NCBI GenBank assembly: GCA_027064425.1
Contig: JAMOPO010000015.1
Span: 256,001 to 320,000 of the forward strand
Direction: 5' to 3'
Source of the DNA: Methanobacteriota archaeon
GTDB lineage: Archaea; JAADCQ01; Methanopyri; Methanopyrales; Methanopyraceae
DNA: 64,000 nt
Position numbers and translations under genes: made by a program. Positions 1 to 64,000 of the stretch are shown one piece after another. A model generated the notes under the pieces. It was not told the origin of the DNA and searched no databases. It saw nothing but the letters and a program-made list of their open reading frames with translations. Each line of letters opens with the position of its first letter. Within the stretch, counting starts at the first letter, position 1.

Positions 1-935
1 GAGATATCAGGAGGATTACGGCCCCGACGATCAGGAGCGGGCCGGCGAGGAGATGGCCGAACAGGATCGGTAGCGGCGCGCCCGCGCATCGATCCCGGCG
101 GGTACGGCGAACAGCTGCAGCTGGACGAGGACCAGCCCGCGCGGCAGGGAGGCCGACCTGTAACGGTAAGCGCGGTGCGCGATCCGCCAGAACGCGAGCG
201 CCACGGCCGTCAGGGGGAGGAAGGCGACGAGGATGATGAGCGCGGCAGGGTCCAGCCGGTGACCTTCAGGCCGAGCTTCACGAGCGTTCTGGTCACCTTG
301 AGCAGCAGCTTCTTCAGGATCTTGGTCAGGAGCGCCTTGCCCGCCTTCTCACCGGCCTTGGCACCAACGGTACCCTTCTTCCCCTTCCCGCCGCCTAACA
401 GCGTCAGGGGGTGACAGCACGACCCACAGTCCCACGTGCTTCGGCTCAATGGCCTCCAGGTTTTGCCCGTACCCGGTCAGCACCCTCAGCCAGTGCTTCA
501 GGAGCTTCCGAACCACCCGCCGAGCTCGCGCGGGTGGACCGACCCGCACCTCCAGCCACGGCCAGCGCAGCCAGACGCCGTCTCGACGCCGCTCGACGAG
601 GGGGAACCTCCGGCTCTTCCTCAGAATCTTCCCGAGGTGCGGAGCAGCCGATCCTCGTCCCCATCCCGGGCGGCCAGGATCGCCTTGACACCATGGTACA
701 CCTTCCAGCTGCGGACCGGGAGTACAACGTGCCGCGGGTCCCGGAGGACCAGGACCAGTCGCACCTCCTCGGCCTCGTCCATCCGAGGGTGGAGCGAGCG
801 GTGCCGTTCCTTCACTTCGACGACGTCCTCCGGGCGCACCCGAACCGTCCCGTCCGCCCCGCTCACGACGATGCGCTCCGAGGATAACTTCACTCGAGAG
901 GAAAAGCCGGGGAGGACGCTGACCGCGCGAACCAC
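1..935 (-). pseudogene. Multiply frameshifted paralog of the orphan membrane protein at 1059-2261 (runs off the left window edge)
   Basis: Frame 621-935 (VRPEDVVEVK..RLVLVLRD..VVLPVR..VYHGVKAILAARDG.EDRL) matches 1059-2261 (VRLEDVVDLK..RLVLVTKD..VVLPVR..LYWGLKALLAARDGETDRL). Similarity continues after a shift near 640 (PLVERRRDGVWLRWPWLE vs PLAERRGGRVLLRWPWLE), with further shifts near 412, 255 and 85 into hydrophobic segments. Confidence 0.7.
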
Positions 936-1058
936 GCGTCCTTTCCCCGACCGACGCGGTCCCCGTCTCGGGTTACATCAAAACGGAAATAAAGCCGGCA
1001 CCGCTCGAGGCGCCCGGGCGCGGGGCCGCGGCCGGCCGGACCGGCCTGATACGCTCCG

Positions 1059-2261
1059 ATGAGCCGAGGGTCGAAGCGGCGCACCGTCGGCGGCGGGGGA
1101 GCCCGGTTGGTCGAGCCCATCCGCCCCGTCCCCGGCTCCTCCACCTGGGTGAAGCTCACCTCAGGGTGCGTGATCGTCCGCGAGCGCGGTACGACCCGCC
1201 GCGTGCGCCTCGAGGACGTCGTCGACCTGAAGGTCCGCCCGAAGCGGGGGCCGAGGACCTCCGATCCGATCCGGGAGGGGCGGCTCGTCCTGGTTACAAA
1301 GGATCTCGAGCGGGTCGTGCTGCCGGTCCGCGACAAGCGGCTGTACTGGGGCCTCAAGGCGCTCCTCGCCGCCAGGGACGGCGAGACCGATCGGCTGGTT
1401 AGGTACCTGACGGAGCTGCTGCGGATCGCGGGACGCCCGCCGCTCGCCGAGCGTCGAGGCGGGCGCGTGCTCCTCCGATGGCCGTGGCTCGAGCTGGAGC
1501 TGCCCGTCGAGCGGGCCGAGACCGTCTACCGCAGGCTGCTCTCCGAGTGGAGGGAGCTGCTGGAGTCCGACGAGTACGATCATGACCTGAGCCGGGAGGG
1601 CCGCCCGAGGTGGGTGGCCCTCTCCGTGCCGCTGGCACCTGCGGTGATGCTGGTGGGCGTTCACCGCAAGCTGGTCGCCCAGGCCAGTTCCGTCCTGGTG
1701 ATGGGGGCGAAGGTCGCGGTGAAGGGCCTTGGACGCGCGCTGGGACCGGGGATTTACCCGGCGCTCCGCGACGTGGGCGTCGGCCTGGTCTCCGCGCTGC
1801 CGTGGCTCGCGCTGTTCGCCTGCCTGTACTGGCTCTTGGCGCGCCGCCTACTCTCCACCGTGGATGACGAGCTGCTGAGGTTCATGCTGACGCAGAGGCT
1901 CGCGGGGATGGGAGCGGCCACGGGCCTCTGGTGCCTCCTGGCCCCGTTCGCCGCGAGGACGTACGCGCTCCCGGTCGCCGTGATCGCCGCCTGGGTGTCC
2001 GTGATTCCCGCCGTTCGGGCCGCGTCGGCGTGCCTTAAGGACCCGGAAAGGTTCGCGATCGCCATAACGGAGGTGGGAACGTGCGCGCGGCTGGCGTTCG
2101 CCGCGGGCGCGTGTGCCGCGCTGGCCGCCGCCGTGGTCGAGGGCCCGCTAGCGGGCGGCGTCGCGGAGCTGATCTCGGCGGTCGCGTACGCGCACGTCGT
2201 CTCGAACAGGGTGGAGGCCGCGTCCTGTTTGGCACGGAAAGTGTGGATCCCTGGCGGTTAA
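1059..2261 (+). CDS. Lineage-specific membrane protein: beta-rich (PH-like) N-terminal domain plus several C-terminal TM helices
   Basis: 400-aa ORF with plausible codon use, hydrophobic C-terminal half and a divergent paralog next door; true start may be slightly downstream. Confidence 0.7.
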   Translation: MSRGSKRRTVGGGGARLVEPIRPVPGSSTWVKLTSGCVIVRERGTTRRVRLEDVVDLKVRPKRGPRTSDPIREGRLVLVTKDLERVVLPVRDKRLYWGLKALLAARDGETDRLVRYLTELLRIAGRPPLAERRGGRVLLRWPWLELELPVERAETVYRRLLSEWRELLESDEYDHDLSREGRPRWVALSVPLAPAVMLVGVHRKLVAQASSVLVMGAKVAVKGLGRALGPGIYPALRDVGVGLVSALPWLALFACLYWLLARRLLSTVDDELLRFMLTQRLAGMGAATGLWCLLAPFAARTYALPVAVIAAWVSVIPAVRAASACLKDPERFAIAITEVGTCARLAFAAGACAALAAAVVEGPLAGGVAELISAVAYAHVVSNRVEAASCLARKVWIPGG

Positions 2262-2389
2262 CGGGCCGGTGGGACGGCGCGAGCGGGAAGTTAGGTCCGG
2301 ATCGGGGACGGTACCGCCTGCCGCCTTCCCTACGGAGTTCCAGCGCCGGCCGCCTTGAGTGACCATGAAATGCGGCCGGTAAGACCCTC

Positions 2390-4981
2390 CTACGGCGCCC
2401 CCAGCAGCGCCCAGGAGAGGAGGACGGCGACGAGCGCGTGCGTCATCCCGTGTACTGGAAGGCGTCCTGAGTTCATCACGCCGTAGAGCAGGGCGGCCAG
2501 CGGCCAGGGCGGCAGGGTCCAGAGGAGCAGTGCGTAGCCGAACTTCTCGGTCGCGGGCAGGACGATCGTGGTCGGAAACGCGAGCCAGTAGCCCGGATCG
2601 AGCCACCGATCCCGGCCGTGCCAGAGCGTGTCGAGGAGCACGTAGACGAACGCGGCAACCTCCGGCGAGCCCGTGAGCTCGGCGACCCGGTGCATCGCGA
2701 TCGTGTCCACCACGGGAGCCACGGCGCAGTAGAGAGCGCGCTCCGAGAGCTCCTCCGCCCAATCCTCCACGCCGGTCGCGGGGGCCGGGAGGCCCACCAC
2801 CGGCAGGGCTAGCTCCAGCAGCGGCCGGACGAGGAGTGGCAGGAGGATCCTTCCGAGGAATTCCTCAAGCAGCCCGACGGGCGCGTAGTAAGCAACGGCC
2901 GTCAGGAGCGGGCCGACCAGGCCCAGGGAGCGTGACCTCTCGGCGAGGGGCCTGAGCGTTTCGTGCAGCCAGAGCTCGAGCGTCACCAGTGCGAGGTCGA
3001 TGGGCAGCGCGCACACCGCCGCCAGCGTGTCGGGCGCGACCGCGAGCCACGGTGCCCTCAGGACGGCGCACGCCGGCTCCGAGAGCGGGTCACCCGGGCA
3101 CGGTACGAACCCGACACCTGGGAACCTCTGCCTCCACTCGAGCCACCAGGAAATCAGCCGCGGTATCGGCGCGCCCACGGGGTTAGCGGCCATGCTAACG
3201 CCCTCGTCAACGAACCGCCTGAACGGGTGATCTTCGGGAAGCTCGAAGACGACGAGGACCGGGTGCGAACCCTCCAGCGAGTGTACAACCACTCCCCCGA
3301 CCCTCCCTCCCAGCCGCTCCACCTCCTCGGCCCGCCTCTTGATCTCCTTGACCACCTGAGGGTCGCTCACCACTCGAGCCCGGAACTCGGGCCGCCCCGC
3401 GCTGAAGTCGATCCGCACGGTGAGCTCCAGGATGCCGTCCTCGCCCGGGATGGCGCAGTAGTAGCGGAGGACGCACCCCCGTTCCGAGAGCTCAAACGCC
3501 GCGTCGATCGGGGAAGCAATCGGCGGGACGAGAGTGGCGACCCGGTCCGGGGCTACGTACGCCCGAGCCGAGTCGCCCTCGAGGACGTACACGATCGGAC
3601 CGAGGTCCGTGACCGGCGCGACCAGGTACGTGCGCTCCGCGTGGTATACGAAATAACAGCTGAGGTAGTCTCCGACGAGGATCACGGCCGGGTCCGGAAG
3701 CCGGAGACTCCGGACTAAGCTCCACAGGGACAGCGACAGCTGAGGGGACGGGCCGACCGTGAACGAGTCGTCCTCGGGCCGGTACGTGCAGGTGTACGAC
3801 CTCCCCGTAGGTTCCACATACACCGTCACGTGCGCACCTTCGGCGAGCTTCTGGAGTGCCTGCTCGCGCCACTTGCACAGCAGCTGGTAATCATCGTACA
3901 GGCCGCCAGTCACCGTCGCCGCCGAGGCGGGAGTCGCCGCGACGAGCGGCAGCGCGAGTAAGACTAACGCCGCGAGTCGCCGAAGCCCCCGGATCCCTCG
4001 TCGCCCTACGGGCGGGAAGGGCAGGAGTTGCAGTGCTGGCCCGCCTTGCTCGCCTCGCCGCCACCGTGACTCCGGGAATCGGATGTTGGGGTGCTCGCGC
4101 AACACCTTCCGCAGCTCCGCCTCGCCTCCGGGCCAGACCTGTACCGCCCGGTTAATCACCTCCATAACCGGATCCTGCCAAGGTGGCCGAAAGCGAGCGT
4201 ATAGGGGCCGCACCTCCGCGGGCATTCTCAGAACGCCTACCCGGACGAGCAGGCTACGCACCAGCGCGAACCGGGCCAGGCGGTGCAGGAGGCGTGGGTC
4301 CCGGCTCACGGTCCTGGAAACGAGGATGCGCCCTTCGCGCGGCAGGAACGTGATCGTGTACACGATGACACGGTCCGGCGGAGGCGTCGGTGCGAGAGTC
4401 TTCGGCACCGGCCGGCCCAGGACCCGGAAGACGACTCGGTCGGGGTACACGACGTACTCCACCGCCTCTCGCAGCATGTCCTGCATCTCCACCGATTTCC
4501 TGGCGATCTCGCGGTCACCCTTCAGGATGACCGCCTCGTAGGGAGGCATCTGGCCCGACTGCGAGATCCGGAGCTCGCAGACGATGCCGTCGAGCAGCGC
4601 CGCGATCAGGTCCGGCCAGGCGTCCACGACCGCGGGCCCGCGCACGTTCAGCGACGCTGACACCTGGAACCCGTTCGCGGTTGCCACTACCCTCACGCAT
4701 CCGGGCCCAACCTCCACCTCGGGGCGCCCGAAGGCCAGGAACACGTCCCTGTCCGGGAGGTAGGTGACGTCGCACGTTGACGCGTCCTCCGAGTCCACAT
4801 AAATTAAAGGGCCGTCCGGCGAGTACGCAGCCACCCACCGTTGGAACACCTCGGATCGCACGTACTTCCAACCGAACCACCAGTCGTCGATCGAGCTCCC
4901 CTGGAGCAGGGGTCGACCCGCGACTGGACTCACTGCCAGCAGGACGCCCAGCACCGCGAGGAGCTCCACGCGCCGGATCAC
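2390..4981 (-). CDS. Secreted/membrane orphan protein; apparent fusion of two tandem paralogs, with a C-terminal CPBP (Abi/CAAX protease)-like domain
   Basis: 863-aa ORF with an N-terminal signal peptide and a second internal signal-like segment (RRLAALVLLALPLVAATPASA); C-terminal TM region contains EELSER, DTLWH and HGMTH motifs. Confidence 0.65.
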   Translation of the reverse strand: MIRRVELLAVLGVLLAVSPVAGRPLLQGSSIDDWWFGWKYVRSEVFQRWVAAYSPDGPLIYVDSEDASTCDVTYLPDRDVFLAFGRPEVEVGPGCVRVVATANGFQVSASLNVRGPAVVDAWPDLIAALLDGIVCELRISQSGQMPPYEAVILKGDREIARKSVEMQDMLREAVEYVVYPDRVVFRVLGRPVPKTLAPTPPPDRVIVYTITFLPREGRILVSRTVSRDPRLLHRLARFALVRSLLVRVGVLRMPAEVRPLYARFRPPWQDPVMEVINRAVQVWPGGEAELRKVLREHPNIRFPESRWRRGEQGGPALQLLPFPPVGRRGIRGLRRLAALVLLALPLVAATPASAATVTGGLYDDYQLLCKWREQALQKLAEGAHVTVYVEPTGRSYTCTYRPEDDSFTVGPSPQLSLSLWSLVRSLRLPDPAVILVGDYLSCYFVYHAERTYLVAPVTDLGPIVYVLEGDSARAYVAPDRVATLVPPIASPIDAAFELSERGCVLRYYCAIPGEDGILELTVRIDFSAGRPEFRARVVSDPQVVKEIKRRAEEVERLGGRVGGVVVHSLEGSHPVLVVFELPEDHPFRRFVDEGVSMAANPVGAPIPRLISWWLEWRQRFPGVGFVPCPGDPLSEPACAVLRAPWLAVAPDTLAAVCALPIDLALVTLELWLHETLRPLAERSRSLGLVGPLLTAVAYYAPVGLLEEFLGRILLPLLVRPLLELALPVVGLPAPATGVEDWAEELSERALYCAVAPVVDTIAMHRVAELTGSPEVAAFVYVLLDTLWHGRDRWLDPGYWLAFPTTIVLPATEKFGYALLLWTLPPWPLAALLYGVMNSGRLPVHGMTHALVAVLLSWALLGAP

Positions 4982-5188
4982 CCGGTCGCCCCAGGCCGCC
5001 GGTTCCGTGAGCCGGAGAGAAAAACGCTTCCGGTGAGATAACTTCCCGCCCGCCCGGTGTTGCAGCGTTCTTTCCGGCCCTTCGAGGACCGACTTCAGTG
5101 AGCTCCCGCCCTGATCACAGCCGGCGGAAGTGCGGCGGGAGGGGGTGGTAAAGCCGGCTGAAGGGTTGGCCCCTCGCTCCTTATCCGT

Positions 5189-8100
5189 CTACTCCAGCTC
5201 CCTCCTGATCTCCTTGACCCGCTCGATCGTCTCCTCGTCGGTCCTCCAGTAACCGCGCTCGTGGGCCTCGATTAGCCGGTCGGCGATCTCCCGGAGCGCG
5301 GCCGGGTTGAGCTCCTTCATGCGCTCTCTCGTCTCCTCGTCGAACAAGTACTCGCGGGCGACGCCCTCCCAAACCCAGTCCTCGACGGTGTCAGTCGTGG
5401 CGGCGAGACCGACGAGGTGCTCGACGCGCTTGGCGATCTCTCGGCACCCGTCGTAGCCGTGTTTCAGCATCTCTCGCTTCCACTTTTCATTCAGGAGTCG
5501 AGAGGCGGCGCCGGAGCGGACGACGGTCTGCAGGTCCTGGACCTCGGGATCCTCACCGGAGCAGGAGTCGATAACGTAGGCCTCGGCGTCCTCGGCGGCC
5601 GCGGTCAGCCCGCCGAGGAACTCGTAGTAGTGGTCGAGGTCGATGATGTCGTAGGAGCGGTGCGAGCGGACCTGGGCGGTCACGTCCTGCCGGCCGGCCA
5701 CGGTCTCGAAGAGCTCGCGGGCCTCCTCGCCGTGGATCTTCTCACCGTACGCGTAGCCCATGTCGCTGAGGTAGGCGTCGATCAGCTCGGCCTCGTCGTC
5801 CCAGTCCGAGGACTCGACCTTGGAGCGCATGTTGTCGGCCGCGTAGAGGTCGGGCCTCGGGCCGAACACGCGGGCCTCGGGGTGCTCGTGGCCCTGCTCG
5901 CGGAGCTCCCGGACGTGCTTCCTCACGGGGTTCACGTCCTCGGGCTCGTCGAGCTCCGCGACCTTCCGCACGGCTCGGTCGATCAGCTCGACCACGTTGG
6001 GGAACGTGTCCCGGAAGATCCCGCACATGGTGACGACGACGTCCACCCGCGGCCGACCCAGCTCCTCGGCGGGGACGGGCTCAACGTCGATCACGTTGCC
6101 GGCGTCGTCGCGAACGGGCCGGACGCCGAGCAGCTCGAAGATCATCGCGACGGTCTCGCCGCCCGTTTGCATCGTCTCGAAGGCCCAGAGGACGAGGCCC
6201 ACGGTCTCCGGGTACTCGCCGTGCTCCTCCCGGTAGCGCTCGAGCAGCTCCTTCACGGCCTTACGGGCGCGCTCCTCGGCCTCGGGGGTGGGGATCCGCC
6301 GCGGGTTGAGGGAGGTGAGGTTCCGGCCGGTGGGCACGACCTCGGGGTTCCGCTCGATCTCGCCGCCGGGGGATGGCTCGAGGTAGCGGCCGCGGAGGGC
6401 GCGCGCGAGGGATTCGGTCTCGCGCTCGTAGGACTCGACCAGCCCGTCGACGAGCTCCCGGACGGCGTCGGGGTCCGAGGACGCCTCCGAGAGTCGGTCG
6501 CGGCCCTCCTCGACGTACTCTCGGACGATCTCGACGGCCTCGTCCCGGTCGGTGGCGAGCAGGTCCCGGGACTCAGCGTAGCTCACGGCCGTCTCGGCGA
6601 CCAGCTCGGGGTCCGGGTCCGCGCCCACGACGTGCAGCCCGCACGGGATCCGGTCCCGCAGCGCCCGGCGGACCATCGCCTCCACCGCGCCCACGAACGC
6701 GTCGTCATCTTCGATCTCGAGCTCTATCCCGGCGGCCTCGACGACCTCGCGGAGCTCCTCCACGTCCGCCCGGCCCTCGCGCACGTCCTCGCAGAGGCGC
6801 AGGAGGTCCCGGTACCCCTCCAGCTCGGGGTCCGCCAGCGGCGGGTGCAGGTGGGAAACCGTGTACGCGTACGCCCGGTGCTTGGCGATCGCGGCCTCGG
6901 ACGGGTTGTTCACGTTGTACAGGTACACGTGCGGGAGCGGCGTGATAAGCAGGTCCGGGAAGCAGGACTCCGAGAGCCCCTTCTCCTTGCCCGGCAGGAA
7001 CTCCAGGGTCCCGTGCGTGCCGAAGTGCAGGATCACGTCCGCGCCCCACTCGCGCCGCAGCCACTCGTAGAAGCACACGTAGTGGTGCGTGGGCGGCGTG
7101 TCATCGTGGTACGACTCCTCGGACTCGTGGTACCCCCGCGTCGGCTGGAAGCCGACGAACACGTCGCCCAGGTCCAGCCCGAAGATCGGGAGCGCGCCGT
7201 CCACGACCCGTGGGTCCTCCTCCGGCTCTCCCCAGGCCTCGAGCACGCGCTCCCGCGCCTCCTTAGGCAGCTCCTCAAACCACTCCCGGTACCGCTCGAG
7301 CGGGACCTCGTCTACCCTCGGCACGTCCTCCGGGCGCCGATGCTGCAGGTCCGGGTTCCCCAGTCGCCGCAGCGCGTCGTCCGTGACCCGGTCCAGGTCC
7401 ACCCTCAACCCCAGCTCGTCCCGCAGCAGCCTCAGCACGTTCCTGAGGCTCGAGAACGTGTCCAGGTAGGAGGCCTCGCCCACGTTCTCCTCGCCCGGCG
7501 GGTAGTTGTACAGGATGATGGCCACCTTCTTCGGGCCGCGCTGGCGTAGCTCCAGCCACCGGCGCACCAGCTCCGCCGCCCGCTCCACGTTCTCCTCGAT
7601 CGGCTCCATCGCGTGGAGCGGTACGTCCTCGAACCGGCCCACCTCCGCCTGACACGCGACCGGAGGCAGGAAAATGGCGGAGTCCAGCTCCGGGAGGGAC
7701 ACGTTGATCAGCAGGCTCAGCGGGTCCATCCCGAACTCGCTCTCCTCCCACTCCTCCCGGTCCAGGTACCAGACCTGCGGAGCAACGAAGTAGGGCACGT
7801 CCCACCGTCGCAGCAGCTCGATCCCCCGCTCCACTTGACCACCTATTGGCCCGCCCACGAGCCGGAAGCAGGTCAGGGCGACCACCGCGTCCGGTCGCTC
7901 GTCCTCGAAGAACCGGGTCAGCGTGCCGTACGCGTCCACCGAGCAGTACGCACCGACGGCGCCCAGCCCCTCCTCCCGGAGCGCCTCGATGACCGCGTCC
8001 ACGTGCTCCAGGTTCCCGTTCGCGTAAAAGAACTTGTAGAACGTGACCGGGACGAGCGTCCCGTACTCCTCACGCAGCTCCCCCAGGAAGTCCTCGTCCA

Positions 8101-8704
8101 CCAGCCCCCGCTCCGGGTCGTAGAGCGCCCGGCCCGGGATCTCGCGCGGCGGATCCGGCCTCCGGACGTCCGCGTTCGCGAGCTCCCGCGCAAGGTACAG
8201 CAGCAGGTTCTCCACGTTCTCCGCGCCTCCGTAGTCCCAGTAACGGAACGCGCGCATCGCGATTTTCAGCCGCTTCAGCGCCCCGAACCAGCCCATCTTC
8301 TCCGCGAACTTGGCCCCGCGCTCCAGCGCCTCGTCCATGCGCACGCCGGACAGGTTGTCCTTCCGACGCTCCATCATCCGGGCGAAGAACCGGAAGAGCC
8401 GGCTCCTTTCCAGCCCCAGGCTCTTGAACGAGGCCCGCATGACCTCGAAGCAGGAGTGAACCGCGACGAACGGCGTCTCCTCCGCGAGCGCGTCCAAGTC
8501 CACCGCCTCAGCCGTGGCCGAGTCCATCACGTTCAGGACCGCGAAGTCGGCCTCCCGCATCGCCTCCACGAACTCCTCCGACCGCTCGCGCAGGTCCCAC
8601 GCGTAGAACATGCGAACGTCAATCTCGCCCTTCAGGCGCTCCGCGGCCTTGGCCACGCTGAGCGAGTACGGCTGGTGCCCAACCACGACGACCGCTTTGA
8701 CCAC
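5189..8704 (-). CDS. cobN: CobN/magnesium chelatase H-subunit family protein
   Basis: 1171 aa; motifs HFGTHGTLEFLPGK, PTGRNL, RPRVDVVV, SEAAIAK. Confidence 0.92.
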   Translation of the reverse strand: MVKAVVVVGHQPYSLSVAKAAERLKGEIDVRMFYAWDLRERSEEFVEAMREADFAVLNVMDSATAEAVDLDALAEETPFVAVHSCFEVMRASFKSLGLERSRLFRFFARMMERRKDNLSGVRMDEALERGAKFAEKMGWFGALKRLKIAMRAFRYWDYGGAENVENLLLYLARELANADVRRPDPPREIPGRALYDPERGLVDEDFLGELREEYGTLVPVTFYKFFYANGNLEHVDAVIEALREEGLGAVGAYCSVDAYGTLTRFFEDERPDAVVALTCFRLVGGPIGGQVERGIELLRRWDVPYFVAPQVWYLDREEWEESEFGMDPLSLLINVSLPELDSAIFLPPVACQAEVGRFEDVPLHAMEPIEENVERAAELVRRWLELRQRGPKKVAIILYNYPPGEENVGEASYLDTFSSLRNVLRLLRDELGLRVDLDRVTDDALRRLGNPDLQHRRPEDVPRVDEVPLERYREWFEELPKEARERVLEAWGEPEEDPRVVDGALPIFGLDLGDVFVGFQPTRGYHESEESYHDDTPPTHHYVCFYEWLRREWGADVILHFGTHGTLEFLPGKEKGLSESCFPDLLITPLPHVYLYNVNNPSEAAIAKHRAYAYTVSHLHPPLADPELEGYRDLLRLCEDVREGRADVEELREVVEAAGIELEIEDDDAFVGAVEAMVRRALRDRIPCGLHVVGADPDPELVAETAVSYAESRDLLATDRDEAVEIVREYVEEGRDRLSEASSDPDAVRELVDGLVESYERETESLARALRGRYLEPSPGGEIERNPEVVPTGRNLTSLNPRRIPTPEAEERARKAVKELLERYREEHGEYPETVGLVLWAFETMQTGGETVAMIFELLGVRPVRDDAGNVIDVEPVPAEELGRPRVDVVVTMCGIFRDTFPNVVELIDRAVRKVAELDEPEDVNPVRKHVRELREQGHEHPEARVFGPRPDLYAADNMRSKVESSDWDDEAELIDAYLSDMGYAYGEKIHGEEARELFETVAGRQDVTAQVRSHRSYDIIDLDHYYEFLGGLTAAAEDAEAYVIDSCSGEDPEVQDLQTVVRSGAASRLLNEKWKREMLKHGYDGCREIAKRVEHLVGLAATTDTVEDWVWEGVAREYLFDEETRERMKELNPAALREIADRLIEAHERGYWRTDEETIERVKEIRRELE

Positions 8705-8932
8705 GCGATGGCCCCGTCCGAACCGCCCAGCCTAGGCTAATAATCATTTCACACAGAGCCACCGGATGGTAAGAGGTAGTGACAGAACGAAAGGTTATCG
8801 TCTGAGCCGCACTGGCGCGGCCCCGGCGTTCACGCTCGGCGATCACTTCTAGGAGATGAAAAACACTCTACCTCACGATCGTACCGGTTCCACCTCCCCC
8901 GTGGCCACGGGTCCTGCGGGGACCGCGGGCCG

Positions 8933-9629
8933 ATGGAGCCTCTGACGCTGGCTCTGCTCGCCCTCCCCGGGGACCCGGGCGACTTCACAGGCCCGATTCT
9001 TGAGCACCCCGAGGTGCTCTTGGCCAAAGGGAGGGCGGGAGGGGGCGGGAAGGTAGCGGTGAAAGTATTCATAAAGCTCCTTCGGGCGCTCAGAAAGCGT
9101 AGGCTCTCAGAGCTCCACGAGCTCTACCCGGAGTGGTGGGGAGTCTGGAGATACGGTTCCGCCGCCCCCTACTGGAAGGTCCGACTGTACTGCCAGACGG
9201 TCTACCCGCCCCTCCTGGCCTCCTTCGCGGCCCCTTTTCTCCGCGGGGTTAATCCTCCTCATGCCGTGCCGGCTCGGCGTCGTCGAGGAGGTCTGGGGGT
9301 GCGTGTCTGGAACGTCGCTTATCGCCGCCGTCACTGGGGTCCTCCCTGAACTGATGGTGACGGGCGAAGCCGTCAGGGACTATCTGGACATCGCGTTCAA
9401 GGGAGGAACCACGCAGGACCGCATCTTCGCCTTCAAGATGTGGGGAGTTTGCAGCCTCGTGTTCGCGTTGGCCATGTATGCGGTAATCGCAATCATGGTT
9501 TACCGAGAAACCAGGGACCATCCCCGAGACTTCCCCCTGCCCGTCCGGGTCTCGTGGCTGGTAACGCTGGCCATCCCGCTGATCATGGGGCTCTGGACCT
9601 TGTGGTGGGGTTTGTGGGTGGTAAGTTAG
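8933..9629 (+). pseudogene. Orphan membrane protein split by a +1 frameshift at the C4T4 run (9231-9238)
   Basis: ORF 8933 (MEPLTLALLAL..HPEVLLAKGRAGGGGKVAVK..) loses hydrophobic character after 9235, whereas the +1 frame reads PLFSAGLILLMPC.. and continues into the TM-rich ORF 9261-9629. Confidence 0.6.
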
Positions 9630-9674
9630 GGGCAAGCCTCCCCGGTCGACTGAACGCGGGTCGGAGGTCACGAG

Positions 9675-10330
9675 GTCGACCCCCTGACGCTGGCGCTGCT
9701 CGCTACCCGGGGACCGGACGTCTTCGGCCCCGTCCTCGAGCATCCCGAGACGCTCCTAGCCGAAGGAAGCAGGGATGGCGGTGGCCGAGGCGTCGGCGGC
9801 AGGGCCGGGGCCAGGCTCTTCCGGGGAGCTTTCCCGGGGCGCTCAAGGGGCGCCGGTTTCGGGGACATCACTTCAGGCTGGAGCGCGAGCGGCTGCTGAT
9901 CCTGTACCGGAGGGTGAGGCTCTGGCGACTCCCGTGATGTTCCTCGCGTTCGTCGCCTTCCCGGGGCTGGCCGACGTCCTGGAGCGTGAGGACGGTCCGA
10001 CCTCGTGCTTCTACGCCCTGATCTCGGCGATCCTCCTCCAATTCGGACTCGGGGTTGAGGTGTCGGAGATGGAGGAGGCCGTCAAGGTCTTTTCGGGCGC
10101 CGTGCTCGCCGGCAAGGGTCCCAAAGACTGTCTCCGCGCCTTCCGAGGGCACGGCGTTCACGGCGTAAGGCTCGTGATGAGGGTGTACTCGGTGCTCTCG
10201 GCGCTGCTCGTGGTGGTGCTGACCTGGACGCTGCTCGGGAGGGTCAAGAGCCGGGCCCTCCTGCTGGCGTTGCTGACGACGACCGTGATGCTTATCCCGG
10301 TGGATACCGGCCCGAGCCCGTGCCGCTCCG
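9675..10330 (+). pseudogene. Degenerate tandem paralog of 8933-9629
   Basis: GTC GAC CCC CTG.. reads VDPLTLALLATRGPDVFGPVLEHPETLLAEG, matching MEPLTLALLALPGDPGDFTGPILEHPEVLLAKG; no valid start codon after the GGAGG at 9663; at least two frameshifts (~9830, ~9930); 3' end approximate. Confidence 0.6.
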
Positions 10331-10472
10331 GACTACTCGAGCGCGGTTACAACGGCCCTGAGGCAGCCCACGCGTCCGCTAGGGGCACCCTCGCGCTGGA
10401 TGACCAGAGGGTGATCGCTCGGCCCCGCGCCGGCCGGCGGAGGTCTCCGGCCGGAAGGAGCGTTCCTGGGTC

Positions 10473-10525
10473 GGTCAGGGCCGCCCAGTTTCGTCACATT
10501 TCGGCAGCCGAGCTGTCATCATCCC
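10473..10525 (-). ncRNA. Box C/D guide sRNA
   Basis: Minus strand reads ATGATGA(C)-CAGCTCGGCTG-CCGA(D')-AAT-GTGACGA(C')-AACTGGGCGGCC-CTGA(D); canonical archaeal spacing. Confidence 0.82.
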
Positions 10526-10540
10526 GGGGGGAGGGCGCTG

Positions 10541-10553
10541 AACGGATTAAAGC
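10541..10553. promoter_or_regulatory. Probable bidirectional TATA core between the two divergent C/D sRNAs
   Basis: Only AT-rich patch (GATTAAAG / CTTTAATC), about 22-25 nt upstream of both predicted 5' ends. Confidence 0.5.
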
Positions 10554-10575
10554 GTGCCTCCCGAAACGCCTCCCG

Positions 10576-10631
10576 GGGATGATGAGTGCCTGGGTCCCCG
10601 AACGGTGAGGATACTGGGGCGGCCCTGACCC
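10576..10631 (+). ncRNA. Box C/D guide sRNA
   Basis: GGG-ATGATGA(C)-GTGCCTGGGTCC-CCGA(D')-ACG-GTGAGGA(C')-TACTGGGGCGGCC-CTGA(D)-CCC with terminal GGG/CCC stem. Confidence 0.85.
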
Positions 10632-11039
10632 GAGGTGAACGCGCCCGCCGCGCGGCCGCGCCATCATCAACCTGAACCCGCGTCGGGGTCCGCGCCGCCG
10701 TTCTTCCCGAGGAGTAGACGTGAGGGAGGGATAGGCCGGCTCGCAGTCGTAGAAGGGGCCCCGACCGGTGGGCTCGGGTCCGATCATTCCGGCTCATTGG
10801 CGTCGGTACCTCGCGGGTCGAAATCACGTTCGCTGGGTCGGAGACCTCCGTTGAGCGGTTCGGGTCCGGCCTTCGGTGTCGGGGCCGGACACCCGCGTCG
10901 GGCTACCGGACCTGGTCGGGGTTGACGTCGCCCTCGGAGGCTCGCTGCCGGGGCTTCTCCGGGAGCGACCGGGGCGTGCGCCGCGCTCCCGGTCCGGGAG
11001 TCTCACGTCTTGCACCGACCGTCGCGTCGGGGAGGCCTC

Positions 11040-11453
11040 CTAGGCCTCCTTTCTCACCGTAATCTCGCAGACGCCCTCCGACTTCCGGCATTCGGTCACC
11101 GTGCCGTCGTAGAGCTCTTCCAGGAGCCCGATCGTGACGCAGACGGCGTCGGTGGTCCCGCCGTCCCCCGCGATCGCCTCCGCGTTGCTCTTGAGCAGGT
11201 CTTCGACGACGCAGAAGGGGCAGTTCCGAATGATCACCCTCACCTCGTCGTCGCCCTTCCTTATCTTCACGTTGTCCCCGAAGAGGAGGTGAAGCTGTTC
11301 CTCTGGGTCCCTGTGCCCTAGTGCTCGGAGCTCCCTGGCCAGCACCCTGGAGAAGTGCCTAATGAAGGCGACTCGGGCCCGTCCCATCACCTCCCAGGAG
11401 GCCTCCTCGAGGGCCGCGACCGCGGCGATTAGCAGCTCTTCCCTCCTGTCCAA
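11040..11453 (-). CDS. V4R/methanogen output-domain-like small protein
   Basis: 137 aa; RNCPFC..AVC..C....C pattern; GGAG SD and AT-rich upstream region. Confidence 0.6.
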   Translation of the reverse strand: MDRREELLIAAVAALEEASWEVMGRARVAFIRHFSRVLARELRALGHRDPEEQLHLLFGDNVKIRKGDDEVRVIIRNCPFCVVEDLLKSNAEAIAGDGGTTDAVCVTIGLLEELYDGTVTECRKSEGVCEITVRKEA

Positions 11454-11707
11454 GGCAGCCCTCCTTGGAGGTGGGACTCGGAACGAAATAGTTTCCGATT
11501 TAGTATTCGACCAGAAAAAATTAGTTAAAACGGATTCGGTTTCTTGAGCGTCGGCGACCGTTTCTCGTTTTTTGCGGCCCGAGATCGCGTCGGCCTCGAT
11601 TCGTCCGGCGGTGGGACGGTGAAGCTTGCGGTCTCACACCTGGACGCCGCCGCGGGGTCCGTGTGCGCTTTAAGCGGTGGGGGTGGGCGGGGGGTGGGGG
11701 TGTTGGG

Positions 11708-14545
11708 TTGTCGGAGTCCCGTGAGGAGCGGCTGCTGAGGGAGTGGGAGGAGGCGGGGCTGTTCGAGGCGGACCCGGACGAGGAGCGCGAGGCCGTGTTC
11801 ATCACGGTGCCCTATCCGTACCCGTCCGGCTCGATGCACGTGGGACACGCGCGCACGTACCTGGTTCCGGACATTTACGCGCGGTTCAAGCGGATGCAGG
11901 GGTACAACGTCCTGTTCCCGATGGCGTTCCACGTGACGGGCACGCCGGTGGTGGGGATCGCGGAGCGGATCAAGGAGGGTGATGAGGACACGATCCGGCT
12001 GTACCGGGACCTTTACGGGGTGCCGGAGGAGGAGCTGGAGCGGTTCACGGAGCCGGAGGCGATCGTGGAGTACTTCGCGCGCGAGTACGAGGAGAACATG
12101 CGGCGGATGGGCTACGCGATCGACTGGCGGCGGAAGTTCACGACGGTGGACCCGGAGTACCAGTCGTTCATTCGGTGGCAGTACCTGAGGCTGCGTGAGG
12201 AGGGGCTGGTGGCGCGGGGCGAGCATCCGGTCCGATACTGTCCGAACTGCGAGAACCCGGTGGGTGACCACGACCTGCTGGAGGGTGAGGACGCGACGAT
12301 TGAGGAGCTGACGCTCGTGAAGTTCCCGGTCGTGGGCGACGACCTGGTCCTCGTGGCGGCGACGTTCCGGCCGGAGACGCTGTACGGCGTGACGAACGTG
12401 TGGGTGAGGCCGGACGAGGAGTACCTGGTCGTGAAGGTGGACGGGGAGCGGTGGGTGGTCTCGAAGGAGGCCTACCGGAACCTGCGGCACCAGCGGGACG
12501 GGATCGAGAAGGTGGACACGATCCCGGGCGAGGAGCTGGTCGGTGAGCGGGTGAGGAACCCGGTCACGGGCGAGGAGGTCCCGGTCCTGCCGGCGGAGTT
12601 CGTGGACCCGAAGTTCGGGACGGGGATCGTGTACTCGGTCCCGGCTCACGCGCCGGCGGACGCGGCCGCGCTGGAGGATCTGAGGGAGGATCCGTCGGTG
12701 CTGGAGGAGTACGGGGTGGACCCGTCGGTCGTCGAGGAGCTCGAGCCGGTGCAGGTGATCGAGGTGGAGGGGTACGGGAAGTTCCCGGCCTACGACGCGC
12801 TGGAGGAGCACGGGATCGAGTCGCAGACGGACCCGGAGCTGGAGAAGGCGACGCAGGAGGTGTACCGGGCGGAGCTGCACAAGGGCGTGATGGTGGTCGA
12901 CGAGTTCGAGGGCACGCCGGTGCGGGAGGCGCGGGAGGAGATCAAGCCGCGGCTGCTGGACTCGGGCGACGGCGACGTGATGTACGACTTCTCGGAGAAG
13001 CCGGTGATCTGCCGGTGTGGCACGGAGTGCGTGGTCAAGATCCTGAAGGACCAGTGGTTCCTGCGGTACTCGGACCGGGCGTGGAAGGAGCGGGCGCGGG
13101 AGCTGCTGGAGCGGATGGACATCGTGCCGGAGGAGGTGCGGCCGAACTTCGAGGACACGATCGAGTGGTTGGACGACTGGGCGTGCGCGCGTCGGGTGGG
13201 CCTCGGCACGCCGCTGCCTTGGGACGAGGAGTGGATCGTGGAGCCGCTGAGCGACTCGACGATCTACATGGCGTTCTACACGATCGCGCACCGGCTGAAG
13301 GGTAAGGGCGAGCTCCCGCCCGAGGTCTTCGACTACGTGTTCCTGGGCGAGGGTGACCCGGAGGAGATCGCGGAGAAGGCGGGGCTGGACGTCGAGGAGC
13401 TGGAGGGGATGCGGCGGGAGTTCGAGTACTGGTACCCGGTGGACTGGCGGCTGTCGGCGAAGGACCTGGTCACGAATCACCTGACGTTCTTCATCTTCCA
13501 CCACGCGGCGCTGTTCCCGGAGGACAAGTGGCCGAAGGGCATCGTCGTGTTCGGCATGGGGCTGCTCGAGGGCGAGAAGATGAGCTCGTCGAAGGGTAAC
13601 GTGGTGCTGCTCTCGGAGGCGCTGGACGAGTACGGGCCGGACGTGGTGCGGCTGTTCCTCGCGACGTCGGCCGAGCCGTGGCAGGACTTCGACTGGCGGG
13701 ACGAGTACGTCCAGGGCGTGAAGCGGCGGCTGGAGCGGTTCGAGACGCTGGTGAAGGATCACGCGGGAGAGTCAGTCGAGGAGAAGGACGCCGTCGACCG
13801 GTGGTTCCTGAGCGAGTTCGGCCGGGTGATCGAGAAGGCGACGGAGGCGCTGGAGCGGTTCCAGGTGCGGCGGGCGTACAACGAGGCCTTCTATGGCGTC
13901 CTGAAGCTGGTCCGAGACTACGAGCGGATGAAGGGTCACGCGCGGATCGTGGGCGAGATCGTGGAGGACTGGCTCAAGCTGCTGCACCCGGTGATCCCGT
14001 TCACGACGGATTACCTGTGGCGGGAGGTGCTCGGCAACGACTCGTTCCTGCTGGAGGAGGAGTGGCCGGATCCGGAGAAGTACCCGCGGGAGCCGGAGCT
14101 GAGCGTGGCGCGGGAGGTGCTGGACGAGCTCGTGGAGGACGTGAAGGACGTGGAGCGTGTGATCGACGCCGAGCCGGGGTACACGCTGCACGTGTACCTG
14201 GCGCCGAAGTGGCAGTGGGAGGCGCTGAAGCTGGTTCAAGAGGGCAAGGAGTTCGGCGACATCATGTCGGAACTGATGAAGGACGAGGAGCTGAGGAGGA
14301 AGGGGGACGAGGTCGCGAAGGTCGTGCAGGACCTGGTGAAGTCGGACCTGCCGGAGGATGTGGACGTGGAGCGGCTGCGTGAGGTGCTGAGGGAGTTCCT
14401 GGAGGCGGGTGCGAGGCTGCTCGAGCGGTCCACGGGCGCGGCAAAGGTTGTGGTGCACGAGGACGCGGAGGAGGCGCCGGGGCCGGAGGACCGGCGCGCG
14501 GCGGCGAGGCCGCTGAAGCCAGGGATCTGGCTGGAGGAGGGCTAG
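11708..14545 (+). CDS. leuS: Leucyl-tRNA synthetase
   Basis: [11 protein letters not shown] (HIGH) and KMSSS (KMSKS) motifs, CP1 editing region; TTG start chosen. Confidence 0.95.
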
Positions 14546-15531
14546 GATCCCTTCTTCCGGTACAGCTCCACCCACGCCCTCATCCTCACCGTCTTCCAGC
14601 CGCGCTCCCCGACCAGCTTCGTCACCGCCTCCTGCACCGCGCGGCCCGGCAGCGGCGTGAAGTTCTCTACCGGCTCCCCATCCTGCAGCTCCTCCTCCGA
14701 GATCTCGCCGATCCACGGTTTCATGTTCGAGTACGAGTACTCCATCACCTCCTCGTCCAGCGTGGCGAGCAGGCCGCTGATGCCGCCCTCCTCCACCAGC
14801 GCGGCCAGCGTGTTCAGGACCGTCATCGCCTGCCGGTCGATCATCTCCTGCGGCGCGCCCAGCTCCTTGACCGCGGTGAACTCCTTCAGGGCCTCCACGA
14901 CCCGACGCACCAGCACGACCGACAGGTCGCCCAGGATGTGCACCAGCTCGACCGTGGGCAGCTCGTACACCTTCTTCCCGGTCGACTCCAGCACCGTCTT
15001 CAGCGTCTCGTAGCCCTCTTTCGTGGCCAGCTCGGTCCCGTTGCCCGTCTTGTACGCCGTCAGGTACGCCCTGTGCCCGTCCGTGCCCGGGATACCGGCG
15101 GGGTGCGCGGGCACCACCGAGACGTCGTCCGGGACGCTCAGTCCGGCCTCGAACAGGGCCTCGTGCACCTCGAAGGCGGACGAGGTGCACGTCGGGGCCA
15201 GGACGGCGCCGTCCGAGAGGGCGGGGGCGATCTCCATCACGATCCCGCGGGTGGCGTTGAACGGTGTGAACAACACCACCACGTCCGCGTTCGAGACCGC
15301 TTGGGCGTCGTCGTCCGTCAGCTCGACGCCCGCGTCCACGACCCGGTCGACGTGCTCCGGGTCCTGCTCGTCCAGGTTCGGGTCGGACAGCACCACGTCG
15401 TGTCCCGCCTCCGCGAACTCGATCGCCATGGCGGCTCCGCCGAAGGGAGGCTCACCACCCAACTTCTCCTGCGCTCCGATCCGCTCGTACAGCTCCTGGT
15501 CGCCGAACCCCAGCACGGCCACCGTCGCCAA
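14542..15531 (-). CDS. H2-dependent methylene-H4MPT dehydrogenase-related protein (Hmd II/III paralog)
   Basis: [37 protein letters not shown] and HPAGIPG motifs of the hmd-related family. Confidence 0.85.
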
Positions 15532-15675
15532 GCCCGTGGCCCCCGGCGGTCCCGGCCTGATGTCCGGAAACGCGCGAGTGCTAAGATCTCTTAAGTGTGC
15601 GCATTCGCCCGTAGTCTAACGGCAATCGACTTCCGGCACCCGATGGCCGGTACTCTAGACGTACCGCCGGTACCG

Positions 15676-17151
15676 TCAGCGCCGCCCGCCGCGCGAGAGC
15701 GGCTCCGACACGAGCTCTGACAGCGGGTCCCCGTGGACGAACTCACCGGCGGCCCGCCGGAGCTCCGGGTCGGAGGTTAGCGCCTCGGCGAGCTCCGCAC
15801 CCGTCAGGATACGGACCTTGCCGGCGGAAGCCCGGGCGAGGTCCTTCCCGAACCCGTGGGAGATTAGCGTGTGCTCGTCCGCCCCCTCGAGCCGCCCGAG
15901 CAGGTCCTCCGGTCGGACGAACTTCCGCTCCGCGGCGGTGGCCAGTGAGCCGTCCTCCTCGACCCAGAACCGATCGTGGGCCCGGAAGAACCCGACGACG
16001 CGGTCCTCCCGGACCCAGGCGGGTGGCCCCTCCCGCCACTCCAGCTCCGGGAGTCGCTTGTGCTCGAACTCGAGCAGGATGTAACCTCTCTCCTCCTTAG
16101 AGTCCCGGGCGACGAACCAGCGTCGGACCTCGAAGCCCTCGTTCTCGAGGACGTTGCGCAGGCTCCGCGCGGTCTTCTCGAGCTGCGGCCAGTAGATGTC
16201 CTCCACCTCGTCCGGCAGCGTGACCTCGATGCCGACCACGTAGGCTGGATACTCGCGGAGCCAGCGCTCGAGCTCCTCGCGGTCGACCTCGGGTGGCTCT
16301 ACGCCGTCAAAGTACCGCATCGAGGGCTCCTGAAGGAACGCCTTGGCGGCGAGGATGAACCTCGTCAGCTGGCGCTTGGAGAGGGCGGCCGCCACGTTCC
16401 GCTCCGGGTCAACGGGATCTAGGACGATCAGTGCGGGGTCCTGGTCCTCGAACTGCTCGCGCACCTCGTCGTAGTCGGAGTACTCCTCGCCGACGAAGCC
16501 GGCGGGGTCGATCACGTACCCGGGCCGCCACTCCCGGGCGGCGGCCCTGAGGACGTCCTCGAAGGAGCCGTAGTGAATGACGAGCAGCTCGCAGAGGTAG
16601 CCGGAGAACCCTTTGACCCGGACCTCCGCGCCGTAAGCGCCGATGCCGCGCGTGAAGGCTTTGAGGAGGCGGGCCTCGGCGGGCTCCTCGAGGTGCTCCT
16701 TCACGTAACGGTTATGGTGCGGGGTGCGGTCGACGGGCGTGATGACCTCACCCGGCTCGGTGTCGTAGCAGGGGACGATGTCCACCTCGAACTCCCGGCC
16801 GCCGTGCTCGACGTCACCGCTGATGTAGGGGTGGTGAGCGTACTCGCGCCGCGGCTCGCCACCGAGCTCTCGGATCACCTCCTCACCGATCCGCAAGGTG
16901 GTCTCCACGATGTCGTCCAGGTCGAGGTCCTTCGGGAACACGCAGAAGACGTCGACGTCGGAGGCGCCGGGGAGCCAGGTGTCCCGGGCGACGGAGCCGA
17001 TGAGCTCGGCGCGGGCGTCCGGACACTCCTCCTCGAGCCGCTCCGCGACGAGGTCTCGGACCCGTTCGGCGAACCCCTCGACCAGCTCGCGCTCGTCCTC
17101 GTCGGGGGTGTAGCGCTCGCGGGCCTCGCGGAGCACGTCCTCGAGCGTCAA
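15676..17151 (-). CDS. cca: CCA tRNA nucleotidyltransferase (class I)
   Basis: GSVARDTWL..DVD, VDRTPHH, GFSGYLCEL, DPVDPERNVAAA. Confidence 0.95.
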   Translation of the reverse strand: MTLEDVLREARERYTPDEDERELVEGFAERVRDLVAERLEEECPDARAELIGSVARDTWLPGASDVDVFCVFPKDLDLDDIVETTLRIGEEVIRELGGEPRREYAHHPYISGDVEHGGREFEVDIVPCYDTEPGEVITPVDRTPHHNRYVKEHLEEPAEARLLKAFTRGIGAYGAEVRVKGFSGYLCELLVIHYGSFEDVLRAAAREWRPGYVIDPAGFVGEEYSDYDEVREQFEDQDPALIVLDPVDPERNVAAALSKRQLTRFILAAKAFLQEPSMRYFDGVEPPEVDREELERWLREYPAYVVGIEVTLPDEVEDIYWPQLEKTARSLRNVLENEGFEVRRWFVARDSKEERGYILLEFEHKRLPELEWREGPPAWVREDRVVGFFRAHDRFWVEEDGSLATAAERKFVRPEDLLGRLEGADEHTLISHGFGKDLARASAGKVRILTGAELAEALTSDPELRRAAGEFVHGDPLSELVSEPLSRGGRR

Positions 17152-17714
17152 AGCTCCACCTCCTCGACGGTGTGGTACTCCGGACCCTCGGGCCGGAGGA
17201 TGCTCTTCTTGAGGCGGATGGAGGTGACCTCAACGTCGCCCACCTCGACGCTGGAGAGCTCCCGGATCACCTCGACCAGCTGCGCCTTGTTGCGGCCGCT
17301 GCGGACGCGGGCGACGGTTACGTGCGGCACGAACTCACGGTTCTCGCGGCGGAACCCGCGCCGGCCGAGCTCATCCTCGAGCACGGCGGCCATGGTCTTG
17401 GTCTCGTCGGCGCCCTCGTCGACGCCCACCCACACGACGCGGATGTGGCGGATGTCGGGGAAGACCCCGAGGCCCTTAAGCCGCATGGTGAAGGGTTCCA
17501 CGGCGTCCGCGGCCTTCTCCATGGCCTCGACAACCTCGGGCACTCGGGACTCGGGGATGTTGCCCAAGAACTTGAGAGTCAGGTGCACGTTCTCAGGCTC
17601 GACGAGCTTGAGGTCGGCCCCGGAGGCCTTGAGCCGGTCCTGGATCTCAAGGATTCGATCGATCACGTCCTCATCTTCGATGTCGATTGAGATGAACGCG
17701 CGGAACTCCGACAC
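17148..17714 (-). CDS. thpR: RNA 2',3'-cyclic phosphodiesterase (2H family, '2'-5' RNA ligase')
   Basis: Two HxT motifs (HLTLKFLG, PHVTVAR); adjacent to cca. Confidence 0.92.
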   Translation of the reverse strand: MSEFRAFISIDIEDEDVIDRILEIQDRLKASGADLKLVEPENVHLTLKFLGNIPESRVPEVVEAMEKAADAVEPFTMRLKGLGVFPDIRHIRVVWVGVDEGADETKTMAAVLEDELGRRGFRRENREFVPHVTVARVRSGRNKAQLVEVIRELSSVEVGDVEVTSIRLKKSILRPEGPEYHTVEEVEL

Positions 17715-17729
17715 GGGGGCCTTCCCCCG

Positions 17730-18854
17730 ATGAAACGTTATTACCGCCGCGACCCGGACGAGCTGGGGGAAGAGGGGTCAGGGGGGCTCGGCGTCCCGGG
17801 ACCTCAGAACCCAGTGCCGGACGCGAAGCTCGTGGAGTTAAAACCGTTGGGCTACCCCATCCGGGAGCCCGGCATGGGTAAGGAGGTCATCGTCGACTCA
17901 TACGAGGCGTTCAACGCGTACGCCCGGGAGCAGTGGCTGGGGGAGGTCGTGAAGGAGGGGATGATTCTCTTCGACACGGGCGTCGTGCACAGCTACGCGT
18001 TCAAGGTCGTGCGGGTCGTTCCCTCCGGCGTGGGCCGGATCACGGCCAACACCAAGTTCGTGCTCCGGATGCGGTTCGACGAGGACCGGATGGAGGTGCC
18101 CAAGATCACCCTGGACGATATCGTGGGCCACGAGGAGATCAAGCGCGCCTGCCGGCTGCTGGTTCAGTACCTGAAGAACCCGGAGGAGCTAGAGGAGTGG
18201 GCTCCCAAGACGGTGCTCTTCTACGGGCCAACGGGCACGGGCAAGACCCGGACGGCGAAGGCCGTCGCGGGCGAGGCTAAGGTCCCGCTCCTACGGCTTA
18301 ACGCGGCCGAGCTGCTGGGCAAGTACGTGGGCGAGGCCAGCGAGCGCATCAAGCGGGCGTTCAAGCGGGCGCGGGAGACCGCCCCGTGCGTCCTCTTCGT
18401 GGACGAGATCGACGCGCTGGGCCTGGACCGGCGTTACCAGGAGCTCCGGGGCGACGTGGTGGAGAGCGTCAACTCGCTCCTGACGAACCTGGACCGGCTG
18501 AAGGAAAAGGCGGAGGGCGTCCTGTTCATCGCGGCCACGAACCACCCGGACCTGCTCGACCCGGCCCTGAAGAACCGGTTCGAGTACGAGCTGGAGTTCC
18601 AGCCACCGGACCGGAAGGAGCGCGAGGAGCTGGTCCGGTACTACGCGAAGAAGCTGCCGCTGCCCCTTAAGGTGGACCCGGCCTACATCGCGGCCAAGAC
18701 CGCGGGCATGTCGCACCGGGAGATCAAGGAGCGAGTGCTCAAGCGGGCGCTGCTCGAGGCGATGAGGGAGGGCGCCGACGCGATCGAGAAGGAGCACGTG
18801 CGGCGCGTGCTGAGGGAGGAGAAGAGAGGGAAGCGGCAGGTGTACCACGGCTAG
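17730..18854 (+). CDS. Archaeal AAA+ ATPase
   Basis: Walker A GPTGTGKT, Walker B FVDEID, ATN sensor, WAPK motif. Confidence 0.9.
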   Translation: MKRYYRRDPDELGEEGSGGLGVPGPQNPVPDAKLVELKPLGYPIREPGMGKEVIVDSYEAFNAYAREQWLGEVVKEGMILFDTGVVHSYAFKVVRVVPSGVGRITANTKFVLRMRFDEDRMEVPKITLDDIVGHEEIKRACRLLVQYLKNPEELEEWAPKTVLFYGPTGTGKTRTAKAVAGEAKVPLLRLNAAELLGKYVGEASERIKRAFKRARETAPCVLFVDEIDALGLDRRYQELRGDVVESVNSLLTNLDRLKEKAEGVLFIAATNHPDLLDPALKNRFEYELEFQPPDRKEREELVRYYAKKLPLPLKVDPAYIAAKTAGMSHREIKERVLKRALLEAMREGADAIEKEHVRRVLREEKRGKRQVYHG

Positions 18855-18877
18855 CCCGCCGCGTGCGCGGGCCCATC

Positions 18878-18914
18878 CCCCGCCGGGTCCCCAGGGCGGG
18901 GTTCCCCGGCGGGG
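18878..18914 (-). promoter_or_regulatory. Archaeal SECIS element in the selD 3' UTR
   Basis: Minus strand directly after the stop reads CCCCGCCGGG-GAA-CCCC-GCCCT-GGGG-A-CCCGGCGGGG: GC stem with the GAA/A internal loop typical of methanogen SECIS. Confidence 0.88.
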
Positions 18915-19925
18915 TCATCGGGGGTAGTCCTCCACCTCCTCAAGCTCACCGTCCACCGTCACACCCTCGCCGCGCTCGATCCTGCCCACCCGCCGGTACC
19001 ACACGCCCCGCTCCTCGAACGCCTCCTCCAGCTCCCCGGCCCGCTCCTCCGGCACCGCCACCAGCAGCCCGCCGGCGGTCTCCGCCGACTCGCCTCGATC
19101 AAGACCGTACCCCAGCGCGCTCGAAACCTCCTGCATGCCGGGGATCACCGGCAGTCGCTCGATGACCACCCGCACGCCGCTCCGCTCGGCGATCTCCTTC
19201 GCGTGTCCCCTGAGCCCGAACCCGGTAACGTCCGTCATCGCCGTCGCCCCGGCCTCCAGCGCCGCCTCCGCTGCGTCCAACAGCGGCTCCGTCATGATCT
19301 CCACCGCGATCTCCTCCACCCGCTCGACGTCCAGGTGCCCAAACATCGACTCCCGCGCGTCCTCCGGCATCCGCAGCAGCGCCATCGCCGGCTGCGTGCC
19401 CAGCGGCTTGGTCAGGTACAGCACGTCGCCCGGCCGTGCGCCCTCCGTCGTCACGTACCGCTCCGCGAACCCCGTTACGCTGCCCCCGAGGATCGGCCAC
19501 GGGTTCACGATCGTGTGCCCACCGACCACCGGCGCATCCACCTCGCGGCACTGGTCGGCGAATCCCTGAAGCATCCTCCGCGCGTCCTCCTCCGGCAGCT
19601 CCTTCGGGAACCCTGAGATCACCAGGACCGAGAGGACCTCGGTGGCGCCCATCGCGAAGACGTCGTTCAGCGAGTTATTGGCTGCGATGCGCCCCTGGAC
19701 GTACGGATCCGGGTGGATTGGCGTGAAGAAGTCCAGCGACTGGACGATGTAGCCACCGTTCACCCGGACGACCGCCGCGTCGTCACCGACGCCCACCTCG
19801 ACCCGCTCGCCCTCTTCCGGCAGGTCCACGCCCTCCAAGAGCTCCTCCAGATCTCCCTGAGGCAGCTTACAGGCTCACCCGTGCAGCTCGACCATCTCCA
19901 CCAGGTTCTTCCTCTTCCCGCTCAC
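18915..19925 (-). CDS. selD: Selenide,water dikinase (selenoprotein; in-frame UGA = Sec at codon 17)
   Basis: The ORF track starts at 19838, but the frame extends through TGA (19875-19877) to give [23 protein letters not shown]; also [16 protein letters not shown] and ETAGGLL motifs. Confidence 0.95.
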
Positions 19926-20047
19926 GGTTCGGTGCCCCTCGACGTGAGCCTCCGGCCCCACGGAAGTCGGTTGCTCCAAGTCACCTCCATGCTCACCGAG
20001 GATCTCAATGGAAAGACATTACGTTCCGGTAAGTAATCTCCGAATTC

Positions 20048-20060
20048 GGAAAGTTTATTT
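20048..20060 (+). promoter_or_regulatory. BRE/TATA-like promoter upstream of the small pilin-like gene
   Basis: GGAAAGTTTATTT in a GC-rich background. Confidence 0.5.
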
Positions 20061-20130
20061 GCCCTGAGTGTGGGTGCGGCACCCAATTCCTCGTGATCGG
20101 AACCGGGGGGTGGTTCTCACGGTGCCCGGG

Positions 20131-20349
20131 ATGGGGGAGCGGGGAGGGATGATGCTGGACATCCTCCTGATGTCCGCGGCCATGGTTCTCATGACGGCGC
20201 TGACCGTCACGCTGATGCTCAAGGCGGCGAGCCACGCCGGCCACGCAGCCACCACCATGGCCGGTTCCGCGGCGTCCATCGCCTCGGAGCGCGCCGTCGG
20301 AATGTGGGAGTCGCTCGCCCAGGAGTTTCCACCCGGTCCGGGTCAGTGA
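20131..20349 (+). CDS. Small class III signal peptide (type IV pilin-like) protein
   Basis: MGERG|GMMLDILLMSAAMVLMTALTVTL..: basic-Gly leader, acidic residue at +5, hydrophobic helix; 72 aa. Confidence 0.55.
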   Translation: MGERGGMMLDILLMSAAMVLMTALTVTLMLKAASHAGHAATTMAGSAASIASERAVGMWESLAQEFPPGPGQ

Positions 20350-20976
20350 TCACAGATCCTCCAAGTCCTCCTCGTACACGTGCGCGTTCGAGGCGTACAC
20401 CGTGAGGGTGGTGGGTTCCAACCCCACTCGCTCCGCCACGCGCTCCTGCAACCTCCTCAGCGCTATCACGTTCGCGACCAGCGCCTTCCCGACGTCCCAG
20501 GATCGGTAGAAGGCGTGGATCTCCAGCCCGTTATCGCCGTCCGACTGCAGCTGCAAGGACACGAGGCACGGCACCTCCTCCTCTTCCAGGTCCCGGCCCG
20601 GGTCCCAGGTGACGGCCACCGCGCGCCGAGTCTCCGGGGCCTCCTTTAGCCGCTCCGCGAGTCCCTCGACCTGATCCACCCCGAAGTGCCTTCGCAGCCG
20701 GTTCCCGTAGGTGTACTCGAACCCGCGCAGCTCCGGGTCCAGCAGCTGATCCTCGTACTCTCGGATGGCCCCCTCGTCCAGCGGGTAATCTTCCGGCACC
20801 TCGAACGCGCCCTCGCCCTCCGGCTCGAGGTGCGCTACCAGCCCCCGGACCTCGCGCACGGGACCGCGTTCCCGCTCGGCCCGCTCGCCCTTTACCTTCA
20901 CCTCCGTGACCGCGCGCCGCCAGACCTGCTCCACCGTCCTGCCTCGCACCACCACGGGGCGCTTGGGCCCGAGCAA
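20350..20976 (-). CDS. thyA: Thymidylate synthase (archaeal ThyA type)
   Basis: GFEYTYGNRLR, RRAVAVTW, VPCL, RSWD, AHVY. Confidence 0.9.
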   Translation of the reverse strand: MLGPKRPVVVRGRTVEQVWRRAVTEVKVKGERAERERGPVREVRGLVAHLEPEGEGAFEVPEDYPLDEGAIREYEDQLLDPELRGFEYTYGNRLRRHFGVDQVEGLAERLKEAPETRRAVAVTWDPGRDLEEEEVPCLVSLQLQSDGDNGLEIHAFYRSWDVGKALVANVIALRRLQERVAERVGLEPTTLTVYASNAHVYEEDLEDL

Positions 20977-21084
20977 TCACCTCCCCCCGACCGGCGCCCG
21001 GCCGCGGGTGAGGGCTCCGATGTACCTCCCGATTGTTACGGGCTTCAAAACGATTCGCGGGAAGAAGGGCGGGGGCGCGTGAGC

Positions 21085-21972
21085 TCAATCGCCCCGCGTC
21101 TGCATCCGCTCCTCCTCCGGGATCTCGGAGATATCGATGCCCTGCATCGCGACCTCGTCGCCCAGGTTCTTCGAGACCTCCGCCACGACCTCCGGGTCGT
21201 CGTAGTAAGCCGTCGCCTCCACGATCGCCTCCGCCATCTCCTGCGGCCGGTCCGACTTGAAGATGCCCGAGCCCACGAAGATGCCGTCCGCGCCCAGCTG
21301 CATCATCAGCGCCGCGTCCGCCGGCGTCGCGATGCCGCCGGCCGCGAAGTTCACCACGGGCAGCCGGCCTAGGCTGGCCACCTCCGCGACCAGGTCGAAG
21401 GGCACGCCGTACTCCTTCGCCTTCTGGTACAGCTCCTCCTTGTCCAGCTTGGTCAGCTCCGAGATCTCCTGCCGCATGATGCGCATGTGCCGCACGGCCT
21501 CGGCGACGTTGCCCGTCCCCGCCTCACCCTTCGTCCGGATCATCGCGGCGCCCTCGGCGATCCGCCGCAGGGCCTCGCCCAGGTTCCGCGCGCCGCACAC
21601 GAACGGGACGTCGAACTCCCACTTGTTGATGTGTCGCTCCTCGTCCGCCGGGGTGAGCACCTCGGACTCGTCGATCATGTCCACGCCGATGGCCTCCAAC
21701 ACCTGCGCCTCCGCCACGTGGCCGATCCGGCACTTGGCCATCACGGGGATCGTGACGTGGTCCATGATCTCCTCGATTTTCGCCGGGTCGCACATTCGAG
21801 CCACTCCACCGGCCTTCCGGATGTCCGCGGGTACCTTCTCGAGCACCATGACCGCGACCGCACCGGCGTCCTCCGCGATCTGCGCTTGCTCAACGTTGGT
21901 CACGTCCATCACGACGCCGCCTTTCAGCATGCGCGCGAAGCCCGTCTTAACCCGCCAGGTGCCCGTCTTCAT
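21085..21972 (-). CDS. pdxS: Pyridoxal 5'-phosphate synthase lyase subunit
   Basis: [39 protein letters not shown]; start at ATG 21972. Confidence 0.96.
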
Positions 21973-22129
21973 CGGTCGGTCCCCCGACGCCCACTCAGCC
22001 CAACCGGAACATGATATCATCTGTGAAACCCTTATCGGACGGATGGTGTGACCGAGTGAGTCGGCTGCACCAACTAGGGGCGCTAACGGGGGCGCGGTCG
22101 AGGGCACCACCGGCCGCGGGGCGGGTACC

Positions 22130-22882
22130 GTGGGCAAGGTGTACTTCGTGGGCGCGGGGCCGGGCGACCCCGAGCTGATGACGCTCAAGGGGCTGCGCGT
22201 TCTCCGCCGGGCGGACCTGGTGATCTACCCCGGCTCGCTGACCCCGCGGGAGGCCGTGGAGGAGTGGGCCCCCGACGCGGAGCTCGTGGACAGCTACGGC
22301 CGGTCGCTCGAGGAGCTGGTCGAGCTGATGGTCGAGGCGGCCCGGGAGGGCAAGACCGTGGTGCGGCTGGTCTCCGGCGATCCCTTCATCTACAGCTCCG
22401 TTTACGAGCAAGTTCGGGAGCTGGAGCGGGCGGGGGTGGAGTACGAGATCGTTCCCGGCGTGAGCTCGGTGAACGCCGCCGCGGCGGCCCTGGGCGAGGA
22501 GCTGACCAAGCCCGGCGTCAGCCAGACGGTCATTCTCACCCGACCGGCGGGCAGAACGGGGAAGCCGAAGGGCGAGTCTCTGCGCGAGCTCGCCCGGCAC
22601 GGCTGCACGATGGTCATCTTCCTGGGCGTCCGGTACCTGGAGGACATCGTGGAGTCGCTTCTCGAGGGTGGCTACTCCGAGGACACCCCGGTGGCCGTCG
22701 TGTACAAGGTGTCCACTCCGGAGGAAAAGATCGTGAGGGGAACGCTGGCGGACATCGTGGAGAAGGTTAAGGAGGAGGGGATCGATCGGACGGCGCTGAT
22801 CATCGTGGGCGACGTGCTTCGAGAGGAGGGTGAGCGCTCACACCTGTACTCGAAGGAGTACGCGAGGAGCGTGAGAAGATGA
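22130..22882 (+). CDS. cbiF: Cobalt-precorrin-4 C11-methyltransferase
   Basis: [34 protein letters not shown]. Confidence 0.92.
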
Positions 22883-23565
22883 GGGTGGGGTTCTCGCCCA
22901 AGCGTCGGCTGGAGCGGGCCGTGGTATACGACTTCCGCGGGCTGGGTGTCACGGATCGAGTCGTGGAGTTCTTCGAGCTGCTGGACGTGGACGTGGAGCT
23001 GCGGGACTCTTTCGGGTTCGACCGGGACGCGGACGCCCTCGTTTACGTCTCCTCCCCCGGGATCGCGGCGAGGGCGCTGGACCTCCGGAAGAAGGGCGAG
23101 GATCCGGTGGTGCTGTTGGTGGACCCTGACGGGGAGGTGATCTGCCTCTCGGGGCATCACTGGGGCGGGGAGGAGCTGGCGAGGGCTCTCGCGGGTTGGA
23201 TCGGTGGGTCTCTGGGCGGGTCTACGGTGGCGGAGGCGGAGGGGCGGCCCGCGGTGGAGGATGTGCTGGACGTGCTGGGCATCGACCCTGGTGAGCATCG
23301 GGAGCGGATGGTGGAGCTAGTCCGGGCGCTGGAGCGGGGCGGCGTGTGGGTGGAGGATCCACCGCACCCGGGCGTCCTCCGGTACCTGCGGGTGCTCGGC
23401 GCGAAGGCGGAAAGTCGGGAGGAGGCGGGTCTCATCGTCTCGGTCTCGAAGGGCGAGGTGCGGGTGCGGGGGTCGGAGCGTGGGGAAGGTGTACGTCGTG
23501 GGGACGGGTCCGGGCGATCCGGAGCTGATGACGGTGAGGGCGAGGAGGGTGCTGAAGAGCGTTGA
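22879..23565 (+). CDS. cbiG: CbiG-like cobalamin biosynthesis protein (N-terminal domain)
   Basis: GIAAR, DPVVLLVD and LSGHHWGG.ELA motifs; lies between cbiF and cbiH. Confidence 0.65.
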   Translation: MRVGFSPKRRLERAVVYDFRGLGVTDRVVEFFELLDVDVELRDSFGFDRDADALVYVSSPGIAARALDLRKKGEDPVVLLVDPDGEVICLSGHHWGGEELARALAGWIGGSLGGSTVAEAEGRPAVEDVLDVLGIDPGEHRERMVELVRALERGGVWVEDPPHPGVLRYLRVLGAKAESREEAGLIVSVSKGEVRVRGSERGEGVRRGDGSGRSGADDGEGEEGAEER

Positions 23566-24241
23566 CGTGGTGATCGGGTACCGAACCTACGTGCGCTACG
23601 TGCGGGAGGTGCTCCCGAGCGACGTGGAGGTTCGGGAGTACGGGATGCGGGAGGAGCGCGAGCGGGCCGTGGAGGCGGTGAAGCTGGCGTCGGAGGGTCG
23701 GAAGGTGGCGGTGGTTAGCGGTGGGGACCCGGGAGTCTACGGGATGGCGGGACTGGTGCTCTCGGTGGCGGAGCGCGAGGGCGTGGAGGTGGAGGTGATC
23801 CCGGGGGTCACGGCGGCCTGCGCGGCGGCGGCCCTGTTGGGCGCCCCGCTCATGCTGGACTTCGCGGTCGTGAGCCTCAGCGACCACCTGGTCCCGTTGG
23901 GAGAGATCCTGGAGCGGGTCCGGGCGGCGTTGGAGTCGGACTTCGTGCTGGTCGTGTACAACCCGAGCAGCTCGGAGCGTAGGCACGCGTTCCGGGCGTT
24001 CCTGGACGTGCTGGAGGAGTCGGTGGAGCCGGAGCGACCGGTGGGGATCGTCCGGGACGCCTACCGGGAGCGGCAGCGGGTGGTGGTGACGAGGGTGGGT
24101 GAGCTGCGCTCGCTGGAGGACCTGGTGGACATGCGCTCGATTATCATCGTTGGGAGCTCCAGGACGAAGGTGGTGGGGGACCGGCTGGTTACGGAGCGGG
24201 GCTACTCCTCGTCGCGTACCGGCCGGAACTCCAGCGAGTAG
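23480..24241 (+). CDS. cbiH: Cobalt-precorrin-3B C17-methyltransferase
   Basis: GTGPGD, SGGDPGVYGMAG, GAPLMLDFAVVSLSD, YNP.S. Confidence 0.92.
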   Translation: MGKVYVVGTGPGDPELMTVRARRVLKSVDVVIGYRTYVRYVREVLPSDVEVREYGMREERERAVEAVKLASEGRKVAVVSGGDPGVYGMAGLVLSVAEREGVEVEVIPGVTAACAAAALLGAPLMLDFAVVSLSDHLVPLGEILERVRAALESDFVLVVYNPSSSERRHAFRAFLDVLEESVEPERPVGIVRDAYRERQRVVVTRVGELRSLEDLVDMRSIIIVGSSRTKVVGDRLVTERGYSSSRTGRNSSE

Positions 24242-24609
24242 TAGATCACGCCGTCCTCACCGTCCTCGCTGACGCGCCGGAACACCGCCTCAACGGGCGT
24301 CCCGATGTCGATCTCTCCGGGGTCGCAGTCCACGATCATCCCGGTGACCAGGGGCCCTTCCTCCAGCTTGACGATGGCAACCACGTAGGGCGCCTTCTCC
24401 TCGAAGCCCTCGGGTGGCACGCGGACGACGGAGTAGGTGTAGATCTCGCCCCGGCCGGAGAGCTCGACCTCCTCCATCTCACCTTTCCGGCGGCACTTCG
24501 GGCAGACGACGCGCGGCGGGAAGTAGATCTCACCGCAGTTCTTGCATCGGGTCCCCACGAGCCGGTACCGGTTGTCGATGCTCCGCCAGAAGCGTGGTAC
24601 GCCGCTCAC
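24202..24609 (-). CDS. DUF35 Zn-ribbon/OB-fold scaffold protein of the thiolase-HMGCS complex
   Basis: CKNCG..FPPR..CPKC plus OB fold; downstream of thiolase. Confidence 0.88.
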   Translation of the reverse strand: MSGVPRFWRSIDNRYRLVGTRCKNCGEIYFPPRVVCPKCRRKGEMEEVELSGRGEIYTYSVVRVPPEGFEEKAPYVVAIVKLEEGPLVTGMIVDCDPGEIDIGTPVEAVFRRVSEDGEDGVIYYSLEFRPVRDEE

Positions 24610-24612
24610 GGG

Positions 24613-26855
<2,243 letters not shown>

Positions 26856-26865
26856 CCCGCGGCGC

Positions 26866-27573
26866 TCAGCGCGCTTCGGTGAGCTCCTTAAGCTTTTTCG
26901 AGATCTCCGAAATCGGGCCGCGGACGGTGGCCAGGTTGATCATTTCACGCTCCGCGATCTTAATCCCCAGCTCATCCACGTCGTCCTTGTCGATACCATG
27001 TAGCACGACCGCGCTCGGCTTTATACCCGCCGCCTTTATAGCCACCATCGGCGAGCGCCCCCGGTCGATGCGCGTGAACACGAGCAGCCGGTTGGGACAC
27101 TCCCCGTACACCCTGACGAGCGAGCTCGCGGGCACCTCCAGGATCGTTTTCACGCTGTCGATGATCGTGTACCCGAAGACGTCCACGTCCCCGTGATGGA
27201 CCACCGGCTCCGCTCCGATCCGTTCGTAGACCTCCTCCAGCTTCCTAGGGTACGGGAACTCACCGATTCCGACCAGCGTGGAGAGCACCTCCTCCGGCAG
27301 CAGCGCGTTCTCTAGGGCGGAAAGCACCCGGCCGCCCCGCTCCTCGTCGATCTTAATCAGCGCCTCCACGAACTTCCGGACCGTGTCCACGCGGGGAGAC
27401 TTCGTCTTGCCCGTCTCGTACTCGCTGATGACCGAGGGAGAGACGCCCATCTTCCTCGCCACCTCGACCTGAGACACGTGGAAGATTTTACGCCACTTCT
27501 TCATGACCTCGCCCGGGTGCTCGGAGGCCGCGATGTCACCCACGATCCGCTTCAGCACCAGCTCCTTGGGCAA
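26866..27573 (-). CDS. XRE-family HTH transcriptional regulator preceding the HMGCS operon
   Basis: [33 protein letters not shown]. Confidence 0.88.
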
Positions 27574-27600
27574 GTCGACGCACCTCCCCGGGTGGTCCGG

Positions 27601-29274
27601 ATGACCGACGGAGGACTCACGCTCCTGCTATTATTGCTCCTAACCCTCCGGCGGAAGCGCGGTCGGGACGGGAAGAAGAGGGTGAGCGTCGTCATCCCCG
27701 CGTACAACGAGGAGGAGACCGTGGGGAAGGTCGTCAAAGCCGCCAGGCGGGTCCCGCTCGTCGATGAGGTGATCGTCGTCGATGACGGCAGCGAGGACCG
27801 CACGGCCGAGCGCGCTCGCGAGGCCGGGGCTAAGGTCGTCTCCCACCCGGAGAACCGCGGTAAGGGGGAGGCCATGAAAACAGGGCTTGAGCGCTCCTCG
27901 GGCGACGTCATCGCCTTCGTCGACGCGGACATCAAGAACATCCGCCCGGAGATGATCGAGAAGATGATCAGGCCGGTCCTCCGGGACGAGGCGGACCTGG
28001 TCAAGACCAAGTTCAAGCGCAAGGCCGGCCGCGTGACCCTCCTCACCGCCAAGCCCCTGCTCCGGTTCTTCTTCCCGGAGGTGTCCGAGCTGGAGCAGCC
28101 CCTGAGCGGGCAGATCTGCGCGAAGCGGGAGCTACTGGAGCGCGTCGAGTTCGAGCCCGACTACGGCGTTGACATCGGGATCATCCTCGACGCCGTCGCG
28201 CTCGGGGCCCGGATCAAGGAGGTGGACATCGGCGAGATCAAGCACGAGATGCAGCCCCTGGAGCGCCTCCACCGGATGGCCCTCCAGGTCGTTCGCACGA
28301 TCCTGGACCGCGCGCACCGCTACGGGCGGATCGTCCTCCGGTGGAACGTCGGCAAGGCGCTGAACCGGGTCAACCTGGGCCTCTCGCTGGTCGCCCTAGG
28401 GCTCGCCGCCCTCTTCTACACGGACCTCCCGATCCCCATGGTCCTAGGACTCACGGCCCTAGGCCTGGCCCTGGCGCTCATCTCGCTGACCGACCTGGTT
28501 CGGGAGCTCCTCGGGATCCGGCGGCGCAGGCGCGCGCTGCGCCCTTTCCTGCACATGCACGCCTCCGTGATCATGTCCCTCGCCGTGGTCGCCGTGCTCG
28601 TCGGCGCCATGTTGTCCTCCATCCAGGTCACCGGAAGTAAGATCGAGGTGAACCCGCTCCCGCGCAAGGTGATCTGGGGCCAGCAGGAGGTCAAGACCGA
28701 GGGCCCGTACCTCGTTCGGTACGGCGGAGGCAACACCGTGCTCCTCGGCGACAGCGTCCTCCACGTCCTCGACCTGCAGCCCGGCGATCGGATCGTCTAC
28801 CAGCGGTCCGAGTTCACCGTCAAGCGCGCCTCTCGAGACAACCTGGTCGTGATCCCGCAGGGCCTGGCGAGGCAGCTGGGGCTCAAGCAGGGTAAGGCCA
28901 CGGACTCGGAGCTCCGGCTGGCCTTCCGCAACCTGACCGTGAACCGGGAGCTCAAGGCGCAGGACGTCACCGTGAGGATCACCGCGGTCCTCTCGGCCAC
29001 CGCCAACCCGGCCAAGGCACTCGTCGTGAGCGTCGACGGGCGCACCGAGGTCCGCGTGCCGGTCGCCTTACGCGACAACCGACTGTACGTTTACGTACCC
29101 GGGTACGGCCTCATCGAGCTACAGCGCGAGCGCGTTCTGTACCTGGCCGGCCACCAGATCACGCTGAAGCTGGAGGACGCCGGCGCGGAGACGCTGCTGC
29201 TCTCACCACCCGAGCCCACCCCGTTCGCCATCATCGAGCTCAAGACACCCGCCGCGCGGGCTGTGGTCGGATGA
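27601..29274 (+). CDS. GT2 glycosyltransferase (glucosyl-3-phosphoglycerate synthase-like) with TM helices and a C-terminal extracytoplasmic domain
   Basis: VIPAYNEE, VDDGS.D, GKGEAM, DAD, QPLSGQ, YGVDIG. Confidence 0.85.
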   Translation: MTDGGLTLLLLLLLTLRRKRGRDGKKRVSVVIPAYNEEETVGKVVKAARRVPLVDEVIVVDDGSEDRTAERAREAGAKVVSHPENRGKGEAMKTGLERSSGDVIAFVDADIKNIRPEMIEKMIRPVLRDEADLVKTKFKRKAGRVTLLTAKPLLRFFFPEVSELEQPLSGQICAKRELLERVEFEPDYGVDIGIILDAVALGARIKEVDIGEIKHEMQPLERLHRMALQVVRTILDRAHRYGRIVLRWNVGKALNRVNLGLSLVALGLAALFYTDLPIPMVLGLTALGLALALISLTDLVRELLGIRRRRRALRPFLHMHASVIMSLAVVAVLVGAMLSSIQVTGSKIEVNPLPRKVIWGQQEVKTEGPYLVRYGGGNTVLLGDSVLHVLDLQPGDRIVYQRSEFTVKRASRDNLVVIPQGLARQLGLKQGKATDSELRLAFRNLTVNRELKAQDVTVRITAVLSATANPAKALVVSVDGRTEVRVPVALRDNRLYVYVPGYGLIELQRERVLYLAGHQITLKLEDAGAETLLLSPPEPTPFAIIELKTPAARAVVG

Positions 29275-30821
29275 TCAGGGAGCTGTCCACGCTCTCTCCG
29301 GATCCCAACGCCGAAGCCCGCGTCTGCGTCCTGTACCCCAACGAGTACCGTGGAATGGCCTCGAACCTCGGGATCCACATCGTCTGCCGCCTGCTCCGCG
29401 ACGAGCCGGGGATCTCCGTCGAGCGCTCGTACCTCCCGACCGACGCGTATGAGGACCTTGGTCCCGAGCGCAGGCTGGTCTCGCTGGAGACCGGGACCGA
29501 GCTATCGAGGTTCGACGTGGTCTGCGTCTCCCTGCAGTTCGAGCTCGATTACCCGCACATCCTTGAGGCGTTGATCATGGGCGGAGTGCCGCCGTCCCGA
29601 GAGGAGCGTGGTGACGACCACCCCCTGATCATCGCCGGAGGACCCTGCACCGTGAACCCCCTGCCGATGGAACCTTACGTCGACGCGTTCTACGTGGGAG
29701 AGGCCGAGGCCACGTTCATCGAGGGCATCCGGCGGGTTCTGGAGGCCGAGTCCCGGCGCGAGGCGCTCGAGGAGCTGGCCGACGTGCCGGGGTTCTACGT
29801 TCCCGAGCACCCGGAGGAGACGGAGCGGGTCGCGCCCCGATCACTCGAGGACACCGACCCTCCCCTCATCGTGTTCGCCCCCGAATCGCCCGATCTGAGC
29901 GGGCTCCGCGCGTACCCGGTCGAGCTCAGCCGGGGCTGCCCGCACGCCTGCAGCTTCTGCTTAGGAGGCCACACCACCGGGGACTGGCGGTGCAGGCCAC
30001 TGGACCACCTGGACCGAATCCTACGTCACGCCGAGCGCTCCCCGTACGACCGCGCGGCCTTAATCTCGGCCACGCCCACCGCCCACCCGGACTTCGAGGA
30101 GGTCGTGGAGCTGTGCTCCGAGCTGGGCCTCGAGCTGTCTCTCCCGTCGCTGCGCGTGGACGATCTCGACCCCGACCTGCTACCGCGACTTCGAGAGGCC
30201 GGGGTCAGGACGCTCACACTGGCCCCGGAGTCGGGCTCCGAGGAGATCAGGGAGTTCCTCAACAAGCCAATCGACGAGGACCACCTGCTGGAGCTCGTGG
30301 AGACCGCGGGACGGCTGGGGATGCGCGTGCGGCTATACCTGATCGTTGGGGTTCCCGGGTTCTCGGTGGAGGAGGACGCGCTCAAGTCCGCCCAACTTGT
30401 CCGGGAGTGCGCGGAGCGGGCGGAGGTTAGCGTCAGCGTCAACCCGCTGATCCCCAAGGCGTTCACGCCGCTTCAGTACCTTCCGATGCTCCCGATCGAC
30501 GAGATCCGAAGGCGCTACCGAACGTTCTCGCGGGAGGTAAACGTGGAGGTCTCCACGGAACGACCCGAGCTCGCCCACGCCCAGTCCCTCCTCTCGCGGG
30601 GGGACAGGGACGTCGCCCCGGCGCTAGAGCGCGTGCTCTGGCGGGCCCGTAGCCCCCGAGCCTGGGCAAAGGTCCTGGAGTCCATGGAGCCGAGGATCGG
30701 GCCGGAGAGCCCCCCGGAGGGGCCGGAGGAGGTGCCGTATGACTTCATCCGTGTGGGGCCGAGCCACGAGCGACTGCACGCCGCGTACTCCCGGCTAGCC
30801 GGACTCAGTGCGCCCCAATGA
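29271..30821 (+). CDS. Radical SAM protein
   Basis: SRGCPHACSFC (CxxxCxxC), SLPSLR.D, TLAPE.G. Confidence 0.88.
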   Translation: MIRELSTLSPDPNAEARVCVLYPNEYRGMASNLGIHIVCRLLRDEPGISVERSYLPTDAYEDLGPERRLVSLETGTELSRFDVVCVSLQFELDYPHILEALIMGGVPPSREERGDDHPLIIAGGPCTVNPLPMEPYVDAFYVGEAEATFIEGIRRVLEAESRREALEELADVPGFYVPEHPEETERVAPRSLEDTDPPLIVFAPESPDLSGLRAYPVELSRGCPHACSFCLGGHTTGDWRCRPLDHLDRILRHAERSPYDRAALISATPTAHPDFEEVVELCSELGLELSLPSLRVDDLDPDLLPRLREAGVRTLTLAPESGSEEIREFLNKPIDEDHLLELVETAGRLGMRVRLYLIVGVPGFSVEEDALKSAQLVRECAERAEVSVSVNPLIPKAFTPLQYLPMLPIDEIRRRYRTFSREVNVEVSTERPELAHAQSLLSRGDRDVAPALERVLWRARSPRAWAKVLESMEPRIGPESPPEGPEEVPYDFIRVGPSHERLHAAYSRLAGLSAPQ

Positions 30822-31383
30822 GGTTGGTAATTAGGCCCACGAACCCGCCAATTCCGGCCGCCTCCAGCCCGCGGAAAACCAGCCGTTTACCCCTGTCCTC
30901 GCAGAGCTTACCCAGGTACAGGCCTAGCAAAAACAGGGTCAGTCCGGAGACGATCACGCACGGTACGAGGCCGGTCCGAGGGTCCCCAACCGCGACCACG
31001 GTCAGGATGGGAACCATCGAGGCCGCGAAGCTGGATCCACCGTGCGAGACCACGCTGGTGTAGATCCTGATCTTGGCCATGTCGTGCACCCGAGTGTGCT
31101 CCAAGCCGCCCCGCTCCATGACCATGCGCCGCTCCAGCTCCCGCATCTCTCGCAATTCCTCGATCTTCTCCCCCAAGTAGGAGCCGAACCCGTTGGACAG
31201 CGCCAGGGCGACGGCCACGCTCAGTCCCGAGGCGACGGCATCGTGCAGCGTGCCGCCGCGGGAAGCCACGCTGAGCACGGCACCCATGCTGGCCAGGATG
31301 CCGTCCATGGAGCCCAGGGCCATGTATCGACCCGTGCGCAGGGCGCTCCGCAGCACCTCCTTGATCAGCTCGCGGCGTTTCAA
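30805..31383 (-). CDS. VIT1/CCC1-like membrane protein
   Basis: LGSMDGIL, ALSNGFGSYLGE; several TM helices. Confidence 0.8.
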   Translation of the reverse strand: MKRRELIKEVLRSALRTGRYMALGSMDGILASMGAVLSVASRGGTLHDAVASGLSVAVALALSNGFGSYLGEKIEELREMRELERRMVMERGGLEHTRVHDMAKIRIYTSVVSHGGSSFAASMVPILTVVAVGDPRTGLVPCVIVSGLTLFLLGLYLGKLCEDRGKRLVFRGLEAAGIGGFVGLITNLIGAH

Positions 31384-31395
31384 GCCGCACCACCG

Positions 31396-31686
31396 TTAAT
31401 CATCCTGCGGAGTCTTCACCTCCTCCACGATCCTGGAACCGGCCACCACCTCATCGATGCTGTGAACGACACCACCCATGTCCTCGATCACGTCCTTGAT
31501 TTTCTCGAAGTCCAGGTCCGTACCCTCCACGGTAACCTTTACGTTCTCAACGTCCCGATCCACCTCCACCAGCACGACGTTCACGCCATCCACGCCGTCC
31601 AGCTCCGCGAGCGAGCGGGCCAGCTCCGTCGTGTCCGGCTCGAGCGGCTTCATCACGTCCAGCACCAGTCGCCGGATTTTACTCAA
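31396..31686 (-). CDS. DUF211 family protein
   Basis: IRRLVLDVMKP...GGVVHSIDEV; TTG start at 31686. Confidence 0.85.
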   Translation of the reverse strand: MSKIRRLVLDVMKPLEPDTTELARSLAELDGVDGVNVVLVEVDRDVENVKVTVEGTDLDFEKIKDVIEDMGGVVHSIDEVVAGSRIVEEVKTPQDD

Positions 31687-31714
31687 CTCCCTCCACTCCC
31701 CCGGGGGAATCAGG

Positions 31715-32764
31715 TTGACCACCTGGCACCCCAGGCCCGGACCGATCCCAGCCGCGATGTACACCCTCCGCGATCTCCTCGCCGATGCCATTATCATCCA
31801 CGGTCCAAAAGGGTGTTGCTTCCGCACCGCGCGCCTGCTGGAGAAGGACGGGGTTCGAGTCCTGGTTACGGGCATGGAGGAGGATGACTTCGTCTTCGGC
31901 GCGCACGAGAAGCTCGTCCGAGCGCTCGAGTACGCGGAGGAGCGGCTGGAACCCGAGCTCCTGGGCGTGGTGGGCACCTGCGTCTCCTCCATCATCGGGG
32001 AGGACCTGGAGGCGGCCGTGGAGGAGGCCGACCCGGACGCGACGGTGGTCACCGTGGACGTACATAATGGTATGGGCCCGAACACGGAGGGAGTAATCCG
32101 CACCCTCGAGCGCGCCGCGGAGGCGGGGGTCATACCGGAGCGGGAGGTCGAGCGACAGCGCCGCCTGATGCGCGCCGCCGCCGAGCTAGAGCGAGAGAGG
32201 GGGATGGCCAGCCGGAAGTACCTCAGACCGTGGTCCGGGCACGATCCGGAACGCGTGGCGCGAGTTCTCCTGGACTCGGAGGACGTGCTGGCCGTGCTCA
32301 ACGCGAAGAAGGAGACGGCCTACCTGTTCGCGGACCCCGTCCTGGAGCTCGGCCGGCTCGGCGCTCACGTGCTCGCCAACCTCTCAGAGAGGAGCGGCCT
32401 CCCCAAGGTCCGCCGTGACGCGAGGACGATCGCGGAGATCTTCCGGGAGAAAGGGGTGGAGTTCGAGGTCACCGGAGCCCTCGACGAGTACGCGGTCACC
32501 GGCGACCTCCTGGCTGAACGGATCGAGGAGCTTGATCCGGAGACCGTGCTCATCGCCGGGATCCCGCACGCCGTATCACCGGACGACCTCGACGTTGACG
32601 CCACCTTCGTGGCCGTCACGGACGGGCTCCGGGAGGCGACCGCGCTGCGCCGGCTGGGCTACGATTACGTCGTGGTGGAGGAGGACGCTCACGCTCGGGT
32701 TCTAGGGCGCCGGGAGATCGTTCCGTCCCGGCTGGGAGACGCGCTTCGTCAGGCTACGGCGTAG
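31715..32764 (+). CDS. cfbD: Ni-sirohydrochlorin a,c-diamide reductive cyclase catalytic subunit (coenzyme F430 synthesis)
   Basis: HPRPGPIPAAMYTLRDL, HGPKGCCF, GTCVSSIIGED, NAKKE. Confidence 0.92.
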   Translation: MTTWHPRPGPIPAAMYTLRDLLADAIIIHGPKGCCFRTARLLEKDGVRVLVTGMEEDDFVFGAHEKLVRALEYAEERLEPELLGVVGTCVSSIIGEDLEAAVEEADPDATVVTVDVHNGMGPNTEGVIRTLERAAEAGVIPEREVERQRRLMRAAAELERERGMASRKYLRPWSGHDPERVARVLLDSEDVLAVLNAKKETAYLFADPVLELGRLGAHVLANLSERSGLPKVRRDARTIAEIFREKGVEFEVTGALDEYAVTGDLLAERIEELDPETVLIAGIPHAVSPDDLDVDATFVAVTDGLREATALRRLGYDYVVVEEDAHARVLGRREIVPSRLGDALRQATA

Positions 32765-33663
32765 TGCGCGAGCGTTCCGAGGGCCAGGCAGGCGGACTGG
32801 ACCACCACGTACGCTCGGACTCCGCCCCCGGCCATACGCAGGGCGATCAAGTTCGCGATCGAGGCCAGCGGCGTCCCGAACCCACCCACCGTGACCCCGT
32901 GCAGGAGGTCTCGCCAGTCGCTGGTCCCCGGGGCCAGCACCACGGTGGCCGGGACGTTGCTGATAACCTGAGACATGAGAAGAGCACCTAAGAAGGGATC
33001 CGAAATTCGGGGATGCCAACCCAGTTCCCGGAGCCCGTGCGGGAGCAAGATCGCGGCCGTGAGCAGCACCGCGATGACCCAGTCCACCTCGCGGACCGCC
33101 CGAGGGCGGAGCGCGGCGTAGCCCGCCAGGAGGGGTGGGAACCGCCAGTACAGCGGCACGTGCATGAGCAGGCAGGCGGCCGCCATCACCATGGCCGCAA
33201 GCTCCGGGAGCTTGGGGTTGGGTCCTGATGTGGGGGTGGGGGACTCCGCCCGGAGGAGCGCGTACACGAGGCCCGGAACCATGAGGGCTAGAGCGACCGG
33301 CAGCTGCGTTGCCACGAACTCCCGCGCGTCCACCCGGTAGTGAGCGTAGATGATCGCGTTCTGCGGGTTCCCCAGCGGCGTGATGGCCCCTAGCGAGTTC
33401 GCGGCGACAAGGGCGGGGAGCAGGACGTGGTGCGGTCGTCGGACTCCGTGAGTTACCAGTGATCCGATCGCGATCAGCGCAGCATCGTTGGTGAGGACGG
33501 TGGACAGAAGGCCGGTCGCTAGGGTCACCCGGACCGGGCCCGGGCACCGCCCGAGGAGGACCTGACGCACCCTGTGTATGGCCCCGGTCCGCGTGAGCTC
33601 CGCGGTCACGGCGGACTGGATGATCACGAATCCCGCCGCGTTGAGGTCCACCCATACCGACAC
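32749..33663 (-). CDS. ArsB/NhaD/SLC13-like ion transporter
   Basis: LTNDAAL, TPLGNPQN, SQVISNVPA, TPLASIANLI. Confidence 0.8.
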   Translation of the reverse strand: MSVWVDLNAAGFVIIQSAVTAELTRTGAIHRVRQVLLGRCPGPVRVTLATGLLSTVLTNDAALIAIGSLVTHGVRRPHHVLLPALVAANSLGAITPLGNPQNAIIYAHYRVDAREFVATQLPVALALMVPGLVYALLRAESPTPTSGPNPKLPELAAMVMAAACLLMHVPLYWRFPPLLAGYAALRPRAVREVDWVIAVLLTAAILLPHGLRELGWHPRISDPFLGALLMSQVISNVPATVVLAPGTSDWRDLLHGVTVGGFGTPLASIANLIALRMAGGGVRAYVVVQSACLALGTLAHYAVA

Positions 33664-33680
33664 GGCCGGCCCACCCCTAC

Positions 33681-33696
33681 CGAAAGATTTAATAAC
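33681..33696 (+). promoter_or_regulatory. BRE-TATA promoter of tRNA-Glu
   Basis: CGAAAGATTTAATAAC about 30 nt upstream of the mature 5' end. Confidence 0.75.
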
Positions 33697-33726
33697 TGGT
33701 GGTCAACGGTGCGGGCACGGGTGGGA

Positions 33727-33861
33727 GCCCCGGCGGTGTAGCCCGGTCAAGGGCCCGCGGGTGACCGCGGGCCCGCCGATATCATGCGGGACTTTCGAGG
33801 CCCGCGTCCCGCGGGCCGAGGATATCCCGCGACCCGGGTTCAAATCCCGGCCGGGGCACCA
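33727..33861 (+). tRNA. tRNA-Glu(TTC) with two BHB introns (33750-33780 in the D-loop; 33798-33823 at 37/38), C8, encoded CCA
   Basis: Acceptor GCCCCGG/CCGGGGC, GGTTCAAATCC T-loop, CT-TTC-G anticodon; both inserts are GC hairpins bounded by 3-nt bulges (CAA/ATA, CGA/ATA). Confidence 0.95.
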
Positions 33862-33906
33862 AGCCCGGAATCGTTACGAATTTCGTAACGTTTGAGCGGG
33901 CGAAGG

Positions 33907-34602
33907 TCAGAGGGTGACCTCGTCGGGGCTGCCCTCCTCCACGATCTTACCGTCCCGGAGCACGACCACGCGGTCGGCCCACCGGGTGAGTGACAGGTCG
34001 TGCGTGACCATAACTATGGTCCGACCGTCCTCGTTCAAGCTCTTGAAGACCTCCATGATTCGATGCGAGTTCTTCGTGTCCAACTGACCGGTGGGCTCGT
34101 CCGCCAGGATAACCTCCGGGTCGTTGGCCAGGGCGCGGGCGATGGCTACCCGCTGCCGCTCCCCTCCACTCAGCTGGTTGGGGAACTTGTCGAAGTGCTC
34201 CTCGGAAAGCCCGACCTTCAGCAGCAGGCGCTTGGCCCGCTCTTCGTCCTCCCCGTCCGCGAGGGCCATCGGGAACATCACGTTCTCGAGGACGGTCAGC
34301 GTCTCAATGAGGTTGAACTCCTGGAAAACGAAGCCCACGTACCGGTTGCGGATCCGGGCCAGCTCCCGGTCGCTGAGGTTCGAGATCTCCCTTCCGGCCA
34401 CCTTGACCCGGCCTGAAGTGGGCGTGTCCAGCGCGCCCATGATGTGGAGTAGGGTGGACTTCCCGGAGCCTGAGGGGCCCACGATCATCAGGAACTCGCC
34501 GCGCCGGACCCGGAGGTCCACGCCTCGCAGCGCCTCCACCCGGGTGGGGCCCGAGTTGTACACCTTCCGGACGCCCTCCAGCTCGATGACGACCTCGGCC
34601 AT
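33907..34602 (-). CDS. ABC transporter ATP-binding protein (LolD/MacB-like)
   Basis: GPSGSGKST, LSGGERQR, LADEPTG. Confidence 0.93.
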   Translation of the reverse strand: MAEVVIELEGVRKVYNSGPTRVEALRGVDLRVRRGEFLMIVGPSGSGKSTLLHIMGALDTPTSGRVKVAGREISNLSDRELARIRNRYVGFVFQEFNLIETLTVLENVMFPMALADGEDEERAKRLLLKVGLSEEHFDKFPNQLSGGERQRVAIARALANDPEVILADEPTGQLDTKNSHRIMEVFKSLNEDGRTIVMVTHDLSLTRWADRVVVLRDGKIVEEGSPDEVTL

Positions 34603-34614
34603 TCACCCCTCCCC

Positions 34615-35727
34615 CTACTCGTGGCGAAGGGCCTTCACCGGGTCCACTTTCGCTGCCTTCCACGCTGGGTACAGGCCGGAGAACACGCCGATGCCGATGG
34701 CCACCAGGAAGCCTCGCAGGATGGTATCCGGGGTCACGATCATGGTGATGGCTTTGCCCTCCAGTCGCTGGAGGAGGTCCACCACTACGTAGGTGCCCGC
34801 TACGCCCAGCACGCAGCCCAGCGCGCCGCCGATCAGCGAGATCAGCATCGACTCGACCAGGAATATCTTCATCACGCGGGCCCGGGTGGCGCCGACGGCC
34901 TTCATGACGCCGATCTCGCGCCGGCGCTCGAGGACGGACATGAGCATGGTGTTGGCCACGCCGAGCCCGCCTACGATCCCCGCGATGCAGCTGAGCGCCA
35001 GGCCCGCGATCTCCACGGTCCTCAGGTTGTTAATCATGCCCTGGACGGCCTTGCTGGTCTCGATGGCCTCCACGCCCGGAATCCGCCGCTCGATCTCCCG
35101 CTTTACCCGCCTCGGGTCCGAGGTCTGCACGAACACGCAGCTGACAGCTCGCCCCCGAAGCGCCTTCACGCTGTCCAGCGTCGTGATCATGCACATGTTG
35201 GCCAGCTGGGAGGAGGTCCTGAACTCGCCCGCGAGGCGCAGCTTGACCCCGCCCAGGTCCACGGTGTCTCCGAGCCTGGGCCGTATTTGGTTCCAGGCGA
35301 GGCTGCCGAGCGCCGCCTCACCGTCACCCGGAAGCTTGCCCCGGATCGGCTCCACCCGGGACCCGACGACGAAGTCGTACTGTCCGCGCTCGACCGCCGC
35401 GATCATGATCGGCTGGCGGCGTCCCCCGATCGTCACGACCCGGTTGTTGAACCAGACGGACACCGTGTGCTTAACGCCGGGAATCCTCCGAACCCGCTCC
35501 TCCACGGACTGATCCAACAGGCTGGACAGCGGATCGGGGGCCGTCTTGGACTTAACAATAAGTGAAGCGGAACCACCCAGTGCCACTTTGATGTCGTGCT
35601 GCATCCCCTTGGCCACCGAGGATATACTCACGACGGCCGAGATCCCTATTGCCACACCCAGGATGGTTATCAGCGACCTCACCTTCCTTCTGGCCAAATT
35701 TCTCACAGCCATTTTCAGTGTAATCAA
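34615..35727 (-). CDS. ABC transporter permease (MacB/FtsX-like)
   Basis: RSLITILGVAIG, NTMLMSVLERRREIGVMKAVGA, YPAWKAAKVDPV. Confidence 0.92.
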   Translation of the reverse strand: MITLKMAVRNLARRKVRSLITILGVAIGISAVVSISSVAKGMQHDIKVALGGSASLIVKSKTAPDPLSSLLDQSVEERVRRIPGVKHTVSVWFNNRVVTIGGRRQPIMIAAVERGQYDFVVGSRVEPIRGKLPGDGEAALGSLAWNQIRPRLGDTVDLGGVKLRLAGEFRTSSQLANMCMITTLDSVKALRGRAVSCVFVQTSDPRRVKREIERRIPGVEAIETSKAVQGMINNLRTVEIAGLALSCIAGIVGGLGVANTMLMSVLERRREIGVMKAVGATRARVMKIFLVESMLISLIGGALGCVLGVAGTYVVVDLLQRLEGKAITMIVTPDTILRGFLVAIGIGVFSGLYPAWKAAKVDPVKALRHE

Positions 35728-35791
35728 CGTTCACACCACTCCCACAATCGAACTGAGTGCCCCCTTCAGCCCCGCGCCCGCGTCCGACCAC

Positions 35792-36514
35792 TTAAATTGA
35801 TTCCAGGGATTTCTTTGGCGTGCCCCGGCGCACAGGCTTTCCATAAATCCTTTTAATCTCCTCGGCCTTGACCGACTCGCCCTCCCGCCGGACCGTCGGG
35901 CGCCCGTCCGGCTTGATCGCGTGCACGCGGAACAGCATCCCGTCCAGCTCGTAGATCTCGCCGACGGTGAACTCCTCCTCCCGATCCACCTCGACCTTCT
36001 CCGAGATCGTGTAGCCGGACGGCAGGTTGATCGAGACGCCGATGCGGGCCGGGATGTCCAGCGAGACCGTCCACACCGACTGGATGTCCATCACCCTGGC
36101 CCGCTTCACGCTGTCCTCCTTGTAGGTGGCAATGTTCGTGATCTCGACGCGCTCACCGTCCACTTCCAGCTCGTCACCGACCTCCAGCTCCTCCCACGGG
36201 TCCAGCTTGATCTCCTTGCACTCCGACTCCTCGTACCGGCTGATCGTCACCTTCACCTTCTTCAGCCCGTAAAACACCAGCCGCGCCGGGTTGACGGTAC
36301 CGCAGCTCTCGCACCGGGCCAGCACGTTGGCTATGTACCGCGGGACTCCCTTCTCGTCCGGGCCCTTCTCGTGTACCGTGGCCCGCACGACCTCTTGAGG
36401 CACCTCGTCGTCCGGCGAGCAGCCCGAGCACGGGGCGTAGACGATCCTACCCTCCAGGTCCGAGTCCGACAGGTCCTCCACGGTGGTCTTCGTGTCGATC
36501 GTGATCACGGGCAC
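35792..36514 (-). CDS. Archaeal Zn-finger protein (HVO_0476-like)
   Basis: CSGC...RCESCG pairs, VTISRYEES, IKRIYG; GTG start inferred. Confidence 0.75.
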   Translation of the reverse strand: MPVITIDTKTTVEDLSDSDLEGRIVYAPCSGCSPDDEVPQEVVRATVHEKGPDEKGVPRYIANVLARCESCGTVNPARLVFYGLKKVKVTISRYEESECKEIKLDPWEELEVGDELEVDGERVEITNIATYKEDSVKRARVMDIQSVWTVSLDIPARIGVSINLPSGYTISEKVEVDREEEFTVGEIYELDGMLFRVHAIKPDGRPTVRREGESVKAEEIKRIYGKPVRRGTPKKSLESI

Positions 36515-36536
36515 CACCCCCAGGGGGTCCGGCACG

Positions 36537-36953
36537 TTGGAGGTCAGGATCCGGGCTCGCGGTCACGAGAACGTAACGGGCCGGCACCGGAGCACGTTCG
36601 AGATCACTAAGGACCCGGAGATCGGACCCACGGCGGACTGCATCATAGGGGTCAGGGCGGACCGCGCCTGCGCCGACTTACCGGAGGAGTTCAAGCGTGC
36701 GCTGCGGGCAGGGGCCCGGGTGGAGGTCACGCTGGAGGCGGGCGGCGTCCGAGACCGAGCCGTGGGCAGGGGTGACCCCAGCCTTAAACTCTCTGATGAA
36801 CGCAGCATGGTTTTCCGACGCAGCGATTACGTGGACGAGCGCACCGTGCTCGTCCGGTGCGACAAGGCGGCGCGCGACCTGGACAGAGAGCTCATCGAGC
36901 GGCTCCGGGACCCGGGTACGGTCCTGGAGGTGAGGCTTCGGGTCCTGGAGTGA
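36537..36953 (+). CDS. DUF371 family protein
   Basis: GHENV.G.H.STFEITKD, DCIIGV, KAARDL. Confidence 0.85.
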   Translation: MEVRIRARGHENVTGRHRSTFEITKDPEIGPTADCIIGVRADRACADLPEEFKRALRAGARVEVTLEAGGVRDRAVGRGDPSLKLSDERSMVFRRSDYVDERTVLVRCDKAARDLDRELIERLRDPGTVLEVRLRVLE

Positions 36954-36999
36954 GGGCGCCCGCGCGGGCCATCGTTAAGGGTTTCGTAACAATTGGCCG

Positions 37000-37077
<78 letters not shown>

Positions 37078-37105
37078 TGCCCCGTGCGGTGCGCGCCGGG
37101 TGGTG

Positions 37106-37118
37106 CTATAATAAGGTT
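37106..37118 (-). promoter_or_regulatory. TATA promoter of tRNA-Arg
   Basis: Minus strand AACCTTATTATAG about 30 nt upstream of the tRNA. Confidence 0.7.
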
Positions 37119-37123
37119 GCGGG

Positions 37124-37726
37124 CTAGCGCCGGCCGCGGCGTCCCTCCGGCACGAACACTCGATACTTGTCCCGCGTCTCACCCTTCAGCTCCGCCAGCA
37201 CGCGCTCCTTGATCATGTCCTTCGGGTGCCGGCGCAGCCCCTTCACCCGCTCCTTGATGTCGTCGAGGCTCTCGAACGGCTCCTTCTCGCGCTCCTCCAG
37301 GATCCGCTCGAGCGTTTTCTTCCCGATGCCGGGCAGCAGCTCCAGCTGGTGCAGGCGCGGGGTGATCGGGCGGGCCTCGTTGAAGAACCGGACGAAGTCC
37401 TCCTCGTTGTCCTCAATGATCTTCTCGATGGCGTGGGGAAGCTCCTCCTTGGCCGTCTGCGTGAGGTCGTCGTAGCTGAGGCGACGATCCACGTGGTGGA
37501 TCTTGTCCCGCTTACCCCGGCCCACGTAGACCTCCTCGTGAAGCTCCAGGAAGACGTCATCCTTGGGCGTGAGCTCGAGGAGGATGAAGAAGTCCTTCCC
37601 CACCGCCTGCGCCAGGGGCTTGCGGCGGTGCGGGGGAGCGTCGGGTCGGTAGGGGAGGAAGTCGAGGACTATCGCGTACTCCTCATAGGGCCTCCCCTTG
37701 GGCTGCTTGTACAGTATCTCTACCAT
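37124..37726 (-). CDS. DUF655 predicted RNA-binding protein
   Basis: EEYAIVLDFL, RLHQLELLPGIGKK; conserved position after rpoF. Confidence 0.9.
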   Translation of the reverse strand: MVEILYKQPKGRPYEEYAIVLDFLPYRPDAPPHRRKPLAQAVGKDFFILLELTPKDDVFLELHEEVYVGRGKRDKIHHVDRRLSYDDLTQTAKEELPHAIEKIIEDNEEDFVRFFNEARPITPRLHQLELLPGIGKKTLERILEEREKEPFESLDDIKERVKGLRRHPKDMIKERVLAELKGETRDKYRVFVPEGRRGRR

Positions 37727-37732
37727 TTTGGG

Positions 37733-38140
37733 TCACTCCTCTTCCGATTCTTCTAACCTCTCAGCGACCTCTTGAACGACCTCGAGTATCTCCTTGACCA
37801 CCGCCTCGTCGGCCCGTCTTAGTATCCTTTTGCCCGCGGACTCCAGGACCGTCTTCACCTCCTCCTCGTCCCGCGGCAGCACGTCCAGCAGCCGGTTAAC
37901 CAGGACCTCAATGGTCCGCTCGTTGGCGGTGAGGTCCCTTACCACGGAGCGCAGCTTCTCTCGCGCCTCTTCGAGCTCCTCCTCGTCCAGCTTGCCGAAC
38001 TTCTCCAGGTACTTCAGCGCCTCCCGCTGGTCGTAGGTGAGCTCCGGCTCCCGCTCTTTCAGCACCTTCTCCACCACCTTCCGCGCCTCGTGGACGCTGA
38101 CGGGCCGCCGGCCGCGCACGCGGAGTGAGATGGAGGACAA
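37733..38140 (-). CDS. rpoF: RNA polymerase subunit F (Rpo4)
   Basis: ELTYDQREALKYLEKF.K, LDVLPRDEEEVK; rpl21e-rpoF-DUF655 synteny. Confidence 0.8.
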   Translation of the reverse strand: MSSISLRVRGRRPVSVHEARKVVEKVLKEREPELTYDQREALKYLEKFGKLDEEELEEAREKLRSVVRDLTANERTIEVLVNRLLDVLPRDEEEVKTVLESAGKRILRRADEAVVKEILEVVQEVAERLEESEEE

Positions 38141-38152
38141 GGGAGAACCCCG

Positions 38153-38476
38153 CTACTCCCCTTCACCCTCCTCCATCTCCGGCTGCTTCTGCGGGCGTAG
38201 GTGCTCGGGGGCGACGATCAGCTTCTTCTCCTTGCCGCCGTCCCGGACCTTGACGATGTAGGCGCGCCCCTGCTTTCCGACGATCTCGCCCGTGCGGCCG
38301 TGGAACCGCGGGTGCGGCATCCCGCTGTGAACGCTGGGGTCGATCACGATGTGCACCTTGTCTCCTTTCTTGTACTCGTACATCAGCGGGCTCAGCGGGG
38401 ACAGGCCGCGCTCCCGCGGCTTCTTCCGCAGCTTCTTCCGCGTTCGGCTTCGGAAGCCCTTGGACTTCCTAACCAT
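38153..38476 (-). CDS. rpl21e: 50S ribosomal protein L21e
   Basis: [30 protein letters not shown]. Confidence 0.96.
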
Positions 38477-38891
38477 TCGAGCCCGCCCCCAGCTCGTGGA
38501 GGATGATCGCGAGCGCGGCGAGCTCTCCCACCTCGGCGCCCACTCCGACGGTGATGTCCGGGTCTACGTCCAGCTCGTCCAGGCGCTCTACGGGCGCGAG
38601 GAGTAGCGTGTCGGACGGGTTTAATTTGTTCAGCCCACCATCCTCCTCCGGGTCGACCAGGGCGAGCTGGCCCTCGGCGAACTTGAGCGCGTCCTCGAGA
38701 GACTCGGTGACCATCACCGGGACGCCGGCCCGCTCCTCCGGGTGTTCGAGGACCTGGTTGATTCCATCGAGGGCCGCCTTGGAGGTGGGGTTGGAGTAGA
38801 TGAGCAGCTCCGCGCCTAAGTTTCCGGCGATCAGCGCCGCGTGATTCACCCGGAAGTGACTGAAGGGCTGGTGGTAGATGACGCGAACCAC
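38469..38891 (-). CDS. Hypothetical protein (weak SPOUT-like appearance)
   Basis: 140-aa ORF tightly packed between pgk and rpl21e with typical codon use. Confidence 0.7.
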
Positions 38892-38897
38892 GGCAGG

Positions 38898-40115
38898 TCA
38901 CCCCGTGAACGGGCACGTCGCCACCGCGTCCAGGGCGGGGAGTCGCTCGCCCGCTAGGAGGCGCAGCATGGCCCCGCCACCGGTGCTCACGTGGTCGATG
39001 TCGTCGTACACGCCGCACGCCTTGGAGGCGGCGATGATGTGGCCGCCACCGATCACGGAGAACCCGTCCGCGGAGGCGATGGCGTCGAGGACCTCGTACG
39101 TTCCCTTCTCGAACCCGCGCTCCTCGTAGACTCCCATCGGCCCGTTCGCGATGATCATGCCGGCCCGTCGGATCTCCTCCCGGTACTCGTCCACCGTCTC
39201 GGAGCCGATGTCATAGACCGGTGCGTCGGCCGGCAGCTCCTCAACGTCCACCTCGCGGCGCTCGCCCCCGACGTTCAGCGCCACGTCCTTCGGGATCAGG
39301 ATCTTCCCGTCATCCTCCTCGAGGAGCTCCCGCGCCTCGTCCAGGTAGCGGGTGTAGCCCTTCTCCTCCAGAATCCGGCGGGACGGTCTGCCTAGATCCA
39401 CGCCGGAGGCCCAAAGGAAGAGGTTCCCGACCAGGCCGCCCAGGAGGATGCGGCGCACATTGTCCATTTGCAGGGCCCGGCGGACGACCTTGATCGCATC
39501 GCCGACCTTGGACCCGCCGATGACGAACACGCCGTCCTCCATCTCGTTCTTGACCATGTTCTCCAGAACCTCGAGCTCCCGCTCCATGATCCTGCCCACG
39601 CACGAGGGCAGGCGACGGGTGAATCCCACCAGGGAGGCGTTGGATCGGTGAGCGGCGGCGAAGGCATCGTTAACGAAGACGTCGAACAGCGGGGCCAGGT
39701 TCCTGACCAGGTGCCGGCGGGCGTGCCACTCGGGGTCCCGGTTGATGCGCTCCTCGGCGTAGAACCGGACGTTCTCGAGCAGCAGGACCTGGCCCGGGTC
39801 AAGGGATCGAATCTTCTCCTTCGCCGTGGGTCCGAACACGTCCGGGACGTACTCGAAGTCGTCCAGCTCCTCCGCCATGATCTCCGCGTGCGGCTCCAGC
39901 GTGGTGAAATCGTCCTCGCCCGGTCGACCCTGGTGGGCGAGGATGGCGACCCGGGCGCCCTCCTCGACGAGTTCTTGGATGGTGACCAGGTGGCGCCGAA
40001 TGCGCTCGTCGTCCTCGATCTTGCCGTCCACGATCGTGGAGTTGATGTCCACGCGGAGAAGGACCCACCGCTCCTCGAACTCGAAGTCGTCCATCGTGCG
40101 CACGTTCTCGTACAC
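38898..40115 (-). CDS. pgk: Phosphoglycerate kinase
   Basis: RVDIN, AHQGRPG, LLENVRF, NDAFAAAHR, STGGGA. Confidence 0.96.
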   Translation of the reverse strand: MYENVRTMDDFEFEERWVLLRVDINSTIVDGKIEDDERIRRHLVTIQELVEEGARVAILAHQGRPGEDDFTTLEPHAEIMAEELDDFEYVPDVFGPTAKEKIRSLDPGQVLLLENVRFYAEERINRDPEWHARRHLVRNLAPLFDVFVNDAFAAAHRSNASLVGFTRRLPSCVGRIMERELEVLENMVKNEMEDGVFVIGGSKVGDAIKVVRRALQMDNVRRILLGGLVGNLFLWASGVDLGRPSRRILEEKGYTRYLDEARELLEEDDGKILIPKDVALNVGGERREVDVEELPADAPVYDIGSETVDEYREEIRRAGMIIANGPMGVYEERGFEKGTYEVLDAIASADGFSVIGGGHIIAASKACGVYDDIDHVSTGGGAMLRLLAGERLPALDAVATCPFTG

Positions 40116-40126
40116 GGGACATCCCC

Positions 40127-40678
40127 CTACTGGATCTTGGCGTGGCGCTCCCACATGTCGGACTCGTCCACTCCCAACTCCTCCGCCAGCTGAGCGGCAA
40201 GACCGTCCAAGAAGGACAACATGAGCAGCTCCGAAAACGTGCGAAGTATGACCTCCTCGGGCTCGGGCAGGACCACCAGAACGTCCGCCCGCTCGGCGAT
40301 CTTGGACTCCGCGTTCATCGTGATGGCCAGGACCTCCGCCCCCTCCTCCCGGGCCACGTCCGCCGCGTAGTTCACGAACTCCGTGTTACCGGAGACGCTG
40401 AGCGCTACGAGGAGGTCGTCCGACTTGATGGCCCGCTCCGTGCTGTGCCCGACGATGTAGCATCGAGCGCCCATCTGAACCAGTCGAACCGCGAAGCACT
40501 CACCGATCAGGCCCGTCCGTCCCATCCCGACGATGAATATGCCCCGGTCGTTTTCGATCTTCTCAACCAGCAGGTCCAGCGCCTTGCGAACGTCCTCCTC
40601 GGGCAGGTTGTCGCACGCGTGCTCGATGACCTCCGCCTCGTGCCGCATGATCTCGAGCAGCCGATCCAACCGGCCCAA
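40127..40678 (-). CDS. SIS-domain sugar isomerase (6-phospho-3-hexuloisomerase-like)
   Basis: GMGRTG, SVSGNT, C-terminal H motif. Confidence 0.85.
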   Translation of the reverse strand: MGRLDRLLEIMRHEAEVIEHACDNLPEEDVRKALDLLVEKIENDRGIFIVGMGRTGLIGECFAVRLVQMGARCYIVGHSTERAIKSDDLLVALSVSGNTEFVNYAADVAREEGAEVLAITMNAESKIAERADVLVVLPEPEEVILRTFSELLMLSFLDGLAAQLAEELGVDESDMWERHAKIQ

Positions 40679-40702
40679 GGTCCCGGCCCCGGGAGCGGTT
40701 CG

Positions 40703-41383
40703 TTACTCTAGGCCGGAGGCCAGGTCGAGGAGCGCCTCTTTGGGATCGTCGGCCAGCACGACGCCGGAGGCCACCAGAACGCCATCACTACCCAGCTCGA
40801 TCGCTGCGCGCACGTCCGAGCCGTCGGTGATTCCCGCCCCGCACAGGACTGCCGTGTCCTCGGACACCTCCTTCACCGCCTCCACGCTCCGCTCGACCAC
40901 CTCGGGGTCCGCCTTGGACACCGGCGTGCCCGTCCCGATGAGCTCCGGCGGCTCCACGGCCACCGCGTGAGGCTGCAGCGCGCCCGCGGCCCGGGCGGCC
41001 ATCGAGTCGCTCGCGCACACGATGGTCAGCAGCCCCTCGTTCATGCACGCCCGGCACACGTCCTTTAGATCGTCCAGCCGCATCCGGCGCTCGGAGTGGT
41101 TCAGCAGGGTGCCGTCCGCCCCGGCCGCGGCCACCATCTCGGGCGTCACATGACCCGTGCGGCTCCCGGGCTCCGCGGCGTCCACGGCCTGCGCGAACAC
41201 GACCACGTCGCCGTCGCCCACCTCCTTTACCACGCGGTACAGGTCCGTGTGCGCGGGGCAAATCCCGATCTTCACCCCCACCTCCTCCGCCACCTCCGCG
41301 GCGATCTTCGCGAGTCGAACGGCGTTGTCCCCAACCGCCTCCGAGTACGCCTTGAAGTTGACTACAATGGGCGGAATTCGCAA
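40703..41383 (-). CDS. tpiA: Triosephosphate isomerase
   Basis: VNFKAY, NHSE, VEPPELIGTG, GVLVASG. Confidence 0.96.
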   Translation of the reverse strand: MRIPPIVVNFKAYSEAVGDNAVRLAKIAAEVAEEVGVKIGICPAHTDLYRVVKEVGDGDVVVFAQAVDAAEPGSRTGHVTPEMVAAAGADGTLLNHSERRMRLDDLKDVCRACMNEGLLTIVCASDSMAARAAGALQPHAVAVEPPELIGTGTPVSKADPEVVERSVEAVKEVSEDTAVLCGAGITDGSDVRAAIELGSDGVLVASGVVLADDPKEALLDLASGLE

Positions 41384-41396
41384 GCTCCCGACCCCC

Positions 41397-42041
41397 TCAC
41401 GCCCGCCCGACGATCACCCTATCTACCTTGTCCCCGGGGAATACCCCGCACTCCACGACGCCCGGAACGGACGCGAGCTCCCGCTCCAGCTCCGCGGGAT
41501 CCCAGTCCCCCTCCACCCGTAAGTCGACGATCGGGTTACCGTGATCCGACGTGACCGGCCCGTACTTCTCCTCGCAACGCCGTGGCGAGACCTGACCGAA
41601 CCGCCTCAGCTCCCGCAGTGTCAGCTCGTAGCAGCCCCGGAGCACCTCGACCGGTACGGGCACCTCCCACAGCTCCTCCACCAGCTTCGACTCGTCCACG
41701 ATCACCCAAAACTCGTCCGCCGCGTAGTCGATCGCCTTCTCCAGCGCGTGACAGGCCCCGCCCCCCTTGATCAGGTTCCAGTCATCGTCCACCGCGTCCG
41801 CGCCGTCCACGGCCACCGGGATCTCCTCCGGGGGCACCGCCACGGTCTCCAGCCCCAGCTCCCGGCAGACGGACAGCGTCCCCGGGATCGTGGTGAACAC
41901 TCGAACCTCGGGCAGCCGCTCGGCCAGCTCCCTCAGGAACGCCTCCACCGTCGTCCCCGCACCCACCGCCACCAGGTCAACGCCCTCGGACTCCAGCGCC
42001 TCCACCGCCCGCCGCGCCGCGTCCCGCTTCGCCGCCTCCAA
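41397..42041 (-). CDS. rpiA: Ribose-5-phosphate isomerase A
   Basis: GAGTT, DGAD, KGGG, PGVVECG. Confidence 0.93.
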   Translation of the reverse strand: MEAAKRDAARRAVEALESEGVDLVAVGAGTTVEAFLRELAERLPEVRVFTTIPGTLSVCRELGLETVAVPPEEIPVAVDGADAVDDDWNLIKGGGACHALEKAIDYAADEFWVIVDESKLVEELWEVPVPVEVLRGCYELTLRELRRFGQVSPRRCEEKYGPVTSDHGNPIVDLRVEGDWDPAELERELASVPGVVECGVFPGDKVDRVIVGRA

Positions 42042-42105
42042 CTCCTTACACCCCGGGAAGGATTCTTAACGACCGGAACTGAGCGGACCACGCGGGTGCG
42101 GCCGG

Positions 42106-43755
42106 ATGGGCGGATCCCAAGATAAAATCGTGGTGATCGGGGCCGGCCCCAACCGAATCGGGCAGGGAATCGAGTTCGACTACTGCACCGTGCACGCGGT
42201 CTGGGCCATCCAGGAGGAGGGTTACAAGGCTATCATCATCAACAACAACCCTGAGACGGTCTCCACGGACTACGACACCTCGGACAAGCTCTACTTCGAG
42301 CCCCTCACCCTGGAGGACGTGCTCAACGTTGTCGAGAAGGAGCGCCCGCTGGGCGTGCTCACCCAGTTCGGCGGTCAGACGGCCGTCAACCTGACCGTGC
42401 CGCTGGCGGAGCGCGGCGTCCGAATCCTCGGCACCGACCCGAAGGACGTGGACAAGCTGGAGGACCGGGACAAGTTCTCCAAGCTGCTTAAGCGCCTGGG
42501 CATCCCGCAGCCCGAGAGCGGGACGGCCCGCGAGCCGGAGGAGGCGGTGGAGATCGCGGAGCAGATCGGGTACCCGGTTCTCGTCCGTCCGTCCTACGTG
42601 ATCGGTGGCCGGGCCATGGAGATCGTGTACGATGAGGAGGAGCTGCGGCGGTACATCGAGGAGGCCGCGCGCGTCTCGCCCGAGCACCCGATCCTCATCG
42701 ACAAGTTCGTTGAGGGCGGGATCGAGTGCGAGATCGACGGTGCGCGCGACGAGGCCGGCAACCTCCTCATCCCGCAGATCATGGAGCACATCGAGGAGGC
42801 GGGCGTGCACTCGGGCGACTCGGCGTGCGTGGTCCCGCCGCAGACGCTGCCCGAGCACGTGCAGGAGACGATCCTCGAGTACGCGCACGACATCGCCGAG
42901 GCGGCCAACGTGATCGGCCTGATCAACATCCAGTTCGTGTACGACCCGGAGGACGACACCGTCTACGTGATCGAGGCGAACCCGCGGGCCAGCCGAACGG
43001 TCCCGTTCATCAGCAAGGCCACCGGGGCACCCCTGGCCAAGATCGCCACGAAGGCGATCCTCGGCCGCGAGATCCCGGACATCATGGAGGAGATGGGGCT
43101 GGAATACCCGGGCGATGCCCGGACCTTCGACCTCGACATCGTCGCCGTGAAGGAGGCCGTCTTCTCCTTCGAGAAGTGGCCGGGCGTGGACCCAGTTCTC
43201 GGCCCGGAGATGAAGTCGACGGGCGAGGTGATGGGCATCGACCGCACCTTCGGCGCGGCCTACTGGAAGGCCCAGCTGGCCGCCGGCCACGAGCTGCCGC
43301 TGGAGGGGACGGTCGTCATCTCCGTCGCCGATCGGGACAAGCCGGAGATCGTGCCCGTGGCCCGGAAGCTCGAGGAGCTCGGGTTCGACCTGCTCGCCAC
43401 CCGCGGAACGGCCCGGTTCCTGCGAGACCACGGGATCGAGTGCGAGGTCGTGAAGAAGGTCTCCGAGGGGCACCCGAACGTCGTCGACCTGATCCGCGAG
43501 GGCGAGGTCGACCTCGTGATCAACACGCCCACTCAGGGCAAGGACGCGCGCCGCGACGGCTACGCGATCCGGCGCGCCGCGGTCAAGTTTAAGGTCCCGT
43601 ACATCACCACCGTCGCCGCCGCCAAGGCCGCCGTCGAGGCGATCGAGCTGGTCAAGAAGAAGGGAGTCGCCGTGAACTGCCTGCACGACCTGCACGACGG
43701 GACCTGGGCCCCGAAGCGCGTCAGCCCGAAGGAGCTCCGGGGGGCCTCCGAATGA
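42106..43755 (+). CDS. carB: Carbamoyl-phosphate synthase large subunit, C-terminal half (split CarB)
   Basis: GAGPNRIGQGIEFDYC, EHIEEAGVHSGD, LGPEMKSTGE, MGS domain; one ATP-grasp only. Confidence 0.93.
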   Translation: MGGSQDKIVVIGAGPNRIGQGIEFDYCTVHAVWAIQEEGYKAIIINNNPETVSTDYDTSDKLYFEPLTLEDVLNVVEKERPLGVLTQFGGQTAVNLTVPLAERGVRILGTDPKDVDKLEDRDKFSKLLKRLGIPQPESGTAREPEEAVEIAEQIGYPVLVRPSYVIGGRAMEIVYDEEELRRYIEEAARVSPEHPILIDKFVEGGIECEIDGARDEAGNLLIPQIMEHIEEAGVHSGDSACVVPPQTLPEHVQETILEYAHDIAEAANVIGLINIQFVYDPEDDTVYVIEANPRASRTVPFISKATGAPLAKIATKAILGREIPDIMEEMGLEYPGDARTFDLDIVAVKEAVFSFEKWPGVDPVLGPEMKSTGEVMGIDRTFGAAYWKAQLAAGHELPLEGTVVISVADRDKPEIVPVARKLEELGFDLLATRGTARFLRDHGIECEVVKKVSEGHPNVVDLIREGEVDLVINTPTQGKDARRDGYAIRRAAVKFKVPYITTVAAAKAAVEAIELVKKKGVAVNCLHDLHDGTWAPKRVSPKELRGASE

Positions 43756-44627
43756 TCGTCCTCGCCACGGCCGAGGGGGCCCGGCTCGCCCGGCGGCTGG
43801 CCGACGTTCTGGACGCGGAGCTCGCACCCATCGAGGAGGACCGGTTCCCCGACGGTGAGCAGATCGTGCGGGTCCCGCCGGAGCTGGACGGGACGGTCAT
43901 CGTCGTTCACTCCATGGTCCCGCCCCAGGACGAGAACTTCCTCAAGTGCCTCATCGCCCTCGACGCCGCCCGCGAGAACGGGGCCGACCGCGTCATCGCC
44001 GTCGTGCCCTACGTGGCCTACTCGCGGCAGGACAAGCGCTTCGAGCCCGGCGAGCCCGTCTCCTTCCGCGCCGTGGCCCGCGCCATCTCCGCCAACGCCG
44101 ACGCGTTCGTGACCGTCGACCTCCACGAGCCCAGCACGCTCGAGTTCTTCGACGTTCCAGCCGAAAACGCGACCGCGGCCGAAGAGATCGGGAAGTACCT
44201 GCGCGAGCGGTTCGACGGGGAGGAGCTCGCGGTCATCGCCCCGGACGAGGGCGCCCGGGAGCTGGCGGAGCGCACCGCCTCCGTCTGCGACGCGGAGCAC
44301 GACCACCTCGAGAAGGAGCGGATCAGCGGCGAGGAGGTGAGGATCTACCCCAAGGAGTTGGACGTCGAGGGCAAGACGGTGGTCATTGTGGACGACATGA
44401 TCGACACGGGCGGCACCATGATCGAGGCCGCCAAGGCGCTGAAGGAGCAGGGTGCGGAGGAGCTCTACGCGGCCTGCACGCACGCGCTGCTCACCCGGAA
44501 CGCGGCCTCCCGACTGCTGGCGGCAGGGTTCAAGGACATCATCGCCACGGACACGGTGCCCACACCGTACGAGCGGGTCAGCGTCGCCGAGCCCGTCTCG
44601 GAGGCGATCGACCGGCTGCCGGAGTAA
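43752..44627 (+). CDS. prs: Ribose-phosphate pyrophosphokinase
   Basis: FPDGE, YSRQD, PDEGA, DDMIDTGGT. Confidence 0.95.
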   Translation: MIVLATAEGARLARRLADVLDAELAPIEEDRFPDGEQIVRVPPELDGTVIVVHSMVPPQDENFLKCLIALDAARENGADRVIAVVPYVAYSRQDKRFEPGEPVSFRAVARAISANADAFVTVDLHEPSTLEFFDVPAENATAAEEIGKYLRERFDGEELAVIAPDEGARELAERTASVCDAEHDHLEKERISGEEVRIYPKELDVEGKTVVIVDDMIDTGGTMIEAAKALKEQGAEELYAACTHALLTRNAASRLLAAGFKDIIATDTVPTPYERVSVAEPVSEAIDRLPE

Positions 44628-44638
44628 ACCTTAAAATC
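44625..44638 (+). promoter_or_regulatory. TATA promoter of tRNA-Ser
   Basis: TAAACCTTAAAATC about 30 nt upstream of the tRNA. Confidence 0.65.
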
Positions 44639-44667
44639 GCGCGGTTGATGGGCAGGTCCCGGAGGGA

Positions 44668-44758
44668 GCCGGGGCGGCCGAGCCCGGTCCAAGGCGCGGG
44701 ACTGCTAATCCCGTGGCCCGTATGGGCCGCCCGGGTTCAAATCCCGGCCCCGGCGCCA
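44668..44758 (+). tRNA. tRNA-Ser(GCT), long variable arm, C8, encoded CCA
   Basis: GCCGGGG-C-GGCCGAGCCCGG..CGGGA-CTGCTAA-TCCCG, variable arm GGCCC-GTAT-GGGCC, GGTTCAAATCC, G73-CCA. Confidence 0.95.
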
Positions 44759-44804
44759 GCCGGTATCGTTACGCGTCACATAACGGTTCTGGGGGCCTCG
44801 CGAG

Positions 44805-45068
44805 ATGGCCCTCGAGGTGGGCGACTACGCCCGGTACGTCCGCACCGGCACCGTCGGTAAGATCGTCGACGTGAAGGAGGAGGGCGGCACGCGCTGGTAC
44901 AAGCTCGACTCGACGGGCCTGTACTACCGCGAGGATCAGCTCGAGCGGGTTGACGAGGTGAAGCGGAAGGAGCGGGAGGAGAGCGTGGAGGAGTTCCTCC
45001 AAAAACTGCGAGAGCTCGAGGAGGCGTTCCAGGAGGCGGACGATCGGGTCTGCGAGGGAGGCGGCTGA
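44805..45068 (+). CDS. DUF2098-like methanogen protein
   Basis: VGDYARYVRTGTVGKIVD...LYY, C-terminal CEGGG. Confidence 0.75.
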   Translation: MALEVGDYARYVRTGTVGKIVDVKEEGGTRWYKLDSTGLYYREDQLERVDEVKRKEREESVEEFLQKLRELEEAFQEADDRVCEGGG

Positions 45069-45320
45069 TCACCCGCGCTCCTGCCGGAACCGGATCTTGT
45101 CCTCATCCACCAGGATGTACTTACCCACGGCGAGCACGGAGCTCCAGGGCACCTCCACGAACCCACGCCCTCCCTTTTTCTTCGCGTAGTCCTTTGAGGG
45201 CTCGACGATCAGCGCCCGAATGCACTTGTCCCTCCAGGCCAGCTCCACCTCGGCGACCACGCCCAGATCGTTGCCCTTGTTCGTGATCACCTGCTTCCGG
45301 AGGAGGTCAGAGACCTTCAT
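45069..45320 (-). CDS. PRC-barrel domain protein
   Basis: SDLLRKQVITNKG..LG.V, VPWSSVLAVGKYILV. Confidence 0.82.
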   Translation of the reverse strand: MKVSDLLRKQVITNKGNDLGVVAEVELAWRDKCIRALIVEPSKDYAKKKGGRGFVEVPWSSVLAVGKYILVDEDKIRFRQERG

Positions 45321-45331
45321 CTCCCCCTTCT

Positions 45332-45964
45332 TCAACTTCGCCAAAGATTGAGCACCCCCTCGGCGCGCCTGAGGTCTGTCGCGGTGTTGACGTTGCACGC
45401 GAGCCGGGGGTCATCAATTACCACCCTCCTCTCCGCGGTCTCACCGACTCCACCCACCACGTTGATCCCCGCGGGGACCGCCCGCACGCCGGCCACCTCG
45501 GTCTGGTACCGACCCCATAGACTGAACCCCATCCTCTTAACCCTCCGCACCGGCACCCAGACCGACAGCGATGGGTCCGGAGCCGCCGCCCACAGTCGAA
45601 TGACCCGCTCGACCAGCCCCGGCGTCAGGGCGGGGAGGTCGGCCCCCACCGTCAGGGCGGGCGCGCCCGACCGGGAGAGCGCCTCACGGAGGTCGCGAAC
45701 GTATCCCTCCCCCCCGGTGAGCAAGATCTTGGCTCCCCAGGACTCGGCCAGCTCCCGCGTGAGCTCGTGGCGCGGGGTGGTGACCACGTACACCCGGGAC
45801 ACGAGCGGGCACGCGGAGACCGCGCGCAGGACCCTGACCAGCATGGGCTCACCCAGGACCTTTACCGCGGGTTTTTCAACCCCTCCCATCCGCCGCGCCC
45901 GGCCCCCGGCCATCACCAGGGCAGGAAGCTCAGGATGATCCCACTCAACACCCTCGACAGCCAT
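45332..45964 (-). CDS. cobY: Adenosylcobinamide-phosphate guanylyltransferase
   Basis: MAGGRARRMGGVEKP, G.GYV.DL, NVNT..DL; downstream of cobS; start approximate. Confidence 0.85.
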   Translation of the reverse strand: MAVEGVEWDHPELPALVMAGGRARRMGGVEKPAVKVLGEPMLVRVLRAVSACPLVSRVYVVTTPRHELTRELAESWGAKILLTGGEGYVRDLREALSRSGAPALTVGADLPALTPGLVERVIRLWAAAPDPSLSVWVPVRRVKRMGFSLWGRYQTEVAGVRAVPAGINVVGGVGETAERRVVIDDPRLACNVNTATDLRRAEGVLNLWRS

Positions 45965-46620
45965 ACCGAAGCACCCAGCACGTCCCCGTTCACACCTCCC
46001 AGAACCCGGTTCGCCAGGTCCAGGGAGACCCAGGCGGAGGCGAGCGCGCACAGCGCGCAGATCAACGTCGCCTCCGGCGAGTAAGGCAGGGAAACGAGCA
46101 CGGACACGACGCCACCGAGCAGCACCTGACCGGCGTCAACGTGCTCCGTGAAAACCCGGCCGGAGACGCTGTACTCCGGTGGCTCTCCCGCCGCGGCCAG
46201 CGGCAGCGCCGAGTACTGAGCCCACACCTCCATCGGGACGAGAGCGTAGAACGGGACCGAGGAGAGGCACGCCGACAGCGCGATCAGGGCCAGCGCGCCG
46301 GCGGCCAGCCCTCCCACCCCGACGCGCGCGTCTTTCATCGCCCGCTCCGGCTCTCCGCCCGCCATCCAGGCTAGGACCGCGTCCCCCAGGTCGACCAGTC
46401 CGTCCAGGCGCTGCGCGCCCTCCAGCAGGACGATCGCACCGACCGTCACGGGACCCGCGGCCGGGCTGCTCCGGAGTAGCCAGGCCACCACTCCCGCGAT
46501 CAGGCCGCTGATCAGGCCGACGGTTGGCAGCCCCAGCCACGCGTTCCTGCCGATCTCCTCCGGCTCCGGGTGGGGTCCGAGCGGGAGGATCGTCAGGAAG
46601 CGGATCGCGCCCAGCGGCAC
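45913..46620 (-). CDS. cobS: Adenosylcobinamide-GDP ribazoletransferase
   Basis: [33 protein letters not shown]. Confidence 0.9.
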   Translation of the reverse strand: MPLGAIRFLTILPLGPHPEPEEIGRNAWLGLPTVGLISGLIAGVVAWLLRSSPAAGPVTVGAIVLLEGAQRLDGLVDLGDAVLAWMAGGEPERAMKDARVGVGGLAAGALALIALSACLSSVPFYALVPMEVWAQYSALPLAAAGEPPEYSVSGRVFTEHVDAGQVLLGGVVSVLVSLPYSPEATLICALCALASAWVSLDLANRVLGGVNGDVLGASVWLSRVLSGIILSFLPW

Positions 46621-46633
46621 GGTCGGTGCCCCC

Positions 46634-47704
46634 TCACTCCCTCTTAAAGGCCGCCGCCATCGCCCCTCCGATCAGTCCGGCCAGGACGTCGTCGAGCGTG
46701 AGCCACCGCTCGTCCACCTCGCTCAAAATCCCGGGCTTCCGCTCGTCGTACCGGCGGAAGTTGAAGAGCCCTGCGTACCCGCCCAGCTCCATCGCCACGA
46801 ACTGGCCGAGCACCTCATCGAAGTAGATCCAGCCCGGGTCCTCCTCGACCCCTTCGCACTCCTCCGGGTACGCTCCCAGACGCAGGAACCGGTCCAGCAC
46901 CACGGCCGCGAAGACGGCCAGGGCGACGTTGGGGTTCCGCAGGGCGCGCTCGAGCTCCTCGCGCACCCGCTTCTCGTGCTCCTTCGACCACTCGCCCACG
47001 AAGAGCTCGCGGCCCGCCTCGACGAGGTCGTCCAGGGTGATCCCCTCCCGCTCCAGCAGCTCGATGACCGGCGGGTTGGGCGGGTACCCCGCGCGCTCGG
47101 CCGCGACGATCACCGCCTCCTCCACGGCGTCCATCAACCGCTCCCCGAGCTCCGTGGCGGGGCCGCAGAACACGTCCCGGTGCTCGCCCGGAGGGCACGC
47201 CACGAGGACGGAGTCCGTGGTCGTGCCGAGGCAGGGCCCCTCGTTGCCCAGCGCCAGCCTGAGGACCGCGTGGCACTTGGCCTCCACCGCCCACGCGAGC
47301 GCCTCGACCAGCGAGCGGCGGGAGAGGGGCCGCCCCACGACGACGATCACGTTCACGGTGCTCGGGGAGCACTCGCCCGGCTTCGTCCGGGAGCAGTAGG
47401 CGTTGCTGAACCCGGCCGTTGCCAGCGCGAAAACGTCACCTTTTTGAACCGTCGCCGCCAGGCCGACGTCCGCCGCGGTCAGGAAGGCGACAGCTTCTTC
47501 CGGGTCCACCCCGAGCTCCTCCAGCCGCTCCCGCACGTAGGACTTCGGGTCCTCGTGCGACCATCCCTTACCGACTCGCAGGTTCACGATCCACCTCGCG
47601 CGCCCGACCCCGCGGGAGTAGAAGGCACTCGAAACGTACTTCACCGGGTGGTCAAACTCTACAATGACGGCCCGCTCGTCCTTGATCACGTGGAAGAACT
47701 CCAA
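46634..47704 (-). CDS. cbiS: Bifunctional adenosylcobinamide amidohydrolase / alpha-ribazole-phosphate phosphatase (CbiZ-CobZ fusion)
   Basis: N-terminal CbiZ motifs (FLTAA, ATAG.SN, TVN, GTTTD, GP.TELG) fused to the CobZ-type motif FNFRRYD..KPGIL...LDD. Confidence 0.85.
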
Positions 47705-47733
47705 CCGGACGAACCCCCGAGGGGGTCGGCCGC

Positions 47734-50727
47734 GTGGCCGAGTCCGAGCGGCCTGAGGACGCCGGCAAGGAGTACACCACCATTTCTGAAATCTCCGGAC
47801 CGCTGATGGTCGTCGAGGGTGTCGAGGGAGCCAAGTACGGGGAGGTGGTGGAGGTCGAGCTGCCCACGGGCGAGGTTCGACGCGGTCAGGTCCTAGAGGC
47901 CCGAGAGAACGCCGCCGTCGTGCAGGTCTTCGAGGGCACGTCCGGAATCGACGCCACCTCGACCAAGGTCCGGTTCACCGGTGAGACGCTTAAGATCCCG
48001 GTGTCCACGGACCTGCTGGGTCGCATCCTTAACGGTCGTGGAGAGCCCATTGATGGCGGCCCCGAGATCGTCCCGGAGGACGAGCTGGACATTCACGGCT
48101 CCCCGATCAACCCGGCCGCGCGCAAGTACCCGAGCGACTTCATCCAGACGGGCATCTCCGCGATCGACGGCATGAACACCCTGGTGCGCGGTCAGAAGCT
48201 GCCGATCTTCTCCGGCTCCGGTCTACCGCACAACGAGCTCGCCGCCCAGATCGCCCGGCAGGCCACGGTGCCCGGTGAGGAGGAAGAGTTCGCGGTCGTC
48301 TTCGCCGCGATGGGAATCACGCACGAGGAGGCGGCCTTCTTCCGCCGAGAGTTCGAGGAGACCGGCGCCCTAGACCGGGCCGTACTGATCCTGAACCTCG
48401 CGGACGACCCGGCGATGGAGCGGATCATCACGCCGCGAATCGCCCTGACCATCGCCGAGTACCTGGCCTTCGAGCAGGACATGCACGTGCTGGTCATCCT
48501 GACGGACATGACGAACTACTGCTTCGCGCCCGGCACCAGGGTGATCACCGCGTCCGGCGACGTCGTCGAGATCGATGAGATCGTCGAGAGGGCCGTCGAA
48601 ACCGCCGTCGACGGCGGTCTGAAGGAGGGGTCAACGGAGGTTACCGTCGGGGTGACCGACGTCAAGACCCTGGCGTCGTGGAACGGCGATCTGACCACCA
48701 ACGACGTGGTGGCCGTGGAGAAGATCGAGGCCCCGAACCGCGCCGTCAGGGTGAAGACGAGGAGCGGCGCCGAGCTGGTGGTGTCCGAGGACCACAAGTT
48801 CCTGGTGGACACGGAGGACGGCCCCAGGATGGTCGAGGCGTCCGAGCTGAAGCCCGGCGACGAGCTGTACTCCGTGAGGGAGCTCCGGGTCAGCGAGAGG
48901 GTCCCAACGTACCTGGAGCTGCTCCTGGAGGCGGAGGACGAGTTCTACGTGCACCCGACCGAGGAGTTCGAGGAGGCCGTGGCCGAGCGGTACGGGAGCC
49001 TGGCCGAAGCGTGCCGGGAGAAGGAAATCCCGTACAGGGCCAGGGAGGCCAAGGGGCGGAGGTACTACGAGCTGTCCGAGTTCGCCAGGCTGGCGACGGC
49101 CGTGACCGAGAGCGTTGACGAGGCCACGGAGTACATCGACTACGTGACCGCCGGAGGCAGGAAGAAGGTCAGGTTCGCGTCGCCGAGGCCCGGAGAGGAG
49201 GTGATGTACGTCGCCGGATTGGTGGCGTCGGACGGGACCGTGGACACCGACCGAGGGTTCGTGATGTTCTCGAACACGGAGGAGGAGCTGCTGTCGGCGT
49301 TCGAGGAGATCGTGGCGGAGGAGTTCGCCGTCGACGCCCTCGAGACGGAGAACCAGAACGGCGTGACGATGCTCCGGGTCAACAGCCGCGTACTCGCCCG
49401 GGTGTTCGAGAGGCTCGCGGACCCGAAGACGGTCCTGAAGATGCCCCGGGAGCTCGTCGCCGCTTACCTGGCAGGCTACGTGGACGGCGACGGTCACCTG
49501 AAGGACGGCAAGATCGTGATCACCACGGCCGACAGGGAGCGAGCAGGGGACCTACAGCTCCTGCTGAAGAGGCTCGGAGTGCCGAGCGTGCTGCGCGAGA
49601 GGGACGGCGTCTACGACGTTATCGTGACCGGTCACGACGCCGCGGAGCTGGCCGAGGAGCTGCCGCTGAGGCACCCGCGGAAGGCGAAGGCCGCGGCGTC
49701 GATGTCACCCGGACGGAGGTCATCCAGGTTCGACCGGGTGTCGCGCAGGTTCGGCAGGCTGCTCCGGGAGGTTAGGAGGAAGTACGGCGTCAGGGCCTCG
49801 GACCTGGGGCCGTCCAGCACGATCTCGCAGATCGAGAGCGGTGAGAGGCGCGCGACCCGGCGCCTCGCGCTGAGGATCGTGGAGAGGCTAGAGGAGATCG
49901 TCGGCGACGTCGAGGAGGTCCGTGAGCTGCGGAGGCTGGCGGAGGGTAACTACGTGCTGGACGAGGTGGTGGAGGTGGAGACCGTGGAGTACGAGCACGA
50001 CTACCTGTACGACGTGACCGTGATCCCCGACCACACCCTGGTGGTGGAGAACGGCATCATCACCTCGAACTGCGAGGCCCTGCGTGAGATCTCGGCGGCG
50101 CGCGAGGAGGTGCCCGGTCGACGCGGCTACCCGGGTTACATGTACACGGACCTGGCCACCATCTACGAGCGGGCCGGCTGCATCCGGGGCCGGAAGGGCT
50201 CGATCACCCAGATGCCCATCCTGACGATGCCGCACGACGACATCACGCACCCGATCCCGGACCTGACGGGCTACATCACCGAGGGCCAGATCGTGCTGAG
50301 CCGGGACCTGCACCGGCGCGGCATCTACCCGCCGATCGACGTGCTGCCGTCGCTCTCGCGGCTGATGGACGAGGGCATCGGGCCCGGTAAGACGCGGGAG
50401 GACCACGCGGACCTGGCGAACCAGCTGTACGCCGCCTACGCGGAGGGCCGAGACCTGCGCGATCTGGTGGCGGTGGTCGGAGAGGAGGCGCTGACGGAGC
50501 GAGACCGGAAGTTCCTGAAGTTCGCGGACGAGTTCGAGCAGAAGTTCGTGAAGCAGGGGCGCGACGAGAACCGGGACATCGAGGAGACGCTGGACCTGGG
50601 CTGGGAGCTGCTCTCGATCCTGCCGGAGCGTGAGCTGAAGCGAGTCAGTGAGGAGTACATCAAGAAGTACCACCCGAAGTACCGGGAGAAGAGGGAGGAG
50701 GGAGAGTCCGAGGAGTCGGAGGAGTAA
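47734..50727 (+). CDS. atpB: A/V-type ATP synthase subunit B, intein-containing
   Basis: [24 protein letters not shown]|C..N|[20 protein letters not shown]. Confidence 0.96.
48520..50070 (+). mobile_element. 517-aa intein with LAGLIDADG homing endonuclease and an XRE-like HTH
   Basis: Begins CFAPGT, ends YDVTV..GIITSN followed by Cys; [10 protein letters not shown] and [10 protein letters not shown] motifs; removal restores TNY-CEALRE. Confidence 0.95.
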
Positions 50728-50769
50728 TCCCCTCCCCCTCACCACCGCGCCCTCCGGGGGCGCCCCGGG

Positions 50770-51474
50770 ATGACGCAGCAGGACATCCTCGAGGACGTGA
50801 ACCCGACGCGGATGGAGCTGCTCAAGCTCAAGGACCGCATCGAGCTGGCCAAGAAGGGACACAAGCTGCTCAAGGAGAAGCGAGACGCGCTGATCATGGA
50901 GTTCTTCGACCTGGTGAAGAAGGCCTCCGAAGTGCGAGAGAAGGCCATTGAGAAGCTCATGAAGGCCTACGAGAAGCTCGCCGCGGCCAAGACCACGGTC
51001 GGCACGACGGGCGTGAAGTGCGCGTCGATGGCCTCCGCCGAGGAGGTTCGGGTCGACATCGGCTCCCGTAACGTCATGGGCGTCGTCGTCCCCATCATCG
51101 AGCGCGTGAGCGAGGACGGTGGAACTCAGGTCGCCTACGGATTCGCGGACACGTCCGGCGCCCTGGACGAGGCCGTGCGCGCGTTCCGCGAGGCGTTGGA
51201 CGCGGTCCTGGAGCTGGCCGAGATTGAGGAAACCCTGCGCCTGATGGCGGAGGAGATCGAGCGGACCAAGCGGCGCGTGAACGCGCTGGAACACATCGTG
51301 ATCCCGCGGCTGGAGAACACGGAGAAGTACATCGAGATGAAGCTCGACGAGCAGGAGCGCGAGAACTTCGTGCGGCTCAAGCGAGTGAAGAGCATGCTCG
51401 AGGAGCGCCGGGCCGAAGAGATCGAGCGGGAGCTCCGAGAGGCCGGAGCCGAGCTGCCGGAGCTTGAGAAGTAG
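50770..51474 (+). CDS. atpD: A/V-type ATP synthase subunit D
   Basis: PTRMEL, GHKLLKEKRDAL, TKRRVNALE. Confidence 0.95.
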   Translation: MTQQDILEDVNPTRMELLKLKDRIELAKKGHKLLKEKRDALIMEFFDLVKKASEVREKAIEKLMKAYEKLAAAKTTVGTTGVKCASMASAEEVRVDIGSRNVMGVVVPIIERVSEDGGTQVAYGFADTSGALDEAVRAFREALDAVLELAEIEETLRLMAEEIERTKRRVNALEHIVIPRLENTEKYIEMKLDEQERENFVRLKRVKSMLEERRAEEIERELREAGAELPELEK

Positions 51475-51486
51475 GGGAGGAGCGCG

Positions 51487-51864
51487 TTGGTCTTCGTGAC
51501 CGTGGCCAAGCGGAAGGTGGCCGAGCGCGTCCGCGAGCAGAAGGAGCCCTACGACTTCAAGACGGACGTCTTCGAGGGCAAGTTCCAGCCCCTCATCGCC
51601 GCCGAGGACGTGACGGTCGAGGAGGGCGAGGACCTGATTATCAAGGTGGAGCCCGTCGAGATCCCGCCGCACACGATGGTCCTCCTGTCGCCGTACGCTC
51701 GGAACCCCTACGGCCACGTGATCGCGGTGGGTGAGGAGCACCCGAAGATGATGGAACTGGGCCGGAAGGTGGACCGGGTCTACTTCGCCGCCGTCCGGCA
51801 CGGTAGGATCCGGAAGGGTGACGTCTTGGGCGTGCTCATCCTGGTCGACCTGAGAGGTGAGTGA
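51487..51864 (+). CDS. DUF22 family protein
   Basis: PLIAAEDV, YARNPYGHV, GRIRKGDVLG; follows atpD. Confidence 0.75.
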   Translation: MVFVTVAKRKVAERVREQKEPYDFKTDVFEGKFQPLIAAEDVTVEEGEDLIIKVEPVEIPPHTMVLLSPYARNPYGHVIAVGEEHPKMMELGRKVDRVYFAAVRHGRIRKGDVLGVLILVDLRGE

Positions 51865-51867
51865 GGG

Positions 51868-52326
51868 TTGCGCGACACCCCCTCCTCCAACAACGACTCC
51901 CTCGATCGCAAGCTGCTCCAGGAGATCCTCCGGATTAACCGTCACCTCCCGCGCCGCCGAAAGACCCTGGCCGAGCTCCTCGAGGAGGAGCGGCCCCACG
52001 TCGTCAACCGGGACGGGACGAAGCACTACTTCAAGCGGGAGGAGCTCGACCGGCTCGCCGAGATCCTGCCCAAGTACCTCCACGGCCGGCTGAAACTGCC
52101 CATCCTCATCGAGCTGGGCTACTCGGGCACGGCCATCGTCCGCGGGAAGGCCGAGGTTCGCGTCGTCTGCGAGATCCTGGGGGAAGAGTGGAAGTTCGGC
52201 CAGGAGAGGGTGGAGCTGAACTACCTGGACGTCCGGAAGGTGCGGCGGGAGCTGCCCACGACGACCCAGTACATGTTCAGCACGGAGCACCTGAAGCGGG
52301 TGAACCGCGTTGAGAGAGGAAGATAA
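51868..52326 (+). CDS. DUF61 family protein
   Basis: INRHLP..RKTL.ELL.E, RDG..H.F, LKLPI, TTTQY.F. Confidence 0.82.
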   Translation: MRDTPSSNNDSLDRKLLQEILRINRHLPRRRKTLAELLEEERPHVVNRDGTKHYFKREELDRLAEILPKYLHGRLKLPILIELGYSGTAIVRGKAEVRVVCEILGEEWKFGQERVELNYLDVRKVRRELPTTTQYMFSTEHLKRVNRVERGR

Positions 52327-52450
52327 GCGGCGGCTGCTGGCGCTCGTGGTCCGGATCGCACCGCTGGCCGCCACGATCACGCTCGTCCTGGGCTTCATCG
52401 TCCTGGTTTTGCTCCTTCTGACCGGGCACGCGAAGTTGCCCGGACGCTGA
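52310..52450 (+). CDS. Small single-TM protein (46 aa), absent from the ORF track
   Basis: GGGTGA SD then TTG; MREEDKRRLLALVVRIAPLAATITLVLGFIVLVLLLLTGHAKLPGR; exactly fills the gap before the histone promoter. Confidence 0.6.
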   Translation: MREEDKRRLLALVVRIAPLAATITLVLGFIVLVLLLLTGHAKLPGR

Positions 52451-52567
52451 TTCGGTTAGATCTGATCACCCCCAATACCGACGGGATGCACCCAAAACCT
52501 AAAGAACCCTGATCTACCGAACGTACCGGACCCTGGCCCACGAACACCCGATCGGGGGGAAATCCCG

Positions 52568-53035
52568 ATGGCGGTTGAGCTGCCCAAGGCCGCCATCGAG
52601 CGGATCTTCCGGCAGGGTATTGGCGAGCGGAGGCTGAGCCAGGAGGCCAAGGACGTGATCTACGAGTTCGTCCCGAACATGGCCCGGTACGCCGCTGAGG
52701 CCGCCAAGGCCATCCTGGACGCCTCAGGGAAGAAGACGCTCATGGAGGAGCACCTGGAGGCGCTGACCAAGGTCCTGATGGTGGACGGCGTCGAGGACTA
52801 CGACGGCGAGCTCTTCGGTCGGGCCACCGTGCGGCGCATCCTCAAGCGAGCCGGCGTCGAGCGAGCCAGCGCTGACGCCGTGGACCTGTACAACAAGCTG
52901 ATCTGCCGGATCACCGAGGAGCTGGGTGAGATGGCGGCCGAGTACGCCGACGAGGACGACCGGAAGACGGTGCAGCGCGAGGACGTCGAGAAGGCCATCA
53001 CCTGCACCATGCCACGCGCCGACGAGTTCCTCTAA
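52568..53035 (+). CDS. Doublet archaeal histone (HMk type, two tandem histone folds)
   Basis: ELPKAAIERI..SGKKTLMEEH followed by ELFGRATVRRILKRAG..RKTVQREDV. Confidence 0.93.
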   Translation: MAVELPKAAIERIFRQGIGERRLSQEAKDVIYEFVPNMARYAAEAAKAILDASGKKTLMEEHLEALTKVLMVDGVEDYDGELFGRATVRRILKRAGVERASADAVDLYNKLICRITEELGEMAAEYADEDDRKTVQREDVEKAITCTMPRADEFL

Positions 53036-55302
53036 CCCCCACCCCCCTCACGCCCCCACAGGAACTTTCTGATCTCCCTCGCCCGGCGCTCCCCTATCCC
53101 CTCCACCCGCTTCAACTCGCTGACGTCCGCCGTGACTACTTCTCCCACGGAACCGAACCTCTCCAGCAACCTCCTCGCTAGTTCCGGACCCACGCCCGGA
53201 ATGCACGAGAGCATCTCAACCCTGAGGTCATCCACGCTCCTCCTCCGCCTCGGCTGCGCGGGACGCTCATCCCTCGCCACCCGCCGCGCCATGCGGTAGA
53301 GCAGCTCGGCCGTTTCACCCGGGCCCGACGACTGCAGCACGGTCAGGCCGAAGTCCACGGCCAGCGCCGCGAGCGCCCCGTCCACGGACTCCGGCTCCAC
53401 CTCCCGCCGCGGGTTCCCCTCCACGATCAGGACCGGTCGCTCGAACTCCCGCGCCAGCTCTCGGGCCTGATCCATGAGCCGACCGTCCTTTAGCGACTCC
53501 GCGAAGTCCCGCTCCGACTTCCGCTCCACCCCAACCCGCTCACCGATGACGTAGTCGGCCACCTCCAGGTTATCGCGCTCGAGCCTCACCGGCCGCCGCC
53601 GAAGGTGTTCCACCACCTTCGTGTTCATTTCTCGGGAGTCCACCAGTATCGTCGGGACGTGGGGCGGGACCCGCTCCTCCTCTTCCTCCCGCTCCCCCCG
53701 ACCGCCGGACGACCGGATGAACTCCCTGAGCGATACGCTCCCGCGGGTCCTCCCGCGCCCCTTCCGCCGAACCACCCGGCGTCCCCCGCGGGACGGCCGA
53801 CCCTCGCCCCCGCGCGAGCGCAGCCTCTCCTGCACCTTCCTAACCACCCGCAGCATCTTCCGCTCCCGGGCCCTGGAAACGTAGAAGTAAATCTCGTCGA
53901 GCGTGGAGAACCGGCCCCGGGAGACGAGCACGTAGGCCGTCCCGGACGCCCCGTCCCGCGCCGTCCGGCCGATCCGCTGCACGGTCCGGATCTCGGACGG
54001 CACGGGCTCGTACAGGACCACCCGGTCACAGGCCGGCAGGTCGAGCCCCTCCTCACCGACGCTCGTGGATATCAGCACCCGGGCCTCACCCGTCCTGACC
54101 CGGTTGATCGCCTCCAGCTGCTCCCGCTCGCTCATGTGCTGCTTACCGAGGAGCAGCGAGGTGGAGACGCCCTCGCTCTCCAGGAACCTTCTGAGAAGCT
54201 TCGCCGTGTCGGTGTACTGGGTGAAGACCAGGCCCGTCTCCGCCTCCTCCACGAGCTCGAGGACGCGCGGCAGTTTAGGATGGTCCGGCTTGCCCTCGTT
54301 CGCGGCGCGCTTGGCCACCTTCACGGCACGCTGGAAGTCCGGGTCGCCGAGCACGCGCTTGAGCGCCATGCCCCCGCGCTTCTCTCGCAGGCGCTCGAAG
54401 TACCGCAGGAACGGACCCACGCCCTGCGTCTCCAGGATTTCACGCCCCTTAGCCAGCCTGAGCGCCTCCGCGACCACACCGAGCGCGCGGGAGTAGAAGT
54501 CCGCGCGCTCCCGCCTCCTGGCCTTAAGCTCCCGCAGCTCCTCCCGGAGGGAGAGCAGCTTGCCCGTCCAGACCCGCGAGGTTCGGTCCAGGAAGCCCAT
54601 ATCCTTGAGCGTCTCGAGCCGGCGCTTGTACGCCCGCTGCAGTCCCTCGCGAGCCTCCTCGAACCAGTCGGGCAGCTCCACGTCCACCCACTCGACGTCC
54701 ACGCGACCCAGGTACGGCTTGACGTCCGGGTCGTCCTCCGTCTTGACGATAATCCGCTCGATCCCGAGGTTCCTCACCACCTCCTGAACCCTCTCGACGT
54801 CGGAGCCGGGGGAGGCGGTCAGGCCCACGATCAGGCCGTCCAGCTCCCGGGCCACGTACACGTAGGGGTAGCCGCCGACGGCGCGGTGGGCCTCGTCGAA
54901 GACCGTGACCGTGAACCGACTCGGGTCCACCCGGCCCTCGATCACGTCGTTCCGGACGACGTGGGGCGTGGCCACCACCACGTCCGCCTTCTTCCACAGG
55001 GTCTCACGCTCGTCCGGCTTCACCCGGCCCGTCAGCTCCAGCACACTCACGCCCCTCATCACTCGCTCGATGAACCGGGCGTGCTGCTCCACGAGCGGGA
55101 CGGTGGGGGCCAGCATCAGGGCCTGACCGCCGGACTCCTCCAGCACCCCGGCGATCACCAGGACCCCGACGGCCGTCTTGCCCAGTCCCGTGGGCATCAC
55201 GACGAGCGTGTTCTCACCGTGCTCCAGGATCTCCCGGGCCGCGTTGACCTGATAGTCCCGGCGCTCCAGCACGTCCCAGCGGATCAGTCTCCACCCGACC
55301 AT
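53032..55302 (-). CDS. hef: Hef/FANCM-like DEAH helicase with ERCC4 nuclease and HhH domains
   Basis: PTGLGKT, DEAH, TASPG, QRIGRT.R, ERKS..DF, IPGVG; start approximate. Confidence 0.93.
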
Positions 55303-56060
55303 TTTCTGAGAACCTCCTCCGCCCGCTCTCGGAACCTTTCGACGGCCTCCTCCGGATCGTCGCACTCGGACACGATCTCGCGCCGGATGCGGCTCAGCAC
55401 CTCACCCAACTCCTGGGACGCCGTCCCCTCCTCGGCGGCCCTCCTCATAATCTCACCCATCACCTTCCTGGTGGCCTGGTCCACCTCGTCCACGGACTCC
55501 GGGGTGGGGCGCCGCTCCCTCCCCTCCCTCCGCGGCCGCTGAACCTCCAGCCCGGACCTGACGAACTCGAGGACTTCTTCCGTGACCTCGGCGTCGTCTA
55601 GCCGCAGCGCCCGGCGCTCCCACCACCGGTCCGGGTCCGGCGGCTCGAATCGCTCGTGGAGGCGCTTCACGACCTCGTCGGGGACGGGTCGACCCCGCTC
55701 GGCGTTCCTGCGCAGGCACTCCCTCAGCGGCACGTCCAGCCAAACGATGCCCCAGGGCGCCTCGCGCTCTAGGGCCAGCTTGGCCAGCTCTCGGCGCATG
55801 CTGGCGTAGTAGTTGGTGTCGTCGGCGATGACGAGGTCCAGCTCCTCCTCAAGCAGGGTCTCCACCACCCGGAGGAAGGCCCGACGGGCGACCTTCTCGA
55901 GCCTGGGCTTGAACTCACCCTGCCAGAGGAAGCCTCGGATGGCGTCGGCCTCCACGTGGGCGACGTCCCAGCCATCCCCGCGCAGGGTTCGAGCCAGCCC
56001 GCGCGCGAAACACGTTTTACCCGACGCGGGTGGTCCAGCCAGGATCAGTAGCCTCGTCAC
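55284..56060 (-). CDS. pstK: O-phosphoseryl-tRNA(Sec) kinase
   Basis: [29 protein letters not shown]; consistent with the Sec-containing selD. Confidence 0.82.
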
Positions 56061-56083
56061 CGGATCACCCCGGGGTGATCGGG

Positions 56084-57082
56084 TTGGGTCTCAAAGACAA
56101 GCTCGGGGGCTCGCGCGAGCCTCGGTACCTGTTCTTCGGAGGGAAGGGCGGGGTGGGCAAGACGACCTGCGCGGCCGCGACCGCGGTCTGGCTGGCGGAG
56201 CACGAGGACAAGGAGGTGCTCGTGGTCTCGACGGACCCGGCCCACTCGCTCTCGGACTCGTTCGACCAGGACATTGGCTCGGAGCCGACGCCCATCGAGG
56301 GTGTGGAGGGGCTTAAGGGGATCGAGATCGATCCGGAGAAGGCGGCGGAGGAGTACGTGGAGACGCTGAGACGGGTCTACGAGATGACGGACGACGAGAG
56401 CCTGAAGGAGGTGTTCGGTGGCGAGGACATGCTCAAGGAGCAGGAGGAGTTGCTGAAGAGCTCACCCGGTATCGACGAGGCTGCGGCCTTCCAGAAGTTC
56501 ATGGAGTTCATGCGCGACGACTCGTACGACGTGATCGTGTTCGACACGGCGCCCACGGGTCACACGCTGCGGTTCCTGTCGATTCCGGAGGCGCTGGAGC
56601 GGCAGGTCAAGACGATGATCAAGGTGCGGAAGACGCTGCGACAGGTCAGCAAGATGCTCAAGTCGCTGATCCCGTTCGCGGGCGGCGAGGAGGAGGAAGA
56701 GGAGGATGAGATCCTGGACAACCTGGAGCAGATGAAGGAGGAGATCGAGGAGGTGCGGGAGATCCTCAGTGACGCCTCGCAGACGGCGTTCCGGCTGGTG
56801 GTCACCCCGGAGGAGATGGCCATTTACGAGGCTCGGCGGGCCCTTCGGACGCTGAACCACTACGAGATCCCAGTGGACATGGTTATCGTGAACAAGGTGA
56901 TGCCGAAGCGGGCCGAGGAGTGCGAGTTCTGCCGGACGCGGCGTGAGATGGAGGAGAAGCGGCTGGAGCTGGTGGAGAAGTACTTCGGTGACAAGGAGAT
57001 CGTGCAGGTCCCCATGTTCGCCGAGGAGGTCCGCGGGCTGGACAAGATTCGAGAGGTGGCGGAGGTGCTGTACGGAGAGTAG
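56084..57082 (+). CDS. ArsA/Get3 (TRC40)-family ATPase
   Basis: [32 protein letters not shown]-terminal CEFC; single domain; TTG start. Confidence 0.92.
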
Positions 57083-57745
57083 GTGAGGATCGCGTTGAGG
57101 CGGTTCGAGCTGCACGCTCATACCTGCCTTACGGATGGGGAGCTGCTGCCGGCGGAGTTTCTCCGGCGGGCGGAGGAGCTGGACCACGAGGTGCTGGTGT
57201 TCTCCGAGCACGTGGATCCCTCGAACCTAGAGGACGCGGTGACGCGGCTGGCGGAGGCCTGCGACCGGCTGCGCGGGTACTACGAGACCGAGCCGGTGCC
57301 CGGGGCGGAGCTGACGCACGTTCCGCCGGAGCTGATCCCGGAGCTGGCGGAGGAGGCTCGGGATAACGGGGCCGAGCTGGTCCTGGTGCACGGTGAGACG
57401 CCGGCGGAGCCGGTGAAAGAGGGGACGAATCGGGCTGCGGTGGAGTGCGACGCGGTGGACGTGCTGGCGCACCCGGGGCTCATCGATCTGGAAACGGCCA
57501 GACTCGCCGCGGAAAACGGCGTGGCGCTGGAGCTCTCCGCGAAGCACGGGCACTGCCTGGCCAACGGGTGGGTGGCGCGGGTCGCCCTGGAGGTCGACGC
57601 GCCCCTGGTCCTGAACACGGACGCGCACAGGCCCTCGGACCTGCTCTCCCCCGAGGAGGCAGAGGTGATCGTGCGCGGGGCTGGAATCCCGAGAAAGATG
57701 GCGCGTTGGGTGCTGGAGGAGGTGCCCAGGCGGCTGCTGCGCTAA
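57083..57745 (+). CDS. PHP-family phosphoesterase (histidinol-phosphatase-like)
   Basis: HAHT, EH.D, VHGET, LAHPG, TDAH. Confidence 0.88.
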
Positions 57746-59271
57746 CCCTTGACCACGCCGATGGGTCGCAGCCGGACGACCGGGTCGGAGATGCCCGCCT
57801 CGGCGACCGCCTTGACGACCTCGTCCACGTCCTTGTACGCCGGTGGTGCCTCCTCGGCCACCACCGGCATGCTCGCCGCCTTGACCAGGATGCCCTGTCG
57901 CTCCAGCTCCTTGGCGACGTCCTCGCCCCAGAACTTCCGCTTCGCCGCGGCCCGGCTCATCGTCCGGCCCGCGCCGTGGCAGGTGCTGCCCCACGTCTCC
58001 TCCATGGCCTTCTCGGTGCCGACCAAGATGTACGAGCCCGTGCCCATGTCACCCGGGATCAGCACCGGCTGCGGCAGGCCCTTGAACGGTACCGGCTCGC
58101 CGTGCTGCTTCAGCGCCTCCTCCGTGAACGCCCGCGTAGCTCCCTTCCGGTGCACGACCAGCCACTTCTCCTCACCGTCGACCGGGTGCCTCTCGATCTT
58201 GGCCATGTTGTGCGCGATGTCGTAGATCACCTCGATGCCCATGTCCTCCGCGTCCCCGTACTCGTCGCCGAACACCTCCACGAAGGACTCCCGCGTCCAG
58301 TGCGAGATCATCTGCCGGTTCGCGAACGCGTAGTTCGCCGCCGCGTTCATCGCGTTGAAGTACCGCTTCGCGTCGTCCGTGCCCATGGCCGCGCACGCCA
58401 GCTGCCGGTCCGGGATTTTCACGCCGAACCGCCGCTCTACGTCGCGCATCGACTTCTCCATGATCCGCAGGTGGTCCGAGCAGACCTGGTGACCGAATCC
58501 TCGCGAGCCCGTGTGGACCATGATCGTGACCTGGCCCTCCTCCTTGATGCCCATCTTCTCGGCGGCCTCCTTGTTGTAGATCTCATCCACCACCTGGATC
58601 TCCAGGAAGTGGTTGCCCGAACCCAGCGTGCCCAGCTGCGGCCGACCGCGCTCGATCGCCCGCTTGCTCGCCACGTCGTCCCGCGGCCCGTACTCCTCCC
58701 AGCCGATCTCCTCGTACGCGTGCGACATGTTACCCCGCGACTCGATCCGCTCCAGGTCCTCCTCGTAACCGTACCCCTCCTCCACCGCCCACTCGGCACC
58801 GTACAACATCACCTGCCGCAGCTCCTGCGTGGTCAGCCTCACCTTCCGGTGCCGGGAGCCCAGGCCGGCCGGCACGTTCCTGAAGATCGTTTCCAGCAGC
58901 TCCTTCAGCTTCGGCCGCACGTCCTCCTCCGTCAGGTCCGTCTTCATGACGCGCACGCCGCAGTTGATGTCGTAGCCCACGCCGCCCGGGCTGACCACGC
59001 CATCCTCCACGTCGAACGCCGCGACGCCGCCGATCGGGAAGCCGTAACCGTAGTGAGCGTCCGGCAGCGCGATCGAGTGCTTGTAGATGCCCGGCAGGCA
59101 GGCCACGTTCGCCACCTGGTCGAACACGCCCTTCTCCATCTCATCGATCAGCTTCTCGGTCGCGTAAATGCGGCCGGGCACCCTCATGCAGCCCTGATAG
59201 TCCTCCGGCAGCTCCCAAACGACGTTGTCACGGACGTGCTTCAGCATCGACTTCGGAGCCATCCTCGTCAC
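57742..59271 (-). CDS. rtcB: tRNA-splicing ligase RtcB (intein-free)
   Basis: [40 protein letters not shown]. Confidence 0.96.
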
Positions 59272-59942
59272 CCCCGGGCCAGGACCTCCACCTCTCCGGA
59301 GGCCCTAGCACGCGCGCCTTCTTTCAAATATTGAACGGCCCGCTCCAGCGCCTCCTTCAGGTACTCGGGCTCCACCCCCGGCGCCCCGTGGGCCACCAGC
59401 AGCACCCGCTCCGTGTCCTCCCGCACCGCCGTCCGGCGCGAGTCCCGGTACGGCGAGACCGACACCGGGCCCTCCTCGTCCGCCAGGACCACCATGTCCT
59501 CCGACAGCTCCACCTCCTCGCCCGCAATGTCCACCATCCGCTCTCCCTCGCGCGCCGGCCGGATCACCAGCCTCCCGACCAGCGCGTCCCGGTCGAAGCA
59601 GCTGATCGGTACCCGGTACTCCGCGGACGCCAGGTTGTAAGAGTCCACGACCGCATTGATGCGCGGGAACCGACCCCGCAGGGCCCGCCTAAGCAGCGCC
59701 TCACCGGCCGGCCGCGTCTTCGTCGGGTCGATTCCAATGGACCACAGGTAGTCCCGGTAGGCTCGCACCACCGGGTCGTCCTTCAGCCCCTCCAGGTCGA
59801 ACCGCTCCCGCAGCCTCTCCGTCACCCGCTCCACCAGGTCGCCGGCGTCCGCCGAGGGATCGACCCCATCCACCTCCACGTACGCGAAGGACAGGCCCCG
59901 CTCCAGCACCTCATCCTCCACCCTCACCTCCAACCGGTTCAC
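59268..59942 (-). CDS. B3/B4 (PheRS beta editing-like) domain protein
   Basis: [30 protein letters not shown]. Confidence 0.85.
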
Positions 59943-60546
59943 CCCCGACCCGGTCGAGGACCAACATCACGCGGTCCCCATGCTCCTCGAACTCGGAGAC
60001 CCTCCACTCGCGGCCGAAAGCCGCGGCCACCAGCTCGCAGGACACCCACTCGTTGTTCCCCGTCAGCAGGTGGATCAGCCTGGTCGCCGCTCGGGCCACC
60101 CGGCTCGCCGGGTTCGGCAGCACGATGACCGCCCGAGCCCCGCGAGCCGTCACCCGGGTCACTTCCCGCGCCGCGACCCTCAGGTTCAGGTGCTGCAGGA
60201 CCTCCGAGAGCACCACCCCATCGAAATACCCGTCGGGGAGCGGCAGGTCGTGCGCGTCGGCGCGTAAGAACCGGACGTTTTCCCGGCTCGTCCGGGCCCG
60301 CGACGCCCGGATCATCCGAGCGTTGACGTCCACCCCAACGACCTCTGAGCAGTGCCGGGCCAGCCGCCGCGTCAGGTACCCCGTGGCGCACCCCACGTCC
60401 AGAACCCTGCGCCGCCCACGCAGCCGCCGAACCACCTCCTCGACCAGTCGCTCCGGGAGCGAGATCGGGGACGCCTCGTACACCGCCGCGAGCACCGAGT
60501 AGAACATTTTTTGACGGAGCCTCTCCCGGGACCGGCCCACCCGCAA
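59911..60546 (-). CDS. Class I SAM-dependent methyltransferase
   Basis: VLDVGCATG, GVD, DAHDLP..D..FD; TTG start inferred. Confidence 0.82.
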   Translation of the reverse strand: MRVGRSRERLRQKMFYSVLAAVYEASPISLPERLVEEVVRRLRGRRRVLDVGCATGYLTRRLARHCSEVVGVDVNARMIRASRARTSRENVRFLRADAHDLPLPDGYFDGVVLSEVLQHLNLRVAAREVTRVTARGARAVIVLPNPASRVARAATRLIHLLTGNNEWVSCELVAAAFGREWRVSEFEEHGDRVMLVLDRVGGEPVGGEGGG

Positions 60547-60559
60547 GTTCCCCCCGGGG

Positions 60560-61453
60560 ATGTGCGCCTTGAACGTGGCACCCATCATTCTAGCCGCGGT
60601 AGCGCTGGCCACGGCACCGCTCGCCGCGGGATATGCCCCCGTCCCGAAGCCGCCGGAGATCCAGACGGAGAAGCAGGCGGAGGAGCTCAAGGTTGGGCAA
60701 AAGGTCGAGGGCAAGGTTATCAAAAAGGTCGTTCAGTCCCAGCGGGCCGTCATCTACGTCAAGCCCTCCCGGCGCTCGGGCAAGGTCTATCGGGTACAGG
60801 TGCCGCCGAGCGTGGCGAAGAAGGTGAAACCGGGCACCGTCGTTGAGGTCTACAGGACCGAGCGAGGCACCGTGGTCAGGCCGGTGGGTGGCGCCGCGAG
60901 GACGGGAGGAGGTCGGGTCGGCCGGGTCCCAGCTGGGGGTGCCCCGGCGACGCCGACAGCGCGGGGAGGGACGACCGTGACTCCGGCGGCCGGACACTCG
61001 CCCAGCTACGCCGGTCACGCCGGCGCCCGGTACGCGCCGAGTGGTGAGGTCGCCCCATCGTCCCAGCCAACCGGCGCCGCAGGGGCCGGAGCCGGTGCGG
61101 CCGGAGCTGCCGGCGGGGTGACTGCGCCTGCGACCGGTGCCGGTGGTGGAGGGGGCGGAGCGGGCGGTGCTGGCGGAGGCGCCGGAGGTGCTGGAGCGAC
61201 CAAGAAGCAGCCGGGGGAACCGAGTGGTGGTAAGAAAGAGGTGAGAGGTAAGAGCGCGGGCAAGCCCGCGGGTGCCGGACCCGCGAAGCGGGGTCAGGCG
61301 GGGCCGGGATCGGCTGGAGTCTTCAGCCGGGAGGCACTGTCGTCAGGTGGTGAGTGGCTGCCCTACCTGGCGGCGGTGGCGTTGGTGGGAACGGCGGCCG
61401 CGGGTGCGTGGGCGGTGCTGAAACGGCGCCGGGAGTCGGAGTGGGAGTTATGA
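60560..61453 (+). CDS. Secreted protein with Gly/Ala-rich linker and C-terminal membrane anchor
   Basis: Signal peptide, small beta domain, low-complexity GA tract, TM helix followed by KRRR. Confidence 0.75.
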   Translation: MCALNVAPIILAAVALATAPLAAGYAPVPKPPEIQTEKQAEELKVGQKVEGKVIKKVVQSQRAVIYVKPSRRSGKVYRVQVPPSVAKKVKPGTVVEVYRTERGTVVRPVGGAARTGGGRVGRVPAGGAPATPTARGGTTVTPAAGHSPSYAGHAGARYAPSGEVAPSSQPTGAAGAGAGAAGAAGGVTAPATGAGGGGGGAGGAGGGAGGAGATKKQPGEPSGGKKEVRGKSAGKPAGAGPAKRGQAGPGSAGVFSREALSSGGEWLPYLAAVALVGTAAAGAWAVLKRRRESEWEL

Positions 61454-61489
61454 ATCAGGGGTTAGCGTCCCGTAAGGGGGGCGTTAAAG

Positions 61490-61867
61490 ATGGCCGAGTT
61501 CGAGGACACGGGCTTTGGTTGGGTGAAGTACGGCAGTGAGCGGTACGATCACGATATCTACGTGGACACGGAGGGCAACGTGCACCGGCGTGAGAAGAAC
61601 CTCTCACGCCAGAAGTTCGGCACGAGTCACCGCCTCTCCGCGGACGAGATCGAGCGGCTGCTGGAGCTGTGCGACGAGGAGCCGGACGTGATCGTGGTGG
61701 GCACGGGGCAGAACGGCGTGCTGACGGTGACCGATGAGGCCAGGGAGCTCTGTGAGGAGCGCGGGATCGAGCTGGTGGATCTGCGGACGCCGGAGGCCAT
61801 CGAGCGGTTCAACGAGCTGAAGGAGGAGGGCAAGCGGGTCGCGGCGATCATCCACACCACGTGCTAG
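61490..61867 (+). CDS. Mth938-like (DUF498/598) protein
   Basis: [25 protein letters not shown]. Confidence 0.88.
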
Positions 61868-62625
61868 GGTCCGAACTCCACCTCGATGTACTCCCTGGTT
61901 CGCTCGTCCTGCGGGTTGTTGAACAGCTCCTTGGTCTCGTTGGCCTCCACTAATTCTCCTTTCAGGAAGAACGCCGTGTAGTCGCCGATCCGGTAGGCCT
62001 GCGGTAGTATGTGCGTGACGAAGACGATGGTCACCTCGCCGCGCAGCTCGAGCACCGTCTCCTCGATCTTCCTGGTGGCGATGGGGTCCAGGTCGGACGT
62101 TGGCTCGTCCATGAGGAGCACGTCCGGGTCCACGGCGAGGGCCCGCGCGATGCAGAGCCGCTGCTGCTGGCCGCCGGAGAGCGCGGAGGCGGGGTCGTCC
62201 AGCCGGTCCTCGACCTCGTCCAGCAGGGCCGCCTTCTCCAGGGCCTCGTACACGCGGTCCTCGATCTCGTCCTCGTCCATTCCCATGAGGCGCAGCCCGT
62301 AGGCCACGTTGTCGTAGATGGACATCCACGGGAACGGGTTAGGGTGCTGGAACACCGTGGCCACCCGGCGCCGGTGCTCGATAATCTCCTCCTCACTCTC
62401 GTACTCTAGGATGTTGTCACCGTCGAACTCGACGACGCCCTCCGTCCTGGCGTACGGGATCTCTTTGATCATCAGGTTCAGGCACCGGATGAACGTGGAC
62501 TTGCCGCAGCCGGACGGGCCGATGATCGTCGTGATCTTCTTCTCCGGAATGTCCAGCGTGATGCCCTTCAGCGCCTCCTTGTCCCCGTAGTACACGTGCA
62601 GGTCGCGCACCTTGAACGCGGCCAT
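61864..62625 (-). CDS. pstB: Phosphate ABC transporter ATP-binding protein
   Basis: [38 protein letters not shown]. Confidence 0.94.
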
Positions 62626-62629
62626 GGTG

Positions 62630-64000
62630 CTACACCCGCCGCCCCACCCTCCGCTCGAACTTGTCTCGCATGTAGATCGCCAGGAAGTTCAGGCTCAGGG
62701 TCACGAGGATCAGGACCAGTGCGGCCGCGAAGGCCTTCTGCTTGGCCTCGGGGACCATGAGGTACTCCTTAGCTATTAGGTATATCCTGAACGCCAGCGC
62801 GTCCGTGGGCTGGAGCACGTGCACGAACGGGTTGCTCGAGACCAGTCCGATCATGACCGCGGTGAGGATGATCGGTGCCGCCTCCTCCGCCGCCCGGCAC
62901 ATGGAGAGCGTGATGCCCGCCGTGATCCCCGGCTTGGCCATGGGCAGCAGCACGTCCTTCACCACGTGGTACCACGACGCCCCAACGCCGCGCGCCGCCT
63001 CGATGTACTCCCTTGGAACGGACCGGAAGGCCTCCTCCGCCGTCCTGACCACCACCGGCAGGTTCATCGTCGCCAGCGTCAGCGCGCCGGCGAGCACTGA
63101 GTAACCCATCTTCATGTACACGACGAAGAGCGTCGCGCCGAACAGACCGTACACGATCGAGGGCACGCCCGCCAGCGTGTCGATCGCGAACCTCACCGCC
63201 CGCGTGAACCGGCTCTCACCCGCGAAGTGCGCCAGGTACAGCGCCGTCGGCACGCCGACCAGCACCGCGAACACCGTGGAGTAAAACATCAGCGCCAGCG
63301 TTCCCAGCAGGGCCGGGTACAGCGAGCTGTGCACCGGGTCGCCGATGCTCACCGGGCCGAACAGGGCGTCCCAGCTGAGCGCTCCGATCCCGTTCACGAA
63401 GATGTAGCCGGTGATGCCCACCAACGCGGCCGCCGCGATCACGCCCGCCGCGATCATGAGCCCCGTCATGAGCTTGCTCGCGAGGACGGGGTTCACCCGG
63501 CCGGCCTTCACCTTCCGACGCACCTTGGGCTTCCCGGCGCGCTCCCGGTACCAGTACGTGATCACGATGACCGCCGTCACCATCAGCATCAGCACCAGAC
63601 CCGCGAAGTACAGCGCGTAGTATCCCGGGGAACCCACGGGCAGCACCGTGGCCTGCAGGAGGATGTGTGCGGACAGCGGCCGGCATGGGTCCAGCGGGGA
63701 GTGCGGGATCATCAGCGCGCCGCCCGCGACCAGCGCCACCGCGACCGTCTCGCCCAGGGCCCTCAGTGTGCCCAGCATGCCACCGGCCGCGATTCCGGAC
63801 AGGGCGGCGGGCCACAGCACGGTCCTCACGACCTGCCACCGGGTGGCGCCCATTCCCAGCGCGGCCTCCACGTACTCCCGCGGGACCGAGCGGATGGCCT
63901 CCATCATCACGCTGGTCATGTACGGCAGGATCATGATCGCGACGATGATGCCGGCGACCAGAACCGAGTAGCCCGAGGGAGCGCCTAGGTAGTACCGCGC
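62630..64000 (-). CDS. Phosphate ABC transporter permease, PstC-PstA fusion (5'-truncated by the window edge)
   Basis: Open frame to the window edge with two EAA loops ([30 protein letters not shown]), RALGETVAV and [13 protein letters not shown]. Confidence 0.85.

Follow-up and report, generated by a model that had tools for sequence, protein, structure and literature searches.

The 23-bp dyad that directly follows the tRNA genes of the window (the whole 64-kb stretch of DNA analysed here) is very probably a general 3′-end signal, confined to one genus and working in both directions, which serves all stable-RNA genes and many protein-coding units. This conclusion draws on its location, its genus-wide conservation, the fixed spacing of its halves, the lack of covariation between its arms, the predicted instability of the corresponding hairpin and, in one related genome, RNA ends located 6 or 7 nt before it.

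Dyad copies in the window

The genome containing the window (G000; 1.54 Mb in 57 contigs, approximately 68% G+C) has tRNAs with C at position 8 and an encoded CCA, in keeping with the attribution to Methanopyrus in the sequence-only reading. In the window, the IUPAC pattern proposed in the sequence-only reading matches four loci (seven strand matches) at up to two mismatches, against an expectation of 0.02, and none of 100 shuffled windows reached seven matches (Table 1). Three of these loci follow tRNA genes; re-reading them returned the sequences, coordinates and distances from CCA to GTTAC (11, 9 and 9 nt for Glu, Arg and Ser, respectively) given in that reading, and the location of the Glu and Arg copies between convergent genes also holds. 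The reported absence of the usual oligo-T terminator, defined by at least five T on the non-template strand at the RNA 3′ end, is likewise borne out: no T-run follows or lies in or next to the dyad at the three window copies, or at the tRNA-linked copies listed. The arms had been described as 8 bp around a 7-nt spacer, a description that suits the part conserved across the genus but not G000 itself, where the arms measure 10 bp and the centre 3 nt.

Table 1. Dyad copies and neighbouring genes in the window; positions are those of the 64-kb stretch.
Feature	Positions	Strand	Sequence or remark
Fourth window dyad, 3′ of pdxS, no tRNA	21032..21054	.	Minus-strand reading ATCGTTTTGA-AGC-CCGTAACAAT
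C-rich, G-poor spacer, pdxS stop codon to dyad	21055..21084	-	GCTCACGCGCCCCCGCCCTTCTTCCCGCGA on minus strand
pdxS (SOR/SNZ family) open frame	21085..22188	-	Dyad at 3′ end
Probable intron-containing tRNA-Glu(UUC)	33739..33861	+	By eye only; encoded CCA at end (33861), 11 nt before GTTAC
Glu linker, CCA to dyad	33862..33869	+	8 nt, AGCCCGGA; semi-conserved GA at end
Dyad after tRNA-Glu	33870..33892	.	8-N7-8: ATCGTTAC-GAATTTC-GTAACGTT; 10-bp arms: ATCGTTACGA-ATT-TCGTAACGTT
ABC-transporter ATPase gene, convergent	33907..34602	-	Stop codon 14 nt from Glu dyad
DUF371 gene, convergent	36483..36953	+	End 17 nt before Arg dyad
Dyad after tRNA-Arg	36971..36993	.	Minus-strand reading ATTGTTACGA-AAC-CCTTAACGAT; GTTAC 9 nt past CCA
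tRNA-Arg(TCT)	37000..37077	-	Encoded CCA, then 6-nt linker, then dyad
tRNA-Ser(GCT)	44668..44758	+	Encoded CCA, then 6-nt linker, then dyad
Dyad after tRNA-Ser	44765..44787	.	ATCGTTACGC-GTC-ACATAACGGT; GTTAC 9 nt past CCA

The tRNA-Glu call stands on features seen by eye, namely a 7-bp acceptor stem, a T-arm, a CTTTCGA anticodon loop and the CCA, together with insertions; it does not stand on the programs, since both ARAGORN and Rfam miss the gene, the latter also at a loose threshold, with the T-arm and acceptor recognised as tRNA-like. The insertions fit the D-loop intron published for Methanopyrus tRNA-Glu (Su et al. 2013). The Glu dyad is common to this tRNA and the convergent ABC ATPase gene, and the likely ATG of a DUF2098 gene lies approximately 18 nt beyond the Ser dyad. 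The fourth copy, behind pdxS, was considered as a clear intra-operon case and rejected as such, the next open reading frame being thymidylate-synthase-like and not pdxT.

Structure and conservation of the dyad

The dyad is AT-rich, with the consensus ATCGTTAYGA-N3-TCRTAACGAT over 23 bp and only partial symmetry at positions 11/13. Among 149 tRNA-linked copies from five genomes, G4, T5, A19 and C20 never vary and T6 and A18 hardly do, with GTTA-N9-TAAC as the invariant core of the tRNA-linked copies. The spacing between 8-mer half-sites is strictly kept, with 77 pairs at 7 nt and a single pair each at 6 and 8 nt; a partner with at most one mismatch accompanies 66 of the 94 exact half-sites at 7 nt, most others have a weaker partner, and lone half-sites are rare in G000. 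Exact GTTA-N9-TAAC occurs 69 times, compared with no match to the reversed or everted arrangement and 7 and 5 matches when the spacer is N8 or N10, respectively, so that the spacer length, which the sequence-only reading proposed to check, is fixed genome-wide.

The two halves are not equivalent at tRNA genes, where conservation is stronger in the tRNA-proximal half, including its flank, than in the distal one; in G000, G occupies position -1 in 30/39 copies and A position 0 in 32/39, compared with only 16/39 for T at position 24 of the distal flank. The A76 of the CCA falls at -6 in 28 of the 39 tRNAs of this genome. The copies behind protein genes have no orientation preference, 9 of 25 scoring better in the direction of the gene.

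Distribution within the genome and the genus

With a tRNA-linked dyad defined in G000 by at most 5 mismatches of 20, the dyad follows all 34 tRNA matches of Rfam, in 24 of them exactly 9 nt past the discriminator (the CCA plus a 6-nt linker), and it is also present behind further intron-containing tRNAs called by ARAGORN; the statement that every tRNA gene of the window is followed by the dyad thus extends to the whole genome. The ARAGORN calls with long introns have neither a CCA end nor a dyad and look spurious. In the congeners, tRNA-linked copies were found for 30/30 tRNAs in G001, 31/31 in G002, 26/26 in G004 and 23/25 in G003, the two calls of G003 that lack a dyad also lacking a CCA end. 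Matches with up to two mismatches number 45 in G000 and 5, 6, 28, 47 and 37 in five congeners; in the two with low counts (G001 and G002) a more degenerate copy still follows every tRNA. In none of the 15 genomes searched from other archaeal families was a dyad match with up to two mismatches obtained, nor did the reversed control pattern match any genome searched.

The link to tRNA genes proposed in the sequence-only reading is therefore complete as regards tRNAs, but it is not specific to them. At up to 5 mismatches, G000 contains 110 loci: 39 next to ARAGORN tRNAs, 40 no more than 150 nt past a protein-gene end (24 of these with up to 3 mismatches), 21 elsewhere in intergenic DNA and 10 inside open reading frames, of which 9 have 4–5 mismatches and are consistent with chance; gene ends and frames come from a crude GC3-based caller. 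As regards other stable RNAs, the model end of 5S rRNA lies 12 nt before a dyad, that of the SRP RNA 15 nt, that of the RNase P RNA 24 nt and the end of 23S rRNA 135 nt; the 3′ end of 16S rRNA is followed at approximately 85 nt by a dyad, then by a C/D-like sRNA and a second dyad, and clear C/D box sRNAs were seen by eye between dyad pairs. The suggested search behind rRNA and sRNA genes thus found the motif beyond tRNAs. The protein genes followed by a dyad include those of thermosome, McrB, McrA (at the operon end), AtpA, L7Ae, S15, L32e, rubrerythrin and PdxS, in addition to several secreted proteins with C-terminal anchors; judged from the identities of these families, many of the genes closed by a dyad are likely to be highly expressed. 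All five congeners retain the copies behind mcrB and the thermosome gene, while the flanks of these copies diverge.

This distribution bears on two further explanations. The dyad may be a mobile REP-like repeat or the core site of a tyrosine recombinase, as might be expected from some hundred imperfect palindromes lying outside genes and at gene 3′ ends, and from an 8-7-8 geometry like that of recombinase core sites. Such an origin is very improbable, given that orthologous positions are conserved across six genomes, that the spacing to the CCA is exact and that RNA ends are tied to the site (see below); moreover, the spacers vary in sequence from copy to copy, which would prevent such copies from recombining and removes the recombinase site from the possibilities raised in the sequence-only reading. 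Alternatively, the dyad may be a DNA site with no part in termination, such as a boundary, a topoisomerase site or a site dealing with replication conflicts, placed where heavily transcribed units end, similar to the REP elements that bind gyrase. Enrichment behind stable-RNA genes and genes expected to be highly expressed, tolerance inside the mcr operon and restriction to one genus would all be compatible with this proposal; nevertheless, it is decidedly improbable, as it leaves unexplained both the exact 9-nt spacing from discriminator to dyad in 24/34 tRNAs and the position of RNA ends, at -6/-7, in four RNA classes.

Duplex DNA or RNA hairpin

A palindrome at the 3′ end of a gene may act either as duplex DNA or, once transcribed, as an RNA hairpin. 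In the second case, a hairpin held by protein would direct an endonucleolytic cut approximately 6 nt upstream, yielding the 3′ ends of tRNAs, RNase P RNA and mRNAs and splitting cistrons such as mcrB and mcrDCGA; this covers the reading proposed in PMC5217627, where a target of a tRNA 3′ maturation enzyme was considered. The copies lying inside operons, which need read-through, agree with such a signal, as do the RNA ends at one fixed distance either side of a single dyad, a pattern equally expected of a ruler-type nuclease, and the presence of candidate nucleases, i.e. an RNase Z-like gene in all six genomes of the genus and aCPSF1 in G000. In addition, sequence from the distal half of the dyad behind tRNA-Ile is present in one RNA contig, which is, however, untailed and may be DNA carry-over.

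The properties of the arms point in the other direction. When the right-hand letters of the 149 tRNA-linked copies were shuffled within the five genomes, no arm pair was found to covary (permutation fractions of 0.047–1.0 across two measures): Watson–Crick pairs at 8/16 were observed 71 times compared with 67.5 ± 5.2 expected, and at 10/14 83 times compared with 87.4 ± 3.9. At position 8/16 the combinations are CG 37, CA 48, TA 34 and TG 21, so that a C·A opposition occupies this pair in 48/149 copies (32%), and overall A·C mismatches (123) outnumber G·U pairs (67). These counts come from related copies that are not independent, and an imperfect RNA helix could be held by protein. The predicted mean hairpin energy at 37 °C is -6.3 kcal/mol in G000 and -3.8 kcal/mol in G002. 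At 95 °C, with nearest-neighbour energies extrapolated to that temperature and cell salt and proteins ignored, none of the 39 copies of G000 or the 31 of G002 (70 in all) is predicted to fold, and the perfect consensus is unfolded too. The growth range of M. kandleri is 84–110 °C (PMC5217627). Furthermore, the lower stem is the most conserved part and the loop shows no conservation, the reverse of most protein-bound hairpins, and the symmetric core-spacer-core pattern of conservation is typical of DNA sites. The RNA-level signal is accordingly regarded as rather unlikely, yet as the main alternative.

The lack of covariation, the thermal instability and the core-spacer-core conservation, taken together, favour recognition of duplex DNA by a protein with two-fold symmetry; among the options offered in the sequence-only reading, the site of a dimeric DNA-binding protein is the one to which the spacing, the absent covariation and the hairpin energies lend preference. 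The dyad also differs from a hairpin-type intrinsic terminator, in that there are no compensatory changes, RNA ends upstream of the dyad and no U-tract is present.

RNA 3′ ends in a related genome

The RNA data derive from four size-fractionated runs of one 2013 study that match the complete congener genome G002, and assembled contigs were mapped on a single 19.9-kb locus of this genome (L054) containing four tRNAs. Non-genomic A-runs are found directly against the CCA ends of tRNA-Ile and tRNA-Trp and are therefore taken to mark 3′ ends. T-runs adjoin two positions, one resembling an RT stop inside tRNA-Ile and the other located behind a TATA-like box, indicating that the library tails 5′ ends too. 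Read in this way, the RNase P RNA ends at 5091 in all four runs, 6 nt before the dyad at 5098–5120. The dyad at 1622–1644 has an RNA end 6 nt from either edge: at 1651 that of a tRNA-Gly species whose last letters are CCA+AG, and at 1615 that of the mRNA of the plus-strand frame 49..1584. For the minus-strand frame 1952..2905, three runs place the mRNA end at 1936, with a degenerate dyad following 7 nt later. The unaligned 22–24 letters at the ends 1615 and 1936 are inferred to be tails. These ends support the role in 3′-end formation that was among the suggestions of the sequence-only reading; as to their origin, termination is the preferred interpretation over processing. Two further ends in the locus follow T-rich tracts, indicating that classical terminators also exist in the related genome.

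None of the 32 long contigs listed (263 further pieces were present) bridges a dyad, and missing cover of this kind is no evidence. A cut in the dyad loop after tRNA-Ile was considered and rejected, since the contigs concerned (X2 record 15 and X4 record 32) start in the middle of the dyad but are untailed, and are thus not RNA ends. Among the tRNA precursors described by Su et al. (2013), which carry 5′ leaders and introns, none is listed with a 3′ trailer (supplementary tables aside), and 3′ processing is placed first.

Since the library tails 5′ ends too, the mapped ends might be starts and the dyad a bidirectional promoter, with the AT-rich arms as TATA-like boxes. Measured from the centre of the distal arm, the ends are approximately 26 nt away, which matches the customary archaeal spacing between TATA and start, and some downstream genes begin 0–20 nt from the dyad. 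This possibility was rejected as scarcely credible, principally because all four dyad-linked ends would start on a pyrimidine (U, C, C and C) and because the orientation of the genes makes the mapped ends sense-strand 3′ ends; initiation prefers purines (Su et al. 2013). Moreover, many copies lie between convergent genes, and the arms are unlike the TTTAAA-type box A of the genus.

A DNA-bound factor as the favoured explanation

The mechanism tentatively preferred is a putative symmetric DNA-bound protein that stops the polymerase as a leaky roadblock. Transcripts arriving from either side would end 6–7 nt before the dyad, in most tRNAs exactly at the encoded CCA; the 23 bp would be read as duplex DNA by a putative two-fold symmetric (dimeric) protein; and the bound protein would halt RNA polymerase, in a leaky manner, the RNA being then released or cut. 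In the case of mRNAs, the C-rich, G-poor tract upstream may help to load the resident aCPSF1/FttA nuclease. The most comprehensive version of this proposal, in which one putative symmetric factor would end the transcription of all stable RNAs and of the most highly expressed mRNAs, 6–7 nt before its site in either direction, so that tRNAs would end at or within 2 nt of the CCA and 3′-trailer processing would be largely skipped, is possible but, on the whole, doubtful.

Leakiness is imposed by copies located between cotranscribed genes. A good copy lies between mcrB and mcrD of the mcrBDCGA operon in all six genomes, approximately 20 nt from the frame of mcrD, before which no TATA-like element was seen; likewise, behind atpA the final bases of a dyad already form the start of the next gene, which encodes an RNA methyltransferase. 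As the polymerase must pass these copies, the dyad cannot be a tight terminator. The distance of the RNA ends poses a second difficulty: known roadblocks leave the RNA end 11–15 nt from the site, so that -6 is closer, and with the RNA ending at -6 the near half-site should already be inside the downstream DNA channel of the polymerase. Finally, the better preservation of the tRNA-proximal half and its flank argues against a plain symmetric dimer, which does not predict it.

The last two of these features would suit an intrinsic DNA-directed stop, in which the polymerase, or an elongation factor bound to it, senses the duplex of the near half-site, the other half serves the opposite direction and no separate protein is involved. 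The near half (positions 1–10) would sit in the downstream channel when the RNA ends at -6, its better conservation together with its flank would follow, and ends symmetric on both sides of one dyad would be expected. An intrinsic stop is nevertheless improbable: two independent signals would not be expected to show a strict spacing between halves (77 vs 1 vs 1) or a scarcity of isolated halves, and no archaeal precedent was found in the literature searched, in which the routes described, as far as covered in PMC13675443, are oligo-T tracts and aCPSF1/FttA.

For the DNA-bound factor, the composition of the region between stop codon and dyad is of interest as a possible landing site of the nuclease. 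In 25 such spacers (641 nt, sense strand) C amounts to 54.9% and G to 23.2%, compared with 34.9% C and 34.2% G after all 1399 crude gene ends. A second motif in this region, CCCTCACGCCC, was rejected, as it gave 171 matches with up to one mismatch compared with 161 for the reversed control, and the dyad follows 12 of the 171 matches genome-wide. G000 encodes a canonical aCPSF1/FttA (TIGR03675, 909.8 bits). FttA cuts 22 nt behind the RNA 3′ end (PMC11616081); for such cuts to account for the -6 ends, the polymerase would have to stand at dyad position +16, where no feature was found that would explain a pause. The loss of RNase Z, which would have been in line with a processing-free route, received no support: a full-length RNase Z-like homologue is present in 6/6 genomes of the genus, the gene of G000 scoring 187 bits, below the equivalog cut-off of 293.

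Significance and comparison with known systems

A genus of GC-rich hyperthermophiles apparently relies on one conserved 23-bp dyad for all its stable RNAs and for many major mRNAs. If the dyad is recognised by a protein, the latter would represent a new class of archaeal transcription factor and would offer a simple account of the CCA-encoded 3′ ends of tRNAs at approximately 100 °C. In practical terms, the dyad lends itself readily to affinity purification and offers thermophile genetics a compact terminator part working in both directions, and it could help annotators of this genus to locate where unannotated small RNA genes end.

The sequence-only reading knew of no description of the element; in fact, a motif-discovery scan had already reported the palindrome CGTTA(N)9TAACG approximately 10 bp past tRNA genes of M. 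kandleri AV19, after about half of the tRNA genes of that one strain, and speculated that it is the target of a tRNA 3′ maturation enzyme (PMC5217627; BMC Genomics 2017;18:27). The core, the spacing and the distance from tRNA genes are the same, and this lineage is the only one for which the motif is reported in the available text of that paper; the published pattern is present here behind 34/34 tRNAs of G000 and 31/31 of G002. The present analysis differs in finding the dyad behind all CCA-ending tRNAs in five genomes, behind other stable RNAs and at approximately 40 protein-gene ends, together with RNA ends at -6/-7 and no covariation. The literature consulted yielded no other prior description beyond PMC5217627, and no earlier report of a general 3′-end role or of RNA-end mapping; the new elements are thus the complete, genus-wide coverage of tRNAs, the occurrence at other stable RNAs and at mRNAs, the constant half-site spacing, the lack of covariation, the C-rich tract and the RNA ends at -6/-7.

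Archaeal termination, as described in PMC13675443, relies on oligo-T tracts and aCPSF1/FttA cleavage, and no sequence-specific terminator site or factor of Archaea turned up in the available text of reviews such as this one. The resemblance to the present case lies in a pyrimidine-rich tract upstream of the end and in the presence of an aCPSF1 gene; the differences are that the dyads have no T-run, that the tract is C-rich and not U-rich, and that the geometry of FttA implies a polymerase at +16, where there is no known pause feature.

In bacteria, REP/BIME elements and hairpin intrinsic terminators are imperfect palindromes at gene 3′ ends, some of them inside operons and some shared by convergent genes. 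The dyad is likewise palindromic, lies at gene 3′ ends and has copies within operons as well as copies shared by convergent genes. In contrast to these elements, it is the sequence that is conserved here, and not just the pairing; the hairpin is predicted to be thermolabile and no U-tract is present, and the RNA ends upstream of the dyad, with exact spacing to tRNA ends. REP/BIME repeats are mobile, variable in placement and accompanied by a RAYT transposase, whereas the dyads occupy orthologous positions.

A further parallel may be found in protein roadblock terminators, represented by Reb1/Nsi1 and TTF-I at Pol I genes, by Reb1 for Pol II and by mTERF1 in mitochondria. Common to these and the dyad are a sequence-specific site just past the RNA 3′ end, the closing of stable-RNA genes, a short, fixed distance and possible leakiness; a conserved, specific site at a short, fixed distance downstream of RNA 3′ ends is indeed what was found. 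They differ in that the site here is a near-perfect dyad, serves both sides and has the RNA end only 6–7 nt from its edge. Roadblocking by Reb1p is reviewed in PMC10310618. If the roadblock interpretation is true, the dyad would belong to the first such system in Archaea, a counterpart in logic of Reb1, TTF-I and mTERF.

Spacers between stop codon and dyad

In the genome of the window (G000), the sense strand of the spacers that separate protein-gene stop codons from the dyad, the 23-bp palindrome that follows tRNA, other stable-RNA and some protein genes, is C-rich and G-poor, with a strong skew. Words resembling CCCTCACGCCCC, followed by CTTCTTCCC, are frequent within these spacers. Counted as a word, the motif shows no excess over its reversed control across the genome, whereas the skew in composition is large.

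Stable-RNA genes and repeats

The 16S 3′ end, the 23S 3′ end and the 16S 5′ end lie on three separate contigs; the 16S gene is followed by a dyad, a C/D-like sRNA and a second dyad, with no 23S gene there, and no rRNA adjoins tRNA-Ala(TGC) (C57:142965) within the 11 kb that were scanned. In this genome the rRNA genes may be unlinked.

Among the tRNA genes, that for tRNA-Glu in the window is missed by Rfam and by ARAGORN under default settings because of its insertions; when introns are permitted, ARAGORN reports it wrongly, as a tRNA-Val interrupted by a 1110-nt intron. Another ARAGORN call, made both here and in the related complete genome G002, is a tRNA about 100 nt long whose anticodon has four bases (gggg); it has a normal dyad, receives weak Rfam scores (31.8 and 35.7 bits) and is probably a mis-modelled intron-bearing tRNA-Pro. 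Contigs of 2–3 kb bear additional near-identical copies of tRNA-His and tRNA-Ser(TGA), dyads included, which suggests strain variants or repeats collapsed in the assembly. Several short contigs that carry dyad clusters also hold, 60–90 nt away from dyads, a repeat of about 28 nt, GAGCTCATCGTATAAGTTGGTTGCTGG and its variants; this could represent a small-RNA or mobile unit present in many copies, at which the assembly broke.

The thermosome gene is followed by two overlapping tandem dyads, offset by 17 nt and shared with a convergent ORF for a small membrane protein; the five other genomes of the genus have one dyad only at this place.

Coordinates of the features (C, contigs of G000; L, loci of G002)
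Feature	Position	Strand
Stop-to-dyad spacers (examples)	C15:42886; C5:10122; C52:143022
Stop-to-dyad spacer (example)	window 21055-21084	minus
rRNA-end regions	C57:192839-193351; C26:1-600; C29:1-700
tRNA-Glu	window 33739-33861	plus
gggg-anticodon tRNA	C15:41309-41409; L036
Extra tRNA-His/tRNA-Ser(TGA) copies with dyads	C16:2594-2700; C18:350-456; C32:254-373
~28-nt repeat	C2 (about 580, 3190); C13 (about 2150); C46 (about 60); C48 (about 830)	either
Thermosome tandem dyads	C3:131778-131817
RNA contigs at tRNA-Ile dyad	L054:16332-16702
Circular RNA	L054:7403-7477

RNA contigs in G002

At L054, a G002 locus, the distal half of the dyad after tRNA-Ile is spanned in two runs by RNA-library contigs, which run about 100 nt upstream of the next gene's TATA-like boxes. 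Read-through RNA, a small RNA that is not annotated and DNA carry-over are candidate sources of these contigs. Elsewhere in this locus, a single RNA contig links position 7477 back to 7403, forming a 75-nt circle, as would be expected of the circular C/D box sRNAs already published for the genus.
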